Of a DNA stretch of 45,851 nt, positions 1 to 45,851 are shown piece after piece. Within the stretch, counting starts at the first letter, position 1. Each line of letters begins with the position of its first letter. A program made the translations under genes and the position numbers. The stretch covers positions 1 to 45,851 of the forward strand of contig JBDRBT010000021.1 in the NCBI GenBank assembly GCA_043822385.1, read 5' to 3'. This DNA comes from Candidatus Micrarchaeota archaeon. GTDB lineage: Archaea > Micrarchaeota > Micrarchaeia > Norongarragalinales > Norongarragalinaceae. The notes beneath the pieces were generated by a model, which had not been told where the DNA came from, ran no database searches, and saw only the letters and a list, made by a program, of their open reading frames with translations.

Positions 1-579
1 GACGGCGTTACCACGAACCCTTCTTTAGTTGCTAAAGAAAAAAAGGACTTCAAGGAACTAGTGAAAGAAATCTGCAGTATTACTCCCGGGCACGTGAGTG
101 CTGAAGTCTTGAGCATTACTGAAAAAGAAATGATTGAGGAAGCCCGCTCGCTCTCTAAAATTGCTGGCAACGTTGTAGTAAAGATTCCTTTCGGCATTGA
201 GGGATTAAAAGCAGTTAAAACACTCTCAAAAGAAGGAGTAAAATGCAACGTTACTCTCGTTTTCTCTGTAAATCAAGCGCTTTTAGCAGCTAAAGCAGGC
301 GCGTTTTACACCAGCATTTTCGTAGGCAGATTAGATGACTTAAGTCAAGACGGCATGCAAGTAGTGCGCGACACAATAGATATTTACAGTAAATACGGTT
401 TTGGTTCTCAAGTTCTTGCTGCAAGCATTCGACACCCACTGCACGTGATTCAAGCAGCACAAGCAGGAGCTCACGTTGCTACTATTCCATTCGGAATTTT
501 AAAGAAAATGTATTACCACCCACTAACAGAAAGTGGATTGAAAGCATTCTTGGATGACTGGAATAAAGCAAGAAAGTAA
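1..579 (+). CDS. tal: Transaldolase / fructose-6-phosphate aldolase (TalC/FSA family), 5'-truncated by window edge
   Basis: Frame 1 is open from base 1 (DGVTTNPSLVAK...); family motifs VVVKIP, NVTLVFS, AASIR, HPLT. Confidence 0.93.
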   Translation, partial: DGVTTNPSLVAKEKKDFKELVKEICSITPGHVSAEVLSITEKEMIEEARSLSKIAGNVVVKIPFGIEGLKAVKTLSKEGVKCNVTLVFSVNQALLAAKAGAFYTSIFVGRLDDLSQDGMQVVRDTIDIYSKYGFGSQVLAASIRHPLHVIQAAQAGAHVATIPFGILKKMYYHPLTESGLKAFLDDWNKARK

Positions 580-583
580 AAAA

Positions 584-2755
584 TCAAGGACGCCAGTTCT
601 TCATTAAAGCACTATTAGTAGTTACAGTAACGCTTGAGAAAGCCATTGCTGCGCCAGCAATAACTGGATTCAACAACCACCCTGTAAACGGGTAAAAAAA
701 GCCCGCAGCCAAAGGAATACCAATCACGTTGAAAACAAAAGCCCAAACCAAGTTTTCTTTTATTTTGCGCAAAACGAAATTACTCAACTTGATTGCAGTT
801 ACTACGTCACGCAAATCGCTTTTCACTAAAATAACTTCCCCAGCTTCAATCGCTATGTCAGTTCCTGAACCAATCGCTATACCAACGTCTGCTTTAGCTA
901 AGGCAGGCGAATCATTTATTCCATCGCCAACCATTGCAACATTAAACCCTTCATCTTGAAGCTGTTTAACGTACTTTTCTTTTTCTGCAGGTAATACTCT
1001 AGAAAAAACAGTTTCTATACCAACTTGCTTAGCAATAGCTTGAGCAGTGCGCTCGTTATCGCCAGTAATCATTGCTAGCTTAATTCCTCGCTTCTTTAAT
1101 TCCTTAATTGCTTGAATAGACGAATCCTTGACTGCGTCAGCAATCCCAATCAAACCAACAACTCTACCACCAACAGAAACTAAAATAACAGTCCGAGCTT
1201 TAGATTCTAGCTTTTCTAATTCGCTAGAAAAACCACTAAAGGAAACCTTGTTATCCTTCATGAAAGCAGTGTTACCAACTAAAACTATTTTGCTGCCAAC
1301 TTTAGCTTGAACTCCTTTTCCAGTAATTGACTTAAAACCAACGCTTTTTTTGAAAAGAATTTTCCGTTTTTTTGCTTCAAAAACAATCGCGGTTGCAAGC
1401 GGGTGTTCAGAGTGGTTTTCAAGACTAGCTGCGTAAGACAATAACTCGCTTGAAGTAATTCCTTTAACTACAATTAAATTAGTAACAACCGGCTTTCCTA
1501 TAGTTAACGTGCCGGTTTTATCGAAAACAATTGCGTTAACAGACTTCATTTTTTGTAAAGCAGAAGAAGACTTGAATAAAATACCGTTTTCAGCACTCAA
1601 GCCAGTGCCAACCATTATTGCAGTTGGCGTAGCCAAGCCTAAAGCACACGGGCAAGCAATAATTAACACTGAAACAAAAGCAGTTAAAGCAAAATCAAAC
1701 CCTGAACCAGCAACAAAAAGCCAGTAAACGAAAGAAAGAAACGCAATAAACAAGACGGCAGGCACGAAAACAGCGGAAACCTTGTCAACTAACTGCTGGA
1801 TGGGGGATTTGGAAGCTTGTGCTTCCTCTACTAACTTGATTATTTGAGACAAGAGCGTGTCTTTACCGACTTTAGTAACCTTAAAATGAAGAAACCCTTG
1901 TTGATTGATTGTAGCGCCTATTACCGTGCTTCCTTTCTTCTTTAAAACAGGAATACTCTCGCCAGTAACCATTGACTCGTCAACAAAACTCTCGCCATTC
2001 ACTACTACCCCGTCAACAGGAATCTTTTGACCAGGCTTGACAATCACTATATCGCCAACAATCACGTCATCGATACTAACTTCCACTTCCTTGCCTTTAC
2101 GCAAAACTAACGCGGTCTTTGACTGCAAGCCAACTAGCTTCTTTATTGCTTCAGACGTTCTCCCTTTCGCTACTGCTTCCAAGTACTTGCCTAAAGCAAT
2201 AAACGTTAAAATAAGTACTCCAGCCTCGAAATACAAGTGGCCTGAATAACCCAAGACTACTGCAAGCGAATACAACACTGCTGAACCAACTCCCAACGAA
2301 ACTAACGAATCCATGTTGGGTGACGCGTTTAACGCACTCCTTACTCCGCGAATAAATATTTCCCGGTTAACAAACAATACTGGAAGCACTAAAACTAACT
2401 CAATTAAACCCAAATTCTGCATTACTACTTCAGGTAAAGAAAACAAACCAAAATCTGAAATCATTATTACTAGTAAAGGAATGCTTAGAACTGCGGAAAC
2501 CAGGAATTTCTGCCAGTAACCAGCAACCTCGTCCTCGATTACTGGCGCAACGAAAGCGTCTGCAACTAATTCAGCGTCGTAACCAGCGTTTACTACCGCG
2601 TTACGGAGAGAATCAAAAGACGCACTTCCTTCAACAACAGCAGTTTCTGTTGCCAGCACTACGCTAACTGAAGTTGCACCCTCAACTTGCTTTAAAGCGG
2701 TTTCAACCAGCGTTACGCAGTGCTGTGAATTCAAACCGTAAATTCTTAGTTTCAA
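584..2755 (-). CDS. copA: Heavy-metal (Cu) translocating P1B-type ATPase
   Basis: TGES, CPCALG, DKTGT, SEHP, GDGIND and MAFSS motifs; degenerate N-terminal HMA domain. Confidence 0.95.
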
Positions 2756-2955
2756 ACTAACTCGTACCCCGCTTTCTTTACTGAATCCTTGATTTGAACC
2801 ACGCTAACGCGTTTAGGGTCGTAATCTATGCTAGCAATATTGTTTACGGGATTAACTGAAACACTAGACACGCCGTTCAAGGCCTTTAACGTTTTTTCTA
2901 CTTTCAAAGCGCAACTAGCGCAGTGAATTCCGTTTACTTTAAAAGATATTTTCAA
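2752..2955 (-). CDS. copZ: Copper chaperone (HMA domain)
   Basis: GIHCASC motif in a ~67-aa ORF overlapping the copA start by 4 bp; TTG start chosen after a G-rich RBS (track start 2979). Confidence 0.88.
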
Positions 2956-2969
2956 CAATAACCCCCCCT

Positions 2970-3425
2970 TCAACAACAAGCTTGTTCTTTCTTTTTAGAG
3001 TGCTTGTAAATAAAATACGCGCCTTCTATAGAAAGTAAAAGAATCAAAAAGTAATAAAAGAGCAAGAAAAGGAATTTATCTTCAAAACGAATCATGAAGC
3101 CAAGCATTGCACCCATCAAGCCACCCATTACCGCGCCCATTATTCCCTCCATTCTAGCAAATTCATCTCCAATTCCAGAAAAAATATTCAAGACAACCGT
3201 AACTATTACTCCGATTACTATTGCAATCACGTTAGCTAATAAGTACTGGCCAGTGAAAAACGCGTAAAGCGTGCCTATACCAAAAGCAGCTAGAGTTCCG
3301 TAAATCATTCCCACCATCATGCAACACATGTGGTCTAAATTTTTCTTCTTAAGAAAAGCATAATACCCGGACGCTCCGATTACTACTACACTAAATAAAT
3401 AAGACAATACTTCAATCATTTCCAT
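2970..3425 (-). CDS. Met/Cys-rich multi-pass membrane protein, probably copper related
   Basis: 4-5 hydrophobic helices; HMCCMMVGM, MEGIMGAVMGGLMGAMLGFM and C-terminal CC; lies within the cop operon. Confidence 0.7.
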   Translation of the reverse strand: MEMIEVLSYLFSVVVIGASGYYAFLKKKNLDHMCCMMVGMIYGTLAAFGIGTLYAFFTGQYLLANVIAIVIGVIVTVVLNIFSGIGDEFARMEGIMGAVMGGLMGAMLGFMIRFEDKFLFLLFYYFLILLLSIEGAYFIYKHSKKKEQACC

Positions 3426-3426
3426 T

Positions 3427-3840
3427 TCAAACCACCCTTAATACGCCTCGAAACATGTTCATTCCACAACGATAAGCATACTCACCAGTTTTTACAGGCG
3501 TAAACTCAACAGTCTTGAATTCACCAGCATTAACCACCAAGTTAACTCCAAAATCAGGTATCACTAACTGCCTACCGCAACCAGCGTTTTTCTCTGCACT
3601 AAAAGTTAACTTAACTGGAATACCCGCTTTTACAGTAAGCGTTTGTTTGTCGTACGAGCCAGTGCTTAACGCCTTCAACTCTACTTCCTGCACTTCACTA
3701 CTTGAAAAGCCACCACCCAAAGAAGGAACTATTAGATTAGTTTCAGCCGGACTATGGTTAACCCAAAGCAACGCTACTGCACCAAAAAAAAGCAGTACCG
3801 CAATCAAACCTAAAACTAAATACGCTTTATTCAAATTCAT
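3427..3840 (-). CDS. Membrane-anchored cupredoxin-domain protein (CupA-like)
   Basis: N-terminal TM helix, GCG and YRCGMNMFRG motifs; ATG at 3840 follows an AGAGGT RBS. Confidence 0.85.
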   Translation of the reverse strand: MNLNKAYLVLGLIAVLLFFGAVALLWVNHSPAETNLIVPSLGGGFSSSEVQEVELKALSTGSYDKQTLTVKAGIPVKLTFSAEKNAGCGRQLVIPDFGVNLVVNAGEFKTVEFTPVKTGEYAYRCGMNMFRGVLRVV

Positions 3841-3954
3841 ACCTCTTTTTCTCTTTTTGAAAAAACCAACATAGTTCCGTTGTTTGAAACTATATATACC
3901 AGTTCTTGAAACTATCACAAAACTAATAAATCAGGGTTTCACTATAATGAAATC
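3841..3954. promoter_or_regulatory. Divergent promoter region with candidate operator repeats
   Basis: TTGAAACTAT direct repeat at 3884 and 3906, TATATATA tract, TTTCA-N6-TGAAA dyad near 3937. Confidence 0.4.
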
Positions 3955-4437
3955 ATGAAAAAAACCAAAAGGCAGTTAATAGGAATAATCCTTGTTTTAG
4001 CTTTTGCGTCGCTAGTAGTCTTAGGAACGCATTACTACGTTAACTCAACAGGCGTTAATGACGGGATTACAGGACTAATCTTCAAGTATCACTTTGAATT
4101 CATGTTGTTAATTGGCTTGGGCGGAATTGCTGTGGGAGCAATAGCTTATTACTTGACTAGCCAGGAACTAGGTGTTCAGAAAGAAATAACCAAGAAAAAT
4201 ACACTGGTTTTACTGAACCTGCTCGATTCTGACGAGAAAGTAGTAATCGAGAAATTACTCGCAGAGAAAGGCAAGGCAAAGCAGTACGAAATAGCGTACT
4301 CAGCCAAGTTAAGTAAAGTCAGAGCGCACAGGGCAATCAAAAAGCTAGTTTCCAAAAACGTCTTGGAAGTCGAAAAACTAGGTAAAGTAAACTCAATTAA
4401 AATAAAACCAGAAATAATGCAAGGATTAATAAATTAA
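3955..4437 (+). CDS. Membrane-anchored winged-HTH transcriptional regulator
   Basis: Two N-terminal TM helices, then LDSDEKVVIE...Q.EI....LSKVRAHRAIKKL wHTH-like segment; divergent from the cop operon. Confidence 0.75.
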   Translation: MKKTKRQLIGIILVLAFASLVVLGTHYYVNSTGVNDGITGLIFKYHFEFMLLIGLGGIAVGAIAYYLTSQELGVQKEITKKNTLVLLNLLDSDEKVVIEKLLAEKGKAKQYEIAYSAKLSKVRAHRAIKKLVSKNVLEVEKLGKVNSIKIKPEIMQGLIN

Positions 4438-4450
4438 AATAAAAAAATAA

Positions 4451-4500
4451 GTGCTCCGAACGAGTTTAATCTATTTTAAAAAATCCCTAAACCCAATAAC
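4451..4500. repeat. att-like site A (distal): tRNA-Glu 3' core plus right arm
   Basis: GTGCTCCGAACGAGTTTAATCTATTTTAAAAAATCCCTAAACCCAATAAC; no TTAGGGAT left arm. Confidence 0.9.
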
Positions 4501-4547
4501 GAAAAAAAGCGTTAGCGTAAAAAACAAATATTTGATTTCACGCAAGC

Positions 4548-5600
4548 CTAAGTTATCAACGCACCGAACAATAAACCAGCGCTTACAGTTAACACTACAA
4601 TCAACCCAGCGTAAACCAGCGTTTTCTTCGAACCCAGTATTCCCCTCAAAACGAGCAGGCTCGGCAACGAGACAACTGGATCTGCAAGCAAGTACGCTAA
4701 AAGTGCGCCTTTAGACATTCCCAGCTCGAGAAACATCTTAGCCATTGGAACTTCCACCAACGTCGGAAAGTAAACGACTACACCGAACAAAACCGGGATA
4801 ATCATTGCAGTCAGCGTGTTGCTCCCAACTAAAGTCGAAACCCAGTCACCAGGAAGCAAAGCGCGAATAATTCCCGAAGCAAAAACTCCTGCAAGCAATA
4901 ACGGAAATATTTTTTTCGTGAAACCCCAGGTCTCACCCATCCAAGCATTAAATTCTTCCTTCGAAAAATACGTTTTAGTAATCAACGCAGTCAAAGCGAT
5001 TAACGCGGCAGTTAAACCGTACTTCAATAGTTCCTCGCTTACGCGCGTTCCCACTAAGAGTATTGCCACCAGCGTTGCAAACAAGTAAAAAAGTCGCCTC
5101 TTTTTGTGTTTCGTTGCGCTCTGCGGTGCAGCCTGTTCAGCAAAATCTTTAACTGCTTCATCTTTTTCTTCCTTGAACATCGAGCCTAAAACCAAACCTA
5201 TGAACAAAGCAAACAGGATTGAAAAGAATATTCTCGCTACAGCAATATCCCATCCAATCAAGCTGCCAGTGTAAAGAATCGCCACGATGTTAGTTGCTGG
5301 AGCAGTGTAAAGAAACGCTATCGCAGGTCCAAGCCCTGCGCCGCTCTTTCGAATTCCCGCGAACAACGGCAAAACAGTGCACGAGCAAACAGCAAGCAAC
5401 AATCCCGAAACAATGGCTACGGGATAAGCAACAATTTTAGGCGAGTTCTTACCCAAATAGCGCAGGAACTCGTTTTTAGGGACTAGCGCAGCCATGGCGC
5501 CAGCAATGAAAAAAGCAGGCACCAGGCAGAAAAGCGTGTGCGCAGCTAGGTAATCAAGTATAGCGGCAAACCCGCTTCCGAGTATTACAGCAAAATCCAT
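4548..5600 (-). CDS. DUF318/ArsP-family permease
   Basis: Multi-TM protein with AVCSCTVLP and AFLYTAPATN motifs; downstream of arsR and a small thioredoxin gene. Confidence 0.85.
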   Translation of the reverse strand: MDFAVILGSGFAAILDYLAAHTLFCLVPAFFIAGAMAALVPKNEFLRYLGKNSPKIVAYPVAIVSGLLLAVCSCTVLPLFAGIRKSGAGLGPAIAFLYTAPATNIVAILYTGSLIGWDIAVARIFFSILFALFIGLVLGSMFKEEKDEAVKDFAEQAAPQSATKHKKRRLFYLFATLVAILLVGTRVSEELLKYGLTAALIALTALITKTYFSKEEFNAWMGETWGFTKKIFPLLLAGVFASGIIRALLPGDWVSTLVGSNTLTAMIIPVLFGVVVYFPTLVEVPMAKMFLELGMSKGALLAYLLADPVVSLPSLLVLRGILGSKKTLVYAGLIVVLTVSAGLLFGALIT

Positions 5601-5607
5601 CGAGCCA

Positions 5608-5835
5608 CTACAATAACTTAATTAATTCTTCAACTGTCGGAAGAGTTCCTGAAACAAGCACTTTGCCGTCAACAACTAAAGCAGGCGTATTGAAGACGTT
5701 CCGCTCGATTATGGTATTAACGTCGTAAACGTGCTCTACTTTCGCGGTTATGCCTTTACGCCTAACGGCTTCTCGCGTTCTTTTTTCGAGTTCAACGCAC
5801 TTCGGGCAACCACTGCCTAAAACTTCAATCTTCAC
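5608..5835 (-). CDS. Small redox-active disulfide protein (MTH895-like thioredoxin)
   Basis: KIEVLGSGCPKC and TPALVVDG motifs; GTG start overlaps the arsR stop (GTGA). Confidence 0.88.
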   Translation of the reverse strand: MKIEVLGSGCPKCVELEKRTREAVRRKGITAKVEHVYDVNTIIERNVFNTPALVVDGKVLVSGTLPTVEELIKLL

Positions 5836-6083
5836 GTATACCACTTAGAAACATCATTCAACACTTTTATTCCCTTGCGCGAAAGAAAGTAAATTCGTTT
5901 AGTACCTTCCTTGCGTATTTCAACAAGCCCCGCATCAGAAAGAACTTTCAAATGCTGTGAAACCGCTGGCTGAGTTTTCTTAACAACTACCGGCAACTCA
6001 CAAGCGCAAATTTCGCCCTTGCTTATTTTCTTTAGCAGTTTAAGGCGCGTTTCGTCCGCAACAGCTTTCAAAACACCAGTCAT
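5832..6083 (-). CDS. arsR: ArsR/SmtB-family repressor
   Basis: KAVADETRL, EICACEL, QPAVSQHLKVL motifs. Confidence 0.9.
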   Translation of the reverse strand: MTGVLKAVADETRLKLLKKISKGEICACELPVVVKKTQPAVSQHLKVLSDAGLVEIRKEGTKRIYFLSRKGIKVLNDVSKWYT

Positions 6084-6149
6084 CAATATTAGTTTACACT
6101 TATATATTTAAATAACTAAACACATCACAAAACTAAAAAAAGAAATCTG

Positions 6150-6181
6150 AAGTTCAAGTCCCGAAAAGATATTCGAACCCG
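6150..6181. repeat. Degenerate att-like remnant
   Basis: AAGTTCAAGTCCCGAAAAG is identical (19 bp) to 11614-11632 beside tRNA-Glu; followed by ATATTCGAACCCG, which resembles the tRNA T-arm complement. Confidence 0.75.
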
Positions 6182-6769
6182 CTAGTGTTTCACCTTAAAC
6201 ATTTTTCCGTGGCCAGGAATTATATAATCCGAAATTTCTAAAATTCTTTTACGAGACTCAATTAATTTGTTTACGTCCATTCCTTTTGCTTGTGAGTGGT
6301 CTTTTTGATTAATGTCAAGTTCCTGCTTTTCTCCGTCAAGCCACCAAATAACATCACCAACAACGGCCATCTTACCCTTAGGCGTATTGACTATGAGTGA
6401 AAGATGTTCCTCAACATGTCCAAGCGTCTCAATAATCTCGATGTCCTTTCCTAGTTCATGTTTGTCAAACTCCGTCAATAAATCTCCATCATACATTAAG
6501 TTACTGTCAAACGTGATGAACTTTGCATTCTCAAATATCCCCGCAAGTAAAACATGATCAAGATGACGATGAGATAAGAAAACATAGTCAATATCTGCGG
6601 TGGTTAACCTTTCTTTTGCTAGTGCATCCAACAGCTTTTTACGATTACAACCAGGATCAGTAATTATCTTTTTGTCTTCTGTAGTAACCAAACAAGTGGT
6701 AGAACTAGCCACCCATCCATTCTCAAGCTGTTTTGCATATCCCTCTATCAAAACTTTTACTTCAGCCAT
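6182..6769 (-). CDS. MBL-fold metallo-hydrolase
   Basis: SHRHLDH, GH, GDV and IPGHG motifs; ATG at 6769 preferred because the longer ORF runs into repeat B. Confidence 0.88.
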   Translation of the reverse strand: MAEVKVLIEGYAKQLENGWVASSTTCLVTTEDKKIITDPGCNRKKLLDALAKERLTTADIDYVFLSHRHLDHVLLAGIFENAKFITFDSNLMYDGDLLTEFDKHELGKDIEIIETLGHVEEHLSLIVNTPKGKMAVVGDVIWWLDGEKQELDINQKDHSQAKGMDVNKLIESRKRILEISDYIIPGHGKMFKVKH

Positions 6770-6812
6770 ATAATTATCCCGTCCTGCCTTATTTTTGCCA
6801 TTAAATCTACAA

Positions 6813-6860
6813 TAAATTAGGGATCTTAATAAAATAAGAAGTGCTCCGAACGGAACGAGC
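6813..6860. repeat. att-like site B: left arm plus core
   Basis: TAAATTAGGGAT-N16-GTGCTCCGAACGGAACGAGC; right arm degenerate. Confidence 0.85.
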
Positions 6861-6904
6861 AACTAAAGTAAAAAAAGCGCAAAAAGGGGAAGAGAACTAA
6901 TAAC

Positions 6905-8821
6905 TTACGGTCCGCTTGGGTAGTGATCCACTCCATCACCTAAACCAGGAATCACGTAAGTATTCGGGTAACCAGGATTCTGAGAGAAATCACTCCAGGA
7001 ATTACCAACGCCGTTGTAATCCCAAGAGTTGCCGATTATGTTTTCCGCTTCATAAGCGTTCATGCTGTCATTCAAGTTATACATCAGCGTATTGTTCCAA
7101 ATAGTGTTTAGGGTTGAGAAATTAGAATTGCTTGCAAATAGGGATATTCCCTTGGTGCTAGCCTCATCAAGGTTGGATGCAAGCTTGTTTTCGCTAATTT
7201 TAGAGTTTAGTGTACCAGCTAAAGTCAAACCCTTTCCGCAATTAGTTATAACATTATTCCATACCTGCAAATTAGTGCTATCATTTAAAACCAGCCCGAC
7301 AGCAAAGAAAGGATAACCAGTAGGCTCGCAAAGGATATTATTCCCCCTAATTTCCATCAAATCACTATAATAAGTTACTATGCCTTCCCTGGGCCCAGTC
7401 GGCACAAGCACTTTGTTAGACAGAATCTTTGTGCCAGTCGTACGGTACAACCCAATAGCGAGGCCACTCGCGTTCTCAACAATATTACTTTCAAGAACAT
7501 TATTTCGCACAACACGGCTGCCACCATCCAAAGAAACTACTACTAGCCCGTACTCGCTGTTTTTAGCAGTATTTTGTTGAATGGAATTGTTATCCGACTG
7601 AATGAGAAAGCCTGCATCCTTATTATCTGAAGCAAAATTGTTTTGCAACTTATTATGGCTGGTAGACAAAAATCCGTCAAGATTTATAACAAAACCCTTG
7701 AGGTTATTATTTGCAGTGTTTTCATAAACCTCGTTGTTTACGGTGTTGTTGGGTGCCCATTGCCAAGCGTAATAACCCCCGGTCAAAGAAAAGCCATTGT
7801 TAATATTAGAAAAAGCAAGATTCTTGTAAATTTCTCCATCGGAAAGTACTAAAACAAAACCGTCTTTGTTCGATTTAGCCGAATTACCGTAGATCGCAAG
7901 GTTTTTTCCATTCAAATAAAAACCTTCCTTGCCATTTCCTTCCGCGATGTTTCCGCTTATTTTTGAGTAAGAGGAATTAAACAAAAAAATGCCGTACTCG
8001 GTATTGTTACTTGCAGTATTTAGCTCAACAGTAATATTGTATTCAACAGGCAAGTAAAAGCCCCAGTCATTTTTATTTGCAACGTTTCTAGAAAAAGAAG
8101 CGTTCGCAGAAGGCCTGCCACCATAATTCGGTTGCAGGGTGAAACCGCCGAAAGAATTACTTTCAGCAATATTTTGGTCAATCACTGCATTATCCAAACC
8201 GCTTAACTCAAAAGCAGCATTACCTTGATAGTTAAACTTAGCAGTATTGTTAACCAAACGTGCGTTATCTGAGAAATAAACAGCAAACCCGCCTTGATTG
8301 TAATTAGCGGAGTTTTGCAACAAGTACGCAGAACTAATGTTACTAACGAAAATAGCTGCGCGGTGATAGCTACCGCCGTTTCGTTCAAGCGTATTGTAGA
8401 ATAAATTAATCGAACGCCCGTCAATCGCATATATCCCGGTTCGGAAATCAGTTATGTTACAATTTTTGATAGTCACATAATTCCTATCGACACTTCTGAT
8501 TCCAGCAGACATATCGCCTAAAACCCCATCAATCGCGTGTCCATTGCAATCAAGAGTAATGCCATCCTTACCGATAATCAAACCGTCATTGGGACAATTC
8601 AGCAAGTCGTTCTGCATAACTGTGTTTCTAGTAATTGTTTGCCCGCAACGAACGTTAATAGGAGAAATGCTCGTAGGAATAGGCGCTAAAGACGCTGAAG
8701 GACGAGGAGGCGCAGCAGGCACACTAGTACTAGAATAAACCGCTTGATCACTGAATACTTGGCTTAAAACAACAAAACCCAAAACAATCAAAACACCAAA
8801 AACAATAGAATTAATTTTCAA
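6905..8821 (-). CDS. Secreted right-handed parallel beta-helix protein (NosD/pectin-lyase-like)
   Basis: Signal/anchor helix, Pro/Ser linker, ITLDCNG motif, many N-x-A-x-x-N-x-x-G-F repeats, C-terminal GNSW...DHYP. Confidence 0.85.
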   Translation of the reverse strand: MKINSIVFGVLIVLGFVVLSQVFSDQAVYSSTSVPAAPPRPSASLAPIPTSISPINVRCGQTITRNTVMQNDLLNCPNDGLIIGKDGITLDCNGHAIDGVLGDMSAGIRSVDRNYVTIKNCNITDFRTGIYAIDGRSINLFYNTLERNGGSYHRAAIFVSNISSAYLLQNSANYNQGGFAVYFSDNARLVNNTAKFNYQGNAAFELSGLDNAVIDQNIAESNSFGGFTLQPNYGGRPSANASFSRNVANKNDWGFYLPVEYNITVELNTASNNTEYGIFLFNSSYSKISGNIAEGNGKEGFYLNGKNLAIYGNSAKSNKDGFVLVLSDGEIYKNLAFSNINNGFSLTGGYYAWQWAPNNTVNNEVYENTANNNLKGFVINLDGFLSTSHNKLQNNFASDNKDAGFLIQSDNNSIQQNTAKNSEYGLVVVSLDGGSRVVRNNVLESNIVENASGLAIGLYRTTGTKILSNKVLVPTGPREGIVTYYSDLMEIRGNNILCEPTGYPFFAVGLVLNDSTNLQVWNNVITNCGKGLTLAGTLNSKISENKLASNLDEASTKGISLFASNSNFSTLNTIWNNTLMYNLNDSMNAYEAENIIGNSWDYNGVGNSWSDFSQNPGYPNTYVIPGLGDGVDHYPSGP

Positions 8822-8880
8822 GAAGCAATCACCTACAAATAAGTGAAATGAGGTGGTTAAAAAAATACGCGGTCTCTAGA

Positions 8881-8960
8881 TAAATTAGGGATTTGCATAA
8901 AAAAATTTGGTGCTCCGAACGAGTGTACTCTATTTAAAAAAATCCCTAAACCCAATAACT
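8881..8960. repeat. att-like site C: complete, core centred between 10-bp inverted repeats
   Basis: TTAGGGATTT (8885-8894) and AAATCCCTAA (8940-8949) flank GGTGCTCCGAACGAGTG. Confidence 0.92.
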
Positions 8961-9022
8961 AAAAGGAGTATGAAAAAGAGAAGAACCCAAGAAAAAAACA
9001 ACAAGAAATCGCTTTAATCTTT

Positions 9023-9607
9023 TTAACTGAGAATGACTATTAAAATAGTTGCTATTACTGCCATTACCGAAAAAGTATATCCTATAATTCTGCCTGTTAT
9101 TTTGGATTTTTCGACTAATTTGTATTCCCAAGTTTCTTCAGGAAACGCCAGAGAAGTTATGCCCATAACTCCTTTTCCTTGAACTTGTATCACTTTTTCA
9201 AAACTAGTTTTAGTAACTAACTCAACCCTGCTTTTAAAGCCAGTTACAAAACCAGCTATTGTTAACGCAGAAAACATTACTCCAGCGACTACAAGGAAAA
9301 TCGGCGGAAACATATATTCCGTTCCTGGCGGGTTGTTAAGTGTGCTATAATACGCCCACCACGGAAATACTGAAAAAGTAATTGCTAAAAGAAGTTTAAA
9401 CGGAGTTGAAACAAGAAGACTTGTTTTCTTAATTTTGTTATTTAACTTGTTAGGCCCTTCTGAATTAAATTCAGGTAATTTGTTAATACAACGAAGAAGG
9501 CTTATTGTTGAAAAAGTAACAAAGAAAGTTGTGTAAACTATTAGCAAGAGAAAAGTTAATGCTAAAGCTATTGTTGCAGCTTGAAGTATCGTATAAAATA
9601 TTTCCAC
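9023..9607 (-). CDS. Hypothetical membrane protein (about 4 TM)
   Basis: 194-aa ORF with four hydrophobic segments; AAGGA RBS-like and TATA-like sequence upstream. Confidence 0.7.
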   Translation of the reverse strand: MEIFYTILQAATIALALTFLLLIVYTTFFVTFSTISLLRCINKLPEFNSEGPNKLNNKIKKTSLLVSTPFKLLLAITFSVFPWWAYYSTLNNPPGTEYMFPPIFLVVAGVMFSALTIAGFVTGFKSRVELVTKTSFEKVIQVQGKGVMGITSLAFPEETWEYKLVEKSKITGRIIGYTFSVMAVIATILIVILS

Positions 9608-9660
9608 GTATCCTTAATTTTTTTCACTTATTAAAAAGTATTGCCGAAGGCCTAACGCAA

Positions 9661-10251
9661 TTAACTATAAACCGGTTCAACTGGACAAATTTCACCTGTT
9701 ACCGAAAACTCGTTTTCAGCAAAATTTGGTTTAGAACAAACAATAAACCCGTTCTCGTACTCTGATTCAAAGGAAACCATAAACCAAGCGTAGTTGATAG
9801 CAAAACCTTCGCCACCAGGCGTTTCGCTAGTATCATTATTTACAACCCAATCGCAACCTGTTTCTTCAGCTTTCGATTCATAAAGCTTAAAGAAAGTCTT
9901 TTTTGAATCCATTTCGGCTATATGAATCATTTCTCCAGCAGAAGAATCTGAAACCGTTTTTAAGAAATTACCTTTCCTCTTAAGCAAACGGTTACCAACT
10001 AGCTTGCTGGCGGGGGTATAATTGCAGTCAAAGTTTTTTCCTGAAGCAAGTAACTCATCAAAAAAGTTTTTGTATTCACCAGGCGCATTAGGATCAAACG
10101 TTCCCTCAAAGTAATCAACAACAGGCGTTGGAGTAGCGCTATTTTCTACTGTAGACACAGGTGTCGGCGTAGGAGAAGCATCTTCTTGATTAGTTGAAAC
10201 ACAACCAAACAACAAAAAACCAAACAAAACAATTAGAAAAAGCTTATTCAC
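9661..10251 (-). CDS. Putative lipoprotein
   Basis: MNKLFLIVLFGFLLFGC signal/lipobox-like N-terminus, Pro/Thr linker, Cys-containing domain. Confidence 0.75.
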   Translation of the reverse strand: MNKLFLIVLFGFLLFGCVSTNQEDASPTPTPVSTVENSATPTPVVDYFEGTFDPNAPGEYKNFFDELLASGKNFDCNYTPASKLVGNRLLKRKGNFLKTVSDSSAGEMIHIAEMDSKKTFFKLYESKAEETGCDWVVNNDTSETPGGEGFAINYAWFMVSFESEYENGFIVCSKPNFAENEFSVTGEICPVEPVYS

Positions 10252-10287
10252 GAAAACAAGTAAGAAAAACTCGTTTAAAACTTTGCT

Positions 10288-10354
10288 AGTTCAAGTCCCT
10301 TATAGGGATTTAGTGCTCCGAACGAGCGTAATCTATTTTAAAAAATCCCTAAAC
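10288..10354. repeat. att-like site D
   Basis: AGTTCAAGTCCCTTATAGGGATTTAGTGCTCCGAACGAGCGTAATCTATTTTAAAAAATCCCTAAAC. Confidence 0.92.
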
Positions 10355-10362
10355 AACAAGTT

Positions 10363-10704
10363 CTAAGTACTAGGATTTGGACCACAACACCAACCCGTAA
10401 CCCCGCCATTAGTAACTACAGGAGTAATCCAATCAACCACTCCTTCACACGAACTAACAGGCTCACTAGACAAATTACTAGACACTAAAATAAGACAAGA
10501 TTGTGGCGGGAAGTTCGTTACTCCGCTAGAATTCCACTCACTAGTTCCAGACACATAACAACCAGGCACTTGAGCCAACGTAGCACGACAAGCTTCTACA
10601 GGCCTAGGCCTAGTATCAGGAGTAGGCAAAAACAAATACGAAACCCACAAAAATAACAGCGCCAACACAAAAACAACGATTAAAGCTATATCCCACTTTT
10701 TCAT
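10363..10704 (-). CDS. Small membrane-anchored Cys-rich protein
   Basis: MKKWD plus TM helix, then six Cys; ATG at 10704; sole gene of the 468-bp module. Confidence 0.65.
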   Translation of the reverse strand: MKKWDIALIVVFVLALLFLWVSYLFLPTPDTRPRPVEACRATLAQVPGCYVSGTSEWNSSGVTNFPPQSCLILVSSNLSSEPVSSCEGVVDWITPVVTNGGVTGWCCGPNPST

Positions 10705-10780
10705 TTTACAAAAACTAGTACCACTAAAGAAGTTAAAAACCAAGCGGATTCACACAAAATAATGCTCTTTCCGAGAACGT

Positions 10781-10822
10781 ATGCTCCGAACGAGTGTGCA
10801 CTATTTAAAAAAATCCCTAAAC
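10781..10822. repeat. att-like site E: core plus right arm
   Basis: ATGCTCCGAACGAGTGTGCACTATTTAAAAAAATCCCTAAAC. Confidence 0.9.
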
Positions 10823-10852
10823 TCAAAAACTAAAATAAGCGTTCAAAAAAAA

Positions 10853-11569
10853 CTATTTTTTGTGAAAAACCTTTATGAATTCATCCGCAAACTTTTCAGC
10901 AAAAGCCCTTGCTTGCTTATGCCCTAACTCTGAATCAAGAGAAGACAAGGGCCGCTCAAGATTCATCGGAACTCCTGGCAAATCCCAATTATAATTGTCT
11001 CGCTTTTTTGTGTAATTAGCCCAATCAATTAATACTTTTAAGGATTGTTTAGGTGAAAGACCCTTACGCACAAACTCGTTATGCAAGTAAGGCGCTAAAG
11101 TCCACCAAATAAAAACCGCCCTACCTTCACTATCCAAGAAAATCCTAGCAGGATACTGTTCTTTACTAAAACCAGCGTGTTTTAAAAAGTCAAACCCGAA
11201 CTTTTTCTCTTCAGAACTCCTAGATTTGTCCGTAAGCGTATCCATGTAATCGAGAATGCGTTCAGCAGTCAAACGACTTAAATGAAAAAACGTACGACCA
11301 AAAGGAAACAAATTAGACTTATCCTTTTCTTCCAATTTTTTTAGATATTCTTGCGCTACTTTACGTACTTTTTCAGAATGCGTGTCGGTTCCAAATGCGC
11401 CCCCAAACTTAGGGTGATTATACACTAATCCTTCGCTTGACGTGCCAATAAGCATAGCTCCGACTTTATTCCTATAACTCCTAGAAGCATTAAAGAGGGT
11501 ATAAGCGGGACCTGAAATATGGTTTAACTTTTCATGAATTTTTTCAATTTGTTTCGGAGTTGGCACCAT
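10853..11569 (-). CDS. Hypothetical soluble protein
   Basis: 238-aa ORF filling the tRNA-proximal module; no recognised motif. Confidence 0.7.
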   Translation of the reverse strand: MVPTPKQIEKIHEKLNHISGPAYTLFNASRSYRNKVGAMLIGTSSEGLVYNHPKFGGAFGTDTHSEKVRKVAQEYLKKLEEKDKSNLFPFGRTFFHLSRLTAERILDYMDTLTDKSRSSEEKKFGFDFLKHAGFSKEQYPARIFLDSEGRAVFIWWTLAPYLHNEFVRKGLSPKQSLKVLIDWANYTKKRDNYNWDLPGVPMNLERPLSSLDSELGHKQARAFAEKFADEFIKVFHKK

Positions 11570-11640
11570 TAAAATATACTTACTAGAAAACAAATAAAAC
11601 CCTACGCAAATTAAAGTTCAAGTCCCGAAAAGGGCACTAG

Positions 11641-11715
11641 TGCTCCGAACGGGATTTGAACCCGTGTTACCGGCTTGAGAAGCCGAGGTCCTTGGCCGGG
11701 CTAGACGATCGGAGC
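11641..11715 (-). tRNA. tRNA-Glu(CTC)
   Basis: Cloverleaf: GCTCCGA/TCGGAGC acceptor, TCGGC-TTCTCAA-GCCGG anticodon arm, ACGGG-TTCAAAT-CCCGT T arm; CCA not encoded. Confidence 0.97.
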
Positions 11716-11747
11716 TTTAAGAAAAAAAATTTGGTTGAAAGAGTTAT

Positions 11748-12839
11748 TTAAAACCAACCTAAGTAAATAGAAGCAATCATTCCTACTCCAAGCAACAACA
11801 TTAAAACGCCAGCAATCAAGTGAAGCGTCTTCAACTTGTTTTTACGCCAGTCTTCAGCTTGCTCAGAAGTAGTAAAACCAAAGTAAATACCTAAAGTAAT
11901 CAACAACATGGGTAAAACGAAAATCAAGTTATACAAAACTAGCAACATGAACGCGTAATCACGTGAAGTAGCTTTAGCAAGCAAGCCAAGAATAACTATG
12001 TAAGGACCGGAAGTGCAAGGCAACAAAAACAAGCTAACAATCAAGCCAGCAAAGAAAGCACCAGGAATAGACGTAACGCGACTAATTATTTTTTTCATTC
12101 TAGGCCGCCAACTCAACGGCACTTCCATAATGAACCACTTGCCGTACCAAAAGTAATCCTTCAAGTTAAACAAGCCAACAAAAATAGCTAAAATTGCTAC
12201 AGCGTAATAAAACGCTTGAGACAAGCCACTAGCTTGAATCACGCTAAACAAACCTAAACCCATAGCAAAGTAAGCCAAATAAACCGCAAGAGTAAACGCT
12301 AAACCAGCAAGCAAAGCTCTACGCCTATTCCCCGAAGCTAAAACAGCAGTAATCAATAAAATCAATACAGCGAAAGCACAAGGATTAATCGCGTCAACAG
12401 CCGCAGCTAAAATTACGGCGGGAATAGTTAACTGTTCTACTTCAGGTTGAACTGGAGTAGACACGAGTTTTTCAATAGGGTCAACGCAACCGTTTTCAAC
12501 ACAGTAAGTTATTTCTCCCTCTACTTCAGGCGCCATGAACGTAGCATAACCAACAATCATTTTTTCTCCAATGAAAGTAACGGGCACGCCAGAAACTTCC
12601 TGCCCGTAAGCACTAGTTAATTGCTGAAATAAATTATTATTAGCAATTTCATGAATCTCGAATTCCTTTACTTCAAGAGAAGGATACTTGTCTTTAATTC
12701 CATCTAGAAAATCAAGCAACTCAATGCAATGAGGACACGTAGTAGAATGAAAAACGTATATTGGCGTTGCGTGTTCTTGAGCTGCAACTAGAGTTGAAAA
12801 CGCTAGGAAACAAAAAACAAGCAAAAATAACTTATTCAA
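11748..12839 (-). CDS. Thioredoxin-fold + CcdA/DsbD-like disulfide transporter fusion
   Basis: Signal peptide, TCPHC and GVP motifs, then a TM domain with DAINPCAF and LPCTSGPY; TTG start after GAGGT (track start 12854). Confidence 0.85.
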   Translation of the reverse strand: MNKLFLLVFCFLAFSTLVAAQEHATPIYVFHSTTCPHCIELLDFLDGIKDKYPSLEVKEFEIHEIANNNLFQQLTSAYGQEVSGVPVTFIGEKMIVGYATFMAPEVEGEITYCVENGCVDPIEKLVSTPVQPEVEQLTIPAVILAAAVDAINPCAFAVLILLITAVLASGNRRRALLAGLAFTLAVYLAYFAMGLGLFSVIQASGLSQAFYYAVAILAIFVGLFNLKDYFWYGKWFIMEVPLSWRPRMKKIISRVTSIPGAFFAGLIVSLFLLPCTSGPYIVILGLLAKATSRDYAFMLLVLYNLIFVLPMLLITLGIYFGFTTSEQAEDWRKNKLKTLHLIAGVLMLLLGVGMIASIYLGWF

Positions 12840-12903
12840 AATAATAAACCTCAAAAATAACTAACAAATAAGTAAAAAACTCTTCTTAAATTAATCTCTT
12901 TAT

Positions 12904-13506
12904 TCAATAATGCAGATGACTAGTGTCATTAACTCTCGAAATCCTCCATTTTTTGCCTTCCTTAACTAATGAATTAATGCAAGCGTTAGACTGCACAAAA
13001 ACACGCCAGTTACTCAAAGGAGTTCCAGCAACTTCATCAAGCAAAAGCATTGCAGGATTATGATGCGTAATAATTAAAGCGTTTTCAGTTTTTTCTTTAT
13101 CTAGTTTCTTAAAGAAACTTAAAACTCTCTTCCTCACGTCAAGAATAGACTCGCCGCCAGATGGTTTCACGCGAATATTAAAGTAAAAATCATGAAACAA
13201 GTCCGGGTGTTCAGGCATTCTAGATAAAGAAGAGTAATCCTTGCCGTTGAAATCGCCGTAATTCCTTTCACGCAATTCCTTGCAAAAACGAGTTTTCAAG
13301 CCTAAACGCATTTCTTCAAGCGTTTGCCTAGCGCGATTCAAGTCAGAACAATACACTGAATCCAAAGGAATGTTACTGAAATACTTTCCAAGACAACGAG
13401 CTTGCTTTACACCCAAACGAGTTAACTCGCCGCCTAACCAGCCTTCATAAACGCGAGCGTCATTACCCTTGCTGCGCGCGTGCCGGACTATAAACAAGCG
13501 TTTCAT
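12904..13506 (-). CDS. Histidine phosphatase (phosphoglycerate mutase family)
   Basis: IVRHA, SDLNRARQT, LRERNYG, GGES, ITH and NDTSHL motifs. Confidence 0.9.
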   Translation of the reverse strand: MKRLFIVRHARSKGNDARVYEGWLGGELTRLGVKQARCLGKYFSNIPLDSVYCSDLNRARQTLEEMRLGLKTRFCKELRERNYGDFNGKDYSSLSRMPEHPDLFHDFYFNIRVKPSGGESILDVRKRVLSFFKKLDKEKTENALIITHHNPAMLLLDEVAGTPLSNWRVFVQSNACINSLVKEGKKWRISRVNDTSHLHY

Positions 13507-14252
13507 TTCTTTCCGGAAAACCTTCTGAACGCATCAAGCACTTCAACTGGAGTAACGAAAACAAGAGTATTAGATTGGTCAGCACTCACGTCAGCTAGAG
13601 TCTGCAGCGTCCTTAAATGTAGTGCACCAGGACTATCTGATAGAGTCTTGGCAGCTAACGCCAAGTTTTTGGAAGCTTGCACTTCACCACTAGAAATAAT
13701 TATTTGCGCGCGTCGCTCGCGTTCTGCCTCCGCCTCGCGAGCCATTGCTCTCTTCATATCCATAGGCAATTCAATGTCTTGAACTTTGATTGCGGTAACA
13801 TCAATACCCCACTCATCAGTCTCCTCGTCAACTACAGTACGAATCTCATCAGCAATCTTATCCCTATCCTGCAACGCTTCCTGAAGCGTACTGTTTCCAA
13901 TAACATCACGTAAAGCAGTTTGCGCATACTGGGATAAAGCGTAAGAATAATCCTGAATCTTGATTACAGCGTCCTCTGGCTTGATTACCTTATAGTAAAC
14001 AACCGCATTAACGTTAACTGGCACAGTATCCTTAGTAATTACTTCCTGTTTCGGAATATCAATCGTAGCAATCCTCAAGTCAACAGTAATACTCCGCTCA
14101 AAAAAAGGTATAATCAAGTTAAAGCCAGGCCCTAAAGTCCGCGAGTACTTTCCTAAACGCAAAACAATAGCTTTCTGCCACTGGTCAATAACTCTTATTC
14201 CAAACAAGAAAAAGAAAACAACTACGAAAAACAATAATAACCATTCAAACAC
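13503..14252 (-). CDS. SPFH/stomatin-like (slipin) protein
   Basis: TM helix, QEVITKD, AQTALR, MAREAEAERERRA and ALHLRTLQTL motifs. Confidence 0.93.
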   Translation of the reverse strand: MFEWLLLFFVVVFFFLFGIRVIDQWQKAIVLRLGKYSRTLGPGFNLIIPFFERSITVDLRIATIDIPKQEVITKDTVPVNVNAVVYYKVIKPEDAVIKIQDYSYALSQYAQTALRDVIGNSTLQEALQDRDKIADEIRTVVDEETDEWGIDVTAIKVQDIELPMDMKRAMAREAEAERERRAQIIISSGEVQASKNLALAAKTLSDSPGALHLRTLQTLADVSADQSNTLVFVTPVEVLDAFRRFSGKK

Positions 14253-14343
14253 TGAAAACCACCCTTAAACAAGAAAGGAAAAACAAGATTAAAACCTTAA
14301 CTAATAAAAAAGAAACAAGAGTTAAGTATTTCAGGTGCATGCA

Positions 14344-14829
14344 ATGAAAAAAGCAATAACGAGCTTAATAATCGCGATTCTTTTATTGGGTTGTACTTCA
14401 ACCACTGAAATAGAAACCCCTTCAGACTTCTCGTTTATTTACTCTACCGGAGCAATGCACACGGAATGGGGCGTTTACCACCTGGAAGTAAAAGAAAACG
14501 GCGAAGCAACTTACACTAAAACAATAGAAGAAACAAGTAAAGAATACAAGTTCAACTTGAGCCAAAAAGAAAAAAGTGCTTTATACGAAACAATGATTAA
14601 AAACAACTTTTTCTCACTTAAAGAAACTTACAAAGACCCGTCAATAATGGATGGTGGCTTCTCAGAATTAAACGTTCATGCAAACAATAAATGGAAAAAA
14701 GTCACAGTAGAAAATTACTATTTAGAAGAGTTTGAAAACATTGAACGCGAAATATCTATTTTACTACGAAAAAAACTAGATGCTCCCTTTTCTTTTGACG
14801 ACGTACTCAACGACCTGGAAGACGAATGA
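14344..14829 (+). CDS. Putative lipoprotein
   Basis: MKKAITSLIIAILLLGC lipobox-like N-terminus. Confidence 0.75.
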   Translation: MKKAITSLIIAILLLGCTSTTEIETPSDFSFIYSTGAMHTEWGVYHLEVKENGEATYTKTIEETSKEYKFNLSQKEKSALYETMIKNNFFSLKETYKDPSIMDGGFSELNVHANNKWKKVTVENYYLEEFENIEREISILLRKKLDAPFSFDDVLNDLEDE

Positions 14830-14830
14830 A

Positions 14831-14903
14831 TGGGCCCGCGGAGAATTGAACTCCGGATCTCTCGCATGTGAAGCGAGCGTCTTAGCCACTCGACTACGAG
14901 CCC
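14831..14903 (-). tRNA. tRNA-Val(CAC)
   Basis: GGGCTCG/CGGGCCC acceptor, CTCGC-TTCACAT-GCGAG anticodon arm, CGGAG-TTCAATT-CTCCG T arm. Confidence 0.97.
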
Positions 14904-15014
14904 AGAACCTTTTTAGTGAAAAAACTTCACCAAAAAGGCAAAAGTTTGATCAAAAAATGAAAAAACTCTAGAGTAATAGTAGTTAATTAAAAAATATAAA
15001 AAGAAGGGAAAAGG

Positions 15015-15554
15015 TTATTCTTTAGAATCATCGTCTTCTACTTCTTCTTCAGTAACCGCGCCAACAGAGTCTTCAGTTAACTTATCTTTCTTTTTTTCAG
15101 TTAATTCTTCCAAGTAATCTTCAGCTGGTTCTGAGTCAGCTTCATCTTCAGTAAACGATTCTAAAGAATCTACAGAAGCTTTCTCCAAGTCCTTTACTTC
15201 ACCAGCTGGAGTTGTTGAATCTTGTTTTGCAGTGCTCTCGCGGTTTATTCCAGGGCGAACAGGTGAGTACGGCCTTCTAGGCGCTAAGAACGACCTCTCG
15301 CGTTGTGCTTTAGCCATTTGCTTCTTTTTCTCGAAAATACGCCTGTGTTTTCCGCAAGAAATACAGTAAGCAAACTCGCGAGTCAAAACTCGGTCGTAAT
15401 GCTCTGAATAAACATCTTTAGCTTCCAAAGGATTTTGCAAAACCGGCTTTTCAATGTAAACCGCCTTGCTTCTAGCAACAGACCTGCCGCAACCAGCGCA
15501 CTTAACTGTTTTTTCACGACCCCTACTTCCGCTACCGCGTCTACCTTTAGCCAT
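15015..15554 (-). CDS. rps26e: Ribosomal protein eS26 with long charged C-terminal extension
   Basis: RGR...VKCAGCGRSVARSKAV and YCISCGKH zinc-binding signature of S26e. Confidence 0.82.
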   Translation of the reverse strand: MAKGRRGSGSRGREKTVKCAGCGRSVARSKAVYIEKPVLQNPLEAKDVYSEHYDRVLTREFAYCISCGKHRRIFEKKKQMAKAQRERSFLAPRRPYSPVRPGINRESTAKQDSTTPAGEVKDLEKASVDSLESFTEDEADSEPAEDYLEELTEKKKDKLTEDSVGAVTEEEVEDDDSKE

Positions 15555-15641
15555 AATAAAAACACCCCAATAAACTCAACAAATTAACCTCAAAAACAAA
15601 GCGAAATAAATAATATGAAAAAGACTTTAAAAACAGTGCCA

Positions 15642-16355
15642 TTAACTCAAATCCTTTAAAGAACCCAACTTCAAGCCAGATAACAAGAAAACTGAGGCTT
15701 TAGGCAAGTTAAACAATTTTCTCGAAAACAAAGGCCCCCTCAACTCGCGCTTGTTTACGGGAAAACCACCAACTAACTCAGAAAAAGCAGGGAAAACCAC
15801 TAGCTTGCCTTTTATTTTAAGCTTGTTTCCGCGCAAAGCGCTAGCAACAAGAAACACTTTATCAAAAAAAACGAATCCCTCAGCTTCCTCTAACTTAATA
15901 ATAGGGTGAATATTACCTGCAAGCAAGAAATCACTCTCCAACACTTCCTTGGAAGGCAACGCGTGGCCGTGAAACAAGCCGTACGAGTCTCCAGCGTGCG
16001 TTACAACGAGTCCTGAAGGCTCAATTAAAGTAACGCCAGGCAAGTCTTGCAAGCCAGAGTCGTGATTGCCTTTAATTATTGTTAAAGGAACGCTTAACTC
16101 GCGCAAGAAAGACGTTAACAACCTTGACTCGCGGTTCTTCAAGCCGTAGTAATCGTGCTTGAAGTCACCTAAAACAATTATTTTTTTCGCTTTAGTTCTA
16201 GAAATCAATGCATTCAAGCGCTTTACTTCCATGCGCCAGTAATCCTTAACTTGAAAACCCTTATCCTGCAACTCAAGCTCCATTCCCAAGTGAACGTCAG
16301 AAACAATCAAGGTAGAACCAATCATTACTGCTGGTTCCCCTACAACAAACTTCAA
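15642..16355 (-). CDS. Metallophosphoesterase (ICC-like, COG1407 type)
   Basis: SDVHLG, LGDFKH, KGNHD, HGH, GNIHP and PAFS motifs. Confidence 0.88.
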   Translation of the reverse strand: MKFVVGEPAVMIGSTLIVSDVHLGMELELQDKGFQVKDYWRMEVKRLNALISRTKAKKIIVLGDFKHDYYGLKNRESRLLTSFLRELSVPLTIIKGNHDSGLQDLPGVTLIEPSGLVVTHAGDSYGLFHGHALPSKEVLESDFLLAGNIHPIIKLEEAEGFVFFDKVFLVASALRGNKLKIKGKLVVFPAFSELVGGFPVNKRELRGPLFSRKLFNLPKASVFLLSGLKLGSLKDLS

Positions 16356-16358
16356 AAC

Positions 16359-17438
16359 TCACTCCTCAATAAAATGCAGGTTCTTGACTGCTTCGCGAGC
16401 ATGAATCAATTTCTCGTTAAAATCAGTCATGAAACTAGAAACTTTTTCTACAGCAAGCGTCTTTAATTCACCTGAAAGCATTTTACCTGAAGAATACTCG
16501 TCGTAAACTTCCTGCAGTTCCTTGTCATCCTCAATAAAGTGTTGCTTCAACAACTCGAAAACCATGTCTTTCTCCATTACTGGCCCAAGCTTCCGGTGTT
16601 CTTCAATAGTATCCCTGCCTCCAGTTAAAGCACGCATTATTTTGCGCGAAACACTCTTCGCGTCCTCTGGTAACTCAATCATTGAGTCAGGCTTTGACTT
16701 GCTCATCTTCAAGTCTCCGTCAAGAGAAGGCGCGTACTTGTGGTACAAGGAAGCTACTGGAAAGTACTTCATTAACTTGATTTTGTTAATGTAATCCCTG
16801 CACAAGCGAATGTGCGGTTCCTGGTCAATGCCAACAGGAATAATTCCAGGCATTCTCTCCTTCAACTGAGGGTAAAGCATGTCACCAAATTGAGTGCAAG
16901 CCGACAAAATCCTGCTCGGCTCGTAACTACCGTAAGCAGCCTTGAATTCAGCTGAAGTCAAGCGGTTAGCAACATCAAAAGCTACTTCAATAACTTTAGT
17001 GTTTTGAGATTGAAAATAAAAAGAAGTTTTTTTAGGATTCAAACCCAAAGCCAAGTAAGCAGGAATATAAAACTCTAAAGCCCTTCGTCTTCCTTCAGCA
17101 ATCGAAACGCCTCGCGTAGCCTGCGCTTCCAAATCAGCAACTAAAACAAAACAATGAGCGCCGTGGTCCTGAAAATAACGCATGTTTTCAATAACCATTT
17201 TAGTACCCAAGTGAATTCTCTCTGCACTAGGCATGATTCCCGTTAACGAGTAATACTTTTTACCGCTCTTCAACACTGACGAAATACTCTTCAAACCCCT
17301 GCCAGCGAAAACAATTCCCCTGCGCATTAATCGATTAGGTTCAGGAAACAATTTAGCGTCAAAACGCTCTAAACCAAAATCCTTAATGATTCTCTCGTAA
17401 TCCTCAGGCAATGAAGAACCCCACGGGTCAATAAACAC
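16359..17438 (-). CDS. trpS: Tryptophanyl-tRNA synthetase (archaeal type)
   Basis: IDPWG, MRRGIVF, HLG, PVGIDQEPH, KMSKS and TGGR motifs. Confidence 0.93.
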   Translation of the reverse strand: MFIDPWGSSLPEDYERIIKDFGLERFDAKLFPEPNRLMRRGIVFAGRGLKSISSVLKSGKKYYSLTGIMPSAERIHLGTKMVIENMRYFQDHGAHCFVLVADLEAQATRGVSIAEGRRRALEFYIPAYLALGLNPKKTSFYFQSQNTKVIEVAFDVANRLTSAEFKAAYGSYEPSRILSACTQFGDMLYPQLKERMPGIIPVGIDQEPHIRLCRDYINKIKLMKYFPVASLYHKYAPSLDGDLKMSKSKPDSMIELPEDAKSVSRKIMRALTGGRDTIEEHRKLGPVMEKDMVFELLKQHFIEDDKELQEVYDEYSSGKMLSGELKTLAVEKVSSFMTDFNEKLIHAREAVKNLHFIEE

Positions 17439-17508
17439 TTTTCAAAACACCTTGAATAAAATTAAATAACTCCTTAATATAAAAACCGCACAACAAAAAT
17501 AATATTAT

Positions 17509-17644
17509 GCAGGGGTGGCAGAACCCGGTTATTGCGCTAGTCTCGAAGCAACTTTAAAGAAAAGTTGCATTAAAAACAATTCTTTCAAAAGATGCTAGCT
17601 AACTAGTGGGGAAACCCTTCCGAGTTCAAATCTCGGCCCCTGCG
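17509..17644 (+). tRNA. tRNA-Ser(CGA) with 53-nt intron at 37/38 (17548-17600)
   Basis: GCAGGGG/CCCCTGC acceptor, CTAGT/ACTAG anticodon stem, long variable arm GGG-GAAA-CCC, G discriminator, relaxed bulge-helix-bulge. Confidence 0.92.
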
Positions 17645-18987
17645 TTCAACTTTACTGCTTTTTGAATTAATGCAGGCGCAATTATTGTAGTCAAGAAAGC
17701 CATTGACGCTATCACAGCGTATTCAGCGCTAGACAAAATTGGATCGCCAGTTGAAGTTAAAGCAGTCAAACCATACAAACCAATAATTAATGCGATTTCA
17801 CCGCGCGGAATCATTCCAACCCCGACCGCAATACTCTCTTTGAAAGGCACTTTCATTAAAACCGCGCCTAAACCACAACCAACTACCTTCGTAATTATAG
17901 CTAGAATAGTAATAACGAGTATTGGAACAATGTTATTCAACAACGCTGGAATGTCAACAAGCATTCCTAAGGAAATAAAGAACAACGGTGTAAACAACGC
18001 TTCCAGTGGGTAAAACAATTCAAACAACTTGTGAGTTAGCTTGCTGTAATTCAAAGTAATTCCAGCAATAAACGCTCCAACTATTGCAGACAAACCAATG
18101 AATTCAGCAATGTACGCGTAAGCCAAAACATAAGCTAGAATACCAAGAAAAGTCTGGTTGGATATTTTTCCTTCAATTTCTTTATCAAAATACTTCCGAA
18201 CAAGCACATGCCCTAGCTTGATTCCGCCAACAACGAAAATCAAGGCAGTAGCTATAGTAGTAAAGAAAGGCGACAAAGCAGGAGCCGTAAGTTCAGTTGG
18301 AAACTTAGTTATTAAAGAAAGAACGAGTAAAGCAAGAATATCATCAATAACTGCGGCACCAAGAATTACTTTAGCAAAACGAGAGCCAAGTAGTTTCAAT
18401 TCATCCAAAACCGCTACTGTTACTCCAACGCTAGTAGCAGTTAACGCCGCTCCAAGAAACATTGCGTAAGCAAAACCATGCCCCATGAAAGAAGCATAGT
18501 AAAAACCAGCTGTGAAAGGAATAATTATTCCAAGAATCCCAACAACAAAATTACGCACGTTAAAGATTTCTTTTATTTCAGAATGCAAACCAATCTTAAA
18601 CAACAACAAAATTGCGCCTAACTGCGCGAAAACCTGGATTACTCCGTCAGAATCAACCAAGTGAGGAATCTCCTTGAAAACCAAGGATGCGCCAACCAAG
18701 CCAGCTAGGAAAGAAGCAATAGAATAAAACACGGGCACAATCAACGTAATAGCACTAGGACTAATTACTATACCTAAAACAAGTAAAATCATTACAGTAG
18801 GTTGCTTTAATCTAACAACGAGTAATTCAGCCATTACTGCAGCTAACAACAAGAAAGACAATTCAAACCAAATTCTTTTTTCTTCAACAACTTCGCTGAA
18901 AAAACTAGCGCGCAAAATACTTAAAATCAATAAAAGAATCAAGCCTAAAGCAATCCAACCCGCAATAAATTTTAAATTAGTTTTCAA
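17626..18987 (-). CDS. Cation:proton antiporter, CPA2 (NapA/KefB-like)
   Basis: ATSVGVT, AAVIDD, GAFIAG, FFISLG and MIPRGE motifs; 12-13 TM. Confidence 0.92.
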   Translation of the reverse strand: MKTNLKFIAGWIALGLILLLILSILRASFFSEVVEEKRIWFELSFLLLAAVMAELLVVRLKQPTVMILLVLGIVISPSAITLIVPVFYSIASFLAGLVGASLVFKEIPHLVDSDGVIQVFAQLGAILLLFKIGLHSEIKEIFNVRNFVVGILGIIIPFTAGFYYASFMGHGFAYAMFLGAALTATSVGVTVAVLDELKLLGSRFAKVILGAAVIDDILALLVLSLITKFPTELTAPALSPFFTTIATALIFVVGGIKLGHVLVRKYFDKEIEGKISNQTFLGILAYVLAYAYIAEFIGLSAIVGAFIAGITLNYSKLTHKLFELFYPLEALFTPLFFISLGMLVDIPALLNNIVPILVITILAIITKVVGCGLGAVLMKVPFKESIAVGVGMIPRGEIALIIGLYGLTALTSTGDPILSSAEYAVIASMAFLTTIIAPALIQKAVKLNAGAEI

Positions 18988-19002
18988 AACAAACCAACTC
19001 CC

Positions 19003-19854
19003 TCAAAAAACACTAATTAAGTAAACCGCTGCTCCAGCGCCAGCAATAGCACTGAAAAAATTAACCACGTCATTATCAATAAACCTAAACCCTTTCTTCA
19101 AATCAGATTTCACTCCATTAACTTCCTCTCTCTCCGTAAACTTCTTTAAAACAGGAGAATAATAAGACGCTTGAATCGAAGCACCGAGCAAACTATCCAC
19201 TAACGCGCCAACAAAACCCGAGAAACCAATAACTAAAATAAACGTTTTACCTCCCACGAACTGGGAAACCAGGAATCCCGGCAAGTCATCAATCAACAAG
19301 TTATTCAAACTATTCGTTACTACCGCAATCAAGCCAATTAATAACGCGCCAACTAAAGAAACAGCTAACCCCTGCCAACTAACTGCTCCAGATGTGCCGA
19401 CAGGCACTTTCTTGAAACTAATTATTGAACGAGGATTCTTGAAGAAAACACCAATTTCAGTAGCCCAAGTGTCTGCAGTAACAGTAGCAACGGAAGCAAC
19501 GAAAGCAATAAACAATTCACTTGAAGGATTCAAGAAATAAAGAGCTGAAAACAATAACGGCAAGAAACCATTAGCAAACACTTGCCAAAAATCCCGCGTA
19601 CCACCCTTCTCGAAAACTAGGTTTACTTCCTTTTTTTGTTCCTTCTTGAAGCGAGTAAACAAACTACTAGTAGCAAAAAACGAAATCAAGATAACCAGCC
19701 AATTCCAACCACCCAAAACGAAAACAGCCAAGCCAACGAATAAAGCAGCCATAGTGCCGCCTTCACTTAACTCTCGCTTCTTGAAAGCGTAAATAGCTAT
19801 TGCTAGTGAAGCAATCAAGCCAACTAAAACAATAACAACGAAAGAAACAACCAT
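19003..19854 (-). CDS. DUF92/TMEM19-family membrane protein
   Basis: R...QVFANG, ADTWATEIG, GTSGAVS, DSLLGA and NDVVN motifs. Confidence 0.9.
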   Translation of the reverse strand: MVVSFVVIVLVGLIASLAIAIYAFKKRELSEGGTMAALFVGLAVFVLGGWNWLVILISFFATSSLFTRFKKEQKKEVNLVFEKGGTRDFWQVFANGFLPLLFSALYFLNPSSELFIAFVASVATVTADTWATEIGVFFKNPRSIISFKKVPVGTSGAVSWQGLAVSLVGALLIGLIAVVTNSLNNLLIDDLPGFLVSQFVGGKTFILVIGFSGFVGALVDSLLGASIQASYYSPVLKKFTEREEVNGVKSDLKKGFRFIDNDVVNFFSAIAGAGAAVYLISVF

Positions 19855-19929
19855 TTTAAATAAAATTACTCCTCTAAGCTTTTAAAAAGATTTATCAAAA
19901 AACAAGTACATAAAATCTAGTAAAAAAAC

Positions 19930-20050
19930 GCCTCCGTAACTCAACGGTAGAGTGCTTGCCTTGTACCCCAAATTTTCTTAGAAAGAAAATTTGATTAAAG
20001 AAAAACGGCTAGACAGCAAGAAGTTATGGGTTCAAATCCCATCGGAGGCT
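19930..20050 (+). tRNA. tRNA-Thr(TGT) with 49-nt intron at 37/38 (19966-20014)
   Basis: GCCTCCG/CGGAGGC acceptor, CTTGC/GCAAG anticodon stem, ATGGG-TTCAAAT-CCCAT T arm, U discriminator. Confidence 0.93.
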
Positions 20051-20052
20051 CT

Positions 20053-20445
20053 CTAAACAGGAGTAAATTCTTGTTTCAACAAATTTTCAATCGGTAAAAA
20101 CAAGGGCTTCGGTAACTCGCTCCAAGAAAACCAATGCCATTCACTACACTTTTCAGGCTCCATTACTTTTACGTCGCCTGAAGCATAATCGCAAACAACA
20201 AACAAAGTCACGTAGTGAGAATCAGGGAAAAAATCGTTAGTAAAAGGACCCAAACGAACATTCTTCACTTCAATCCCAGCTTCCTCCCTTACTTCACGAA
20301 CAGCACAATCCTCCACTTTCTCCATGAATTCTAAATGGCCACCTGCAAAAGACCAGTAGCCCTCGCCGTGCTTGCTTTTTCTTTTCCCTAACAAAACCAA
20401 CCCGTCTTTAACAACAATAACTCCCACTCCAACTCTAGGATTCAT
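20053..20445 (-). CDS. NUDIX hydrolase (NUDT15/MTH2-like)
   Basis: PRVGVGV, GGHLE...CAVREVREEAG Nudix box, MEPEKC motif; ATG at 20445. Confidence 0.92.
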   Translation of the reverse strand: MNPRVGVGVIVVKDGLVLLGKRKSKHGEGYWSFAGGHLEFMEKVEDCAVREVREEAGIEVKNVRLGPFTNDFFPDSHYVTLFVVCDYASGDVKVMEPEKCSEWHWFSWSELPKPLFLPIENLLKQEFTPV

Positions 20446-20446
20446 T

Positions 20447-21430
20447 TCAAACCACTTTCCTAACGTACAAAGCAAAGTGATGTTTCTTAATGAAGTCACG
20501 CACTTCCTTCTTACCACCCTTAAAACGAGCTCCAAGCGAACTAATCTTCAAGCCAGCAACAGCCGTAGCTTCCTGCAACGCCTTCTTCAAATCCTTGTTT
20601 TCAAAGAAAGAGTGAACGAACGCACCAGTAAAAGCGTCACCAGCACCAGTCGTATCTACAACACTAACGTGTGGCGCATTAACGTGAAACACGTTTTTTC
20701 CGTCGAAAGCGTAAGAACCCTGCTTGTCGCAAGTAATCACTGCAGTCCTAGCGCCTAATTTCCTGAAAGCGCCTTTAACGGTTCTTTCTCCAGTATAATA
20801 AAATGCTTCCTCTAAATTCATTACAACCAAGTCAAAATGAGGATGATAACGGCCTAATTCAGAGTGCCTTTCACGCAGCATTGTAATGCTAGGAGCAAAA
20901 ACTAGTTTCTTCTTGAATTTTTTCGCTTTCACAATAATTTTCTTGAACAAAGAAAAATTTTTTCTAGACGCTAGAGAACACAAGACTACTACGTCCGCGT
21001 TTTTAACAAGAGAGTCAGGGCAGTCTTTCTCGCTCAAGGAATCAACAGCTCCCTTGAACGTTAAAACGCTCTTTTCGCCGCTTTCATCAACTAGAATTAC
21101 TCCCAAACTACTTTTTTCCTTCTTGAAAACTTTAACGCCTTTAGTGTTAACGCCTTGTTCCTTTAGTGAAGATAAAATAATCTTGCCGAACAAATCGCCG
21201 CCAACTCCTGAAACCAGTGTAGGCGTACCCCCCAAGCGTTTTATGGTTACTGCAGAATTAGCTGGACTGCCACCTGGAGAAACAACCACGTCGTCTAAAA
21301 CCGTTTTTGAAGCAAAAGCAATGCAAGCGAATTTTTCCACGTGTTCATCGTGAAGCAAGCTTACTTTACGCACTTTCTTGGCTAAAGCAACCACGTCGAG
21401 AGTAGCGCTACCAACAAGCAAGAACTTCAT
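20447..21430 (-). CDS. PfkB-family carbohydrate kinase
   Basis: GGSPAN, VGGDLFG, N..E and DTTGAGDAF motifs. Confidence 0.92.
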   Translation of the reverse strand: MKFLLVGSATLDVVALAKKVRKVSLLHDEHVEKFACIAFASKTVLDDVVVSPGGSPANSAVTIKRLGGTPTLVSGVGGDLFGKIILSSLKEQGVNTKGVKVFKKEKSSLGVILVDESGEKSVLTFKGAVDSLSEKDCPDSLVKNADVVVLCSLASRKNFSLFKKIIVKAKKFKKKLVFAPSITMLRERHSELGRYHPHFDLVVMNLEEAFYYTGERTVKGAFRKLGARTAVITCDKQGSYAFDGKNVFHVNAPHVSVVDTTGAGDAFTGAFVHSFFENKDLKKALQEATAVAGLKISSLGARFKGGKKEVRDFIKKHHFALYVRKVV

Positions 21431-21499
21431 GTGTATTGCATAACGAATCCCAGGTTTTTAATAACTAGGCAAACACAATTTTTTAAAGGTGAAAAAAAA

Positions 21500-21817
21500 A
21501 TGGATTACGCGTTTAGTTTCGAGTCTAAAGACGTTCAAGCACTAAAAAAAGTTTTGGAAGCAGATTCAATGAATAAAGATAGTTTCGCTAGATTAGGTTA
21601 TTACTTGAAGGAAGGAAAAAACTTGTCGTTGAAAGAAGGTCGTTATTACGTTTCATTCAAAACAGAAAACAAGGAATTAGCAGGAAAACTAATTGAGAAA
21701 CTAAAAGCAATCCCTAGTTTTGAGGAAGCAACTACTGAAGAAGAAAGCAAGCTAGCAGAAAAAATAGAGGAAGAAGAAAACGCTGCAACCACTGGTTTCG
21801 GAAGCATTTTCGAGTAG
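21500..21817 (+). CDS. Hypothetical protein with ribosomal-stalk-like C-terminus
   Basis: ATG at 21500 after a GGTGA RBS; ends EEEENAATTGFGSIFE. Confidence 0.8.
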   Translation: MDYAFSFESKDVQALKKVLEADSMNKDSFARLGYYLKEGKNLSLKEGRYYVSFKTENKELAGKLIEKLKAIPSFEEATTEEESKLAEKIEEEENAATTGFGSIFE

Positions 21818-21848
21818 TTTTTTAACTAACCCCGCCGTAGTAACTTTA

Positions 21849-22517
21849 ATGGAACTGCAAATAATATTCGGCGGAATAGTAATCTTATTCTTGCTTGCAG
21901 GCATTTGGTTTTTCTTGACTACTAAAAAAAAGACGCACAAACCCAGGGTAGCGCAAGAATTAACGGAAGTATACAACGACAAAACTAAAGCAAGGCTTTA
22001 CTTGGGTTTCTTCAGGTTTAATGGAAAAAATTATTCCTTCGACGTTCTATTAAAAAATAACGGGCTTGAAGAAATAAATGCAGGAATAAGCATTGACGGA
22101 GAAAGCCATTACTTGAAAAACATTCAACCTAATGAAACTAAAACAACTCAAATACTATTAGAAAAAAAGGAACTAACGCAAGTTGAATTAGCAATAAACA
22201 ACAGCGTAGTATTCAAGGAAAAAGTAGACTTCAAGAAAATAATTAATGAGTTAGAAGAACAAAACCAGGTTTCAGTAATAGAAGAAGAAAAACTAAAACC
22301 AAAACCAACCAGCGAACAAATAAGAACAATTGAGTTGAGTGAACGAAAACCAAAAACAGAAGACGACAAAAAATTATTAGAAATAGAGGAAGAAGAAAAA
22401 GAACTGGAAACTAGTTACTTGCACAGGGAAATAGACCGCGAAGTATACAACGAATTAGTTAAGGAACTACAGCGAGAAAAAATAAAATTAAAAGTAAAAA
22501 CAAGGAAAAAATCATAG
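21849..22517 (+). CDS. Hypothetical membrane-anchored protein with charged coiled-coil tail
   Basis: N-terminal TM helix; E/K-rich C-terminus. Confidence 0.75.
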   Translation: MELQIIFGGIVILFLLAGIWFFLTTKKKTHKPRVAQELTEVYNDKTKARLYLGFFRFNGKNYSFDVLLKNNGLEEINAGISIDGESHYLKNIQPNETKTTQILLEKKELTQVELAINNSVVFKEKVDFKKIINELEEQNQVSVIEEEKLKPKPTSEQIRTIELSERKPKTEDDKKLLEIEEEEKELETSYLHREIDREVYNELVKELQREKIKLKVKTRKKS

Positions 22518-23516
22518 TTTCTTGCTTACTTCAATTGCTTGTTCTACTAAACGACAACTGTAACCCCACTCGTTATCGTACCAAGCAATTACTTTAATCA
22601 AGTCGCCGTCAACCACTTTAGTTAAAGGCAAGTCAACTATACAAGAATGACTATTTTTAATGAAGTCGCTTGAAACTAATTCTTGGTTGGTTACTCCTAA
22701 AACGTTTTTGTACAACTCGTTGCCAACTGCCTTCGAGAAAGCAGAATTAACTTCATCAACCGTAACTTTCCTTGAAAGCAAGGCAGTAATGTCACTCAAG
22801 GAAACTACTGGAACTGGAACCCTAATAGCCAAGCCGTCAAACTTTCCTTGCAAAGAAGGAATTACGTTAGTAGTAGTCTTAGCTGCGCCAGTACTAGTAG
22901 GCACGATGTTAGTAGCGGCGTTCCTAGCCCGCCTCAAGTCCTTGTGCGGGCCGTCTAACAAATTTTGGTCTCCAGTGTAAGCGTGAACAGTAGTCATGAA
23001 TGCTTTCCTAATTCCGAAAGAATCATTCAAAACTTGAATTACTGGCGCAATGCAGTTAGTAGTGCAAGACGCATTAGACAACACTAAATCAGAACTACTT
23101 GGTTCATTAACGCTAATCACGAAGTCGCTAATTCCTTCTCCTTTGCCTGGAGCAGACAAAATAACTCGTTTTGCTCCAGCCTTCAAGTGGGTTGAAGCTG
23201 TTTTCAAGTCCCTGAATCGTCCAGTGCACTCTAAAACAATATCTACACTCAATTCTCCCCAAGGTAGTTTGCTTGGATCAGGCTCTGAAAACACTCTATA
23301 CGCCTTTCCGTTAACCAGCAAGTGACTGTCGTCGAAAGAAACGCTAGCGTCGTACTCGCCGTAATTAGAATCGTGCTTCAGCAAGTTCGCTAAAGTCTTA
23401 GTATCCGTCAAGTCGTTTACTGCTGCAATCTCAATGCCTTTCTGCAGGCAAATCTTGAATACAGCGCGTCCAATCCTACCAAAACCGTTTATTGCAATCT
23501 TAACCATGCTTGACAT
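22512..23516 (-). CDS. gap: Type I (bacterial-type) glyceraldehyde-3-phosphate dehydrogenase
   Basis: INGFGRIGR, NASCTTNC, STGAAK and WYDNEWGYS motifs; start may be 23507. Confidence 0.96.
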   Translation of the reverse strand: MSSMVKIAINGFGRIGRAVFKICLQKGIEIAAVNDLTDTKTLANLLKHDSNYGEYDASVSFDDSHLLVNGKAYRVFSEPDPSKLPWGELSVDIVLECTGRFRDLKTASTHLKAGAKRVILSAPGKGEGISDFVISVNEPSSSDLVLSNASCTTNCIAPVIQVLNDSFGIRKAFMTTVHAYTGDQNLLDGPHKDLRRARNAATNIVPTSTGAAKTTTNVIPSLQGKFDGLAIRVPVPVVSLSDITALLSRKVTVDEVNSAFSKAVGNELYKNVLGVTNQELVSSDFIKNSHSCIVDLPLTKVVDGDLIKVIAWYDNEWGYSCRLVEQAIEVSKKL

Positions 23517-23554
23517 TAAACAGAATAAGAATAAAAACTATTTCTCAAAAAAAA

Positions 23555-23770
23555 TTAACCAGAACCAGTGCCCATGCCTCTTAACGGAGAACCACTACCA
23601 GTTCCAGCGCCTTCACTCACAATTAAAGGAGAACCAACCCCAGAACCAGCGCCCATTACCAGCGAACCACTTCCAGTTCCTATGCCCATTACTGGTGCTC
23701 CAGAACCAGTTCCAGCTCCTAAAAACAAAGCAAAAACTAGTATTACACTAAAAAGAAAATACTTATTCAC
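23555..23770 (-). CDS. Small secreted Gly-rich repeat peptide
   Basis: GGTGA RBS before GTG, hydrophobic signal peptide, five GxG(T/S)G(S/V)G units. Confidence 0.7.
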   Translation of the reverse strand: MNKYFLFSVILVFALFLGAGTGSGAPVMGIGTGSGSLVMGAGSGVGSPLIVSEGAGTGSGSPLRGMGTGSG

Positions 23771-23854
23771 AACATCACCATATTCATTACTAATAACACC
23801 TATAAAAACAAAACCGCTAAAATTAAATACTTAAAACAGCAGGATACAAAAGGG

Positions 23855-24001
23855 ATGGATAACGTAGCAATCGCAGGGATAATCGCTTTATTTCTAATCG
23901 TAGCCATGGGCATAATAAGTGAAATAAACGCGGCAATCTTCTTGATGGGATTGCTAGTTTTACTGAAAATGCCGTTCAACCCGTTTAGTAATCCTTACTA
24001 A
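23855..24001 (+). CDS. 48-aa hydrophobic micro-protein (not in ORF track)
   Basis: MDNVAIAGIIALFLIVAMGIISEINAAIFLMGLLVLLKMPFNPFSNPY*; fills the intergenic gap and its stop overlaps the next gene's stop by 4 bp. Confidence 0.6.
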   Translation: MDNVAIAGIIALFLIVAMGIISEINAAIFLMGLLVLLKMPFNPFSNPY

Positions 24002-25245
24002 CTCTTTTTAGTTGAAATTATTTTCGGCTTGCCAGCAGGCTGTGGAGTTTCTTCTTTTGTTTCAACCCTGCCTGTTGAATAAGAAGCGTAAGTACTCAAG
24101 AAAGCAGTTAGAATAATTACTAAGAAAACTATTTCAGAAAAAGAAGGAATTACTATCGGCGGGTTTTGGTTTAAAGGAAGGAAAGCTAGTACTGCAGCAG
24201 CTAATCCACGGCTCATCATGAATGAAATCAAATTCTTTGAAGTAGCAATAGCCTTGTTGAAGAAAGACAATAAAGTAGTAACCAAAAATCTTGCAAGCAC
24301 TAGAACGAAAACAATTCCTAACGCAATCCCAATAGCGCCTAACTCGAGTACTGAAGGACTAATAATCAAACCAAGGAAAACAAAAAAGAAGGTAGTAACA
24401 AAAAAAGTAATCTCGGTTTGAGTTGACTTGATAGTGTGCTCTAACTTGTAATCACTACCCATTTTAAGCAAGTTAGCAATCAAAGTTGAATTACCTAACA
24501 CTAAACTAAAAATAAGCACGCCAATAGCACCGCTTCCGCCAAGCAATTCAACAACACTATACAAAACTAGTAAAACGGCTAAAGTAAGCATGTAACCGAG
24601 AGACTTTCCGTAAAAACTATGCAAAATTCGTATCCAGAAAACACCAAACAAGAAACCAAACAAAATAGCCGTAGTAAAGGTTGCGGTTAAAGTCTGTACT
24701 ACCTGATCTAATTCAAAAGAACTAGTATTTATTATGTTGATTAAAACTAAAGCAGTTACAATGCACAACACGTCCGTAACAACAGACTCTAAACTAAGCA
24801 TTATCGATACTTCCTGAGAAACTTTAAGCTTGCTTATTACTGGAATTACTACGCTCGAGCTAGTGCCGCCAATAACCGCAGCCATTAACAAAGCATGAAA
24901 GAAATTCCAACCAAAAACAAAGTAAAGCAAGCCAGTAGTAAACGCAGCTGAAAGAATAAACACTAGTAAAGTAAACAAAGCTGAAGACGGAACTTCAGAT
25001 AATACCTTAGTTATATTCAAGTCCAAGCCAGCATCAAACAAAATAATAATTAAAGCCAGAGTACCCACCAGAGAAGACAAGGGAATGAAAAGCTCTGGCG
25101 GAACCACGTTGAAAACAGGCCCAATCAAGATTCCGGTAAGCATTAAAATCAAGTAGCCGGGAATGCGCGTTTCCTTGAAGAACAAGTCTGAAACGAAGCC
25201 TAAAAGCAAAACAGCGCCCACTAAAAGAAAAACTTCTAAAACCAT
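23998..25245 (-). CDS. Cation:proton antiporter, CPA1 (NhaP-type)
   Basis: ILFDAG, GGTSS, LESVVTD, FFFVFLG and SRGLAAAVLA motifs. Confidence 0.9.
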   Translation of the reverse strand: MVLEVFLLVGAVLLLGFVSDLFFKETRIPGYLILMLTGILIGPVFNVVPPELFIPLSSLVGTLALIIILFDAGLDLNITKVLSEVPSSALFTLLVFILSAAFTTGLLYFVFGWNFFHALLMAAVIGGTSSSVVIPVISKLKVSQEVSIMLSLESVVTDVLCIVTALVLINIINTSSFELDQVVQTLTATFTTAILFGFLFGVFWIRILHSFYGKSLGYMLTLAVLLVLYSVVELLGGSGAIGVLIFSLVLGNSTLIANLLKMGSDYKLEHTIKSTQTEITFFVTTFFFVFLGLIISPSVLELGAIGIALGIVFVLVLARFLVTTLLSFFNKAIATSKNLISFMMSRGLAAAVLAFLPLNQNPPIVIPSFSEIVFLVIILTAFLSTYASYSTGRVETKEETPQPAGKPKIISTKKS

Positions 25246-25281
25246 GTCAATACCTTAAACACGTTAAAGCATAAAAACATT

Positions 25282-26226
25282 TCAAAAGCCTTGCACCCAA
25301 AAGCCAACAAGCAAGAACAAAGAATAAACAAACAACAACACTACTCCGTCGCTCTTTCTAAGTGATTTATTGAAATACAAAATTGAAAACAACAAGGAAT
25401 AAATAATCAAGCAGAACGCAAGCAAAACGAATAAAGTAATTTTACTCGCTGCAACCGGAGCAAACAACGCAGCTACACCTAAAACCAGCGTTAAATTAGT
25501 TACTGACGCGCCAAGCAAGTTACCTAAAGCAAGCCTAATCCGGTGTTTCCTGCAAGCAGTTAAAGCAACAGTTAATTCAGGCAAGGAAGTTCCTAAAGCA
25601 ATTGCAGTAGCTCCAATAAACGACTTTGAGAAACCAATCAAACCCGCTAATTCAACTGAAGTTTTAATCACTAAGTCAGCACTCAACAAAAGTATTCCCA
25701 AGAAAAAAAGGAATGAAAAACAAGCCCAAACTACTTCAGACAAAAACACTTCGTACTTTAATTTTTTAGTGAAAGCTTCCCGCCTAGTTAAAACAAAAAC
25801 AGATAAACCCAAAAACAAGGCTAGTAAGACTAAACCAAACAACCCGCTAGGTACAACAAAAAACAAGCTAAATGAAATCAAAGCAGCAATACCTAAGAAA
25901 AACAATAAGCTGAAACGCTCTGCTTTCTTCAAGGTAATAGCAGTAGTGAAAACAACTATGCCTAAAATCAAACTTAAATTAGCAATATTAGAACCCAACA
26001 CGTTACCTAAAACAAGTCCCGGCTCTCCTTCAATAGACGCAATAATTGAAACAAAGAGTTCAGGAAGAGTAGTAGCGATTGACACTAAAAAAAAGCCTAT
26101 AACTAAATCACTAGCCTTCAAAAAACGAGCTATAATAAGCGCATCATCAATAAGCCGTTCTGAACTCTTAACTAACAACACTAAGCCAGTTGCTAAAACA
26201 AACAAAGTTGAAAATAAAAACAGCAT
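25282..26226 (-). CDS. Na+/Ca2+ exchanger (YrbG/CaCA family)
   Basis: Two alpha repeats: ATTLPE...GSNIAN and GTSLPE...GASVTN. Confidence 0.92.
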   Translation of the reverse strand: MLFLFSTLFVLATGLVLLVKSSERLIDDALIIARFLKASDLVIGFFLVSIATTLPELFVSIIASIEGEPGLVLGNVLGSNIANLSLILGIVVFTTAITLKKAERFSLLFFLGIAALISFSLFFVVPSGLFGLVLLALFLGLSVFVLTRREAFTKKLKYEVFLSEVVWACFSFLFFLGILLLSADLVIKTSVELAGLIGFSKSFIGATAIALGTSLPELTVALTACRKHRIRLALGNLLGASVTNLTLVLGVAALFAPVAASKITLFVLLAFCLIIYSLLFSILYFNKSLRKSDGVVLLFVYSLFLLVGFWVQGF

Positions 26227-26260
26227 TAAAGAAAAAAGAAAGCTGACTTAAAAAAAGTTG

Positions 26261-27106
26261 TTAATTAAACTTGTTTAAATCAGAAACAACCGCGCCCTTA
26301 ACTAACCCGTATTGTTCAGCAAAACCAGCGTTTGTTTCCAAAACAAAGGAAAAATCTTCACTAGAAACAATTAACGGGCAGTAAGAATTCAAGCAAGGCT
26401 GCGCATTGAATTCAGCATCAACAACCATGTACTCGTCATTCAAAAACACTAAGTCTAAAGGAAGCAATACGTCCCGCATCCAGAAACTCTGTTTGGAAGG
26501 CGCGTTGAATAAGAAAAGCATTCCGCAATTACTGCATAATTCATTACGGTTAGACAAACCCGCATTTTTTTCTGCAGGAGAAACAGCTAGCTCTAAACTA
26601 AGCATGGTTCCATCAGGTAAAGACAATGACTCTAAGTAAGCAGAATTCTTTTGGTTTGATTCAGCAATCAAAATACTCTGAAAATCAGTTAAAGCACCAC
26701 TACCAACCGCGCGGTCAAAAACAGGCGGCGTCATTACTGCAGATGAAGCAATTGGAATACTTAATTGAGTAAAAATGAAAGCGCCTAAAACAACCGCAAA
26801 TAAAGCTAAAACACTTAAAACAACTAAAAACGCTTTTCTACCTGGACTAACAATGTTTAATCCTTTTTCAGTTAACTCATAGTAAACCCACTTGCGGTGG
26901 CTCTCTACTCGAGAAACCAATCCTGCTTTCTCCATTGTAGCTAAGTGAGTGGAAACCGCTTGAACACTAATTTCTAAATCAGTGGAAAGCTCGCTTGCAG
27001 TCATCTTTCTCTCGTTAAGCTTTTTCAAAATACTAACCCGAGTATCAGAAGACAAAGCCTTGAACGACTCCGCGTCTAAAACAATTTTAGCGTTACTTTC
27101 ATCCAT
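26261..27106 (-). CDS. ArsR-type HTH - TM - DUF192 fusion protein
   Basis: FKALSSDTRVSILK...HL...GLV HTH, one TM, then GL..R...GMLFLF...FWMRD..LPLD...VLETNAG (DUF192). Confidence 0.85.
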   Translation of the reverse strand: MDESNAKIVLDAESFKALSSDTRVSILKKLNERKMTASELSTDLEISVQAVSTHLATMEKAGLVSRVESHRKWVYYELTEKGLNIVSPGRKAFLVVLSVLALFAVVLGAFIFTQLSIPIASSAVMTPPVFDRAVGSGALTDFQSILIAESNQKNSAYLESLSLPDGTMLSLELAVSPAEKNAGLSNRNELCSNCGMLFLFNAPSKQSFWMRDVLLPLDLVFLNDEYMVVDAEFNAQPCLNSYCPLIVSSEDFSFVLETNAGFAEQYGLVKGAVVSDLNKFN

Positions 27107-27197
27107 TTCATAAACAATTCAAAAAACAGCTAATAAAAACACTAGCTTTTGCTCAACAAAAACCCTTAACTAGCAAAAAACAATTAATGAATTAAAA

Positions 27198-27749
27198 ATG
27201 AATAAGCAATTACTATTTTTCTTGTTGTGTGCGTCACTATTAACCGCACAACAATTTGATAACTGCCCAGGCGTATACAACCCAGACCAAGCTGATACTG
27301 ACGGCGACGGCATAGGCGATGCATGCGATACTACTCCTTACGGAGACAACGGCGAATTCACTCCCACAGCCACGCCAACTCCAACAATAACGCCAACGCC
27401 TAATCCTTCTTCAAACCCTGATGCAACGCCCTCTTTAAATCCTTCTGAAAACCCGAATGCAACTCCCTCCTCAAACCCTGATGGAAGCCCAATTAATATT
27501 CCTACAATCAACCCTAATGAAAACCCTAACGCAACTCCGACGCAAGAAGAACCAACCGCAACACCCTTAAGTCCGGGGGAAAACATTACTCCCAGCCCTG
27601 AAAACCCCACGCCTCAGCAAGAACAAACAACAAACCAAAAAATTCAACAATACAGTGAAGAATTAAGCGAAAACTCGTTTTTTTCACTTTTCGTGTTGGC
27701 ACTAATTTTAATTGCAGCAATAATATTAATCAGGAAAAAATTCGGTTAA
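27198..27749 (+). CDS. Surface protein: thrombospondin type-3 Ca-binding repeat, Pro/Thr/Asn stalk, C-terminal TM anchor
   Basis: Signal peptide, DNCPGVYNPDQADTDGDGIGDACD, NPxxNPxATP repeats, TM followed by RKK. Confidence 0.85.
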   Translation: MNKQLLFFLLCASLLTAQQFDNCPGVYNPDQADTDGDGIGDACDTTPYGDNGEFTPTATPTPTITPTPNPSSNPDATPSLNPSENPNATPSSNPDGSPINIPTINPNENPNATPTQEEPTATPLSPGENITPSPENPTPQQEQTTNQKIQQYSEELSENSFFSLFVLALILIAAIILIRKKFG

Positions 27750-28501
27750 AAATCAAGCAATTCTTTTTGCTTCCGCTGCAAGCCTTTTATTCGAGAAGAA
27801 GGATTTGAAACTTCGTAATCCAGCTTAAAGTACTCGAAACCATCGTTGTACAGCATTTTCAAAGCATTCTCAGTAATGTTAGGAGAACAAAGAATTCCTC
27901 GCACTCTCTTGCCTTTGCGTTTCTGAAGTTCTTCCACATATCTTTTCAGTTGAGTAACTGAATCCAAACCCGCATTCCTGCGTTTTAATTCAATTACAAC
28001 TAAATTTCCTGCAGAATCAGTAGCTAAAATATCAACACTCCCTTTAAGCGAGGAAGACTCATTCTTCAAGGGAGTCAAACCAGGTTCAATCAAATGCAAG
28101 TCCTTCATTAATTCCTGCGCTAATTGTTTTTCAGAACCAAACAACTTCAACGACTCGTCATCACTCATTGGGAAAGAGTCAACAAAAAAAACTTTAGAGA
28201 AACTAACTTCAATGTGTTCAGCAACTGGCTTCAATCTCTCTGACTTAACTAACAAGCAACAATCATTCAATTCAACGCTAGTTTTAGAACCAGGACCCTG
28301 GTAATTAATAGCCGCCATCTTGCTTTTCTGGTGAACGAGGAACGTGCCGTCAGGCTTTATTACAAGCAACCGGTCGCCTTCACTGAGTTTTGAAGCAGCC
28401 CTGCCGGAATACTTTACTAGGCATTTGCCAAGAACTAAAACTAGTTCACTAGAGTCAAGACCGCGTTTTATTCCTGCAAGCGCTTCATTGAGTGAAATCA
28501 T
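27746..28501 (-). CDS. nucS: Mismatch-specific endonuclease NucS/EndoMS
   Basis: C.V.YSGRA.S.L..GDRL..IKPDG, VDIL, VIELKR and QLKRY motifs. Confidence 0.93.
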   Translation of the reverse strand: MISLNEALAGIKRGLDSSELVLVLGKCLVKYSGRAASKLSEGDRLLVIKPDGTFLVHQKSKMAAINYQGPGSKTSVELNDCCLLVKSERLKPVAEHIEVSFSKVFFVDSFPMSDDESLKLFGSEKQLAQELMKDLHLIEPGLTPLKNESSSLKGSVDILATDSAGNLVVIELKRRNAGLDSVTQLKRYVEELQKRKGKRVRGILCSPNITENALKMLYNDGFEYFKLDYEVSNPSSRIKGLQRKQKELLDF

Positions 28502-28547
28502 AGCAATAAAAATACTTTCATGCAATTAAATTAATTGTTGTTTGAAC

Positions 28548-29576
28548 ATGATTTGGCTGTTACTCGCTTCAATGCTCTTGACTTTCTTGATTACGCTATT
28601 CATTACTCCTTACTTCATGCGTTTCTTTTTGAATACTAGCGTAATTGCAATAGACCAACAAAAACAAAACAAACCAGTAGTACCTACTTCAGGCGGAATG
28701 CCGGTTGTGTTTTCGTTCTTCATTGGAATGTTGTTGTGCGTTGCAATAAACACATTCTGGTTAAAGGAAAACCTTGACTTAATTCAAATAATTGCCGCAT
28801 TGCTCTCAATATTCGCTATTTCCCTCATGGGTTTTTTTGACGACTTATACGTAAAGAAATTCTTGAACAAAAATGCTTCAGACGCAATTGAATACAGAGT
28901 TGGATTAAAACAATGGATGAAACCCTTGCTCACGCTATTCGCTGCAGTTCCGTTAATGGCAGTAAACGCTGGAGTAAACAGCATGGTGTTCCCGTTCATC
29001 GGCGTAATTGACTTGGGACTCTTATACCCTTTACTCTTGCTGCCAATAGCAATTGTTGCAGTATCAAACGCTACCAACATGCTCGCGGGAATAAACGGCT
29101 TGGAATCAGGAATGATGATTATAGCTGCTTCAGCTTTAGGAGTATGGGCGTTAATGAACGGCAGAACTGAAGGCGCAATAATCGCCTTCGTAGGTGTTGC
29201 TTCACTCTTAGCTTTCTTGAAATTCAATTGGTCTCCAGCTAAAATGCTTCCAGGCGATTCCCTCACTTACTTTTCAGGCGCAATGTTCGCTTCAGCAGTA
29301 ATAATTGGAAACGTAGAAAAGTTTGGTTTAGTTTTATTTACTCCGTGGATTATCGAGTTCTTCTTGAAACTGCGGGGAGGATTCAAGAAACGTTCTTACG
29401 GAGACTTGCAAGCAGGAGGATGGATTAAAACTCCTTACAAAAAAATTTATTCCTTAACTCACGTAGCAATGAAATTATTAGGAAGAAAAGCAACAGAAAG
29501 AAACATTTCACTACTTTTAATTAGCTTTGAATTACTGGTAGTCGCAATTGCCTTCCTTACAGTGAAACCAATTTAA
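28548..29576 (+). CDS. aglH: UDP-GlcNAc:dolichyl-phosphate GlcNAc-1-P transferase (MraY/GPT family)
   Basis: GFFDD, NATNMLAGINGLE and FNWSPAKMLPGD motifs; adjacent to aglB. Confidence 0.85.
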   Translation: MIWLLLASMLLTFLITLFITPYFMRFFLNTSVIAIDQQKQNKPVVPTSGGMPVVFSFFIGMLLCVAINTFWLKENLDLIQIIAALLSIFAISLMGFFDDLYVKKFLNKNASDAIEYRVGLKQWMKPLLTLFAAVPLMAVNAGVNSMVFPFIGVIDLGLLYPLLLLPIAIVAVSNATNMLAGINGLESGMMIIAASALGVWALMNGRTEGAIIAFVGVASLLAFLKFNWSPAKMLPGDSLTYFSGAMFASAVIIGNVEKFGLVLFTPWIIEFFLKLRGGFKKRSYGDLQAGGWIKTPYKKIYSLTHVAMKLLGRKATERNISLLLISFELLVVAIAFLTVKPI

Positions 29577-32293
29577 TTATTCAACTTGAATATTTTGACT
29601 TGACCGTTAGGTGAAACGTATTCAACACTAAATCCAGGCAGGTTCTCGAAAAAGAACAAGCGAGTAAACGGCGCATCAATAACCTTGCTTTCTAATTCAC
29701 CTAAGTAAGGATTAACATTCAAAATAGCATTTTGAAACATTGTTACGTAAGCAGTTTCATTTGAAATAGTGTCTCCCAAAACAATTACTTTTAACGGAAT
29801 TGCTTTCAAAGTACCATCTTGGTTTAGTAACAGCAAGTCTTCGTTAGTAATGCAATACGTAGGTCCTAAAGTAGACTTCAATAAAGGCAGTTGCACTGGA
29901 GAAACGCTTGACGGACACTCACCAACGTTCTGCAAAAACTCGAAATAATGCGTTAACTCGTAAGTACTCTGGCCAGGACCAACCTCCCAATTCGGAATTC
30001 CTTTCACTGCAGGGCAATTAGGAGCTATTTGCGAATCGCAAGAACCACTCAAGAAAACTAAAGCGCCCCACTTGAAAATCAAGTCTGAATCAAGCAAAAT
30101 ATAGTTAGCACCATGCCGCTTCATTACGCTAACTAATTCAGCTCTATCACCATCAACTAAAGCGTGTGCGGTTTCCTGGTCGAATTCAGGGTGAACATTA
30201 CCAGGATCTAAAACGCTTTTTCTCTCGCCAAAGAAAGTAATCCAATGACCGTAATCCCACCAAGAAATAAACCTTGAATCCGGCGCAGTGTTTTCTCGAA
30301 TCCACTTCATTGAATCAAGCCAGTCTGGAGAAATGTGCGAATAAGACAAGTCAGTCATTGCTTTATCAAAACGAGACAAGTCAGAACCAGTTGCTGGACC
30401 AAAGCCTTGAAGCAATACAGCGAAAACACCAACGAACAAAATTAATCCAAGAACATACGAATGCATTGTTTTCTCGTTAATCATTTTGACTTCTTCATTC
30501 AATTGCTTTAACAAAACGAATAATTCACCAAGCAACAATCCTAAAGCAATAGTTAACACTGCAGCCAAGTGGAAAGTGTACTTTAATTTGCTTAAGCCAA
30601 CGAAAGCAACAGGAAAAACAATTAATACAGCCAAGAGAAGGAAGAAGCGTTTCTCTTCACTAGAAAACAAAATAATTAGTGCAGCAAGAAGACTCAAACC
30701 CATATACAAAAATACGTCCTGGCTTGAAAAGAATGAAGCTAAATCACTAGAAACAACGTTCGAAACAACTTCATCCAACTGCGCATTAAAGAACGTAAAC
30801 ACGATAAACAAGACTAGGAATGCCCAAGCCAACTTAGAGTGTTTCTTGCGCAAGTAAAAGAAAGCACTAAAGCACAAAATGAGCGTAATCGCTAACATCA
30901 AGAAAGGCGGGTTCAGTATGCCGTAAGCATTCTCGAATAATTCTAGACTACTAGCGCCTTCTTCTTGAATTGTTTTAGACAAAGGCGAAGCGGTTTTCGC
31001 GAAACCAGTTAAAACAGAAGGATAATTCAAAACCATGTTGCCTACAGGTGTTAAAAGCAAGAACAACGCGCCTACAGCAACCAAGCCACCTACAACTAGT
31101 TTTTTGGATAATTTCTTTTTTTGAGCAAAATAAAACAAGGCAAAAGGAACGAAAGTCAAAACCATTAATTCAACGCCAATAGAAATTGAAGGCAATATTT
31201 CACTCAAAGAAATTCTTTGGTAAAAAATGTAAACCAAGTCACTCAATAAAGCCGAGCCAGCAAGCATGCCGACAATAATCAAGTCTTTCTTTTCTACTGA
31301 ACCACTCAAGTAATCAATAAAGGATTTAAACAACAAGAATGAAGCAATAACCATTAATCCCCAAATATAGTTTGACGAGGAAAGAACATTGAAAGCCAGG
31401 AACAAGGCAGCAAGCAAGCCAAGCCGGTAACTCTTATCCCTAAACGCCAAGTAAACTAAAGCAAATAAAGCAACTGCAATGAATATACCCCAAGGCTGTA
31501 ACTCGAATACTCCCGCAGACATTTTAGTAATCAATTGCGGCGTGAAAGCAACGAATCCAGCTGCAATCAAACCCAAGTACTCAGAATAATCCCTTTTAAA
31601 CAACAAGAAAACAAAAAACGCCATTAATGCGCCGACTAACGGCGGGTAAAACCCGTTAGCTAGAATAAAACCATCCTTGTCAAACCCCCGTCCCTCGAAA
31701 AACGAGAAACTCGAGTAAAAAGAAGCAGTTAAATACGAAACCAAGGGACGAATTTCCCGGTCGTACACGCCCAGTTCAGGCTGGTCAACAGTGTAATACA
31801 CTTCATCGCTGTAATACTCTACTTGGCCGTTAACTAACACGTCTTGAGATATTTTAGCGTAAAAATAAGGGTCGAACTCGAAAAAGTCATTATTCCAACT
31901 CGTTGCAATGCGCGGGTAAAAAGAAAAAAGCATTATTACTAACAAAATCAAGTGAATGTGGTTTTTCTTCAAGAAACCCAAGGGATTAGTGAAACTAATT
32001 TCAGGCAAACGCAAGTAATCCTGCTTATACAACAATAATATTCCGATTACCGTCAGCAATAACGCGTTGAATAATACAAGAAAGAAACTAAACTTTAAAC
32101 CCAAAAAAGTATTGAATAAAGCACTCAACAAGGGATTGAGAGTAATGCCTAAAACGATTCCTATAATGAATTGTTCAAACAAACCAAGCTTTGTTCCCTT
32201 CAATAACGCTCTTGCAATAAGCACGCCGGGAATCAGAAACAACAAGGAACTTAAAATAAAAGCTATTATTCCAGGAAGCAATTCAACATCCAC
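29573..32293 (-). CDS. aglB: Oligosaccharyltransferase AglB (STT3)
   Basis: EFDPYF, TIQE and SWWDYGHW motifs, D.DL..KW (DK-like) motif; many TM. Confidence 0.93.
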   Translation of the reverse strand: MDVELLPGIIAFILSSLLFLIPGVLIARALLKGTKLGLFEQFIIGIVLGITLNPLLSALFNTFLGLKFSFFLVLFNALLLTVIGILLLYKQDYLRLPEISFTNPLGFLKKNHIHLILLVIMLFSFYPRIATSWNNDFFEFDPYFYAKISQDVLVNGQVEYYSDEVYYTVDQPELGVYDREIRPLVSYLTASFYSSFSFFEGRGFDKDGFILANGFYPPLVGALMAFFVFLLFKRDYSEYLGLIAAGFVAFTPQLITKMSAGVFELQPWGIFIAVALFALVYLAFRDKSYRLGLLAALFLAFNVLSSSNYIWGLMVIASFLLFKSFIDYLSGSVEKKDLIIVGMLAGSALLSDLVYIFYQRISLSEILPSISIGVELMVLTFVPFALFYFAQKKKLSKKLVVGGLVAVGALFLLLTPVGNMVLNYPSVLTGFAKTASPLSKTIQEEGASSLELFENAYGILNPPFLMLAITLILCFSAFFYLRKKHSKLAWAFLVLFIVFTFFNAQLDEVVSNVVSSDLASFFSSQDVFLYMGLSLLAALIILFSSEEKRFFLLLAVLIVFPVAFVGLSKLKYTFHLAAVLTIALGLLLGELFVLLKQLNEEVKMINEKTMHSYVLGLILFVGVFAVLLQGFGPATGSDLSRFDKAMTDLSYSHISPDWLDSMKWIRENTAPDSRFISWWDYGHWITFFGERKSVLDPGNVHPEFDQETAHALVDGDRAELVSVMKRHGANYILLDSDLIFKWGALVFLSGSCDSQIAPNCPAVKGIPNWEVGPGQSTYELTHYFEFLQNVGECPSSVSPVQLPLLKSTLGPTYCITNEDLLLLNQDGTLKAIPLKVIVLGDTISNETAYVTMFQNAILNVNPYLGELESKVIDAPFTRLFFFENLPGFSVEYVSPNGQVKIFKLNN

Positions 32294-32389
32294 CCACTTT
32301 AAAACAAAAACTGAAAGAAATCAAAGAATTAAATAACAATAGTAAATTAATATCATCTTAATATAAAAAACGTTATTTTAAGTGAATCA

Positions 32390-33637
32390 ATGAACAAGAA
32401 ACTCGCTCTAGCACTCGTGCCCTTCCTAGCACTAGCGTTATTCTCGCTTTCATTCAACGCTTTTTCTTCAGATGAATACGCTTACTTAACTACAGGCAAA
32501 GCGTTCGCGCAAGGAACAACAAGCGGTTACACTGACTTAGACCGTTTTCCCTTGTACCCCTTTACTCTAGGCGCATTATTCAATGTTTTTGGTTATTCAG
32601 AAGTAATTGCACGGCTTTTCTCGATTCTCTTGGGCGCAGCAGGAATAATACTAACCTTCCTTTTAGCTAGAAAACTCGCGGGGGAAGAAACAGCGTTCTG
32701 GAGTGCCTTGCTCGTAGCAGTAAACCCTTTTTACGCTTACTTGTCAACGCGAATACTTACTGAACCCTTGTTCTTCGCTTTATTCCTAGCTTCAATATAC
32801 GCTTTATTCAAAGCAAAAGAATGGCGCGGCTACGCAATCTTTGGCATCCTCACTGGACTAACGTTCTTAACGCGGTACTTAGGCGCTTACTTGCTTCTAG
32901 CAGCAGGAGTGTACGCTTTCTTCTGGAAGAAAAGCGAGTTAACAATAAAAAACTCGCTCAGCGTTCTAGCAGGCTTTATTTTAGCATTAATTCCTTGGAT
33001 GGCTTGGAGCCAGAACGAAACAGGAAACCCGTTTGGCTTTGCAATAAACTTCTTGAAAAACCAACTCGCGTTGAATGAAACCGCGTTCTCTCTCCCAGAC
33101 AAGATTCCGCTTTACGCTCTTGGAATACTCATTCTAATGGCTGCAGCCAGCTTTGCTCTTTATTTCGCATTAAAAAAACAAAACAAGAAACTCGCTTTGC
33201 TTTACGCCGCAATTCTATCCGCATGGGTTAGTATGGAAGCATACGGACTACTGGGAAATACGCCGTTGCTGCGTTACGCGGTTCCGTTAGTGCCGTTAAT
33301 AGCAATAATTTGCGTTGACGCGGTACCCAAAGGATTCTGGTTTAAATTATTGAAGGCAGCGATTGCAGTAAACTTTATTCTAGCATTAATCGTGATTGCT
33401 TTCTTTGGTTCTTACTCTAAATACAACGGCTACAGGGAAGCAGGGTTATACGCTGCAGAACACTGCACAACAATTGATTCAAACATCCAGAGAATAATTG
33501 AGCACTATTCTGGAAAAAGAAACACGCTTAACGCTGAGTGCATTGTTGAAAGTAGTTTCGACGGAAAAATAGAAATACCAAGTGGTTATTACTTAGTATT
33601 CCAAAGCAAGGGAGTGAATGTTTATGAAAAAACTTGA
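32390..33637 (+). CDS. GT-C glycosyltransferase (ArnT/PMT-like)
   Basis: SDEYAY after TM1, RFPLYP, ARL, ILTE, LTRY and RYAVP motifs; polytopic. Confidence 0.85.
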   Translation: MNKKLALALVPFLALALFSLSFNAFSSDEYAYLTTGKAFAQGTTSGYTDLDRFPLYPFTLGALFNVFGYSEVIARLFSILLGAAGIILTFLLARKLAGEETAFWSALLVAVNPFYAYLSTRILTEPLFFALFLASIYALFKAKEWRGYAIFGILTGLTFLTRYLGAYLLLAAGVYAFFWKKSELTIKNSLSVLAGFILALIPWMAWSQNETGNPFGFAINFLKNQLALNETAFSLPDKIPLYALGILILMAAASFALYFALKKQNKKLALLYAAILSAWVSMEAYGLLGNTPLLRYAVPLVPLIAIICVDAVPKGFWFKLLKAAIAVNFILALIVIAFFGSYSKYNGYREAGLYAAEHCTTIDSNIQRIIEHYSGKRNTLNAECIVESSFDGKIEIPSGYYLVFQSKGVNVYEKT

Positions 33638-34307
33638 CGCGAAAACTAGTGAAAAAATAATCGCGCTACTCCCAACATTAAACGAAGAGGAAGGACTTCC
33701 AATCATCATTAAGGGACTCAAGAAAATAGGCGTTAAAAAATTCATTGTTATTGACGGAAACAGCACTGACAAAACACAAGAAATTGCTAAACGCGAGGAT
33801 TGTGAATTAATTTTGCAGGAAGGAAAAGGAAAAGGACGCGGCTTCGTGTCTTTCTTGAAGAAACACGCGATTCAAGAAAACAAGTATTACGTAATGCTTG
33901 ATGCAGACGACACTTACGACCCTAACGACTTGCCGCGACTAGTAAAAGAATTAGACGCTGGCTATGACGTTGTTATAGGTGAAAGACAACAAGACATGCG
34001 TACTCTCCGGGATGTTTACCACGTTATTGGCGCTAAAGGAATCTCTTTATTCGGTTCAATAGTTTACCAAAAATGGAATCCAGACATTTGCACTGGCTAC
34101 TGGGCATTCACTGGAAAAGCATTGAAGAAAATGAATGTTGACGCCCAAAGATTTGATTTGGAAGCAGCATTATTTTCAGAAACATGCAAGAAACACTTGA
34201 AATTGAAAGTAGTTCCTATTTCTTACAAAGACCGGGTTGGTAAAGGAAAACTACACGCTTACGACGCTATAAGCATCGCAGTTAAACTCCTGGAAAAAAG
34301 GTTTTGA
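33624..34307 (+). CDS. GT2 polyprenol-phosphate glycosyltransferase (DPM1/ArnC/AglJ-like)
   Basis: PTLNEE, IDGNSTDKT, GKG, DADDTY, DICTGY and R.G..KL motifs. Confidence 0.9.
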   Translation: MKKLDAKTSEKIIALLPTLNEEEGLPIIIKGLKKIGVKKFIVIDGNSTDKTQEIAKREDCELILQEGKGKGRGFVSFLKKHAIQENKYYVMLDADDTYDPNDLPRLVKELDAGYDVVIGERQQDMRTLRDVYHVIGAKGISLFGSIVYQKWNPDICTGYWAFTGKALKKMNVDAQRFDLEAALFSETCKKHLKLKVVPISYKDRVGKGKLHAYDAISIAVKLLEKRF

Positions 34308-34313
34308 AAAAAA

Positions 34314-35147
34314 ATGTTTGCATTCCGCATTGATGTAGATTGTTCGCACGGCTTAACGAAGGGAGCACCGAAAATACTTGAAATACTCAACGAACTAGAA
34401 ATGAAAGCGAGTTTTTATCCAGTTACTGGCGGGGAAACTGGTTTTTTTGAAGCAATGCAATCGAAAAGCAAGGAAAAAACGAGTTTGAAGGGAGTAAAAC
34501 TGCCGAAACTAGAAATACTGCGAATTGCTTTATTTCCTCAAAACTTTTTCTTGAAAAACTCTGAATTACTAAAAAAAATAAAAACTCAAGGACACGAGGT
34601 AGGTTGCCACGGCTGGAAACACCGCGAGTGGACTAAAGACTTAGAAAAACTCGATTTGCAAAACCGATTCACTAGAATAAACGAAGCTTTCGAAACGGTT
34701 TTTAGCGAAAAACCGAAGAGCTTTGCTTGCCCTGGTTTTAAAATCAACGAGAAAGTACTGCAAGCTCTTGACGATTTTGGTTACGCTTGTTCCGGTGACT
34801 TGAGTGGGGATTACGCGTTCAAGCCGGTTGTTAACGGGAAGGAATTTAATTGCGTGCAAGTGCCGGTTAACTGCAAGTTTGTTGATACTACTCCCTTGAT
34901 TGAATTCTTTTGGAAACAGGGTTTAAGCGACCCTGAAATAATTAAGAAAACGAGTGAATTCATTCTCAAGAAGGAAGATGAAGAAGGTTACGCAGTGTTT
35001 TACTGCCATGCTTTTTTTGAAGGAACACGCAAAACAAGCGTATTAAAGAAAGTTTTAGAGAGAGTGAAAGAAGCAGGCGTCAAAAACACTACGGTGGAAG
35101 CAATTGCTTTAAAATGCAGGAAAGAAAAAGAAATTAAGTTGGTTTGA
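34314..35147 (+). CDS. Polysaccharide deacetylase-family protein, ArnD-like deformylase
   Basis: N-terminal FRIDVD..GL..G.PK.LE.L, HEVGCHGWKH..W and YCHA..EG resemble ArnD. Confidence 0.75.
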   Translation: MFAFRIDVDCSHGLTKGAPKILEILNELEMKASFYPVTGGETGFFEAMQSKSKEKTSLKGVKLPKLEILRIALFPQNFFLKNSELLKKIKTQGHEVGCHGWKHREWTKDLEKLDLQNRFTRINEAFETVFSEKPKSFACPGFKINEKVLQALDDFGYACSGDLSGDYAFKPVVNGKEFNCVQVPVNCKFVDTTPLIEFFWKQGLSDPEIIKKTSEFILKKEDEEGYAVFYCHAFFEGTRKTSVLKKVLERVKEAGVKNTTVEAIALKCRKEKEIKLV

Positions 35148-35148
35148 A

Positions 35149-35958
35149 ATGAAGATTGGAATTATTGGAACTGGAGTAATGGGTGTGGGTATAAGCACTG
35201 TATTCCTGCAAAACGATTTTGAAACAATTGTTTTTTCTAGAAGCAAGGAAAGCGCTGAGAAAGCTGAAGCAAAAATAAAGAAAAACTTAGAGAAAGCGCT
35301 AGGAGAAAAAGCAGGAGAAGCAGTGAAAAAACTAAGCACTACAAACAACTTGCAGGACTTAATGCAGTGCGATTTTATTATTGAAAGCATTATTGAAGAC
35401 TTTTACGAGAAAAGAAAATTATTAAGCGAACTCAAAGAATTCCAGGGAATATTATGCACTAATACTTCCAGCTTGAGTGTTTCTAAACTCAGCGAGTACG
35501 CTAACGAAAAATTCGTTGGAATGCACTTCTTCAACCCAGCGCACAAAATGAAGCTAGTGGAAATCGTTGCTGGCGACACGACTCCAACAAACGTAATAAA
35601 CAAAACCAGGGAGTTAGCAGAAAAAATCGGTAAAACCCCGATTACAGTCAAGGACTCGCCTGGATTCGTTGTCAACCGCTTGCTAATGCCTTTCTTGAAT
35701 GAAGCAATCCTCACTCTAGAAGACGGGGTTGCTTCAAGAGAAGAAATTGATTCAGCAGCGCAATTAGGTTTAAACCACCCAATGGGGCCATTGAAATTAC
35801 TAGACTTAATTGGGTTAGACGTTTTCCTGGCAATAATGAATTCACTGTTCGAACAAACTAGTGAAGAAAAATTCAAGCCAGCTGAACTAGCAGTGAAAAT
35901 GGTTTCAGACGGAAAGCTAGGAATAAAAACAAAGCAAGGCTTCTACTCTTACGAGTGA
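35149..35958 (+). CDS. 3-hydroxyacyl(butyryl)-CoA dehydrogenase
   Basis: GTGVMG, TNTSSL, GMHFFNP, PGFVVNR, HPMGPL and D.IGLD motifs. Confidence 0.93.
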   Translation: MKIGIIGTGVMGVGISTVFLQNDFETIVFSRSKESAEKAEAKIKKNLEKALGEKAGEAVKKLSTTNNLQDLMQCDFIIESIIEDFYEKRKLLSELKEFQGILCTNTSSLSVSKLSEYANEKFVGMHFFNPAHKMKLVEIVAGDTTPTNVINKTRELAEKIGKTPITVKDSPGFVVNRLLMPFLNEAILTLEDGVASREEIDSAAQLGLNHPMGPLKLLDLIGLDVFLAIMNSLFEQTSEEKFKPAELAVKMVSDGKLGIKTKQGFYSYE

Positions 35959-35964
35959 AAATTA

Positions 35965-37404
35965 ATGGATAGAGCGTCTAAAGGAACTTTTTTGCTTTTC
36001 GCTAGCCAGGGAATACTCCTCGCAATAAGTTTTTTTCTCAACGGCTTTCTAGGACGCAGTCTAGGGCCAGCAGACTTCGGAGCTTTCGGAATAATTCTCT
36101 TAATCAACTTAACGCTAGTTACACTCTTGAGTGCGGGAATTTCAGCTGAAAGCACTCGCTTGATTGCTGCAAACCCGTCTAAAGCCAAGGAAATAAACCA
36201 GGAAGCAACCAAGCACTTAGTAATACTCTCTATAGCAACTGCCTTGATTGTTTACTTTTCTTCAAGCTTCATTGCGAATTTGCTGGGAAACAAAAACCTT
36301 GCAGGACTCTTGCAGTTCTCTACAATACTAATTCCCTTGCAAACACTCTTTTCACAGCAAACTGCTTTCGTTAACGGGCTTCAAGAATTCAAGAAACAAG
36401 CACTAGGTAACGTGGTTTTTGCTGTTTCCAAAGCAGTTTTCGCGGTAATTCTCTTAGTAATCGGGTACAACCTTTTTGGAGCTATTCTTGCTTACGCCCT
36501 AGCGCCAGTAATTGGATACTTATTCCTCTTCAAAAAACCAGTTGAAAAAAAATACGCATTCAATTATTCAAACTTACTAGCGTTTGCGGTTCCTTACTCC
36601 TTGAGTGCAGTAGCATTAAGCTTAATGAACAACATTGACTTGTTGTTCGTGCAAACACTAATTCAAAACGCTGGAACCACGGGGCAATACTTGGCTGCAA
36701 GCAACATTTCACGCTTGTTTCCAACAATATTCGGCATAGCAGGCGTAGTGTTATTTCCGATAATAGCAAAACAAAAAAACAATTCAAGGAAATACTTGAA
36801 ATTATTCTCGAAATACTTCTCGCTAATAATAATTCCCGTATTATTTTTCCTGGCTGCAGCAAGCTACAATTTTATTACAGCTATTTACTCTGAAACTTAC
36901 GTTCAAGCAACAACCTTCTTTCCAATGCTAATGGCTTCAGCAGTACTCGCGTCAATTACTTTCACTTTATTCGCGGTACTAAACGCCTTAGGCAAGACGA
37001 AAACAACTCTTTACTTGACTGCCCTCGCAATAATCACTCAAGTAAGCTTGTTGTATGCATTAATCTCTAGTAATTCAGCAATGGGAGCTGCTTACGCAAT
37101 GCTTGCTTCAAACACAGTAATAACCTTAATCACTTTCCTTTTAGTAACCAAAAAAATAGGTTCTTTCGTAGACTACAAAACCCTCGCTAAAACAATATTA
37201 ATAGGCGCGGTTGTAACCGTATTAATTTTCTTAACTAACCCGCTGCTTTCAAGCAAGTGGCTCATACTAATTCAGATTCCAGCTGCGTTTCTTTTGTTCT
37301 TTTACTCGTGCATAAAACTAGGCGTAATAAAAAAAGAAGACAAAAACTTCATTAAAACAGCTTTACCGTCTAGAACCGCGTTTCTTGTAGACTGGTTCTT
37401 CTAA
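35965..37404 (+). CDS. wzx: Wzx/MOP-family oligosaccharide flippase
   Basis: About 14 TM; R.LGP.DFG, NID, G.Y.AA and GAA motifs. Confidence 0.88.
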   Translation: MDRASKGTFLLFASQGILLAISFFLNGFLGRSLGPADFGAFGIILLINLTLVTLLSAGISAESTRLIAANPSKAKEINQEATKHLVILSIATALIVYFSSSFIANLLGNKNLAGLLQFSTILIPLQTLFSQQTAFVNGLQEFKKQALGNVVFAVSKAVFAVILLVIGYNLFGAILAYALAPVIGYLFLFKKPVEKKYAFNYSNLLAFAVPYSLSAVALSLMNNIDLLFVQTLIQNAGTTGQYLAASNISRLFPTIFGIAGVVLFPIIAKQKNNSRKYLKLFSKYFSLIIIPVLFFLAAASYNFITAIYSETYVQATTFFPMLMASAVLASITFTLFAVLNALGKTKTTLYLTALAIITQVSLLYALISSNSAMGAAYAMLASNTVITLITFLLVTKKIGSFVDYKTLAKTILIGAVVTVLIFLTNPLLSSKWLILIQIPAAFLLFFYSCIKLGVIKKEDKNFIKTALPSRTAFLVDWFF

Positions 37405-37881
37405 AGCAACTAGAATTTTCTTCCCGTTTTTTTCAATAATTTTTTTTATTGGTTTAGCAGGCACTCCCACGACTACAGTAAACGCAGGCACGTCCTTGTT
37501 AACTAGAGAACACGCGCCAACAATTGCTCCCTCGCCAATGTGTACTCCAGGCATTATCGTGACGTTAGCACCCAAATAAACGTTTTTCTCAATAATTACT
37601 TTCTTTGAAATGCACTCGCCGCCACGCCACATTGGGGATGAATCGTGAGAAAAAATATTGTTCCTGAAACCAATTCCCACGCCTTCATGAATTTCCACCA
37701 TGCTTTCTTTTACTTCAGGAGGCTGGTCTATAAACGATAAGTAACCAATCCAAACTCCCTTGCGAATCGTTACTCCCCGCAGCTGGTTAGCCCAAACTCT
37801 AACGCAAGAAAAAGGACCGAATACTGCTAGAGGCGTTAAAAAAACGCCGAAAAACCGGTGCTTAAATTCACGCAAATTCAT
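37363..37881 (-). CDS. Left-handed beta-helix (hexapeptide) acyltransferase
   Basis: VYLGANVTIMPGVHIGEGAIVGACSLVNKDVP...GVPAK. Confidence 0.9.
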   Translation of the reverse strand: MNLREFKHRFFGVFLTPLAVFGPFSCVRVWANQLRGVTIRKGVWIGYLSFIDQPPEVKESMVEIHEGVGIGFRNNIFSHDSSPMWRGGECISKKVIIEKNVYLGANVTIMPGVHIGEGAIVGACSLVNKDVPAFTVVVGVPAKPIKKIIEKNGKKILVALEEPVYKKRGSRR

Positions 37882-37976
37882 TTTTTTCAATCAACTAAAT
37901 AGTTTAAAACACTGTTCTAGCTTAAATATTCTTGAGAATAAATTAACTTATCAGATTTATTAAAGGTGTTTTTTGA

Positions 37977-38960
37977 ATGTATGAAAAATTCGTAAAAGGG
38001 AAAAAAATACTAGTTACCGGCGGAACCGGTAGTTTTGGAAGCAAGATTGTTTCACGGCTAACTAAACTAAGCCCGGAAAAAATAGTTATTTTCAGCAGGG
38101 ATGAAAACAAGCAGTACCACATGCGAAACCAGTACCCTGAAATTGAAAACTTGCAGTTTGAAATAGGGGACGTTAGAGACCACCACCGCTTAAAGGAAGT
38201 AATGAAGGGAATAAACGTGGTTTTTCACGCAGCAGCAATGAAGCACGTTCCTCAAAGCGAGTATTTTCCTTTTGAAGCAGTGAAAACCAACGTGATTGGA
38301 GCTAAAAACGTGGTTGAAGCAGCCATAGAAGCAGGAGTTGAAAAAGCACTGTGCGTAAGCACGGACAAGGCAGTAAAACCAGTAAACGTTATGGGAATGA
38401 GTAAAGCAATTCAAGAAAAAATATTTATTGCAGCAAACGGACGCAGTGACACTCAATTCATGTGCGTCAGGTACGGGAACGTAATTAACAGCAGGGGTTC
38501 AGCAGTGCCTTTCTTCAAGGAATTAATACTTGAAAAGAAACCAATTCCAATAACAGATGAAAGAATGACTCGCTTTCTCCTCTCAATAGATGAAGGCATA
38601 GACTTAGTGCTTGAAGCAGTAACTAAAGGAAAAAACGGCGAAATATTCGTCAAGAAAATGCCTGCCTGCAAAATAACTCAACTCGCTCAAGTAATGGGTA
38701 AAGAAATAGGCAAGAAAGAAAACTATCCAACTAAAATAATTGGAATAAGGCCGGGTGAAAAAATTCACGAAGTGCTGGTAAGCGAGGAGGAAATGGCTCG
38801 CGCTGAAGAAACAGAAAACCACTTTATTATACACAAATACGAGAATGCAGCAAGTTTACCTCCAAAGAAAAACATTCAAGAATACGCAAGCAACAACACG
38901 CACATGATGTCTGACGAAGAAATCAGGGACAGGCTAACTGAACTAGGGATTTTTGAATGA
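37977..38960 (+). CDS. UDP-GlcNAc 4,6-dehydratase (CapE/FnlA/PseB family)
   Basis: TGGTGSFG, SRDE, HAAAMKHVP, STDKA..PVN.MG.SK, RYGNV..SRGS, MTRF and RPGEK.HE motifs. Confidence 0.93.
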   Translation: MYEKFVKGKKILVTGGTGSFGSKIVSRLTKLSPEKIVIFSRDENKQYHMRNQYPEIENLQFEIGDVRDHHRLKEVMKGINVVFHAAAMKHVPQSEYFPFEAVKTNVIGAKNVVEAAIEAGVEKALCVSTDKAVKPVNVMGMSKAIQEKIFIAANGRSDTQFMCVRYGNVINSRGSAVPFFKELILEKKPIPITDERMTRFLLSIDEGIDLVLEAVTKGKNGEIFVKKMPACKITQLAQVMGKEIGKKENYPTKIIGIRPGEKIHEVLVSEEEMARAEETENHFIIHKYENAASLPPKKNIQEYASNNTHMMSDEEIRDRLTELGIFE

Positions 38961-39688
38961 AGATAGTAATTGGAGCCAAAGGCAGGCTTGGAAAAGCAAT
39001 ACTCAAAAAAGCGCCTTTCACGCCTCTTGACAAAAACGAGTTAGATATTACAGACAAAAACCAAGTGAAAGAAAAAATACGAGAATTAAAACCGGAAACA
39101 GTAATAAACTGCGCTGCGTTCACTGACGTTAATGCTTGCGAAAAAAACGTTGACGAGTGCTGGCGCGTGAACGTTTACGGAGTAAAAAACCTTCTTGAAG
39201 CATGTATGGAAAACAACGCGAAATTAATTCACTTTTCAAGCAACTACGCGATTGAACCAGTCAACGAATACGCTTGGACTAAGAAAGCTTCAGAAAAAAT
39301 AGTTGAAGACTACGGCATCGTAATTAGAACTAGTTTATACGCAGAAGATTACTTCATGGTAAAAAAACTCTTAGCCGGAGAAGAAATAACCGCGTTCAAT
39401 GATTCTTATTTCAATCCCATAAGCGTTTACGGACTAGCTGACGAAGTAATAAAATTAAGTGACTCGAAAAAAAAAGGAGTAGTAAATATTGGAACTATAG
39501 ATAAAATTACTCCGTTCGATTTTGCTAAAGCGTTTTGCAAAGAATTCAGCGTGAATGAATCACTCGTCAAGGGCGTTCCAAAAACTGACGGGGAAGTAAA
39601 GAGAGCGCGCGACTTGTTTATTCAACCTGAAAACGAATTAACTTTAAAGGAAGACTTGAAGAAATTCAAAAAAGAAGGCGATTTTTAG
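38957..39688 (+). CDS. RmlD-like NDP-4-keto-6-deoxysugar reductase
   Basis: GAKGRLG, LDITD, NCAAFTDV and YAWTK motifs. Confidence 0.87.
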   Translation: MKIVIGAKGRLGKAILKKAPFTPLDKNELDITDKNQVKEKIRELKPETVINCAAFTDVNACEKNVDECWRVNVYGVKNLLEACMENNAKLIHFSSNYAIEPVNEYAWTKKASEKIVEDYGIVIRTSLYAEDYFMVKKLLAGEEITAFNDSYFNPISVYGLADEVIKLSDSKKKGVVNIGTIDKITPFDFAKAFCKEFSVNESLVKGVPKTDGEVKRARDLFIQPENELTLKEDLKKFKKEGDF

Positions 39689-39689
39689 A

Positions 39690-40088
39690 ATGATTAACGG
39701 CGTTGAAATAAAGAAAATAGAGAAAAAAAGCGATGAGCGAGGCGTCTTGATAGAATTCCTGCGTTTCACGGAAATAAAAGAAAGAGAAGGCCAGGTTTAC
39801 TGCACTACAAGCAAACCCGGAGTAGTTCGAGGAAACCATTACCACACTCAAAAAACCGAGTGGTTCACGATAATAGGCGGGAAAGCGCTTCTCGCGCTTA
39901 AAGACGTTAATACTGGCGAAACCCAGGAAATAGAATTAAACTCTGAAGAGCCAGTAGTCGTTAAAATACCGCCTAAAGTTATTCACGCAATAAAAAACAC
40001 TGGCACGGACACGCTTTACCACTTAGCGTACATATCGAAAACATTTGACCCGGAAAACCCTGACACGATTTTCGAGTCAATAATGTGA
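39690..40088 (+). CDS. Cupin NDP-sugar epimerase/isomerase (CapF C-terminal/WxcM-like)
   Basis: DERG, PGVVRGNHYH..KTE.F, IPP..HAI.N and FDPENPDT motifs. Confidence 0.87.
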   Translation: MINGVEIKKIEKKSDERGVLIEFLRFTEIKEREGQVYCTTSKPGVVRGNHYHTQKTEWFTIIGGKALLALKDVNTGETQEIELNSEEPVVVKIPPKVIHAIKNTGTDTLYHLAYISKTFDPENPDTIFESIM

Positions 40089-41032
40089 AAAAAATGAATA
40101 TTTCTTTTATAGTATTGAATTACAACGGAGAACAAGTACTAGAAAAAACGCTTAAAGCAATTTACAAAGAAAAAACTATTCAGGATGAAGTGCTAGTAGT
40201 TGACAATAATTCCAATGATTCTTCCCGCAAAATAGCGTTAAAATTCAAGGGACTCAAGTGGTTTCAATTAAAGGAAAACAAGCGCTTGCTGGCGTTGAAT
40301 GACGCTGCGCTCAAAGCAAAACACGAATTCATCTGCATCCTGAATAATGACTACATTATTCAAAAAGGATACCGAGAAAACGCAGTGAAAACCCTCGAAA
40401 GCGATGATAAACTCTTCGGAGTATCAGCAAAAGTAATCATGCCTACTGGCTTAATTGATTACGCGTACTGCATTCCGCACATGAAAAACTTTTTGTTTCA
40501 ATTAGAAATCAAGGGACGCAACGAAAAAAACGAAGGCCAGTACAAAGAAATTAAACCAACTATTTCAGCAAACATAGTCGGCGTTTTCAGGAAAAAAGTT
40601 TACAACGAAATAGGCGGAATAGACGAATTATTTTACCCGGCTTACTGGGAAGACAATGACTTGGGTTACAACGCTTGGAAACGCGGATGGAAGATACTAT
40701 TCAACCCGAAAATGTCGGTTATTCACAACCACAAGGACTCAATGATCAAGTCGCTTGGAAAAAGCGGAGCTACAACCATAGCAAATAGAAACAAGCACTT
40801 GTTTATACTCAAAAACTTTTCTTCAAAAGCAATGCTAGCAAGATACTTGATAGCACTGCCAATAGTACTAATTCTAGGAACACTAAAGCAAGGCCTTCCG
40901 TTCTTGAATGGTTTCATTCAAGCATTAGGGAAAGCAAGTGAAGCACTAGCGAAAAAAAAGGAAAGCGAGAAAAACCGCGTGTTAAGCGATGAAGAAATAT
41001 TCAGTTTGACTGGCGGAATTATTCGCCCTTAA
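40085..41032 (+). CDS. GT2 glycosyltransferase (rhamnosyltransferase-like)
   Basis: LNYNG, VVDNNSND, LNND and GG.DE....YWEDNDL motifs. Confidence 0.9.
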   Translation: MKKMNISFIVLNYNGEQVLEKTLKAIYKEKTIQDEVLVVDNNSNDSSRKIALKFKGLKWFQLKENKRLLALNDAALKAKHEFICILNNDYIIQKGYRENAVKTLESDDKLFGVSAKVIMPTGLIDYAYCIPHMKNFLFQLEIKGRNEKNEGQYKEIKPTISANIVGVFRKKVYNEIGGIDELFYPAYWEDNDLGYNAWKRGWKILFNPKMSVIHNHKDSMIKSLGKSGATTIANRNKHLFILKNFSSKAMLARYLIALPIVLILGTLKQGLPFLNGFIQALGKASEALAKKKESEKNRVLSDEEIFSLTGGIIRP

Positions 41033-41540
41033 CTGCTTCCATAACAAAACGCACTTCCCTAGCGGGGAATATTCCCGCGAAAAAGTCTTCGTAAATTACT
41101 GGGAAACGGTTAGCTAAAAAAGAAATCCCGATTAATTGGTGAGTCTTAGCGAAAACCAACTGCCTTCGCTTATACTTGAATTTTACTCCCTTAGCCATGT
41201 AATTGTAAGAACGCCCGTCGCAAAAAGAATCAAAAGAACGGTAACCAAAAAAGTGCTTGTGAGTCAAGTCATAAAAAGCACCAGGCGAAGAGTAAAACGG
41301 CGCTATTACTGCAAGCAAGCCGCCTGGTTTTAGAACGCGGTGCATTTCAACAATAGCTTTAACCGGGTCATTCAAGTGTTCTAAAACGTGGGAACAAAAA
41401 AACTCTTCGCAAGAATTCTTCTTGAAAGGCCACGGGTACTTGTTTAAATTAACAATTTTGTCTGCTGCAGACGACTTTTCTGAATCAACATTCAAGTAAC
41501 CTTTCTTCTTGTCTGCACCGCAACCAACATTAATCTTCAT
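41019..41540 (-). CDS. Class I SAM-dependent methyltransferase (type 11)
   Basis: NVGCG, HVLEHL and E.HRVLKPGG motifs. Confidence 0.88.
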   Translation of the reverse strand: MKINVGCGADKKKGYLNVDSEKSSAADKIVNLNKYPWPFKKNSCEEFFCSHVLEHLNDPVKAIVEMHRVLKPGGLLAVIAPFYSSPGAFYDLTHKHFFGYRSFDSFCDGRSYNYMAKGVKFKYKRRQLVFAKTHQLIGISFLANRFPVIYEDFFAGIFPAREVRFVMEAVKGE

Positions 41541-42373
41541 ACGCGCGCCCCCTCAGAGGATTCAACCAAATTCTGCATCAAACTGGCAATAGTCATTGGT
41601 CCGACTCCGCCTGGAACTGGAGTAAGAAAACCAGCTACTCCAGCAACGTCAAGAGAAACATTCCCTACTACTTTCCCGTCCTGGAAAGAAATACCTACAT
41701 CAACAACAACAGCTCCAGGCTTAATCATTCCAGCGTTAATTAAACCAGGCCTGCTGGTAGAACTAACTACAATATCGCTCTTTAAACACAATTCCTTTAA
41801 ATTACGAGTTTTAGAGTGAGCAATAGTTACAGTCGCGTCCTCCTTCAGTAAAGCAGCAGCAACAGGAATACCCACGTCACTACTCCTGCCAATAACTAAC
41901 GCGTTAGTTCCGCGCAATTCAATTCCGTAATGTTTTAGTAAAACAATTATTCCCTTCGCTGTAGCAGCAGTAAAACGAGACTCGCCTTGCAGCAAACCCC
42001 CAATATTCAAGGGATTCAAACCGTCAACGTCTTTTTCTGGAGAAATAGCTTTCAAGCACTCAAAGTAACTAACGCCTTTAGGTAAAGGCAACTGCAAGAG
42101 TATTCCAGTAACTCGCTCGTTTTCATTAAACTCGTTAATTGCGTCAACTATGTTTTTAGTGGAAGCGGTTTCAGGTAATTCCTTGAGAATAAATTCCCCA
42201 CCAACTTGCTTGCATGCTTGCTCTTTCAAACGCACGTAAAGCCTTGAAGACTCGTTACCGCCAACTAGAATCGTGCCTAAAACCGGCTTCAAACCTTTTT
42301 CCTTAACTTTTTGTTCCAAGCCTAAAAGTAGTTCTTCCTTTAATTTTTTCCCGTCTAAAAGTACTGCAGTCAC
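41537..42373 (-). CDS. folD: Methylene-THF dehydrogenase/cyclohydrolase
   Basis: YVRLK, LQLPLP, KDVDG, GRS..VG.P and TPVPGGVGPMT motifs. Confidence 0.95.
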   Translation of the reverse strand: MTAVLLDGKKLKEELLLGLEQKVKEKGLKPVLGTILVGGNESSRLYVRLKEQACKQVGGEFILKELPETASTKNIVDAINEFNENERVTGILLQLPLPKGVSYFECLKAISPEKDVDGLNPLNIGGLLQGESRFTAATAKGIIVLLKHYGIELRGTNALVIGRSSDVGIPVAAALLKEDATVTIAHSKTRNLKELCLKSDIVVSSTSRPGLINAGMIKPGAVVVDVGISFQDGKVVGNVSLDVAGVAGFLTPVPGGVGPMTIASLMQNLVESSEGARV

Positions 42374-43017
42374 TCTAACTCAACTCTCTTCAAAACAATT
42401 CGTCTCCCGTTAATTTTAATGAACGCGTTCGGGTAAGGATCTTCCAAAGCACGCACGAAATCAAAAACTTGTTCAGCACTCATTCCAATAACTTTCCCTA
42501 GAGTCAACTCGCTTTCCTCAGGCTTCCTGCGCTTGAAAACCGTAGCTTTAGCCGAGTCTTGCTTGAACGATTTTAAATTCGGGTAATCCGCAATTATTTT
42601 CCGGTACAACCTTAATCCAGACTCGCTGATTCTATCTAAAACTTCACTCAAGTGACCCTCGAAAGAAACTTTTTCCTGGCCGTACAAATCCCCTTCATCC
42701 AAGCCAGCTGTAACCTTAAACAAGGAAACACCCGTATTTTTTTCTCCATTAATAATTTGGTTTTGAATCGGACTGCCGCCCCTGTATTTTGGAAGCAGTG
42801 AGGGATGCAGGCAAAGAATCAAGTATTTCTCGAATAATTCCTTGGAAACAATCCAGCTCCAGCCAACCAAGAAAAACAAGTCAGGCTTGAATTCATTAAC
42901 TCGCTCTAAAGTCAAGTCTTCTTTTTTTTCAATAAGCAAGAGTTCATGGCCGTCACTACGTAAAGCGCTAGCAATCTTTCTAGCCCAATCCCTGTAACCA
43001 CAAAAAACTATTTTCAT
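42370..43017 (-). CDS. Formyltransferase (Fmt/sugar N-formyltransferase-like)
   Basis: HPSLLPKYRGGSP, LDEG and RAL..PYPNAF motifs. Confidence 0.88.
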   Translation of the reverse strand: MKIVFCGYRDWARKIASALRSDGHELLLIEKKEDLTLERVNEFKPDLFFLVGWSWIVSKELFEKYLILCLHPSLLPKYRGGSPIQNQIINGEKNTGVSLFKVTAGLDEGDLYGQEKVSFEGHLSEVLDRISESGLRLYRKIIADYPNLKSFKQDSAKATVFKRRKPEESELTLGKVIGMSAEQVFDFVRALEDPYPNAFIKINGRRIVLKRVELE

Positions 43018-43715
43018 TCTCTTTCACGCGGGTGCTCGTGAAACCACCACGCGGGGTGAGTCATCAAGCAAATTTTTTCTTTTTTTCCAACGAACTTGCA
43101 AGGGCATTCTTCACGCCAAGTCAAGTGAGGCTTGAAAGTTTCAGACAAGTACTTAACGCCGGAAGCATTCTCGCCAACTCCACCGTGAAACTCTTCCTGG
43201 TACGCATGGTACTCGAAACCAAACTCTTTCAAATTCATTTTTTCCACTATAGATAGAGTATTAACTTGGTAATCCCAATCCCTGTGCGGAGCAACACCCG
43301 TAATCTTGTGGCCCAAACAAGCCTCCAAGTACGCTTTATCTCTGCGAAGCAATTCCTCGCAACCAATACCCTTGTTGAACAAATCGAAATCCCCTACTTC
43401 GGCATGCAAGCCAATCTCGTGGCCTGACTCGTCAATAAAACGCAAGTCCTTGAAGTTATTGTACTCAAACAAGTTGTACGCAGCATGAACCCTGAAAAAG
43501 TAAGTTGCTTTAACACCTAAAGAATTCTCGATTAAAGCAAATTCTTTAGCTTTGTTGAAGTGATTATCAACATCATGCCTTAACAAAAAAATCTTGCCGG
43601 AAGGCTTTTTCTTCAAGTAATCATTAAACGAGTAAAAAACGTACCCCTCACTCAAGGCTTTCTTGATTATTTCACCGTAATGCTTGAAAGTAAAACTGCA
43701 AGTCAATAAAACCAC
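43014..43715 (-). CDS. Polysaccharide deacetylase-like protein
   Basis: LLRHDVD, ATYFF, GHEIGLH and THPAWW motifs. Confidence 0.75.
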   Translation of the reverse strand: MVLLTCSFTFKHYGEIIKKALSEGYVFYSFNDYLKKKPSGKIFLLRHDVDNHFNKAKEFALIENSLGVKATYFFRVHAAYNLFEYNNFKDLRFIDESGHEIGLHAEVGDFDLFNKGIGCEELLRRDKAYLEACLGHKITGVAPHRDWDYQVNTLSIVEKMNLKEFGFEYHAYQEEFHGGVGENASGVKYLSETFKPHLTWREECPCKFVGKKEKICLMTHPAWWFHEHPRERE

Positions 43716-43749
43716 CTAAATTTAAAGGAAGAACTTGAAATAAAAAGTA

Positions 43750-44541
43750 ATGACTAAACTAGTTTTCACAGTAGACGTGGAACGCGACTCCTCTCACTCT
43801 ATTCAAGGCAGTCCCTTGCGTTCAACTACGTTAGGCCAAAAAAAACCAGGATACACTGCTACTGAAAAAGGACTAACCGCCTTAATCGAGTTACTGAATG
43901 AAAAAAACATTAAAGCAACCTTGTTTTTTGAAGCCAAGACTGCTTTGAAATTAAGTTACGACGCGGACGTGAAAGCATTGTGCGCAGGACACGAAATAGG
44001 TTTTCACGGTTTTAATCATGAAGACTTCACTGGAAAAAAAACAGGTTTCCCCGCAAACCAGGAAGAAAGAGAAAAAGTTTTTTCCACAGGAACAATTGTT
44101 CTCGAAAAACTTTTCGGGAAAAAAATATTCGGCTTCCGCGCGCCTTACTTGTTAACTGATCCGGAACTCTTGCAGCTTGCAGCCCGCTTCTTCAAGTACG
44201 ATTCTTCTTTTGAAGGGAAAAAAATTGTTTTCGAGGAGGGAATAACTAGAATTCCAGTATTCAAAGAAAAAGGAATGAGCGGGTACTTATGGAAGTTAAT
44301 GGAGAAAGAAAGAAACATTCAAGAATACTATGAACTCTTGAATAAAGGATTAAAAGAAGAAGTCATGGTTATAGCAACTCACTCGTGGCATTCTCACCGC
44401 ACGCGAAACGAAGGCGTGCTTAAGGAAGAAAGAATCAAGGAAAACCTTGAAAACATTAAACTCGTCCTGGAAAAAGCGTTAGAAAAAGGCTTTGAATTCA
44501 CTACAATGAAGGAATTAATCAAATCTTCCAAACTTCAATGA
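43750..44541 (+). CDS. Polysaccharide deacetylase-family protein
   Basis: TVDVE, KATLF, HEIGFHG..H, GFRAP, YDSS and HSW motifs. Confidence 0.88.
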   Translation: MTKLVFTVDVERDSSHSIQGSPLRSTTLGQKKPGYTATEKGLTALIELLNEKNIKATLFFEAKTALKLSYDADVKALCAGHEIGFHGFNHEDFTGKKTGFPANQEEREKVFSTGTIVLEKLFGKKIFGFRAPYLLTDPELLQLAARFFKYDSSFEGKKIVFEEGITRIPVFKEKGMSGYLWKLMEKERNIQEYYELLNKGLKEEVMVIATHSWHSHRTRNEGVLKEERIKENLENIKLVLEKALEKGFEFTTMKELIKSSKLQ

Positions 44542-45187
44542 TTTTTCCTGAATCAGTTTCCTCGAATTTTTCAATCAAATTACTAATTATTCCCGCTATT
44601 TTTTCCGGAGAAACAGCATCACCAGTGAAACCAAAATCATTCCTCAACATCGTTGTAGCAACAGCACCAGGACAAACCACGAAAACCTTTATTTTAGGAT
44701 CGAGTTCTACAGCCAACGCCTTACTCAAACCAATTACAGCGAACTTGGAGGCAGCGTAAACCGAGACATTAGCTGAAGCAGTAACGCCGTAAACAGAAGA
44801 AATATTGATTATAGCGCCCTTCTGGATTACTTTTTCTGCTTGCTTGCAGCAATACAACACTCCCTTCACGTTAACATCAATAACTTCATCCAAGTCCTCT
44901 ATTTCAGTGTCACGCAACGGCCTTGCGAAACCCACGCCCGCGTTATTAACTAAAAAATCAATTGAACCAAACTCTTTCAATCCTAAAGAAAACAATTTCT
45001 CTACTTCCCGTGGATTAGAAACATCAGCCTGCACGCAAAAAACATTTTCAACTCCATCCAGCGCTTTCTTTAACGCAGCCAAGTCAGTAGAACAAGCAAC
45101 CACGCTATAATTCCTAGAAACTAATTCCTTAACTGTAGCCAAACCAATTCCACGGCTTGCTCCAGTAACAACAACAACTTTACTCAT
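44519..45187 (-). CDS. Short-chain dehydrogenase/reductase
   Basis: TGASRGIG, NNAG, NISS and YAASK motifs; ATG at 45187. Confidence 0.93.
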   Translation of the reverse strand: MSKVVVVTGASRGIGLATVKELVSRNYSVVACSTDLAALKKALDGVENVFCVQADVSNPREVEKLFSLGLKEFGSIDFLVNNAGVGFARPLRDTEIEDLDEVIDVNVKGVLYCCKQAEKVIQKGAIINISSVYGVTASANVSVYAASKFAVIGLSKALAVELDPKIKVFVVCPGAVATTMLRNDFGFTGDAVSPEKIAGIISNLIEKFEETDSGKIIEVWKI

Positions 45188-45194
45188 AAAAAAA

Positions 45195-45548
45195 TCACTT
45201 GTTTTTATACCCAAATCTCTTTTCATAATTCTTGTGATCAAACCACTCTAAAATAATTGAAACGATTTCAATTTCGTCGCCAGCTAAAAAATAAATCAAT
45301 CTCCAACCATCCGGCAAGTCATACTTGCGCAAGTTATCTATACCGTATTTCTTCAAATACTCCTTAGGCCAAACTCTACCTGGAATTTTAATTCCACAAA
45401 AAGGGTTTTGCTTCAAGGCGTTTATAGCAGAATCAATGTTTTCAGCTAAATTTATATCTTCAGTCTTACCCGACTTGAGTTTCAAATACGCCTGATAAAT
45501 CTTTTCATCAACAAAACGAACGCGGCGCGCTCTGGAATTCGTAATCAA
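45195..45548 (-). CDS. RelE/ParE-like toxin candidate
   Basis: Basic ~115-aa protein with L..NP..G, LRKYDLPDGWRLIY and H..YE..FGY. Confidence 0.6.
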   Translation of the reverse strand: MITNSRARRVRFVDEKIYQAYLKLKSGKTEDINLAENIDSAINALKQNPFCGIKIPGRVWPKEYLKKYGIDNLRKYDLPDGWRLIYFLAGDEIEIVSIILEWFDHKNYEKRFGYKNK

Positions 45549-45811
45549 ACTTCAACACCCTCGCGCCTAATCTTCTTTAACAGTTTTGGATTCCAAATCC
45601 AAGTAACCGTCTTGTCATCCTCGATGAAAACTTTACCTGAATGCACTAAGTATTCCAAGGTAGTGAGGAATGTTTGCCACATTACCTTCTTAGGTAACTT
45701 CTTCCACACTTCAGTAATAGTCTTATCGCCACGGCTAGCTCTAACCGCGTCTTCAATCATCAAAACAGTATCCAAACGCGGGTAACGCAACACATTATTC
45801 TTAAACACCAT
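45545..45811 (-). CDS. Small wHTH-like protein, candidate antitoxin
   Basis: About 88 aa (YPRLDTVLMIE...WIWNP); overlaps the downstream RelE-like gene by 4 bp. Confidence 0.55.
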   Translation of the reverse strand: MVFKNNVLRYPRLDTVLMIEDAVRASRGDKTITEVWKKLPKKVMWQTFLTTLEYLVHSGKVFIEDDKTVTWIWNPKLLKKIRREGVEV

Positions 45812-45851
45812 AGACTGCACAATAAAACACCTATATATCAATTGATATATA

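Follow-up and report, generated by a model that had tools for sequence, protein, structure and literature searches.

A tandem array of small integrase-free modules at the 3' end of a tRNA-Glu gene in an archaeal genome

Positions 4452 to 11651 of the window (the whole 45,851-nt stretch of DNA analyzed) probably, though by no means certainly, represent an accretion array, built up as non-autonomous cargo modules integrated successively and site specifically into the tRNA-Glu(CTC) 3' end. This tRNA was placed by ARAGORN at 11640/11641-11715 on the minus strand (Rfam tRNA, 56.3 bits), and its last 11 nt, tRNA positions 63 to 73, make up a core, TGCTCCGAACG, which recurred exactly and in one orientation at six sites within 7.2 kb, starting at 4452, 6842, 8911, 10314, 10782, and 11641. 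The chance expectation was 0.48 copies, and six copies were obtained in 0 of 100 dinucleotide shuffles. The initial annotation had reported these six positions, core-to-core spacings of 859, 468, 1,403, 2,069, and 2,390 bp with 1, 1, 2, 1, and 4 genes, and genes exclusively on the tRNA strand; positions, spacings, and counts were all reproduced, and the strand bias held for every long ORF of the array. A motif scattered throughout the genome would have spoken against the proposal, but within its own 765-kb assembly (26 contigs, metagenomic type, 82% complete) the exact core was confined to the six array sites and the conserved right arm to four of them. Because a seventh, decayed junction was found, dividing the 2,390-bp “module” in two, the array comprises six modules (E1 to E6) of 0.46 to 2.1 kb, with one to three genes each (Table 1). 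The host is a tiny groundwater archaeon.

Table 1. Features of the tRNA-Glu array (window coordinates)
Feature	Position	Strand	Description
tRNA-Glu(CTC)	11641-11715	-	Intact; 11641-11651 is the repeated core (site T)
Left arm of E1, type b	11615-11640	-	Small hairpin, then GGGACTTGAACT
E1 cargo	10853-11593	-	246-aa ORF (238 aa from ATG), unknown family
Site S1	10782-10822	-	Core 10782-10792; conserved right arm of E1
E2 cargo	10363-10743	-	126-aa ORF, no Pfam family
Site S2	10288-10354	-	E3 left arm type b 10288-10313; core 10314-10324; E2 right arm 10325-10354
E3 cargo	9023-10251	-	196-aa and 194-aa ORFs, neither with a Pfam family
Site S3	8880-8951	-	E4 left arm type a 8880-8910; core 8911-8921; E3 right arm 8922-8951
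E4 cargo	6905-8821	-	638-aa beta-helix/NosD-like protein, hydrophobic N terminus
Site S4	6811-6866	-	E5 left arm type a 6811-6841; core 6842-6852; degenerate right arm
E5 cargo	6182-6769	-	Metallo-beta-lactamase-fold protein, 195 aa from ATG
Site S4b, decayed junction	6151-6181	-	T-loop remnant CGGGTTCGAAT; left arm type b
E6 cargo	4548-6086	-	ArsR-family regulator (84 aa), Thioredoxin_3 (78 aa), ArsP_1 permease (350 aa)
Site S5, outermost	4452-4492	-	Core 4452-4462; E6 right arm 4463-4492

The right flank shared by the copies at 4452, 8911, 10314, and 10782, which the initial annotation had pointed out, proved to be real and belongs to a 65-nt repeat family with 72 to 89% identity. At S1, it consists of CT, a 6-nt spacer, and a 22-nt block, GTTTAGGGATTTTTTWAAATAG. 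Across the four right arms, the block was invariant in 21 of 22 columns, whereas the adjoining spacer was invariant in only 1 of 6 (Fisher P = 2.4e-4), a block-wise pattern that, at the level of sequence, points to constraint beyond mere recent copying. The left arms were of two shared types, b at T, S2, and S4b and a at S3 and S4, with a P value of 0.0025 for the comparison of the E1 left arm at site T with that at S2. Type a at S3 is composed of a T-run followed by ATCCCTAATTTAT, and the previously noted TAGGGAT was present on the left side of the copies at 6842, 8911, and 10314. On either side of the core, TTAGGGAT and ATCCCTAA form an inverted pair, and CGGGACTTGAAC in the E1 left arm is an imperfect inverted copy of the tRNA T arm.

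The layout also matched the earlier description of an outermost site with only a right arm and a tRNA site with only a left arm. Below S5 lies an oligo-T trailer, CTTATTTTTTT, directly abutting the stop codon of a convergent gene (3955-4437) and resembling the native trailer, CTTTTTTTTT, of tRNA-Glu in a genome of the same genus (G001), where the genes downstream of the tRNA are unrelated. Site S4 was found without the conserved right arm and with a partial duplication, CGTTC/CGTTC, instead. Site S4b was identical to site T over 19/19 nt (CTTTTCGGGACTTGAACTT), with the core and about 8 nt deleted. Its T-loop remnant is of the G001 tRNA-Glu type; it follows that the tRNA-like segment was carried by the element and varied in length.

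No recombinase gene was present in the array, and no integrase fragments were found between its genes. Searches for seven families (PF00589, PF16795, PF00239, PF01867, PF01548, PF07282, and PF01609) detected neither a tyrosine or serine recombinase nor Cas1, IS110, TnpB, or a DDE_1 transposase, whether within the array or elsewhere in the assembly (82% complete), bearing out the earlier description of the array as integrase free. The sole PF00589 match scored 14.6 bits against a cutoff of 27.1 bits, contained one internal TGA stop, and was rejected. The E1 protein was all-helical, with no match to a known fold, and does not correspond to any known recombinase. Judged from translation only, the 196-aa ORF of E3 has a lipoprotein-like N terminus and the 194-aa ORF has hydrophobic stretches. 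Integrases of about 400 aa were encoded in 30 of 60 relatives, and the same order contains integrase-bearing elements of 5.3 kb at tRNA-Phe (G026) and 7.2 kb at tRNA-Val (G058), bounded by tRNA-end repeats of 20 and 23 nt, respectively, that reach into the T-loop.

In the proposed mechanism, crossover would take place inside the 11-nt core, and every integration would rebuild the tRNA and displace older modules outward. An inner junction would thus consist of a right arm, a core, and the next module's left arm, equivalent to an attP-like site, and the outermost junction would retain the native oligo-T trailer of the tRNA. The modules would be non-autonomous and carry cargo only. The most likely recombinase would be a tyrosine integrase like those of ∼400 aa that many relatives encode, acting in trans from an element outside the assembly or since lost. 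The recombination chemistry would be that of such an enzyme, modules would pass through circular intermediates, and their movement may be ongoing.

Three extra modules with one to four genes, all integrase free, were found at other tRNAs in two genomes. In the same genome, 12-nt repeats of the end of a different tRNA enclose an 874-bp one-gene module (contigs C26/C24); the module's left arm matched that of S3 in 16/18 positions at the same offset (P = 0.0025), and its right arm matched the Glu right arm in 13/15 (P = 0.019). The gene of this module is on the opposite strand, and on contig C18 an arm occurred in inverted orientation (29/34); the 12-nt repeat boundary of C24 and C18 equals the minimum length detectable by the search. 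On contig C2, 10-nt copies of the tRNA-Gly(CCC) terminus bound a module of 1,137 bp, in which a Fic-family gene is the only gene. In another genus (G010), a homologous module of 2,134 bp encoding ArsR, thioredoxin, ArsP (80% amino acid identity), and DUF2703 is flanked on both sides by 11-nt copies of the tRNA-Pro(CGG) terminus. Chance 10- to 14-mers common to both flanks are frequent, and this repeat is significant (about 1e-3) only because it is anchored at a tRNA end.

The ArsR module is of similar size in two genera and at two different tRNAs, and its GC content was shifted to an intermediate value in both (0.508 versus 0.55 to 0.59 in G010; 0.434 for E6 versus 0.389 for the genome). Among the four g10 genomes with a close ArsP operon, three had no tRNA within the fetched loci of 3.1 to 4.0 kb (1.1 to 1.5 kb on the ArsR side). 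For Glu, the C26 tRNA, and G010 Pro, which are independent of one another, the repeat begins at the same tRNA position, 63. Overall, direct repeats of 10, 11, 12, and 23 nt were observed. The motif scan suggested at the outset as a route to more arrays returned none: arm plus core was absent from 60 relatives and from viral, metagenome, and genome contigs, and the arm alone was absent from 67 other genomes of the order and from viral and metagenome contigs. Hence, the searched sets yielded neither an independent copy nor a free element.

Metagenome contigs with at least 99% identity, from three runs and two studies, were obtained inside several modules. In run X1, a 250-nt contig joins 4448 to 6839, omitting exactly 2,390 bp, with 14 letters (aag plus the core) common to both sides; the same run also contains sequence from within the skipped part. 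The variant is a single contig with a depth of 2.6, and it could alternatively have arisen by recombination between stretches of S4 and S5 identical at 23/25 positions, or represent the ancestral state. The skip supports gain or loss of modules exactly at the core, as initially anticipated; speaking against it, an odd joint of 8866 to 4606 with CCTT between (run X3) does not fall on a core, and a loose end at 4449 (X1) enters unlike sequence without one. No circular junctions were seen.

Part of this evidence would also be expected of fossil modules, that is, larger integrase-bearing tandem elements trimmed by deletion, whose small remainders were never mobile units and are now immobile. The integrase-bearing tRNA elements of the order, the lost arm of S4 and lost core of S4b, and the absence of the enzyme from the assembly agree with such a history, and tycheposon islands contain degenerate remnants together with dispersed partial tRNAs (10.1101/2020.12.28.424599). 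We consider it unlikely, given that intergenic integrase fragments are absent and that in four of six modules the right arm is complete and conserved block by block; the integrase-free modules at other tRNAs, the ArsR module in two genera, and a variant differing by exactly one core-to-core unit argue the same way. Still less probable is transposition with target-site duplication, in which a casposase-like or other transposase would recognize the T-arm region of tRNA genes, make an ∼11-bp staggered cut, and insert non-autonomous elements bearing inverted end motifs. The shared repeat start at position 63, arms common to elements at different tRNAs despite differing cores, and the inverted C18 arm and opposite-strand C24 gene fit this reading. 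So do the archaeal casposons, which target tRNA 3' ends and form tandem arrays with shared target duplications in either orientation, but which need Cas1 and PolB and have terminal inverted repeats and a duplication of fixed length for each element (14 bp in M. mazei) (PMC4779613). Here, Cas1 was absent from G000, G001, and G010, and DDE_1, IS110, and TnpB were not found. The inverted motifs are subterminal, set back from the core by 17 to 22 nt; the extreme ends form no inverted repeat, and the direct repeats vary from 10 to 23 nt. Moreover, at S4b, an inner junction, the tRNA-like segment carried was longer and took in the T-loop, and the C24/C18 boundary coincides with the detection minimum.

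It is very improbable that the repeats are a promoter or terminator unit spread by local duplication, with no mobility and an incidental or regulatory tRNA match. The T6-7A3-4 of the block does resemble the (G)CTTTTTTAA(A) boxes ∼25 to 35 nt upstream of the genome's tRNAs, the block is also similar to an archaeal oligo-T terminator, and all copies separate transcription units of a single strand. Nevertheless, the unit was found nowhere else in the genome, S5 has nothing to drive downstream, where the neighboring gene is convergent, and such a unit leaves the exact terminal 11-nt match, the same pattern at other tRNA ends, and the core-to-core skip unexplained. An assembly artifact, with pieces of different strains wrongly joined at short repeats, is scarcely credible: the assembly is of the 26-contig metagenomic type, and contigs C24 and C26 both end, overlapping each other, at a tRNA that has a repeat of this sort, but no repeat exceeds 65 nt, with identities of 72 to 89%, and reads are usually longer. 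Misassembly, which the initial annotation had named as a possible refutation, is countered by an independent 166-nt X3 contig that crosses S4 without differences and by the closely matching contigs inside several modules.

Serial integration, the favored reading, has several parallels. The G026 and G058 elements likewise insert at a tRNA 3' end, regenerate the tRNA, and are flanked by tRNA-end repeats, but they carry their own integrase and longer repeats, whereas the modules here carry none, measure 0.46 to 2.1 kb, and share only 10 to 12 nt, S4b having once been longer. The cis-mobilizable elements (CIMEs) of streptococci, where accretion at att sites occurs, lack recombination genes of their own, have att sites as borders, and are arranged in tandem with further elements at the end of a tRNA or other gene; presumably they descend from ICEs or IMEs and move when joined by an integrase-bearing element. 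The modules resemble them in borders, lack of recombination genes, and tandem position and differ in that CIMEs are bacterial, usually several kilobases long, and helper moved, with no helper element in the present assembly. IMEX are also integrase free and accumulate in tandem through an enzyme encoded elsewhere; they use the chromosomal dif site and host XerCD, in contrast to the tRNA end here and an assembly in which no PF00589 recombinase was found.

Integrons have been reported in archaeal metagenome-assembled genomes (10.1101/2022.02.06.479319), and the array may be called integron-like by analogy, in outcome only: very small cassettes, mostly with a single gene, are lined up in order and in one orientation, each ending at a recombination site. 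The array has no IntI, attI, or attC-type folding site (DNA fold z-scores, −0.7 to −1.7), and it is anchored at a tRNA end with a tRNA fragment in its junctions. The original suggestion of tandem integration at one tRNA is supported in part: the junction layout, the recombinase-free array, the core-to-core variant, and the parallel loci, at further tRNAs of this genome and in a second genus, speak for it, but its likeness to integrons does not extend beyond outcome. Tycheposons of the streamlined Prochlorococcus integrate serially at one tRNA, leaving partial tRNAs between them and pushing older elements inward, and their islands hold adaptive cargo, remnants, and extra partial tRNAs (10.1101/2020.12.28.424599). 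The array shares with them a streamlined host, successive integrations at the same tRNA, adaptive cargo, and remnants; tycheposons differ in being recombinase defined, usually with a replication module, and in their bacterial host, and the part of the source consulted does not describe units of one to three genes enclosed by conserved arm-core-arm junctions. Since tandem accretion at tRNAs with intervening partial tRNAs is known in bacteria from tycheposons, the kind of event is not new; what is novel here is the small size of the modules, the total absence of integrases, and the conservation of the arms.

The window is contig C21 of an assembly (G000) comprising 764,949 bp in 26 contigs, with a GC content of 0.389 and a completeness of 82%, in which intron-bearing tRNAs are also present. 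Together with matching pieces in groundwater metagenome runs and relatives of one of its proteins in Candidatus Iainarchaeum and Micrarchaeota MAGs, these traits would suit a small archaeon of DPANN type. The repeated core, CGTTCGGAGCA in the sense of the tRNA, corresponds to positions 63-73 of tRNA-Glu(CTC); three of its bases belong to the T stem and seven to the 3' acceptor strand, the remaining one being the discriminator. The initial annotation had described six exact, co-oriented copies of this tRNA end, and this was borne out, with only 0.48 copies expected by chance and 0/100 shuffles reaching six. The further claim that all genes of the array lie on the tRNA strand also held for the nine long ORFs found between the core copies, which are distributed over six modules. 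Scattering of the motif throughout the genome, raised as the contrary case, was not observed: the exact core was confined to this locus in the whole assembly, with six one-mismatch matches scattered on other contigs, and an HMM of the right arm matched the genome only at the four array sites S1, S2, S3, and S5.

Features of the repeat array behind tRNA-Glu(CTC); modules are the segments between successive junctions, with E1 nearest the tRNA
Feature	Position or length	Strand	Description
tRNA-Glu(CTC)	11641-11715	-	Intact; its last 11 nt are the core
Exact core copies	11641 (T), 10782 (S1), 10314 (S2), 8911 (S3), 6842 (S4), 4452 (S5)	Same strand	Exact match; T is the copy inside the tRNA
S4b, seventh junction	6151-6181	-	CGGGTTCGAATATCTTTTCGGGACTTGAACT, between MBL-fold and ArsR genes
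E1	859 bp	-	246-aa protein, no known family
E2	468 bp	-	126-aa protein, no known family
E3	1403 bp	-	196-aa and 194-aa proteins, no known family
E4	2069 bp	-	638-aa NosD/beta-helix protein
E5	about 0.7 kb	-	MBL-fold protein
E6	about 1.7 kb	-	ArsR, Thioredoxin_3, ArsP permease

Read in the sense of the tRNA, S1, S2, S3, and S5 had a common right arm upstream of the core, consisting of GTTTAGGGATTTTTTWAAATAG, six variable bases, and CT. Conservation was block-wise, with 21/22 columns invariant in the 22-nt block and complete invariance of CT and the core, compared with 1/6 columns in the spacer (Fisher p=2.4e-4 versus the 22-nt block) and four in the 30 bases further upstream. The T6-7A3-4 tract of the 22-nt block resembles boxes found upstream of the tRNAs of this genome and could equally be an oligo-T terminator. 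Downstream of the core, two types of left arm were distinguished. Type b, a small hairpin followed by GGGACTTGAACT, occurred after T and S2 (17/20, p=0.0025) and contained CGGGACTTGAAC, which imperfectly repeats the T arm of the tRNA itself in inverted form. Type a, a T-run followed by ATCCCTAATTTAT, occurred after S3 and S4 (22/26), and S1 had a left arm of its own. Since ATCCCTAA in the left arm is the inverse of TTAGGGAT in the right arm, forming an 8-10-bp inverted pair ~45 nt apart, the two sides of an inner junction such as S3 roughly mirror each other across the core. The motifs of this pair are subterminal, lying 17-22 nt from the core.

Not all junctions were complete. At S4, the right arm was lost and a partial duplication (CGTTC directly repeated) was found. 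The additional junction S4b repeats the arrangement of the T junction, in which T-loop, core, and type b arm follow one another, but ~19 nt, core included, have been deleted from it. Its arm was identical to that of T at 19/19 bases, and its T-loop, GGGTTCGAAT, was of the type present in tRNA-Glu of the same-genus genome G001, the T-loop of its own genome being GGGTTCAAAT. The outermost copy, S5, was followed by CTTATTTTTTT, with the stop codon of a convergent gene (3955-4437) 14 nt after the core. In G001, tRNA-Glu is directly followed by the similar CTTTTTTTTT and a convergent gene, which makes the flank of S5 look like the native trailer of the tRNA. The right arm together with the core was found in 0/60 relatives and in no metagenome, viral, or genome contig; the arm alone was found in 0/67 other genomes of the order and in no metagenome or viral contig. 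The second arm type gave one match with three mismatches, in the relative G003.

Several RNA-based readings of the repeats were rejected. No T-arm or anticodon-arm sequence lay upstream of the cores as would be needed for split tRNAs or tRNA halves. A primer-binding site, assessed from the sequence of the sites, would be suggested by the complementarity of the plus strand to the tRNA end, but the TGG continuation was present only at S3. An Rfam search of the sites for another RNA family matched only the tRNA itself.

The only array protein that was both family-less and of a size suitable for a recombinase was that of E1 (window 10853-11569, minus strand). It belongs to a small family, with 33 distant relatives in a full HMMER search, characterized by invariant H, R, W, T, P, and Y residues and by an invariant HxxR and a WWTLAPYLH-like motif. 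Its AlphaFold model was confident and all-helical (pLDDT 81.1, pTM 0.82), with no match to PDB folds at E<=0.001 (best E, 1.4). None of 27 family members was assigned to Pfam, a word-index search returned only the protein itself, and the protein atlas gave no usable match. A hidden recombinase of known type was therefore rejected, there being neither a Pfam family nor a PDB fold match. E1 relatives were located at four loci, in Iainarchaeum and Micrarchaeota MAGs and on one Patescibacteria contig. No tRNA lay near them in the three archaeal loci, and the two loci scanned for repeats (L017, L018) showed no telling ones. On the Patescibacteria contig, a tRNA-Glu(TTC) lies 1.3 kb from a weak E1 match (42 residues), on the opposite strand; this was taken as coincidence.

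The ArsP permease of E6 had close homologues (80-85% amino acid identity) in 4/5 genomes of another genus (g10) and in neither G001 nor other genera of the family. At all four g10 loci, DNA similarity of 69-72.5% took in the genes for the permease and the thioredoxin; it extended into the ArsR gene at three and stopped at the operon borders, with flanks that differed among the g10 genomes. In one of these, G010, the operon and a DUF2703 gene are situated directly behind tRNA-Pro(CGG), whose last 11 nt (CTCCCCCTGCA, positions 63-73) recur 2,134 bp downstream, 16 nt past the last stop codon. In a control, unanchored 10-14-mers common to the flanks were frequent, and the weight of the G010 case therefore rests on the repeat being the terminal 11-mer of the tRNA (~3000/4^11, ~1e-3). 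The GC content of the ArsP module deviated toward an intermediate value in both genomes (0.434 versus 0.389 here and 0.508 versus 0.55-0.59 in G010). At the other three g10 loci, no tRNA was present in the DNA fetched (ArsR side, 1.1-1.5 kb; opposite side, up to 1.5 kb).

The pattern is genuine and is not limited to the window. The terminal 12-mers of all 42 predicted tRNAs were compared with the genome, and the terminal 10-14-mers with 20 kb on either side of every tRNA. An intron-bearing tRNA on contig C26 (Rfam 52.6 bits) ends in CTCCCTAGGCAC, and this 12-mer recurs 874 bp downstream (C26:1950-2228 and C24:11498-12383; loci L025 and L026); the ends of C24 and C26 overlap at this tRNA, indicating that the assembly broke there. 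The 874-bp module carries one 219-aa gene without a Pfam family, on the opposite strand. Its left arm, TTATATGCAAAGCCCTAA, matched that of S3 at 16/18 positions at an equal distance from the core (p=0.0025), and its right arm, TTGTGTTTAGAGATT, matched the right arm of the tRNA-Glu array at 13/15 (p=0.019). On contig C2 (43216-44474), tRNA-Gly(CCC) ends in GGCCGCCGCA, a very GC-rich 10-mer. A second copy lies 1,137 bp downstream, 17 nt beyond the stop codon of the only gene in between, which encodes a 329-aa Fic/DOC protein; this distal copy is followed by the oligo-T trailer CTAATTTTTTT and a convergent gene. For tRNA-Asn (C16:739-813), the last 11-12 nt are copied between divergent genes on a different contig (C18:7124-7180; locus L027, about 3125-3180), where the arm on the upstream side reproduces the C26 left arm in inverted orientation (29/34; 0/2000 shuffles as good). 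This copy may mark the distal end of a large insert or be a relic, or the 12-mer may be partly due to chance, although the arm similarity argues against chance; it is taken as no more than a lead.

In G001 (locus L014, contig C54, about 3220-3442), a gene-less insert of 127 bp, bounded by 23-nt direct repeats of the tRNA end, lies behind tRNA-Val(CAC) and contains perfect palindromes and a TAGGGA/TCCCCTA pair. The 9.3-kb G001 contig is otherwise syntenic with the window, in which three genes (11748-12854 and 13503-14829) are unmatched at the DNA level: a DsbD_TM/glutaredoxin-like gene upstream of tRNA-Glu, a 249-aa gene (13503-14252), and a 164-aa gene (14335-14829). The DNA around both tRNAs is thus variable. 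As a separate observation, hairpins of the form AAACTTTT-loop-AAAAGTTT accompanied by a (T/G)ATCAAA motif were found directly upstream and/or downstream of many G000 tRNA genes (for example, at C6:31679, C6:88708, C20:11823, C23:8815, and window 14905-14960), and a similar hairpin unit lies inside the tRNA-Gly intron on C2. This unit may serve as a signal for processing or for transcription, or it may be a small mobile unit.

No recombinase family was found among the nine array proteins. Each family search was run with positive controls in known genomes. For PF00589, nothing in the whole 82%-complete assembly exceeded the cutoff of 27.1 bits; the best match (33033-33209, 14.6 bits) was dismissed, being antisense inside an ORF (32390-33637) and containing an internal stop codon. 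PF16795, PF00239, PF01867, PF01548, PF07282, and PF01609 gave no matches in the same assembly, and no autonomous integrase-bearing helper element was found in it. Cas1 (PF01867) was likewise not matched in G000, G001, or G010 and was present in 5/60 relatives. PF00589 proteins occurred in 30/60 relatives (29 above the Pfam cutoff), mostly ~400 aa in length and often near contig ends, and in 10/25 genomes of the family, with G010, G016, and G023 among the carriers and none in G001. Among the 20 integrase loci fetched, 4 had a tRNA no more than 1.5 kb away. Two loci that were extended proved to be classical elements enclosing their integrase, one at tRNA-Phe in G026 (5.3 kb, 20-nt repeat) and one at tRNA-Val in G058 (7.2 kb, 23-nt repeat).

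Variation within natural populations was sought in four groundwater runs from two studies, which contained 0-18% of the sampled words in short, low-depth contigs that left parts of the array without cover. A contig of 250 nt from run X1, with a depth of 2.6, covers 4272-4448 and resumes at 6839. The 2,390 bp skipped are exactly the S5-S4 spacing, and 14 letters (aag plus the core) fit both sides; a 14-nt repeat should not produce such a join in contigs built from 31-mers. The same run also contained a contig from within the skipped part (5154-5371). In run X3, a 166-nt contig spans S4 as in the window, with zero differences. No circular junctions were seen among the contig records listed for the runs, and contigs cannot reveal rare forms. 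With regard to gain or loss of modules at the cores, the contigs show one exact core-to-core skip and, off the cores, two other features: an X3 joint leading from 8866 back to 4606 with CCTT in between, and an X1 contig that matches the window as far as 4449, beyond which it has at least 255 nt of unlike sequence with no core and a GGACTTGA-like start on the other strand. These two do not fit a core-only picture and hint at population arrangements with breakpoints away from the cores.

To our knowledge, site-specific integration is the only established process by which foreign DNA comes to be flanked on either side by the 3' end of a tRNA gene. The layout seen here, with T resembling attL, the inner sites attP, and S5 attR, is the one predicted for serial integration at a single tRNA. 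Transposition with target-site duplication, as in casposons (PMC4779613), would explain why the same arms surround different tRNA cores and why the repeats have a common start at tRNA position 63. Four results oppose it, however, and make it quite improbable in our estimation: Cas1 and the transposase families searched were not found, the inverted motifs are subterminal, the repeats are of 10, 11, 12, and 23 nt, and the inner junction S4b carried the T-loop. Terminal inverted repeats abutting a duplication of fixed length, which together with Cas1 would mark a casposon, are also missing here. On the basis of these four results, we somewhat favor a tyrosine-type integrase, either acting in trans or since lost. 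That the modules are decay products of larger elements seems unlikely. A purely regulatory repeat has little probability, and a misassembly has the least of all.

The earlier interpretation was upheld in part: the layout, the small co-oriented cassettes, and the failure to find a recombinase stood; mobilization in trans and an integron-like function are suggested by one low-depth contig and by comparison between genomes. The array resembles an integron in its co-oriented small cassettes (six modules with nine genes on the tRNA strand) but differs in having no attI and no IntI beside the array or in the 82%-complete assembly. The attC sites of integrons are imperfect palindromes that fold as single-stranded hairpins. 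The six sites here gave DNA-fold z-scores of -0.73 to -1.72, and 14-45/200 shuffles folded at least as well, so that, with IntI, attI, and attC-like folding all missing, a true integron was rejected, likeness to attC being judged by folding. The direct repeats of the tRNA 3' end flanking an insert and the intact tRNA are shared with elements of tRNA-targeting tyrosine integrases, but the modules lack an integrase of their own. CIMEs have no recombination genes between their att sites and are mobilized by an integrase from a related autonomous element; the modules are similar in that each lies between att-type sites and carries genes for neither recombination nor transfer. IMEXs use the host Xer recombinase at the dif site and so rely on a foreign enzyme, as proposed here, but the 82%-complete assembly contains no PF00589 protein and the site is a tRNA end. 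Tycheposons (10.1101/2020.12.28.424599) are tandem elements at a tRNA with partial tRNA copies in between, a stacking also seen here, but they carry a recombinase and usually a replication module, and no recombinase was found in the present modules. Compared with integrons, tycheposons, CIMEs, and IMEXs, the modules are distinguished by their one to three genes, a complete lack of recombinase genes at four loci in two genomes, conserved and roughly symmetric arms, and a very small archaeal genome. No description of integrase-free arrays of mini-modules at archaeal tRNAs was found in the open-access literature searched, and the supplements to the tycheposon and casposon reports may hold comparable cases.

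A broader proposal, possible but in our view doubtful, is that these are cargo-only mini-elements of 0.13-2.4 kb with one to four genes, conserved arms, and a TTAGGG-type inverted motif, which a recombinase supplied by an episome, a virus, or a host cell would insert, excise, and shuffle at the terminal 10-12 nt of different tRNA genes. Cassettes would then dock at tRNA ends, and the system would be a tRNA-anchored archaeal equivalent, in function, of the integron, found in recombinase-free genomes. The arm-core-arm sites (~70 bp) offer concrete substrates on which the ~400-aa integrases circulating among the relatives could be tried. Should the modules prove to be no more than fossils, at least six integrations in succession at one tRNA are still recorded here, as is the exchange between genera of an ArsR-thioredoxin-permease module. 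Very small archaeal genomes such as this one carry few recognizable mobile-element genes that would account for their gain of accessory genes. If modules of one to three genes dock by means of an outside enzyme, gene flow would be possible without a recombinase in the recipient, and tRNA positions 63-73 with their arms would be a simple marker of recently acquired genes in such genomes.
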